Assembly: GCA_051453625.1 (NCBI GenBank)
Contig: JBOZIK010000001.1
Coordinates: forward strand, 49,033,493 to 49,068,725
Reading direction: 5' to 3'
Origin: Welwitschia mirabilis
Lineage: Eukaryota
Length of the DNA: 35,233 bases
The notes under the pieces were generated by a model, which was given only the letters and a program-made list of their open reading frames with translations, had not been told where the DNA came from and made no database searches. The first letter of the stretch is position 1, and each line of letters starts with the position of its first letter. Position numbers and translations under genes: made by a program. Positions 1-35,233 of the stretch are shown here, piece after piece.

Positions 1-2511
1 ATCCAAGATGATTTTGAGGGCTTTTAGAATGTCTAGCAACATTAAGAAGCTTTCTATCATTTAATTTAAGATATGAATTTTCATTTAAAAGATAAGGACT
101 CTTCCAATTAGAATTACCAAATGGCATTTTTTATCCATAATATTTAGTAGCAATATAATAGATAAAAAATTCATATAACTCATGAAAAAATAATCTCTTA
201 TCAAACTCATGATATAAGGAATTTGAAACATATATTTTATGCAAAGCTTAACATTAAACATGGGAGACATTAATGATATTATTGGGGATCTAAGGCTTTG
301 AAAGAAACTTCTTAGGATGATTGATTAAGAAAGGTTTAACACACTTAAGAATCTCCTTAATTTTTAATTCTAAGTATCAAATTTTGGATTAAGAAGATAA
401 GGTTTTCCCTAATTTAGAGTTTTAGGATATCCCAAGTCTTGTTTTTAAAAAGAGTAATCATTAAAAACACAGGGTAAAGTTGATTTTGTAAAATAGGAAG
501 AGATACTACTTTTTGTATCACATGAAGTTTTAAAAAGAAAAGAGTGAGAGATTTTTGGAGTAGACTCCTCAAAGTAATGTGTTTCATTAAATTTAAGAAA
601 ATGAAGAAAATTTCGAGAATTATTTAAATGTTCAAATGGGAGAGAGGGAGAAAGGTTATCATTATCAAGATCACAAGATAATATGAAAGTAGGAGTAGAA
701 GAAGGGATGTCGTTTGAGATTTTTCATGGAAGTACAAGTGAAATTGATGGAAAAACATGTGGAAACTCTTTAAGTTAGTTTATTTCATTAAAAGGTATAA
801 GTCTATCCTCTATTAAGTTTGTTTGATTTTTAATTACTTGTTCTTTATTTCTCTTCTCCTCATTTTTGATGTCATCATTACTTGGTTGAATGCTCTCTTT
901 AATTTCTTTATTATGTTCTTTAGTAATATCTTCCTTTACTTCATTATCTTGATCAATATCATACACTATCTCTTGTTCTTATTTATTCAATTTATTACTA
1001 TTTTGTTAAGGATTATTAATATTTTTTAAGTTAGTGGATTCCTCAAAAATATCATTAAGAAAATCATAGAAAGAAAAGTTCTCGTTATGTGATGGAAGAT
1101 TTTCTAATATTTCTTGATTTAACTCTTCTTTTTCTTTGTTGAATAATTCTATTAGTTCTAAACTATAATCCTCGTTTTCTATTATTAAGTTCTTGTTATG
1201 ACTATTGTCTTGAACTGTATTTGAACAACATGGCTGGATGACTCCCTTCATAATGTAAATTCTTCACTGATTTTATTTCATTACTTAAATTCTCCCTCAA
1301 TCTTATATGTTAAACTTCTTTTAAATGTTGAACTTCTTCATCCTCATTACAAAGTAAGTGAAAACCAGAGATATGATCTAATATTTCAATATACTCATCA
1401 TATTCTTCTTCCTTATCATTTTTATCATCTTTTTGCATGTCATTATTTTCTAGTTTATTAGATTCATCAGAAGGAGAAATGTGATCATTATGTTTATCAT
1501 GGTTTAAAAATTTTTTAGATTTTTCGTGAGTTAATTCTTTTGTTTCATCTTTATTTTTAATAGTAATTAAATGGGATTATAACCTAGCTTATCATTTGAG
1601 AAATAATCATCATCATCCTTATTGTCGAATAATGGAGTTGAATCATTATTGTTTTTCTTTTGTTACCCATCGCCTAATAAGTTTAATGTTATAGGTTAAT
1701 TCATACTTTCATTTTCTATGTTGAAGTAAGAATTATTATTACTTAATATTTCAAAGTTCTCCTCTTGATTTTTAAGGTAGGATGTAGTAGAATAGGTTTG
1801 TGTAAAACAATCTTAAGATTGTTGAATTTGTAATAAATTTTCTTAAAACATTTTAATAAAATTTTCTAAGTTCTTATTAGTATTTTCTTGCTTCATTTTG
1901 ATTTTCTTAAGCATTTTTGTTACTGAGTTATTTCTTCCTTCACAGTAACTTATAGTAGATGGATATTCTTCTTTATGATAATGGATGGGAGATGGTTATT
2001 CTTCATAATAGTTCATGGAAGATGGTTGTTTTTCATAATGACATATTGAAGAGGGTTGGAATTCACTACAATGATTGTAGGATATTTCACTAGATGAGGT
2101 GGAATTCCTAAAATGTTGCAAACTATCATTGTTATTTTTGTTTAAAGTTTAAAAGGAAAGAGGGAAAAAATAAGAAGTTTGAAAAGAGGAAGGAGTTCTA
2201 GTCTCAACATCATTTGAAATTCCCTATAATTGTTCTTGAGATATTTCTCTAAGTGTTTTATTTTCATTATCCTTAGAATTTTCATGTTTCTTCCTCCTTT
2301 CTTTAGCTCTTATTTTAGTCAGTATTTCTCGACGTGGTTTTTTATTATTATTCCTAATAGGAAATGGAAAGGATGAACAAGAAGAATCCTTAGTTTTAAG
2401 TTCTAGATCATCATTAATAGATAAGTTATAAGATTTTTTTCTTTCACATCTCCTTCTAGCAGTTATCTCTTCCGTAGTGATGTTTGCATTTGAACTAGAG
2501 GGTTTTATCAT
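1..2511 (-). pseudogene. Decayed ORF region of family A copy 1 (gag-position ORF, low complexity, function unknown)
   Basis: Minus-strand ORF fragments 2224-2511, 1006-1251 and 775-966 are colinear pieces. The homologous pieces in copy 2 include 14310-14564. An in-frame 30-nt repeat is present, with many stops and frameshifts. Confidence 0.55.
1952..2078 (-). repeat. 30-bp degenerate tandem repeat, ~4 units (encodes ~MSHYEEQPSS on - strand)
   Basis: Units like ATGGAAGATGGTTGTTTTTCATAATGACAT. The array in copy 2 (~14602-14758) has 5 units. Confidence 0.8.
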
Positions 2512-3219
2512 GTTTGTATTAAGTAATACTACTTATTAATAAGAAGGAGATAAAATACTTGTTCTCATATTCTATCATTTTCACTACTACTATTTGAAAG
2601 ATTTGGTTCTAAAATAACAAAAGCAAAAAAAAAAAAAAAAACTTTAAATCTTGGAAATTACATACTTTGGATGTGCATACCTATATTTTATTTTTCATCA
2701 AGTAAGCCTTTTTTGATATTTTTTAAGTAAGCTTCATTCCCTTAGATATTTTAGCTTTTTACTAGATTTTATCATGTGCTTGCATGCTTAGTAAGATATG
2801 TATCTATTTATCACCTTATTCGTAGTCTGGATGATATTCTAAATGACTGAAAAACAAAAAACAAAAAATAAAATCGCTGAAAACCAAAATAAAAACCTTC
2901 TGTCAATCGTCTTCCTGTGCTATCCAGATGACAGAGTAGACGATATCGACTTATTACATAGTAAAAAATTTAAAACAAACCTATAGAACAAAATAACAGA
3001 AGACTTAACCCTATGTTAACATCCGCATATGTTATCTAGACGATAGATAGGACTACAAATTTAAAAAATTTGGAATAAAAAATAAAAAATGAGAAATAAT
3101 GCAAAAAGTAAAATTACGATATTTAATAGTAAAAATATAATACTATCATAAATAAATACCTAAATCAAAATCCAAAGCACTTATCTAGGTAACACTAATC
3201 CTTAAACTCCTTGTAGCCT

Positions 3220-3237
3220 TCCCCAGCAATGGCACCA
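3220..3237 (-). other. Primer-binding site complementary to tRNA-Asp
   Basis: TCCCCAGCAATGGCACCA versus plant tRNA-Asp 3' end TCCCCGGCAACGGCGCCA is 15/18, with all three differences CpG transitions. It lies 3 nt from the LTR end. A tRNA-Asp PBS is characteristic of the Athila clade. Confidence 0.9.
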
Positions 3238-3240
3238 AAA

Positions 3241-3897
3241 TGTTGTGATGTGTATTTATGCAAGCATTACGTTCTTAGTTAAATCCTATTAATCATAAAT
3301 ATATGCAAAAACACAACACATTAATATAGATGAGAGTGGATCTGAATGTCAAAATCTGTTGAAGGAACTAGATGAGAAAAAGAGAATTACTTTGAATAAA
3401 GTAAAGGTTTAAACTTAAAATCAATAATGTAAGAAAAGTAAACACACAATGCAAATGCAAAATGAAAACTACTCTAAATGCAATATCTATCTGACTACTA
3501 AATCCTTATCACCAAGATCGGCCCTATATAACCTAGATCAATCGAGGAAACTATTACTAACCAAACCCAACCTATGCTATTAAGTACATCAAACAGATTA
3601 TGGAAAATATGAAATGATTAATCTATGAAATAAAAAATGCAATTCAAGCCTTAAACTAATTTTTTCAATCTTAATAAAGGTTTCTTTTGATAACCTATAT
3701 CACAAATGAAGCTATCACAGAATCATAAGAAACATAAACCATAAGGGACATGCACATGAATATGAATAAAAATAAAAAAAGATTTTCATTAAAAGTCAAA
3801 TCAACATCTTATTACAAAGCAGAAATACCTTAATAAAGGAGACACATTCCAATACTAATAAAGGTTCCTTTCTACAACTAATGGATGGACCTCCTGC
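3241..3897 (-). repeat. 5' LTR of family A copy 1 (cut by assembly gap)
   Basis: Homologous to 8515-~9165 and 15859-~16510; begins TGTTGTGATG on +. Confidence 0.9.
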
Positions 3898-3997
3898 NNN
3901 NNNNNNNNNNNNNNNNNNNNNNNNNNNNNNNNNNNNNNNNNNNNNNNNNNNNNNNNNNNNNNNNNNNNNNNNNNNNNNNNNNNNNNNNNNNNNNNNN
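3898..3997. other. Assembly gap (100 N)
   Basis: Run of exactly 100 N; the sequences on either side are unrelated. Confidence 0.99.
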
Positions 3998-5177
3998 CCA
4001 GTCTGGGTATTACTCTAAGCTCTTAGGAATTTGCTTTGCATTTCTCAAAGCCCTAGACCTAGGGCTCTAGGTGAATTTACCTTTCTTTTTGTTAGGCCCT
4101 TTAATAGAGAGACTTCTCTAGACATTCGGAATTAGTTCTATTATCTTAGCGAGCAACCAATGAGATCACAATAAGAGAGGCCTCTTATCCTCCTCTACGA
4201 TGATATCCACATTAGACTCTACCAAGGAGAGCTCCTAAGAGAAAAGCCATCATGAAAGGAACCCCTTAATCTGAGGGGAATATTACATAAGATAGCTCTA
4301 GTCAGTAGGGGATGACTCCATCCCTAGACCACATAGAGGAGATGAATTCATCCCTAGACCATCAGGAGACAACTTAGAAGACCATTTAAGAGACATCTAA
4401 GGAGCAAGTTTAGGAACATCCATCATCCAACTCCCAGGAGTAAGGGAGGCATGTCTAGGCCTTCCCTCAATAAGAAAGGAACCCCAATTCTACCTAGAAT
4501 TCAACCATAGACTCTTCTTCAGCAGAAACATAGTATAACTCTTAAGAGGTTATAGATATGAATGCTACAAGATGGAAAGTTATGTTTGCAATAATTCATG
4601 GACTAAANNNNNNNNNNTATGCCCCGTTGCCCCATTAGAAATCTTCCACAAATTCCTCCCTCAAGCCATCAAGTCCACCTATAGAAAAAAAGTTCTTAGG
4701 CTACATCAAAATAAAAATAAAGTAGGTGCTAAAGAATTCAAAGAGGTAAATCAGGCCTTTAAGGTGCTATCTGATGAAATGAATAGTTTTTAACTTAAAC
4801 ATAACCACTGTAATCTTTTTCCTTTTTGTAGAGAATACTAATCCTTTTCTTTTTATGTCTTTTCTCTAGTCTAAGTTAAGTTTTCTTAAGTCTGATATAT
4901 TGAGGTGGTTTTAATCCTAGTTAATTAGTTAGTAGTATTTCTCAGTGGTTATTGCATAATAATATTTTAGATAGTTAGTTTCCCATCTTTAGTCTATTTT
5001 CCTAGGGGAACTTTCACCCCCAATTTTGTTCTGTTTCTAGTTTATTCTTGAACCTTCAATGGCATGTTTCCTTCTTCTTTAAACAATTTAAACTTCCCAT
5101 TAATTTAGGGTGTTATTGCCCTCACCAATGTAAATTTTGTAGTTTAATATAATTTTCTCTTTTATCAAAAAAAAAAA
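3998..5177 (+). mobile_element. Poly(A)-tailed non-LTR retro-insertion (L1-like 3' end or LINE-mobilised retrocopy), 5' end lost in gap
   Basis: A decayed ORF stops at 4793, followed by a ~370-nt T-rich 3' UTR ending AATATAATTTTCTCTTTTATC-A11 (5167-5177). The A run joins directly into the middle of a family B LTR at AAAAG|TAATAAC. Confidence 0.7.
4618..4793 (+). pseudogene. DnaJ/Hsp40 J-domain remnant (HPD motif decayed to HQN)
   Basis: PQAIKSTYRKKVLRLHQNKNKVGAKEFKEVNQAFKVLSDE fits the J-domain consensus IKKAYRKLALKxHPDKN...A.E.FKEINEAYEVLSD. Confidence 0.8.
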
Positions 5178-5929
5178 GTAATAACATGCCTTAGTCAATC
5201 CTAAGCATAACAAGTATGAAATTAATCATAACTTAATATCAAAGTAATAAACTAAGAAAAGAACAAATAACACTTTATTATCAAAGGAGTAAAAGTATAC
5301 AATCCATGAAAAGTACTCATCTTAATTCATGAAGCATCATGCTAGCTTATAAGCTAGCCCCTCCCTAATGAAAAGATTAGAAAGAACACATGACTAAAGC
5401 TCCATTAATCTATTATACAATATGACGAATTCTAGCTGACTTCAAGTAAAGTAGGGTATTTATAGGCCTAAATTAAGGTTTTTAGTTAGGATTTCTAAGG
5501 CCTAATGAGATTTTTTTAGAACTCCAAAAGTGTACAGGGTCATCCTTTAATCATGGGGTCAATTTGAGGATTCTTCTAAGAAAATATTCTTCATTAATCA
5601 TCTACTTTCAGAAATGTTCTAAATGGATTACTTTTATTGATAAGATTCAGAAATGTAAGTATGGACTTATTATGCATATAAAAAGCAGTGTTGCTACTCT
5701 TGAAACTAGTGCCACTACCAATAATACTTGACACACCTATATCTTCTGTCATAATACTCCAAATGATGTAAATGTCCTACAAAATAATTGTGTTAAGGTA
5801 GATTATTAGTAAAACTATATTTTCGTAGCCTTAAGCATAATAAATGCATAAAATCATCATAATAATCAATTGAGAATGCTAAAAAGCCCTATATTCCTTA
5901 ATATAAATGTTAATTTTTATGTCTTATCA
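5174..5929 (-). repeat. Family B LTR (partial, inverted relative to 21034-21786)
   Basis: Its reverse complement aligns colinearly with 21034-~21786. The minus-strand start TGATAAGAC at 5929 matches TGATAATAC at 21034. No PPT precedes it, so it is a 5' or solo LTR. Confidence 0.82.
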
Positions 5930-7069
5930 ATGGTCAATGGTGAAAGCAATAGTAGATTCAAGCAAAGATTAATAAATATAATGATAAGAACATAGATCCT
6001 ACATAAGATGGAAGTAAAATATAAAAATGAGTTTGAGTTTTCTAAGTAAAAAAAAGTAGGAAAATGGTAAAAATAATAAATATAGATGAAGATGTATGAA
6101 GAATATCAACTACTTTACCTTATATACTGACTTAGCTAGATGCATTAGTATTCATCGTAGAACTAATATTAAATATATATGATTAAGTGCTTAATAACAA
6201 TAAGCATCATGTAACAAGAATAATGATTATAAGAACATCAAATGATTCTTATATAAAGTATTAAGTTTATTTCAGTAGAATCAATTCAATTATTTTCTAA
6301 AGAAACAATGAAATTTTGCTAATGTATCATCCATTGATCAATATATTTTATCATGATCTTAAAGTCATGGCTCAAAAATTATGGGAAATAACATTAATAA
6401 AATCTTAAAGAATACCATTCATCATGACGAGGGGAGTGTAACCACTATTAAAAAGTAAGTACCTATAAGTCAAAGCTAGATTATGGCTAGATAACTCTCT
6501 AATGTAGTTCCCATAGCTGTCATATGATATTACAAAAGGATCCTTTTGAGAAAATTTACCCCAAAATGCTTGTAGTAGGATATCATGGAAGTAATAAGAG
6601 TAATGTTAGTGATGATGATTATTATTATTATTTCATCTCTCTAAACTGAGACATTATTTTTTTATAAATTAACCTATATTCCCTTTTTGAAACATTGGTT
6701 GATCCTTAGAATAATATATTAACTAACTACAAAGTTGCAAACCAACATTTGATTTGACATAATTAATACTTAAATAAAATTATCATAAAGATTAAAGTTT
6801 ATAGTTATGAAAATGTCTTAAATTGGCTAAAATCCAATATCGATCCTTTTTAAATACTCTAAAGTAAAAAAATAATTTTTATCAAGACTCATATAAAATT
6901 TAACCTAAAATCAATTGCATAGATAACTAAACAGTAAGATGAATTAACCAAGGAATCTGACTAGGAAACTATTTCAACTAGTAAAGGGAAGATATTCTTC
7001 TTAAGTAAGAGGATCATCTAAGTCATTTTCATTAATCATATCCATGACATAATAATCATCATTAGGTGA

Positions 7070-8514
7070 TTGATATAACCTCAACTTTTATCCATTTACC
7101 TTTACATAAGTGTTTAAGTCGAAAATACCAACAGAGTGATTAAGATGTACTTGTTCTATAAGATAAGGGCTTAGCCATTAGAAGTCAATTTGTCATGAAT
7201 TATGTACACTTTAATATTAAACAACAATACCAATTATCCTACTTGAAATATTTAGTAATAATAGTGTTAACATGGTAAAATTTCTCTTAAGCTTTTTTTA
7301 GATGAGTTATCTATGAACAACATGATTTTATTTCTCATCAAAATGTTAATGTTAGACTAGTCTATGTTAAATATTCTCATTAAAATAGATACCATTGATT
7401 TGATGGATTATTCTATGGAAATTATAGCATACACTAATAAGAAGAACACATGTTTTATCATACAGAATTTCACGAGGTGAAAAACCAAGTGAATTATGTC
7501 AAGTAGTATAGTAATACTAAAGCACATCATGAAGTTTCAAAGACAAAGACTTCTTATTTCAAAAGATAAGTTTTTAAAGCATTTTTTAATTTTCTTATTA
7601 GAATTCTCAATTTGGTAATTAATTAATAAATGCTAAGCATTAGTTATTCTATGTCCAATTCTAACAAAATGAGAAGTTTTCTAACAAGATTATTTATAAA
7701 ATGAGTACATTGGTAACTAATCAAGATCATAGAAATAAAAACCCATGATAAATATTATATCTAAGGAAAGAACATATATTTTTTATTTTTTACAATTATA
7801 GAAATAGATTCTACCTATTTCATTTCATAATCCATAACCAACTAAAATATAATTCTTATTAGAAGAAGATGGTATAAAAGGGTCTATGAAGTCTATAGCC
7901 TAAGAATAAAAAGGTTCACACTCTAAGATAGTTGGAGGGATATGTATTAAGATTAGAAAGGCTGCCAAATCATTATCAAGCATTAAATTTTCTAGTAAAG
8001 TTGAATGAATCCTTAAATAGGATAAACCAATAGAATTTAACATGTAGGATTTTCATAGAATTCTTTTGAGCACTAAATGACCTCTCCATACATCATGATG
8101 AAAAGAGTAAGAACATCATATTATTTTCATTTGGCATACTGTTGTGGTGTGTTTTTATGCAAATGTTACATCCTTATTTAAATCTTATCAATCATAAATA
8201 TATGAAGAATCACAACACACTAGTATAGTCAGGGATATGTATTAAGATTTAATACATCATGAATTCTATAGCCTAACAATCAAAAGGTTCACACTCTAAG
8301 ATAGTTGGAGGGACATGTATTAAGATTTAAAAAGGCTACCAAATCATTGACAGGCATTAAATTTTCTAGTAAAGTTGAATGAATCCTTAAATAGGATAAA
8401 CCAATAGAATTTGGCATGTAGGATTTTCATAGAATTCTTTTAAGCACTAAATGACCTCTCCATACATCATGATGAAAAGAGTAAGAACATCATATTATTT
8501 TTATTATGGCACAC
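7070..8514 (-). pseudogene. Decayed Ty3/gypsy (Athila-type) integrase
   Basis: Frameshifted translation gives the HHCC region (KILHVKFYWFILFKD), core-domain pieces (AIDFIDPF, YILV, THFINN, LGFSPREILYDKTC) and the C-terminal GPY/F region (PYLIEQVH..VGIFDLN..VKVNG.KLRLY). Interrupted by the LTR at 8515; includes the duplicated 7886-8231 segment. Confidence 0.85.
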
Positions 8515-8606
8515 TGTTGGGATGTGTATTTATGCAAATGTTACATCCTTAGTTAAATCTTGTCAATCATAAATATATGAATAATCACAACATACTAATA
8601 TAGTCA
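7886..8606. repeat. ~346-bp direct duplication spanning the integrase/LTR junction, with a 27-bp filler
   Basis: 7886-8231 matches 8259-8606. Each unit includes the first ~92 bp of LTR A (8140-8231 and 8515-8606). The filler is 8232-8258. Confidence 0.9.
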
Positions 8607-9729
8607 AGAGTGGACCCAAATGTTGTAATTTATCGAAGGCACTAAGCAAGAAGAAAGAGAATTTATCTTCATGAAGTAAAGATTCAAAATGATAATCAAT
8701 AATGCAAGAAAAGTAAACACATTATGCAAATGTAAATGTTATCTACTCTAAATGCAATATCTATCTGACTACCAAATCTCTGTAACAAGATTGGCCGTGT
8801 ATAACCTAGATCAATTAAGAAAATTATTACTAATTTTAACCAACTTAAGTTATCAAATGCATCAAGTAGAATATGAAAAACATGCAAAGTTAAATCTAAG
8901 AAATATAAATGCAATACAAGATCTTAAAATAATGATTTCAACCTTAACAAAGATTGCTCTTGATGACCTATATCACAGATGAAGTTATCACGGAATCATG
9001 AGCAACATAAATCATAAGGGACATGCACATGACTATAAAACTAAAAGAAGATTTCCATTAAAAATCAAACCAATAGCCTGTTATAAAGTAGCAGCACCTT
9101 AATGAAGAAGACATAACCCAATACCAAGGAAGACCCCTCTTTGCAACTAATGAATGGACCTCTGGCTCTTCGATCTCCTATTCGAGAATTTCTAGTGCAA
9201 TGAAGATGATCAGAATTGAGGATGAAGATGGTATTTATTGATAACAACAAAATTTAATAATAGAAAATCTAATAGACACACGAAAATCCTAATGTCCACA
9301 GAAAGCACATGACATATTAAATAAGTTAGGTAAAGTTTGATACATTAACTAAAATGAGATTGTTGTCCCAGTTATTATCTGAACGATGGTGGGAATGATG
9401 CCATGTCAAGAGAGTTCTATATTTAACCTTAATATTGGTCCACTTAGCATCCTAGTGTCATCCTAATATGTCAACCAGATAATGGAGAGGATAATAGACC
9501 TTTTAAAGCTCTTTATCAAGTTAAATTGACCTTAAAGATCATTAATTCCTCCTCAAATATAAAGTGTCAGAATTAGTCTAAAATGCCTTCAAAGGTATTA
9601 GTATTTGTGTATTTCTGTGATTTTTTCCTTGACTCTTAATAATTATCATTTTGTACTTAAACATTTCTAAATGTCTTGCGAAACTACTCAAAATACCCTA
9701 TCAAAAACATACAATTTGCCATCACAACA
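8515..9729 (-). repeat. 3' LTR of family A copy 2 (1215 bp)
   Basis: TGTTGGGATG...CATCACAACA termini (9/10 inverted repeat). Abuts the PPT and is homologous to 15859-17091. Confidence 0.92.
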
Positions 9730-9730
9730 T

Positions 9731-9742
9731 CGCCCCCCACTT
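9731..9742 (-). other. Polypurine tract
   Basis: Minus strand AAGTGGGGGGCG immediately before the LTR TG. Confidence 0.85.
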
Positions 9743-11643
9743 AGCCTTATTAGCTCCTGACAAAGTTGGTGAACAACTATAATTGCAAGCCACATTGACT
9801 TAGATAAAACACTATTTAGAGATATGTAAATCAAGTTCATACATCTCAGCATGTTCGAATAAATCATAAAATTAAATAATCTAAAATGTTTCACCTTAGT
9901 AGTGGTATCATCTAGATTATCATCCAGATGATTAGCCCCCCACTTAAAAAATTTAGCACATCCAAAGGATAGAAATTGAATGTCATAATAAAAATAATCA
10001 TCATAAGATATGATCATAATAACTTAGATAAATAATGTGCATATATAATTAGAAAAATTAATAACTCAAAAAGAATATTCATAGATTAAACATTGAGTTT
10101 ATAAGCATAATATATAAGGAAAATATGTCAAAAATAATCAATCATGATATTACTCCCTTCATCCACAGTCTTATGAATTACTTTGATCATTTGTGTGAGA
10201 AAAACATACTACAAGTATTCTGCTATTAAGTACATGTTTTACTAGACATTATCCAGAATGTATATCACTCAAATAATACACATTCAAAATTAGATTAGTA
10301 CATGACATATATGTCTCATGAAAATGTAAAAATGACCTTCAAAAATTTAAAATTTATTCAATATATCTCAAAATATATATCTTGATTTCCCCACAAGTGA
10401 ATCAATACATCCCATATTGCATTAATGTAAGAAGGAAAAAGATGGAAATGCAAGTTTAAATACAAGTAAGCAAAATAGTAAGACTAGAATTAGTATTCTA
10501 TGCATGAAAGGAAGGTCTAAAAAATAGTTTGAAAAAGATGAAAGATAAATAGTTAATGCTTAGAAAATATTTGTGTGTCATTTACCTAGTTATCTGGATG
10601 ACAATGAGAATGACAAGGTTTTTCAAAAGATCATAAATTTTGGAATGATTAATAGAATTAGTTAAGCTCAGATAGCATTAAGTAGGTTTTAGAAAGGTAT
10701 AAGAGAGTCTGAAATATGGGAAATTACTAAGAATCATGATAAATCAAGGCATGATAAAGGAGGTGAATGCACCAAGCTAAGGAAGATAAATGAAATATGC
10801 CATGAACTCATAATCATTGGAAAATAGTACTGGATCCATCAAAACTCAAAAAAGAAAATTAAAGAAAAATAAACTTAAAAAGATTCAAAAGAATATATGG
10901 GAAAAATTAGCATCATAAACTAAAGAAGTTTAGATGTAAAAATAAAATCAAATTTTATAAATAAAAGTGACAAAAAGAAATAAAATCAAAAAGAGAACTA
11001 CTAAATTATTAAGTCCTAAAAACTTGTAATGAAAAAGTACAAAAATAACTTTGAAATATCAAAGAAAACAACTAAGGAAAACAAAACGGAAATAGACAAC
11101 TTAGGAACATGAAGAAAATTGTATACCTATCCTAAATTCAAACCTAGCAAATGCTCTTAAAAGTAGTTATAAAATCACCTAATTAATATTGCATAAGATA
11201 ATGAAAAAACTTTATAAAGTACCACTTGAATAAGTAGTGATTACGATGATGCTAAGTAACTAATGTTTTCAAACAATAAATCCTAAGATCAAAAGCTACT
11301 AGAAATGAACTTACATATTAACACCCTAAAACACACCCAAACCCTCATGATTATGTAAGAATACTGTAAGCACAATGAGTCGAGGAAATAAGAAATGCCT
11401 CTAATGATATTAGAAACACCATCAATCTTATAGCCTTAAAGTATTTTATTTTAATTTATGATCAAGGGAGTGTAATCATAATTAGTGAAGTAGAAACCCA
11501 TGAAGCATGACTAACTAACCCCCTAGTGGAGTTTCTGTAGCCTCCAACACTATCAAAGGTCCCTCTTGGAACAATTTACTTGGTGTAGTAGGACATCATG
11601 ATGATCATGTATTTAGCATAGAAATAATAGATCATGGTTATTA

Positions 11644-11646
<3 letters not shown>

Positions 11647-11682
<36 letters not shown>
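11647..11682. repeat. (TC)18 microsatellite
   Basis: Perfect TC run inside the element's 3' UTR. Confidence 0.97.
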
Positions 11683-11685
<3 letters not shown>

Positions 11686-14601
11686 TTTTTTTTTCTTTTC
11701 TTTCTTTTCTTTTTTTCCACATACTTCTTGAAAATAAATCCCATGTGACCACACATTCATAAATATGAAGGTGAAGAAATAAGATAAAAGACAAGAAAGA
11801 ACACCCCCAACAATCAAAGACTTACATCATTGAGAGAAAACACAAAAAATCAAAGCATATTCCTTCTAATGAAGTTCATAGGCATTTGAATTTATTAAGA
11901 TTGGATGAATCCAATCTTATCACTTGAATGTCTAAGTAAAAATTACTAGTCATGGTGACTTCATAAAGTAAAACCTAAGTCAAGTTTAAAATATGTTCAA
12001 GTGATAGCAAGATGTCCAACAAAAGAATAAGCTAAGAAAGAATTTAGATAATGATAGGATAACTTTTAGAACAATTGCTTCCAATATGTTCAAGATTTGA
12101 TGATTTATGGATTTTTAATTCTTATCTATTTTTCTAAATTTCCCTAGTGTTCAAATCGAAAATTTTAACTAAGCCATTGAAAATGTACTTTCTCTAAAGG
12201 ATAAGGACCTAACCATCTAGAGATTGATTTATTACTTAAAATAAAAACCAAAGAAAAAAGCATAAAAACATAAGAATAAAAAGGAAAAACCCAGGTAAAC
12301 TAAAAACAAGTTTTATTCAAATCCTAAATTCTATTTAACACTTTTATTAAAAAAGAAAAGAAAAGGAAAGATTTACTCTTAAGGTTATAGTCCTAGGATA
12401 TTGCATTCTCTTAGAGAAATAAGAACCAAATCAAATATTCATCAATTAGTAAGAGATATAATATACACAATCATTTTTCAGTAAAATTAATTAGATATAA
12501 AAATAATAAAAGGATACAACTTTGATAAAACAAATTTTAGATTCTAAAGAAGAGATAGATAAGTGATAAATCTCATTGAAGAATAATCTCTTATTGAAAC
12601 GATGTAAATCATGAATATCATCATATAATTCATGCAAACAAGAACTCAAAGAAAGTACTCAAGAATATTTTGAGGCTTTTTAAAATGTTCAGTAAGATTA
12701 AGAATCTTTCTATCATTCAATTCAAGACATAATTATTCAATAAAGAAATAAGGCCCTTTCCAATTAGCATGACTAAGTGGCATTTTATCTTTACAAGATT
12801 TAGTAGCAATATAAGAGATAAAAAATTCATATAACTCATGAAAAAATCATCTCTTATTAAACTCATGATGTAAAGAGTTTGAAATATATATTTCATTCAA
12901 AGCTTAATATTAAACATGAAATATATTAAGAATCCAAGGCTTTGGAAAAAAACTTCTTGGGGAGAGTGATTAAAATAGGTTTAATATACTTAAAAAGCTC
13001 TTTAACATTTAATTCTAAGCATGAGTTTGGATAAAGAAGATAATGTTTGCTCCAATTTAGAGTTCCAAGATATCCCAAGTCTTATTTTCGAAAAAATTAG
13101 TCATTAAAAGCACAAGGTATAGTTGGTATAGTTAACTTTGTAAAAGACAAAAAGATGTTACTTTTTGTAGGACACAAAGTTCTAAAAGGAAAAAGTTAAG
13201 AGATTTTTAAAGTATACTCCTCAAAGTGATGTGTTTCATTAAATTCAAGCAGAGTAATAGAATTTTGAGAATTTAAATGTTCAAATGGGAGAGATGGCAA
13301 AAGGTTATCATTATCAAGATCAAAAGATAATTTGGAAGTAGAAGTAGAATGAGGGATATCATTTGAGGATTTGCATGGAAGTATAAGTGAAAGAAATGGA
13401 GAAACATGTGGAGACTCTTTAAATTGGTTTATTTCAATAAAAGGTATAAGTCTATTCTCTATTACATTTGTTTAATTTTCAATTACTTCTTCTTTATTTC
13501 TCTTATCCTCATTGTTGATTTTATCATTACTTGGTTGAATGCTCTCTTTACTTCATTATGTTCTTTGATAATATCTTCTTCTTCTTCATTATCTTTATTA
13601 ATATCATTGACTATATCTTACTCGTTTTTATTAAACTTATTATTATTTTGTTGAGAATTTTTTTCATTTTATAAGTTGTGGGTTCCTTAAGAATATCATT
13701 AAAAATATCATGGAAAGAAAATTTCTCATTATGTAATGGAAGATTTTTTTAATATTTCCTAAGTTGGTTCTTCTTTCTGTTTGTTGAATAATTCTATTAA
13801 TTCTAAACTATAATCCTCATGTTTAGTTACTGTGTTATTATTATTGACTATTGTCTTACATTTTTGTCTGGATAACATGGGTGGATAACTTCCTTCATAA
13901 TGTAAATTATTTACTGATTTTATTTCATTACTTAAATTCTCTTCAATCTTACATGCTAAACTTCTTTTAAAGGCTTAACTCCTTCATCCTCATCACAAAG
14001 TAAGTGAAAACTAGAGATATGATCTAATATTTTAATATAATCATCATCATCTTATTTCTCACCATTTTTATCATCTTATTGCATGTCATTATTTTCTAAT
14101 TCATTAGATTCATTAGAAGGTGAAATTTGATCATTATATTTATTATGGTTTAAAGAATTTTTAAATTTTTCATGAATTAATTCTTTTTTTTCATCTTTAT
14201 TTTCTAATAGGAATTGAATGGGGTTATAACCTAGCTCATCATCTAAGAAATAATCATTTTCATTTTTATTGTAGAATAATGGAGTTGACTCATTATTGTT
14301 TTTATTTTATTATGCATCTCCTAATAAGTTTGATGTTGTAGGTTTATCCATACTTTCACTTTCTATGTTGAAGCAAGAATTATTGTTACTTATTATTTCA
14401 AAGTTCTCCTCATGTTTCTCAAAGTGGAATGTAGCAGGATAGGTTTGTTGTGTAACAGAACCTTGAGATTTTTGAATTTGTAATAAATTTTTTTGAAACA
14501 TTTCAATTAAATTTTCTAAGTTCTTATTGGTATGTTCTTGTCTTATTTTCATTTTCTTAAGCATTTCTGTTACTAAGTTATTTCCTTATTCATAGTAACT
14601 T

Positions 14602-14758
14602 ATGGTAGATGGATCTTCTTCTTCATAATAATCTATGGAAGATGGTTGTTCTTTATAATAACTCATGGAAGATGGTTATTTTTCATAATGACTCATGAGA
14701 TATGGTTGTTCTTCATAATGACTCATGGAAGATGGTTGGAATTCATTGAAATGATTGT
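14602..14758 (-). repeat. 30-bp tandem repeat, 5 units, in family A ORF
   Basis: ATGGAAGATGGTTGTTCTTCATAATGACTC-like units. Confidence 0.85.
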
Positions 14759-15837
14759 AACATATTTCACTAAATGAGGTGAAATCCCTAAAATGTTGCA
14801 AATCATCATTGTCATCTTCATTTAAATTTTAAAAAGAAGGAGAAAAAAATAAGAAGTTTGAAAAAGGAAGGATTCATAGTCTTAACCTCATTTGAAGTTC
14901 CTCAAAATTGTTCTTAAATATTTTTCTAAGTGTTTTATTTCCATTATTCTTAAAATTTGGATGTTTTCTCCTCCTTTCTTTAGCTCTCATTTCAATCAAA
15001 TTTTATCATTATTTTTAGTAGTAAATGAGAAGATCATTATTAGAAGATAAGATATAAGAATTTTATCTTTTACATCTCATTTTAATAATTATCTCTTCTA
15101 TAGTAACCTTTGCATTTAAATTAGAGGGTTATATCATGTTTACATTAAGTGATGCTACTTATTAATAAGAAGGAATAAAATGAATTTTCTCCTATTATAT
15201 TATTTTCACTTCTACTATTGAAAAATTTAGTTCTAGAATCATAAAAGCTAAAAAGTTTTCTTCAAATCTTAAAAATTACATACCTAGGATGTGCATATCT
15301 GTATCTTATTTTTTCTCGAGTAAGCCTTTTTTGATATTTTTTTGAGTAAGCTTTATTCCCTTAGATATTTTAGCTTTTCACTAGATTTTATCATGTCCAT
15401 GCATGCTCAGTAAAATATTTATCTATTTGTTATCTCCTTCATTGTCTAGAAATATCCTAGACAACTAGAAAATAAAGAAAATAGAAAATACAATAGCTAA
15501 AAACTATAATAGAAACCTATTATGAGTTATTTTCTTATGCCATCTGGATGATAGAGTAGATAATATCAACTTATTACACAATGGAAAATCAAAAACCTAT
15601 GGAAAAAATAATTAAAAAACCCTAATCCTAGGTCATCATCTGCCTATGTCATTGGGATGACAAACAAGACGACAGGCTTGAAAAATGCAGAACAAAAAAT
15701 AAAAAATACATGAAAAAACGTGGAAATAAAAATTATGATATTTATAGTAAAAATACAATGCTAACGTGAACAAATATCTAAATTAAAATCTAAAGCACTT
15801 ATCTGGGTAATGACAATTCTCGAACTCCTTGTAGCCT

Positions 15838-15855
15838 TCCTCAGTAATGGTGCTA
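15838..15855 (-). other. Decayed tRNA-Asp primer-binding site
   Basis: TCCTCAGTAATGGTGCTA matches the tRNA-Asp 3' end at 12/18; all differences are C>T or G>A. Confidence 0.8.
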
Positions 15856-15858
15856 AGA

Positions 15859-17091
15859 TGTTACAGTGTGTATTTATGCAAATATTACATTCTTAGTCAA
15901 ATCCTATCAATCACAAATATATGCACAAACATAATACTCTAATATAAATGGGAGTGGATTCAAATCTCATAATCTGTTAAAGACACTAGGCAAGAAGAAA
16001 GAGAATTACTTTTTATGAAGTAAAGGTTTAAAATGAAAATAAAAAATGCAAGAAAAGTAAATACATTATGCAAATGTAAATTCAATCTACTCCAAATGCA
16101 ATATCTATCTGACTACCATATCATTGTTACAAGATCAGCCCTATATAACCTATATTAATTAAAGAAACTATTTCTAACCCCAACCAGGCTAAGCTATTAA
16201 GTGCATTAAATAGAATATGGCAAACATGCAAAGTTTAGTTTAGGAAATATCAAATGCAATGCAAGATCCTAAACTAATAGTTTCAACCTTAATAAAGGTT
16301 GCCCTTGATGACCTATCATAGATAACGCTGTCACAGAGTCGTAAGCCATATAAACCATAAGGCACATGTACATGAATATAATAAAACTAAAAGAAGATTT
16401 TCATTAAAAGTTAAACCAATAACCTGTTATAAAGAAACAGCATCTTAATAAAGGGGACATAGTCTAACACTAAGGAAGACCCCTCTCTGCAACTAATGGA
16501 TGGACCTCTAACCCTTCAATCTCCTGTCACAAGAATTTTTGGTGCAACAAATATGATTAGAGTTAAGAGCAAAGACAATATTTATTGATAACAACAGACT
16601 CTAACAATAGCAAATATAACAGATGCATTGAAATCCTAATGGAACATAGAAAGCACATAACATATTGCATAAGTTAGGTAAAGAATGATAAATTAACTAA
16701 AACTAGATTATTATCCCAATTATCATCTAGAAGATGATGGGGACAATGCCACATTAAGAGAGTTTTATATTTAGCTTTCATATTGGTTCAGTTAGCCTCT
16801 GTCAGCATGTAAGTGGTGTCATCTTAGTATTTCATTTGGATGAGGGAGGGGACAACAACCTTCTTAAATCTCTTCAATCAAGTTAATTTAACTTCATAGA
16901 ACATTAATTCCTCCTTAAAATTTGAAGTATTAGAATTAATACAAAATACCTCCAAAAGTATTGGTATTTATGCATTTTCATGATTTTCTCCTTGACTCTC
17001 AATAATTATTGTTTTATTTTTAAACCTATCTAAATGTCTTATAAAATTACTCAAAATAAATCTTCAAAACGTATAATTTGGCATCACAATA
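15859..17091 (-). repeat. 5' LTR of family A copy 2
   Basis: TGTTACAGTG...CATCACAATA; colinear with 8515-9729. Confidence 0.9.
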
Positions 17092-18659
17092 ATGACCTTA
17101 CTCATTCTTTGATTTTCATATCATTCATGTCTTCATCTTGGAAAAATGTCTTGCAAGGATTACTATATAATCAAGAAAAGGAAATAGGATGGTCCTCTCA
17201 TCACCTAGAATGTTTGAATCATAATGAGTTTTTTTGTCATACACTTTCTAAGTTTTTCAACTCATGTGTGAAGTCTAGTCATGAAAAAATTTCTAGCTTT
17301 TATTTGTTACTTGATCATTTGTCCTATTCCTTTGAGCTTGAATATCCTAATCCTTCAAATTTTTCCTCTTCATCCATGATTGAATATACTTCTTATAAGC
17401 CTAACTTAATTTCATCAAATGAGTTTAGATGGAGATCTACTCTAGTCTTAAGATGTTTAATTAACCTATTTAAAAGCTAATTATGTTCAAGGATGCTCCT
17501 TTCATAAAAAATACTAGTCATAATCATTTATCCTACCCTCATTTTAGCCATTCTCATGTGTCCACATCACCTTCATATAATCATATATTATTCACATTTC
17601 ATCCACTTCTTCCATTCTCTTATGAGTTTATAAAACTGAATGATCTTGATTAATGGTCTTTCCTTTAATCTACTAATAAGGAGATCTTTTATCTTTTTAA
17701 AGTTTAGTTGATATTTTATAGGTTTTTGCATTTTTAGAAGATAGTTCTTTAAGTTTCTTGTTAATATTTTCATGTGTTAGAGATCTCCAATTTGGAATAA
17801 AGAAAAAGATGGTTTTTCTTCTTTCATGATGTTTCTTTATTTCAAAGCATCCATGAGGATGATATCATTTCTTCATTAAGCTAATGATCGAATGACCCCT
17901 TCTGATGTGCTATGAATATAAAAAATATGTACAAGAGCAAACTAAATCAAGCAAAATCTTGAATCTTTTTATTAGAATATTTTATTATGATTATTTTTAT
18001 GAATTTAGTTAACTGCATCGAGGCTATGAATACCTACTAGTGATGCAACTCTAAAGATTCATTTGATACATTTAACTACAGTGAAGCTATAAATAATTGC
18101 TAATAATGTAGCACTAAATATTTTTAGTATAACATGTTAAATCTACTAGAAGTAAGAATCACAACACTAAATGTTCAATATGATCATATGCTTGAAACAT
18201 GGTTATTCATGAAAGAAGGATGCAAAAGTAATGAAACCAAAGGGGGATTGAAGAAATCTTTTGTATTTTTATTTTAACATATTGAACTTGAGATTCTTTT
18301 AATATTTTTAGATTTACAAATATTTACTAGTTAATACTTTTATTTATCTTGGTAAAGGATCTATCAAAATAATGTAAATAAAAGAAGACCATTAGCTTGC
18401 ATTTATTATGTCTTATTATTCATAGGATGCATGGTAGGGTTTATCATTTCATTACTTCATCTAATCCTTTCTATTTTATTTTTCACAAAATGCATTTTCA
18501 TCATCCATTTCAACTTACACCCCTTTGTTTTTTCTTTTATGATAAAGTACACCAAGAAACATATTATGTTTTTTATGATTTAACTCCTTCATTCATGTTT
18601 AGATCTAAGGTAAATTCAATCTAAGCCATTGATAAAATTTAATAATCCAACAGTTAAAA

Positions 18660-21033
18660 TTTCATTTAATTTCTATTAAACCCATGATTTTTTAGCTCAA
18701 TTGCATTAATCACTTATGTTTTTTGCAATTCTCATGTTGTTGTACTCTATCTTACCTTATCTCGACCTATGCATCCATGTTTTACTAGCATTATTGCCTA
18801 CCCTCACTAGTGTCATTATTCTTTTGGAACTAGGTACCTTTGTCTTTTAATTACAACTTTTTTATAGGATCCTCTAGTTTCTCAGTGCATTGGGGAGCCT
18901 GTTCTTAAATCTAAACTCCTTATATTTACTTTCCAACCCATTTTTCACTTTTATAACTTCTTCATTCATATCTATTTCATTTACATTTATTTTTCTTTCT
19001 TTAATTCTATTATTTCAAGCCATAATAAGTGGAAGATCGAAACCATTTTTAAAAGAAGAAATTTTTACATCCTTCCTCGCCATTTATGCATCTTCATATC
19101 TTACTAAGGTTGAGGCAAAAAAATTAGAACTACTTGTTAAGGAAGAAGACATCTACTACTTTCCCAAGGGAGTTTTGGAGTTCTTCAGAAATGCTATAAT
19201 AGATGAAGATGACCCTTTGGTAATTCATTCTTCAATTAATCACATTTATTTTGTTGTTTCATTTAGTAATGTAAAAGAATTAATAAGAGTTAAACGTTAT
19301 GATAATTTACCTTACATGCTCATAAAATCCCTTAGTTTTTATTATGCTACACTCCACGTACAATGTGAATCAAATAGGAAAGGATTCCACCCTTGTAAAT
19401 ACCTTTAAAAGAATAAATTAGTACTTTTTAGACTTATAATCCCTAATGTCTTACCTACATAACATGTGATGGATGCTTACAATAATCATCATGATATGAT
19501 TAGAACAATTCACATAATAAGGCCTTTGATATTTTTAAATGTCTTTTTACCATCATAGTAAATAATATTGACTATAGGAGTAATCTTTTCTTCCTAGGAT
19601 TAGTTTTAGATCGATTTATAATGCCTTGTCTTACACTTTAGATTTTGAAGGATGGGATATAACCTTCATAGAAATCGTCAACCCTAAGAAGATTACCAAC
19701 TTAGTAAGTGTAAAAGAAAAAATTGGATTTCAAGAGGTCTTTATGAGATTCAAGAAGAATAATTACCTCTCAAAAAATTCATTTCTACTTCTCAAGCCCT
19801 TTCTTCTTTTTATTTTTCATACACTACAAGAATAAAGGAGGAAGCATTCATAGGTTAATCTTCTCATGCCCCTTCTTTTCCATTATTTTTTGATCCTCCT
19901 TTCATAACTCACCATCATTCTTATGATATCATTTTGGAGGAAGTACTCAAATTAGAAAGGACTTAAATTAGAAATCTTTGGAAAAAAAGAAGAAGATTGC
20001 TAAGTAATAAAAAACAAATTCAAGGAAGTAAGAGGAAATGGTTTAGATGTTGGAACAGATTGCCTCTTATAGAAGACTCACGAGCCAAATTCTCCCTTTC
20101 TTTCTCTTTCTCTTCACCATTCTTTACCTACATTTTTTTTCCTTTTTTGTAGCTACATTGTAATAGAATTTTCTCTTATTTTAATGAATTTTGTACTTAA
20201 TGTAAAATGCATGTTGAATTCCTACCTTTGCCAATATAGTCTTTATTCTAAACTGATACATAATTACTAACATTCTAATTTAGTATTTAGTCTTTGTAAT
20301 GAAACCCTCATAGCATAATTCTTAACAAAGCTAATGGAACCACCTTTCCTAGCCGACACCACTACTTATTCTACATAAAATGATCTTTGTTGGGCTAAAA
20401 TATCCCATATTTCATTTCTAGTGTTTCAAGACTTGGATCTGCATTAAAAATTCATAAAAACTGATTGATACAAACTCATCATCCATTTCTTCATTTCTAA
20501 ACCATTACATTTCATTCTTCATTCATTTTTTTTCTTTGTTTTTTGATTATTTTTGTAGTTTATATTTCACATCAAAGACTTATGTCATTACAATCAAAGA
20601 GTCACTTTAATTAAAAGTTTTTCTTTTGCATGAGTTTGCATTTTCCAATTTTTAGTTTCATCATGCATTGCATGTTTTATTTTCATAATTTTCCTTTTAG
20701 TTCATTTTTCATTGCAGTAGAACATGAATTATTCAATCCTCATTGTAGAACATGAATTATTCAATCCTCATTACTTTTCCACTCAATTTTTCATATCTTT
20801 TAAACGTTATGGATAAAGTTTAGATTTGGTTAGGGGGAATGGCATGTGTGATGAAGTACTTATCTTTAATGCTTTATTCTTTTACTAAAGTGTAATTTCA
20901 TATTAAATTAGTTAAATTTTGCAAAGTCACTTATTATTTCTTGATTGATTTACTTTGTAATTTTTTTAATGTTACTTAAGCTTTGACACACCATTTTTTA
21001 CTAAGGTACTATCAAAAGATTGGTTAGAGGGTA
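18660..21033 (+). mobile_element. 3' internal region of family B LTR retrotransposon (decayed antisense ORF ~18660-19940, T-rich 3' UTR, PPT-like tract)
   Basis: GGTTAGAGGGTA lies directly before the LTR TG at 21034, with a second G-tract TAGGGGGA at 20831-20838. The left boundary is uncertain. Confidence 0.5.
20717..20772. repeat. Perfect 28-bp tandem duplication
   Basis: GTAGAACATGAATTATTCAATCCTCATT x2. Confidence 0.95.
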
Positions 21034-22233
21034 TGATAATACACAAAATTAACATTTACATCAACAAATCTGGACCTTGTTAGCATGTTTAATTGATCAT
21101 TATGATGCTTTTATGCATTTATTATGCTAAAGGTCATAAGAATTAGTTTTACTAATAATCTTCCTTAACACTATCTTTTTGAGGGAGATTTACATCATCT
21201 AGAGCATTGTGGTAGAGAATGGAGGTATGCTAAGCATTATTGGCAAGGGCATCAGTTCTAGGAATAAGGGCATTGGTTATTATGTTTAGAAGAGATTCAT
21301 ACTTACATTCTTAAGCCTTCTTAACACAAGCAATTCATTTGAGGCATTACTAAAAGAAGATGATAAACAAATAATATTTTATAAGAAAAACCCCTCAAAT
21401 TGATCCCATGACTAAAGGATAACTAGGTGTACTTTAGGCATTCTAAGGAACGACCCCATTAGATCTTGATAACCCTAATTAAAACTTTAATTCAGTTTAT
21501 AAATACCTTCCTTCACTTCACTTGAAATCATCTTTGATCATATTATGTAAGAGATTATTAAAGATTTACTCATGTGCTTTTCTAATCCTTACATTAGGGA
21601 TGGGCTATCTTTCAACCTAGCATGATGCTTCTTAAATTAGCATGAGTACTTTTTATAGATTATGTGCTTTTACTTCTCTGAAATAAAGTGTTACATGTTT
21701 TTTTCTTAATGCATTACTCTAATACTAAGTGGTGATTATTTCGTAGTTGGTATGCTTAGGATTGGCTACAACATGTTATTACTTTTAGATTTCATGTGTG
21801 ATTCTCCTTTTTACTCTAGATTTCATAATTTGAATATTAATTTGATGGATCTTACAAAAATTGTATTTTTTATGCTTATCATATTCTTATTGTGAAGGTT
21901 AGGTGGGTTGGAGACATCACCCTCATATCTATTGTGGATGATATTATGTCACTGTGCTTGAGCTAGAACCACATGAGCCTCATGTCTATGGTGGATGAAC
22001 TATAGTACTATGCTTGAGCTAGGGTAAAATCTATATGAATTTAATAAAATATTTATTCTTTCATTGTATTCATTATACTAGTATTAATGCTATGCCCCAT
22101 TCCTAGTTCTTTACATATTTTAGCCACTACATCCATTTTTATTATGCTTGCTTTAATTAATAGTTTACTACATCTATCCTCATAAAAGAATGACATTGGA
22201 ATAGCACTACAAAATAAAGTCCTAGTTTTATTG
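21034..22233 (+). repeat. Family B 3' LTR (~1.2 kb; right end approximate)
   Basis: Starts TGATAA after the PPT-like tract and is homologous to 5174-5929. It contains an internal ~57-bp imperfect duplication at 21921-22022. The right end is inferred from where P450-like sequence begins. Confidence 0.7.
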
Positions 22234-22239
22234 GTAAAA

Positions 22240-23898
22240 GGTAATTTGGCGGTGCAACATTTATATCCCTAAGGAGAAATTACACATTACTATACATTTA
22301 GAACAAATATAAGAATAACCATATTTTACAATGAATACACATCCAACTCAATTATAGCCTATTTTTACTTCTTAGTCTTACTAAGTTTTTTTAGATAACC
22401 TTTTTCAGATATTTTCATCAAATTTTAAATAGATACTTCTAGTTTTCTTATAAGCAATATCTGCATAGCAACCGATTCGCTTTGCATACTTTTCATATAA
22501 GGCAGGGATTGTTTAAGAATTGCAAGACTTAAAATAATAGGAATGGATTTATCAATGATAATGCATTGAAACACCAAGGCTTATAATTCAACATAAGCAT
22601 GAAAAGCTTGACATAGAACATAATAATGGGATTTGCATTATTTATCCATGTTTTCTTATATTTTTAATAATTCTTAAAATAATTCTATGACTTTAGGATT
22701 TTATGAAAATTTTCATTTTTTCGTGGTTAAATCACATAAATCATAGCTTATGAGGGAATGTCATTGCCTAAAATATTGGTTGTGCTTAGGTTTAAAACTA
22801 ATTCCTATGGTTTATCAGGCTTCAAGTTGTTATTGTTGTCTTTTTTATTATTATGATGGCTAATGATGATTGATAATGGATTTTTCTTTAGATTCTTATT
22901 GATTTTATATGGTCTAATCTTTAGTTAGCAAAGTTATGCTTTAAATTTTTGGTGGATTTTCAACCCTTTGTCTATACTTTATAGAAAACAAAAGAGTGGA
23001 AGTAGAAGGGCAAATCATTTTATCAAAAAAATAAAACTTAACTATAGTAATACCTAATGAATGATTCAAAGAGCAATTTATTAGTAAGAGCTTAAATGAA
23101 GATTAAATCATAAAAAGGATAAATCCTTTAAGAAAATTCAAAAATATTTATGGTTCTTCTAGTCGGTAGCCTAAGACCTACTCCCATAGTATATTGTTCC
23201 TACTAAGACCTACTCCCATAGTATATTGTTCCTACTATTTTAACTATTAGCAATGTATCCATAATGGCAAGAGAGAGCATGAAAGGAGGTGTGAAAGTTC
23301 TTGGAAAGATAGGCAAGCTAAATGTAGAGATCATAACTCACCTCTACACCATAAGTTTTTGCCATTATAACTATTTTTAAGAACTATTTCTTATTGCTTA
23401 TGAATTTTTGTGATATGAGTTTGAAAGAAACCATGGCAATTGAGATGATTATAATATTTGGTTTTAGATAGGAATGATTTGAAATGAAACATTGATACTT
23501 TATCCACTAGTTGTGTTTCTTATCTAAGAAATGAACAAGGTAGTAAAGATTGGGGAATTCTCTCTTCATATAGGCATTCAAGCCTTGCTTGCAATCCTAC
23601 AAGTCTACTAGGATCTAAATCTATGAGGAGAAGATGTGAATGAGTTTAATTCTAAATGATTTGGGGAGGAAATTGTCAAGGTAGTTAAGAATATCTTGAC
23701 ATTTATTCCATTTAAAAATGATCCATAAATGTGCATAGGATAAAAATTTGTAGTGATAAAAGCAAACCAATACCAACCATGATTCTATAGAGCTTTTATT
23801 TTGTCATTGATCTATCTTATTATCTTACATCTATAACACCTTTTATATCACAACCTCAATATGGAACCATAGTTATCTTCAACAAGATTAACAAATGA
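22240..23898 (+). pseudogene. Cytochrome P450 pseudogene, CYP72 clan (non-processed, introns retained)
   Basis: The last exon from 23468 after TTTTAG reads IGMI*NETLILYPLVVFLI*EMNKVVKIGEFSLHIGIQALLAILQVY*DLNL*GEDVNEFNSK*FGEEIVKVVKNILTFIPFKNDP*MCIG*KF...QPQYGTIVIFNKI. This shows decayed ExxR, PERF and FxxGxRxCxG motifs. The previous exon has LAMYP*WQERA*KEV. Weaker upstream remnants (IIGNG, HEKL) occur at ~22530-22610, and the 5' part is low confidence. Confidence 0.88.
23171..23234. repeat. Perfect 32-bp tandem duplication inside P450 exon
   Basis: CTAAGACCTACTCCCATAGTATATTGTTCCTA x2, followed by CTA. Confidence 0.95.
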
Positions 23899-24729
23899 AG
23901 AGCATTTTCAAAAAGAATTGTAAATTTCAGGTAAATGTAGATCATTGTAAACATACCAAGATTTTAAAATTTTATTTAGATATGTTTATTTTTTACACAT
24001 TGCGTCTTTTAAAATTCCTATCTAGATGCATGCTTATGCAATTAGTGAATAATCTCATTATCGGTTTGCACAATATGATCAACTAGCTAAGTGATAATCC
24101 CTACATAGAAATTATCTTATTTCTATTCAAAGGCTTTTTCTTGAAGCTTGAAAGTTGGAACACATTGTTTTAATGTGAGCTTCATAAAAGAATGAAATGA
24201 GACAAGGTCTTTATAGTTTTCTTATCTTGAAATATATAAAACTATAGCAAATTACTGTTTCCTTTTTTTTATTGTACTTTTCAATTTTACAAGATACATT
24301 ACCTGACTTATGTATTTTTGAAAATTATTCAAGCTGAGTAACATTTTTAGCATGCTTTACTTGAAAGAGTAGTCTAGAATAAGTACAATTTCATCCTAGT
24401 TTTCTAATAATTTAGCTTTCTTACAATCAATATTACTTGATAAGGAAATTAGTCTTTGTACCCCAAGTCTCTTTCAATTCCAACTTTATAGGTAATTCGC
24501 TAAAACTTTTAAAGATCTTAAATTCTTATCATTTTGGTGTTTGTTCAATATTTACATTTTTTTCAAATATTTTTACCTTTATGTTAATATTTAATTATTA
24601 TACATTTCTTAAATGTGATGCATGTTGAAATCTAAAGTACTGAGAAAAGCATAATACAAGAGCATACAATAATCTGTGTTTCTTTTAATGATTAAAAAAT
24701 CAATAATATTAATTGCATTTCTTTGTTTT

Positions 24730-24978
24730 AATTATAGTTTTGTGATGACTTTTGGCCATCATAAATTCTAGTTTTATGATAATTTTATGATGATAATGAT
24801 AATAGCTTTTAATGGTCATGAATTAGTGATTTTATGATTTCCAGATGACAAAGATGATGATGCTTTGTAACCATCATAAAGTAGTTATGATGAGGGATCT
24901 AACCACATTTAAAAACTATCATTAAAATGTTTTAATAATGGTTTGTAGTCATTATTAAAACATGTTTTTGTTGTAGTG
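24730..24978. mobile_element. CACTA (En/Spm) DNA transposon terminus with subterminal repeats
   Basis: TTTTTGTTGTAGTG at 24965-24978 is the reverse complement of CACTACAACAAAAA. It is preceded by direct and inverted CCATCATAAA / TTTATGATG motifs, likely deaminated CCGTCGTAAA-type subterminal repeats. The other end was not found. Confidence 0.75.
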
Positions 24979-25004
24979 GTTATTTTAAATATGTAAATTA
25001 AAAG

Positions 25005-27500
25005 TGAGAGAATGGATAATAGATTTGGGATGTTTTAATTGAGTTGCATTTAAAAAATCATTTTGATAATGTTGCATTATTTAAACTTTGTATGATTTAA
25101 CTTATTATAATTTTTTTATAGAAACCTATTCTTACTTAAATTGTGTCATTGCTAGATCACCTTCTTCAAGTTTAGCATATTGCCTTCAATAACCTACCAT
25201 TTTCTTATTCTTTAATATATATTTTTAATTTTGCATTTTTACATATTTATGAAGATTTATAATTCTAATTGCAAATTTATCTACCTTTTCTAATGAAGCT
25301 TCAACCTTTTAAACCTTATCTAGTGTTTTTAGATGTAACTCATTTACCACTATAAATGGTGTTTTCTATGCTTCTATTAAGGCATTATTGTATGTAAACT
25401 CAATACGAGAGAGATAATCCTCCCAATTTTTACATTTTAATTAATAAGAATTGAAATAATTTTCTAACACTCTAATTCATAACTTATGTTTGACCATAAA
25501 TTTATGGGTGGTATCTATGACTTTATTCCCAATAATTTCCACTAAATTTTTCAAAAATGTGATAGAAATTTAAATCTCTGTCTAAAAGAATAATATTATG
25601 TAATTCATGTAACCTCATAATATCATGTGGGAATAAATCTTATACATGTAATGAATCACTTGTCTTGATACATGGGATGAAATATATTATTTTATTAAGT
25701 CAACTAATCACTTCTAATATGAGGTCATTACCTCTTTTGAATTGAGGTAAACTAAGAATAAAATGTAATACTTAAATCCTTTTAAGATCTTATAGAGATT
25801 TATAATGACATGTACAAACCTAGATTAAAGATCTTTATTTAACAAATTCTTTCATTTCGCATACATTTTTGTACATCCTTATGTAAGTAAGCAAATAACA
25901 GTACCTCTAAACCAATGCATAGGTTTTTTTCGACATCACCATGTATTATCATATTTTTACTATGCTTTTCTTATAAAATGTTATTCCTCATAGAACATTT
26001 AGGATCGGATAATAGCATATTAAATATGGAAATATTTTTAATGATATCCTTTTAATGATATTTTTACCATACTTCATACTTCTTCAAACTCTAGGTTACA
26101 TTAAGGTCTAAAAGATGAAATTAATTAACCTCAAACTTCCAATAACTCATAAATTATGTAATCCTACTTAATGCATCTACCACTTTATTAATTTTTCCAA
26201 TCTAAGGCTTGATAACAAAGTTTAACTCCTATAATTTCTCTAATCACTTGATCTCCTTAACACTCAATTTATCTTAACTATTAAAATATTGCAAAGTTAT
26301 GATCCATAAAAATAGTAAATTTCTTATGAAATAACTAATGACTTCATATTTTTAAAGCTTGTAGAATATCATAGAATTCTTTTCCACCATCTAAATATCT
26401 ATTCTTTATTTCATTCAACGTTTTATTGAATAAAGAAATGGACTCATTCCCTTAATTAAGAACTCCATTAATAGATTTTTATTAGCATCATACTCTACTT
26501 CAAATATTTTGTTATACTATGGTAGTGCAAGAATAGGTTGCATGATAATAATTTTCTTAAGTTCTTAAAATATTGCATTTGCTTCATTTTTCCATTATCA
26601 TGAATGCATAAATCTTATTAAAATAACTAATAAACCTTTGGTGATAACTAAAAAATTCCATGCTTTATAGATCTTTAATAGATTTGAGAGTGGACAGATT
26701 CATAATAGCTTAAATCTTATTATATTTCATCTTAATGATATCCTTCAAAATCATCACTCTAAAGAGTATGAGTTTTAGTTGTGCAAAGATACACATCTTA
26801 CAAGTCATTGATAGATTTTTCTCCTACATGCACTATAAGATGTTTTACTATGCTACTTTCTCTAGTGGATTTTGGATATATAAACTAGAATATCATCTAG
26901 AAATATAATAACAAACTACAACATCACTACTTAAATTAATTTTATTAAGCATATTTTGTCTTAAGATTTAAATTCATTGAAATGTTTAGTGTCTTTAGGA
27001 AAATTAGATATTACAAATATTTCTTATAAAATTAAACATATATTATTTTGGTTTGCAAATAATAGTGATTATATCCTTTTATGGCCTATACTTATTTCTA
27101 TTTTTTTGAGAAATAGAGATATCTTGTTTATGATTAATGAGATGTAAACTTATTAGCATATATATATGGATATAGGTTTAGGATAATTCTTAATTAATAT
27201 TATAAGAGGTTGTAACTCCTATTGATAGTATTTCAACTTGATATCTGTTACCTTTTGTTTGTGAGATTATTGTACTTTGAATACTAGAATATAATAAACA
27301 TGACTAGGCTAAACTCTCTAGGCTTTAGAAATCACCTTGATATATTGCCAAAAACATGACAAGCAATACATAAAATTACAAGTGACTCCTGCTTCCTTGA
27401 AAAATTTTAGGATGGTGTAACATAATTCTTTAACATAAGGGATTAATATATTAATTTGGAGTATGTCCACAAATGAGTAGGATAGAAGAGTAATGAAACC
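25005..27500 (-). pseudogene. Decayed Ty3/gypsy chromovirus (CRM-like) pol: RT-RNase H-integrase
   Basis: RT FLDDILVY at ~26880-26910 and RNase H end NKVVDALSR at ~26164-26190. Integrase pieces: PKCSMRNNIL*EKH, RGNDLILEVI, YFIPCIKTSDSLHV, IMRLHELHNIILLDRD, YHP*IYGQT, NWEDYLSRIEFTYNNA and EEGDLAMTQ..YNKL. Confidence 0.88.
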
Positions 27501-30499
27501 TACGTCTAGAAGGGTTTTATACTAAAAAGTGTAATGCAACCCAACTTGGTGGTGAAATCCAATTAGGGGGATGTTAATTATTAGTATTATCTTAATTTAG
27601 TTATTATCTCATGAATTCATTACAAAAATATATAAATACAATCCTAATTAATATGGATACTTAGTTTATTATTTACTTAAGAAAAATAAGTCTACCTAGG
27701 TTTATTCTTTAAGGCACTTATACATAAAAGGAAAAACAAGCATACATAATCTTCATTTAGCATATTAAAAGATAATTGCATCTAAAAAGTGTAGGAATCA
27801 TGATTAATCTTATGGAAATAACTCCATTTTATTTTACATTAATCATAGTATCTTGTAAACAAATCATCATGCTATATGTATAAAGAAAACTATTTCATCA
27901 TGGAACACCTTTCTCTAAGTTCAACTAGTAAATATTAACAAGATAATCTGATTAATGAGAAGAAATGAGAGCAGATATAGAGACTAAATAAATACAAAAC
28001 ATAATGCTTACTTCAAGTTCATGTAAGTATAAACTAAATAAAAGGGACAAAAATCAAATGAACTAATTAAGTTAACTAGTTTGCTAAAGTGAAAACCCTC
28101 ATAAATTTCTATATACGTGTGTTAAAATAAAAGAACGCAAGTAAAAAAGAGAATGATTACACATTTCTTAAATAATTAATTAGTCAAACTTAACTTATGC
28201 CAAATAAGAAAGTTACTTGTTATTTAAGAATAAAGGCCTTAATAAGAAGGTAAAACATTGTACTTTATAAAAGGAAATTTGGTAAAAATCATATAAAATA
28301 AATTTATTCTAAGTACTATCCACATTAATTATAGGTTTTTATTTCTTTTTAAGAGATACCAAAATTAAAAATTATTAATTATTTATTTATAAAGGTAAAG
28401 ATAAATTATGATAATTTTTTTAAACTAGACTCATGATATTATCTTCAAAAATTAATTGTATTAAGTTTAGATTCTTATAGCTATATTTCCTAAGATCATA
28501 CTTTCAGTGTAAGAATTGTCTAAAGTTTTAGATTTCTTATAATCCCACACTATGAACTTCTAACTACTTTGAATTTTTAAGTGGGAGGGTATAAGATCCT
28601 AAAAAGATGTTTTATTAATATTGAAAGAATTAATTTTACAACATTAAGAGTAAAACAATAGCCAATAACCTAAAATGTATAATAATAAGAAGCTAAACTA
28701 TAGAAGCATAGAAGAAAATGTATTATAAAAGAAGGGTAAAAAAATAACTAAAGCAAGGAAAAGCTATGTCAACTATAATTTGTAGGAAATCATGACATGA
28801 GTAATTGCATTGAAGAGTCGACTTGTAATTTCTCCTTCACGACATAGGCATGAACATGAAAATATACTAGTTAAAGAAAAACTACATTTTTCTTGTAAAT
28901 CCAAGAAAAAGGAGCTAGAGACATTTGGTTTAATGAAGTATAAATCATATCTTCACTTCCATATAGACATTTGATTTTCTAAAGAGTAAATTACATCTTA
29001 TTTTCCATCTAAAATAAAGAATGCATGGTTTAATGATGTTCTATAAAAAATGGTTGAGCTCAACCTAAATTCCAATTGATTCCTAAAAGAATGATGTCCA
29101 AATTCATGGATGAATATGGAAGAAAAAGAGACATCTAAGTTCATGCATCTTTGGCAAACAGACAATAAACAAGAACATGCAGAAAATCATCCTCTTGATT
29201 GCAAACTAAATAATGTGGATTTAAGACTCCCAAATATTATAGGTGATTACAACTAAGAAGACCTTAAAAAATTAAGTACCCAAGAAAGTGCTTAATTGTA
29301 TAAGGAGCTCAAAACTTGTAACTTATTCTTAAAGTAGAAATCTAAAGAGATGATGCATGTTTCATGTGTTATGTATGGTTATAGCTAACTCCTATGTTAG
29401 TAGCATTTTATAGAAAGGTGTAGGATTTACTTGAGAAATATGGAAGAATAAGTGTGTAATCTACCCAACATAGATCCTTTATATGTAGAGAGCCATTATC
29501 TAAGATATGATAAGCATGAAGTAAAATTGAAGTTTAATACAAGCTTGTCAAAGACCAATAAAATTCCCATATGTATATGGAAAATCTAACAAGTTGATCT
29601 AACCATTTCCTACCCATAAATTTTGTAAATAAGTTAATCCTCTATTAAACCATCTTGTAGCTAGCTTAGGATTTGAACTAAAAGAGCATGAGTAAGAGGT
29701 GACCATCAAGGAATAATATATTGAAGCAAAAATGTAGAAATTTTCATATTTGTCTAAGAGACAAAAGAATGAACCCTTTAAAAAGCCTTCCAATACTTTT
29801 AAAAGCATGTGTAAATTGGATGCTAATATTAAAAGAAGTAAGACATTAACTAATTAGATGAATATACTTCAATATTTAGTGGTTAAAAGGAAATAAATTC
29901 TTAAGTCTAAGGAACAATAATGTAGAAACAAAGAAAGTAAATATGAAGGTTTAAAGAATTCATTTAATATCTAAAATATCTCCTTGAGAATATAAATTAA
30001 TAAGACCTAAATCACATTTTCTTTAGACAAGGTTTTAATGCTTAAGAAACTTTGTGGAAACCTTTTTTACCTTCATCATAAGACCATATAAAGCTTTAAA
30101 GCAATTTTATAAGCTCAGAATAAGTAATTTGAATAATCCCAATAAGACGAATACTAAACATGGGTAGACAAAATAATAGATTTACAAACTAGATACTAGG
30201 CTACAATAAAAGACATTTTTATCATCCATTTTTCACTTTCTTTGAATTTCCTTTGAAATTTTTACAATGTCCAATTGCATGGCAATGAGGGGACAACTTG
30301 GACATATTTAACAATTGTTTTAAGTATGCTTTTAGGTGCTTTAACATGTTTAATAATCAAATTAACCCTTTTTGATACCAAGGACTAAAGAAAGAGAATC
30401 GAGCATAATTTAGATAAAATATGAGAAATTCTAAAGGATTGTAAGAGGTTATTCACTTTGCCATCCAGATGAGGGGAGAAGACAATAACCAACCATAAT

Positions 30500-30584
30500 A
30501 TTCAACCTACCACCAAATTCCATCTATTACTAGATTCCAACTCTCACTAGATTCCATTTACCATTAAATTCGGCCTACCACTAG
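30500..30584. repeat. Five 17-bp degenerate tandem units in LTR C
   Basis: ATTCAACCTACCACCAA / ATTCCATCTATTACTAG / ATTCCAACTCTCACTAG / ATTCCATTTACCATTAA / ATTCGGCCTACCACTAG. Confidence 0.85.
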
Positions 30585-31033
30585 ATTTCAAAATGCCCAA
30601 ATGGAAGTCAGCTAAGGTAAGGAGATGACGACCTACCACTACATTCCATCTACTACAAGATCCCATTACAATTAATTCCCAAAAAGTCAAAGTGATAGTA
30701 ATTAGTGAATAATCAATTTTACCTATTACTTAAATTGTAATGTAACCATCCCTTATTAGTTAGCAATTATAACCATTCATTCAAATCTATATAAACCTCC
30801 CTTAAGTATTCCTTTTTGACATATTTCTTATTAAAGAATTTTGGGGTAAGGAATCCATCTACTTGTGAGAAGAGCTATACTTAGTGTTAGGCTAAGTATC
30901 CTCCATTAAGGGAATGTTACTTATAAGTGGATATATAAAAGTATATTTTGATTACTAAAATGTGCTTTATTTCTATCAATTATATCTCATTGTGTCTTCC
31001 TTATATCTTATATTAGTGTCAATTTAATACTAC

Positions 31034-31256
31034 AATAGATTAGATCTGATATTGATATAGGGTATAAGGACCACCCTAGATAGCAAGAAGTTAGTAAAAT
31101 TAGTTAAGTTTATTGCATTGAGGTCACTTTCATTTTCATTGCATGTAATAGATTAGATCTGATTTTGATATAGGATATAAAGGTCAAATTGGATAATAAT
31201 TAGTTAGTAAAATCAATTAAGTTTATTTCATTAAGGTCACTTTCATTTTTGTTGCA
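31034..31256. repeat. 113-bp-period imperfect tandem duplication in LTR C
   Basis: AATAGATTAGATCTGAT...GGTCACTTTCATTTT..TTGCA starts at 31034 and again at 31147. Confidence 0.9.
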
Positions 31257-31502
31257 CTAGATTTTTAATTTCCCTTTTATGTCATTCATCTTATTATTAC
31301 ATTCTTAATTTTACTTACTTTAAAAAAAACAAAAATAATTTCTTTCTCTTTTAAATGAATTAATCTTTCTAATACTCTAATTGCTTTAGTAGTTTACTAC
31401 CTTTGGATTGTACACTATACTAACATGTGTCTTATGTAAGAACGTGTTCAATTTCCTAAACTAAAGATATATCTCTAATGCATACCTAAGAAATAAACAT
31501 TT

Positions 31503-31520
31503 TGGTGTTGTTGTAGGGGG
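31503..31520 (+). other. Decayed tRNA-Asp primer-binding site
   Basis: TGGTGTTGTTGTAGGGGG versus TGGCGCCGTTGCCGGGGA (12/18, mostly C>T). Confidence 0.75.
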
Positions 31521-33500
31521 AGCATTTAGGATTAGAAGGTTGGTTCTTATTACGAAAGTAAGTAAATTAAGATTTAATAATATTTACTTATGAATGTTTT
31601 ACATAAAGTTTTCCTTTCTTTAGCTTACATTTTAATTTCTGTTTTACCTTTATTATTGATTTACTTTTTGTGTGCATTTGAGGACTACTACATAACAATA
31701 AAATTTTTATATACTTTGTGTGATCTGGATGATTATCTTATGTACTATCTAAATAAATCCTTCTTGTTTTATTTTTCTTATATGCTTCTATGGATAAGAA
31801 AATACTACTATGTAAGATCTTTTTTGGAAAATATAGAAACTTATCATTAAGGCATGTTATTAAATCTAGGAAATGGATCCTTTCCTCTTTTCAACCTTCA
31901 TTTAGAAATAATAATGAATCACATAATAGATTTGACAAACCTCAACCTTTTTCCATAGAGGAATAAGAAGAAGAAATGGATTATTTATATAAATATTTTT
32001 GTTAATGTATAAATTAAAGCAATATACTTAACAAGAATTTAGAAAGATTAATAAGGGTTATCACAAAAATCTATGCACAAAAGAAACATTCACAAGTCTA
32101 CAACATCATGTCTACTACCTCTTAATTTAAAAGTAATGAGGAAGACATCAAAACTACTATAGAAGAGAATAACTACTATAGAGATATTAGATTATTTCTA
32201 GAATATCCACTTGCTTTTGGAATATCAAAGTGATAAAGAAGTATCAAATTTAAAAAAATCTAATAGTTTTCCAACACATGATGAACATAATAATCACACT
32301 TCTCTTTGTGAGATTTTGGTAAATTTAACAACTTAGATAATGAGAAAAATTAATAAAAAAGATGATGAGAACAATGATGGGAAGGATAATAAGGAAGAAT
32401 CCATAGAGACTCAATAAAATCCAATAGAGGATACACTTATCACATCCAATAAAACAACCAAACTTGAAGATTCTAACAATATCAAGAATGTTTTTCCATC
32501 TCTTCCATTTGTACTATCATGTAAAACTCAAAATAACATCCTTTATTCTATGCTCAATTCCACATTACCTTATGCTTACATTTTTAAAAAACATGATTTG
32601 AAATCTCTTGGAATCTTAAATTGAGAAAATCGTTACCTTCTTGATGAAAATCCATGACTTGAGTTGGATATTAAAAAACTTCTTAGTCATATTAAACATG
32701 TCTTAATGAATCATCCTAAGAAGATTCTTGATATTTCTTATTTTCATCCTTTCTTTTTAAGTAGTACCAATGATTTCCAATTTATTGACTATCAATTGTA
32801 ATATCAATAGTTGATGATAATTATTCTTATAAAATTTTTCACTAGATTGATAAAATATTGTTTGACATTCAAATATATCAATTTTTTTCCCTCTTATTTG
32901 GTTGCTGAAACTTGTGAAGTCAAGGTGCTATCAAGATATCGCATTCATTACCAATTGATTCTCTTTAAACTTCTCATATACTTCTCATATTCTATTCATT
33001 GGTTTCTAGATGGTTTGGCTCTTATTTTATAGGAAAGATGCATCCTAATGATTTCTAGATGCTATTTCCACTTGGTATGAATCTTGAAATTGTGATACGG
33101 AACTCATAAGGTGTTTTCTTTATATATCTTCAAAGGATGTTTGTATCATTATAGAGAAAGGAAATATCATGGAAGAACATGATTTCATTCATTTCTATGG
33201 ATCAACGTGATTTCATTTATTTTTTAATCTCATTAAATAATTTTCCATATGACAAAGGAGGAAAAAATAAACTAAAGAACTACATACTAGAAACTTATGA
33301 AAATTGTTTGAATCTTACAAATGATTATGTATCAATCCTTATTGATTCCTTAAATGATATATGTAAGGATTTTTCTTTCTTTAATGTAATAAAGTTATTC
33401 AGTTCAATTGACTACTCAAAAGACAAAATGAAAAGAAGACAAAAAACAAGTGAATGACTCTACCGAATTATTTTTTAATTTTAAAATAAATATTTAGAAG
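31521..33500 (+). mobile_element. Internal region of family C, a diverged relative of family A (decayed ORF; right end uncertain)
   Basis: Blocks match the reverse complement of family A: ~32020-32080 to ~1830-1890, ~32275-32420 to ~1380-1505, ~32485-32570 to ~675-765, ~32590-32730 to ~300-445. TCTAGATGGTTTGGCTCTTAT at ~33005 matches ~12201-12221. Confidence 0.72.
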
Positions 33501-34896
33501 AAAGTCTACAATGCTTAAATAAAAATGGATGGAAATATGAGATGTAATTATTTCTACATTCACTTTTTATGACCTACCCAATTATCGAATAAGTGATTCT
33601 TGGAGTGTTTTCCAAAAGAAAAAAGTAGTCGCATGCAAATTTTCAACATTTGATGAAATTGTGATAAGTTCTTTTAACAAATGCAGTTAGGATAATTACT
33701 ATTAGAGAGGTTTTTTAAATCAAAACAATATTAAAAATGATAAGAGAACAAAGGTATCTATTAAGACACTTGACTATCTCCTGAGAATCTCTCTTAATTG
33801 TCCAAATTCTTAGAAATGAATTAGAATTCTCCTTCCATGTTTTGAAAAATATATAAACTAGGAGAGTTATTGAATTATGAACTATAGGTAATATCACTTC
33901 CACTGATTTTTCACTAACTCTTATTTTCAATAATTTTGATTACATTAGTAATAGCTTGATGATGGATTTATAATGTACCTTTTTAATGATTAAAGAGACT
34001 TGAAATTTATTATACTATTATACAATTTAATATAATTTTTCTTTGTAAAGTGTAAGTTATTAACACAAGATTATCTTAGGTGTTGCATATTCAAATTCTA
34101 TGATTTAGACAACTGATCTTTGATCATGTTTCATAATCTTGTTTGCTAAAGCACAAATATTTCATACAAAATTATACATTGCTATTTATTTTTGTATTTA
34201 TTATAATGTAATACTTTTGAGAATGTCTAGTTTTTCATTTTTTGCAAATCACCTCTTAATTTTCACAAGACTAAAATGGATTTTAAAAAATTGAGAACAA
34301 GGTTTTTCTAATGGTAGTAACTTCGTCACTTGTAAGGCAAATATGTGTTTCTTCATTGTTGGTGTTCATGCTACATGCAATTGAATAGCTTAGTGTAAAG
34401 ATCCCATGTTTATGTTGTGCTACTGCTTCTTTTGATGTGTTCTCGATTTTTGAAGTTCAAAGTGTTTTGTTTTTATATGCATCTTTATGTAATTTATCAA
34501 TCTTGAAATGCATATCTCAAATTCATAAAATACTCATTTTACTTTATAATTATCAAAACCAAAAATTAGGTAACTTTCTAGGTAAAAAGAAAACCATGTT
34601 GTGTGTTTTTACTTGTGAATTGGATCATTTGCGTGTTTCATTTACATGTAAAATCACATGATTTGCTAGCTAAAAAGAAGAAATTTTTGCATATTTATTC
34701 ACTTGTAAAGATGCATAATTTGTTGTATGAATATGAAAAATATGGTGAACATTTTCTTTAATGGTTTGAAACTATAACATTGGACATGTTATCAAAAATT
34801 TTCAAAAAGTATATTGTGGGGCATTTTTCACTCAAAAAACATTTTGAAAAGTGGGAATGAAGGTTTAGTATGATTTTAATTTCTAGCACTGCACTA

Positions 34897-35134
34897 TTTC
34901 ACCTTTGGTGTTCTTTCCGATCTCAGTGCATTTCACCACTCCACCAGAAATTCCCTCTGCCCCTACCATACTCTAGCTTTGTAGTTTTCAACGCCTGTCT
35001 AGGGTTGAGCCTTGGGATTTAACGGAGGACTTGAAAAGCCACCTAAAGACACTTTACACCCAATAAATCTGGATAACGCTTGCATCCTCTGTATTACTGC
35101 GGCTGCTGGCACAGAGTTAGCTGATGTTTATTCC
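34897..35134 (-). pseudogene. rrn16: Plastid 16S rRNA fragment (V4 region), nuclear plastid insertion
   Basis: The minus strand reads GGAATAAACATCAGCTAACTCTGTGCCAGCAGCCGCAGTAATACAGAGGATGCAAGCGTTATCC...GGTAGGGGCAGAGGGAATTTC...GAGATCGGAAAGAACACC. These are plastid-type 16S signatures carrying CpG/CHG transitions. Confidence 0.93.
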
Positions 35135-35201
35135 AAAAAGACCCTTTCACTTGAGTAAAAAATTATAACGAATCATACTTTTACCACTAAACTATACCCG
35201 C
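35135..35201 (-). pseudogene. trnG-UCC: Plastid trnG-UCC 5' exon (35179-35201) plus start of its group II intron (35135-35178), NUPT
   Basis: Minus strand GCGGGTATAGTTTAGTGGTAAAA is the 23-nt exon 1. It is followed by GTATGATTCGTT...AGTGAAAGGGTC, compared with the intron start GTGTGATTCGTT...AGTTAAAGGGTC recalled from land-plant plastomes. Confidence 0.88.
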
Positions 35202-35233
35202 AACTTCTATTATTTGCATTCTAACTTCCACAT

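Follow-up and report, generated by a model that had tools for sequence, protein, structure and literature searches.

The window analysed here, a 35,233-nucleotide stretch of Welwitschia mirabilis DNA (contig JBOZIK010000001.1, positions 49,033,493 to 49,068,725), is AT-rich, with a GC content of approximately 25–32% per kb, and gene-like content is absent from it. Positions 3998–5177 stand out by a GC content of 36%, relative to 26% in the surroundings. On the plus strand, this stretch comprises an upstream part (3998–4607), a remnant of a DnaJ-type J-domain (4644–4778), a TAA stop codon (4791–4793), a T-rich 3′ region (4794–5166), and a run of eleven adenines (5167–5177) that leads into a fragment of another repeat, here called family B (5174–5929, plus strand). 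Two assembly gaps are present. The first, of 100 N (3898–3997), bounds the stretch on its left and conceals the 5′ end of the element as well as any 5′ target-site duplication, and the second, of 10 N (4608–4617), splits it. In another family copy, the sequences on either side of the smaller gap run together, as one contig (X5 record 18, from one of the DNA runs described below) bridges 4475–4740, including the 10-N gap, with 8 gap positions. Self-comparison of the window revealed neither a second copy of 3998–5177 nor any related sequence. Additionally, no tandem repeats were detected in 3900–5300, an Rfam scan of 3600–5600 returned no matches at E ≤ 1, and a tRNA scan of the window was negative.

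The context to the left of the 100-N gap, outside the element, is a plus-strand copy of a different repeat, family A (4–3893), with 79.5% identity to 12660–16508. Family A is old and at least 4.4 kb in length, and is represented in the window by three partial copies (4–3893, 12660–17089, and 8523–9727) with approximately 78–80% identity, the last of which matches 15867–17089. No Pfam domain was detected in its ORFs. Within the examined 3700–5700 region, summed contig depth peaks in the family A bin at 3700–3766 (68,434 in run X1), and family A thus seems to rank among the most abundant repeats in the genome. The window also contains two local tandem duplications (7886–8231 relative to 8259–8606, 93% identity; 31034–31143 relative to 31147–31256, 83% identity).

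The most distinctive feature of the stretch is its similarity to J-domains. The translation of 4620–4790 matches the Pfam DnaJ profile (PF00226) with 35.7 bits, above the gathering cut-off of 27.8 (E 9.4e-9), over profile positions 9–56 of 63, and the 84-residue ORF that contains it scores 34.2 bits. Among the 103 stop-to-stop ORFs of at least 50 residues in the whole window, this is the sole match at or above a Pfam gathering cut-off; three further matches are below threshold (E 0.002–0.006). The J-like stretch IKSTYRKKVLRLHQNKNKVGAKEFKEVNQAFKVLSDE quoted in an earlier note on this DNA is present letter for letter in frame 4620. Similarly, in a phmmer search of the PDB the best match is the J-domain of Caenorhabditis elegans dnj-12 (2och_A, E 2.8e-8), aligned without gaps over 39 residues. 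The identification of J-domain helices II–III in that note is thus borne out, as is its placement of a stop at 4793 and its expectation of a PF00226 match, and the similarity is more than chance.

The match is nevertheless partial. It covers approximately 45 residues, corresponding to helices II–III, whereas helix I (profile positions 1–8) and helix IV (57–63) are unmatched. The His-Pro-Asp motif between helices II and III is conserved among J-domains and is needed to stimulate the Hsp70 ATPase. Aligned under the HPD of 2och_A and 2lo1_A, the element reads His-Gln-Asn (codons at 4704–4712). A single-sequence AlphaFold2 model of the J piece (pLDDT 69) has helices at residues 6–9, 15–32, and 36–55, and a Foldseek search of the PDB with this model found no match at E ≤ 0.001. 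Because the Pfam score is reached but the HPD motif is lost, the feature is best named, on sequence grounds, a J-domain remnant and not a J-protein.

Searches for relatives of the 57-residue J piece returned distant matches. Word-index searches for longer proteins and for proteins of similar length that contain it found none. A HMMER scan of 1.84 billion representative proteins gave eight matches at E ≤ 1e-3 (best 2.8e-6), which are 33–51% identical and appear by eye to be ordinary J-proteins; neither a close relative nor a parental DnaJ gene was found in this set. When the eight matches were compared with 3998–5177 by tblastn, the J stretch alone aligned. A loose resemblance, judged by eye, of the region preceding the J core to the N-terminal helix found in plant J-proteins of the DUF3444 type had no tblastn support and was discarded. 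A scan of metagenome contigs reduced 520 pattern matches to a single confirmed locus, L001, which aligns over 23 residues at 61% identity and is taken for an unrelated J-protein. One of the eight matches, a predicted protein of 349 residues (P0006), consists of at least five tandem, degenerate units of J helices II–III with YPD for HPD, and is an independent case of J-domain fragments multiplied in some genome. In the literature searched, no description of a transposon-encoded or transposon-borne J-domain was found.

The upstream part appears in many copies and is non-coding in every frame. Its three forward frames contain 14, 9, and 22 stops, relative to 12.5 expected from composition. The earlier note had read a single order of blocks here, from a hydrophobic segment through a Gln/Glu/Ser/Thr-rich linker into the J-domain helices. 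All of the quoted strings are present; however, they do not share a frame, as the hydrophobic block is in frame 3999, and the linker and RWKVMFAIIHGL fall in frame 4000. Only with the 10-N gap counted at its stated length does the J piece share frame 3999. The 8 gap positions in X5 record 18 would instead bring frame 4000 into phase with the J piece, tentatively with a start at 4558. It is also correct that the linker stops are all TAG or TAA (9 of 9 between 4375 and 4543), and among the 40 of 727 variant rows listed for other copies there is no majority difference on these stops, which the earlier note proposed to be mutated Gln codons. Because frame 4000 is the one with 22 stops, in excess both of the expected 12.5 and of the other two forward frames, the linker frame does not look, from its composition, like a decayed ORF. 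Pfam scans of the six read-through frames of 3998–4607 and 4618–5177 detected nothing besides DnaJ, and in particular no reverse transcriptase, endonuclease, RNase H, zf-RVT, or zinc-knuckle domain. A segment of approximately 120 bp within the upstream part (4088–4209, plus strand) is missing from several other family copies, with contig joints from 4087/4090 to 4207/4210 in nine X1 and three X3 contigs, and the minimum of the X1 depth profile falls in the bin at 4102–4168.

To what extent the stretch is repeated elsewhere was assessed with contigs of three DNA runs (X1, X3, and X5, from three studies and under two organism labels), which were aligned to 3700–5700 with a minimum likeness of 80%; unassembled reads from an oligo-dT RNA run (X16) were aligned to the same region. 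Coverage extends to 29 of 30 bins in every DNA run, the N gap being the empty one. Every bin of 3998–5177 contains many distinct contigs at 80–99% likeness in all three runs. In X1, the summed contig depth across the stretch ranges from 127.5 (4102–4168) to 10,684.9 (4705–4771), and the profiles of X3 and X5 are similar. By comparison, an X1 contig corresponding to this very locus (record 8, 5472–5700, 1 mismatch in 229) has a depth of 7.5. Summed depth is not equivalent to copy number, and a firmer measure is the number of distinct contigs that carry a letter other than that of the window. By this measure, each listed site (40 of 727 rows) has 3–120 variant contigs per run. In X1 these number 120 at 4033, 61 at both 4454 and 4550, 113 at 4719, 67 at 4962, and 59 at 5139, and across 3998–4607 they number 11–120 per listed site. 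Pieces from other copies also link the parts of the stretch to one another (4388–4604, 4475–4740, 4633–4884, 4657–4880, and 4793–5067, the last spanned by X3 record 9). The stretch 3998–5177 is therefore one copy from a dispersed family of repeats that occurs both in the source genome and in another organism related to it.

Within the family, the J core (4638–4838) forms the deepest block, at 3–29 times the adjoining bins (4,215–10,685 in X1, relative to 254–775 for most flanking bins). This peak could mean either past constraint on a J ORF or membership of the J core in another, more abundant family. There is no steady rise in depth toward the 3′ end, and among the pieces listed none crosses 5067–5175 and none reveals a further copy that terminates at this poly(A). 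At 4792, A is replaced by T in 49, 33, and 45 contigs of X1, X3, and X5, respectively, which constitute the majority of the depth. Since most copies thus carry another letter within the TAA codon, this stop is private to the window copy or its subfamily, and the ORF may extend further in other copies. At the HQN codons (4704–4712), the 40 of 727 variant rows listed contain no majority difference.

The RNA data do not indicate expression of the window copy, as 24 of 11,053,536 records from X16 aligned and none did so at 90% likeness or more. Separately, the segment at 4973–5039 exceeds the adjoining bins in depth (1,729 in X1), and four RNA reads align as far as 5037 before passing into one common unrelated sequence (agreement 0.98). 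Since these reads run on into a shared foreign sequence, a related segment is evidently transcribed elsewhere in the genome. That the stretch is a live terminal exon of a gene for a J-like protein is the least credible of the readings considered. As assembled, an open stretch of 84 codons (4539–4790) does contain the J piece, but a live exon is contradicted by the loss of the HPD motif, by the multi-copy state, and by the lack of any RNA read at 90% likeness or more, and CpG is also depleted (1 observed relative to 5.5 expected in 4618–4793).

The 3′ portion of the stretch has the appearance of a transcript end. The 373 bases downstream of the stop contain 47% T, resemble a 3′ UTR, and are common to other copies at least as far as 5139. 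They are followed, after TTTATC, by the eleven adenines, and the tail that the earlier note reported is thus in place. The window contains two runs of at least 11 A, relative to 0.32 expected under an iid model; the only other one is a run of 17 A at 2625–2641, within the family A copy. The A-run fits the remnant of a poly(A) tail. It is joined to a fragment of family B that has 75% identity to a second copy in the window (21786–21034, minus strand) and that is cut internally by the 3′ end of the element. Homology between the two copies begins at AAAAG, and the second copy reads CT|AAAAG, as had been claimed for the uninterrupted copy; approximately seven of the adenines of the element are in excess of the AAAA present there.

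Contigs from other loci indicate that family B does not normally begin at this point. In 387, 396, and 264 contigs of X1, X3, and X5, respectively, family B matches from 5175 on and the sequence upstream differs from the window. These upstream sequences are similar to one another, and they agree with the second family B copy of the window at 18 of 30 ungapped positions, as judged by eye. Because both the contigs and the second copy continue upstream, family B normally runs past 5175 and the junction is internal to it. The copy in the window is interrupted there by the A-run of the element. As far as the available text of PMC2848041 describes them, LINEs, SINEs, and Sadhu retroposons insert with a thymine before the nick and a duplication that begins with adenines, and the T|AAAAG site matches this pattern. 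An A-rich 3′ tail joined at a T|A-rich nick site is the arrangement that characterises a LINE-type retroposon, and the 3′ junction is consistent with target-primed insertion of the LINE type.

Other aspects of the locus are less simple. A LINE-mobilised insert would be flanked by a target-site duplication of 7–20 bp; a 12-base candidate for such a duplication has no copy with two or fewer mismatches between 3446 and 5173. Since self-comparison indicates that family A does not resume beyond family B, the locus is not a clean nested insertion, and either it is more complex than this or it is mis-joined at the 100-N gap. At the far end of family B, both copies share sequence to approximately 5930 (ending in TTATCA) and diverge thereafter (compared over 5925–5935 and 21030–21040). 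From this divergence, position 5930 looks like the true end of family B and would be compatible with an LTR terminus. The occurrence of TTATCA both at the end of the element and at the far end of family B was judged to be due to chance, as the 3′ regions are otherwise dissimilar.

Origin as a single processed pseudogene from a class A-like or class C DnaJ gene of the host could account for the T|AAAA site, the adenine tail with the UTR-like region before it, and a GC content above that of the surroundings. A processed pseudogene of this kind would be present in single or low copy, whereas all of 3998–5177 is repeated in each of the three DNA runs, with 3–120 variant contigs at each listed site, and the one-off origin offered by the earlier note is therefore contradicted. 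Additionally, coding similarity is confined to the approximately 45 residues of the J piece, with no further J-protein sequence on either side. This origin is accordingly very improbable.

In our estimation, with a probability of roughly 55%, the stretch belongs to a family of non-autonomous or 5′-truncated poly(A) retroposons that is mobilised in trans by LINEs and contains a degenerate DnaJ fragment of host origin. In such a scenario, a Pol II transcript that included a piece of a host DnaJ gene would have served as template, either for a non-autonomous poly(A) retroposon or for the 3′ portion of a LINE. The endonuclease and reverse transcriptase of a LINE may then have amplified this template in trans by target-primed reverse transcription, and silencing and the decay of copies would have followed. 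We infer mobilisation by LINE machinery and capture from a host gene in this reconstruction, in which the J piece is most likely captured cargo, presumably devoid of function, and not a working co-chaperone.

The main rival to a LINE-mobilised retroposon, possible although on balance doubtful, assigns the J core to a different class of transposon (the LTR or internal region of an LTR retrotransposon, a Helitron, a MULE, or a CACTA element) that captured a DnaJ fragment, and treats the A-run and the family B junction as secondary, the latter having arisen from a nested insertion, a deletion, or mis-scaffolding. The patchiness of the X1 depth (127–10,685), with hot blocks at 4035–4101, 4638–4838, and 4973–5039, suggests a mosaic of abundant families and is in keeping with this origin, as are the failure of family A to resume after family B and the location of two assembly gaps in or beside the element. 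Precedents also exist, as gene-fragment capture is described as common among plant transposons in the portion of bioRxiv 10.1101/777037 consulted, and the relevant section of PMC3852528 lists 18 DNAJ-like sequences in a sunflower repeat database, without further analysis. However, approximately seven extra adenines at a T|AAAA junction are not explained by cut-and-paste transposition or by an LTR end. Similarly, the 370 bases before the A-run are T-rich and 3′-UTR-like, no tandem repeats are present in 3900–5300, and the window holds no second copy or related sequence, all of which count against a transposon of another class.

A further alternative, which is unlikely, is an autonomous LINE or poly(A) retroelement whose last ORF encodes a J-protein that recruits Hsp70, with the window copy 5′-truncated and decayed. 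Several features would suit such an element: the J core is the deepest block, as expected under constraint, it directly precedes the UTR-like tail and the adenine run, the stop at 4791 is absent from most copies, and the target site is LINE-like. A more specific form, to which we attach slightly less credence still, sees in the J core the conserved central coding region of an undescribed poly(A) retroelement lineage, in which a J-domain or J-like protein of active members would engage Hsp70 for RNP assembly, and takes the window to preserve an old, 5′-truncated copy with a decayed HPD and reading frame. Against a J-protein-encoding element, the motif reads HQN, with no majority difference there in the variant rows listed, and helices I and IV are not recognisable. 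No remnant of a reverse transcriptase, RNase H, or zf-RVT domain occurs in 540 upstream bases, although the adjoining J remnant is still detectable, and the in-phase upstream frame is the one with 22 stops. Moreover, 1.84 billion representative proteins yielded only ordinary J-proteins at 33–51% identity, and the terms DnaJ and J-domain do not occur in the searched main text of three surveys of retrotransposon accessory domains and L1 elements (PMC7264820, PMC5203782, and PMC6338049). The lack of a reverse transcriptase and endonuclease applies to the window copy, which is possibly 5′-truncated, and does not settle the matter for the family.

The proposal in the earlier note of a LINE or LINE-dependent family with its own Hsp70 co-chaperone is thus upheld in part. 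A multi-copy family with a LINE-like 3′ junction is present; the co-chaperone ORF is not supported, given HQN for HPD, the restriction to helices II–III, an upstream part that is not ORF-like, and the lack of a close relative. As it stands, the retroposon would be another instance of a host gene fragment passively multiplied by a repeat, which is useful for annotation and leaves knowledge of retroelements unchanged. J-like fragments, at some 900 or more in each genome, would give rise to spurious DnaJ gene calls, and could also be a source of small RNAs that partly resemble genuine J-protein genes. If young members with an open, HPD-bearing J frame and with endonuclease and reverse transcriptase did exist, they would constitute the first transposon known to carry its own Hsp70 co-chaperone.

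In behaviour, the closest parallels to the element are retroposons of the Sadhu type and the many plant repeats in which pieces of host genes are carried. Relative to Hsp40/DnaJ proteins, the J piece resembles the J-domain of dnj-12 (2och_A) in helices II–III, with approximately 49% identity over the 39 ungapped residues and a loop of class A length, but it differs in having HQN, in lacking a match to helices I and IV, and in the absence of G/F, zinc-finger, and C-terminal domains. Among retroposons, the Sadhu elements of Arabidopsis, to the extent that the accessible part of PMC2848041 covers them, are similar in their length of approximately 1 kb or more, the lack of their own coding capacity, a poly(A)-type 3′ end, a T before the nick with an A-run after it, a moderate copy number, and their presence in related species; the 5′ end and any target-site duplication of the present element fall at the 100-N gap. 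The likeness considered is one of features, a relationship in sequence not being expected, and relative to the Sadhu copies described in that part of the paper, the present element differs in carrying a fragment of a host protein and in a J core that seems far more abundant. Plant L1 LINEs, as portrayed in the searched text of PMC5203782, share the poly(A) 3′ end, the A-rich target, and copy numbers in the tens to thousands. In contrast to them, the element contains no remnant of APE, reverse transcriptase, RNase H, zf-CCHC, RRM, or DUF4283 domains, and that text does not name a J-domain among the domains of L1 ORFs. The element thus has LINE-type features at its 3′ end and none of the coding features of a LINE.

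Pack-MULEs and Helitrons are transposon families that contain captured host gene fragments. A J-domain as the captured piece was not found described in the literature searched. What the present element has in common with these families, as well as with LINE retrocopies and 3′ transduction, is a short, presumably non-functional piece of a cellular gene that has been amplified passively.
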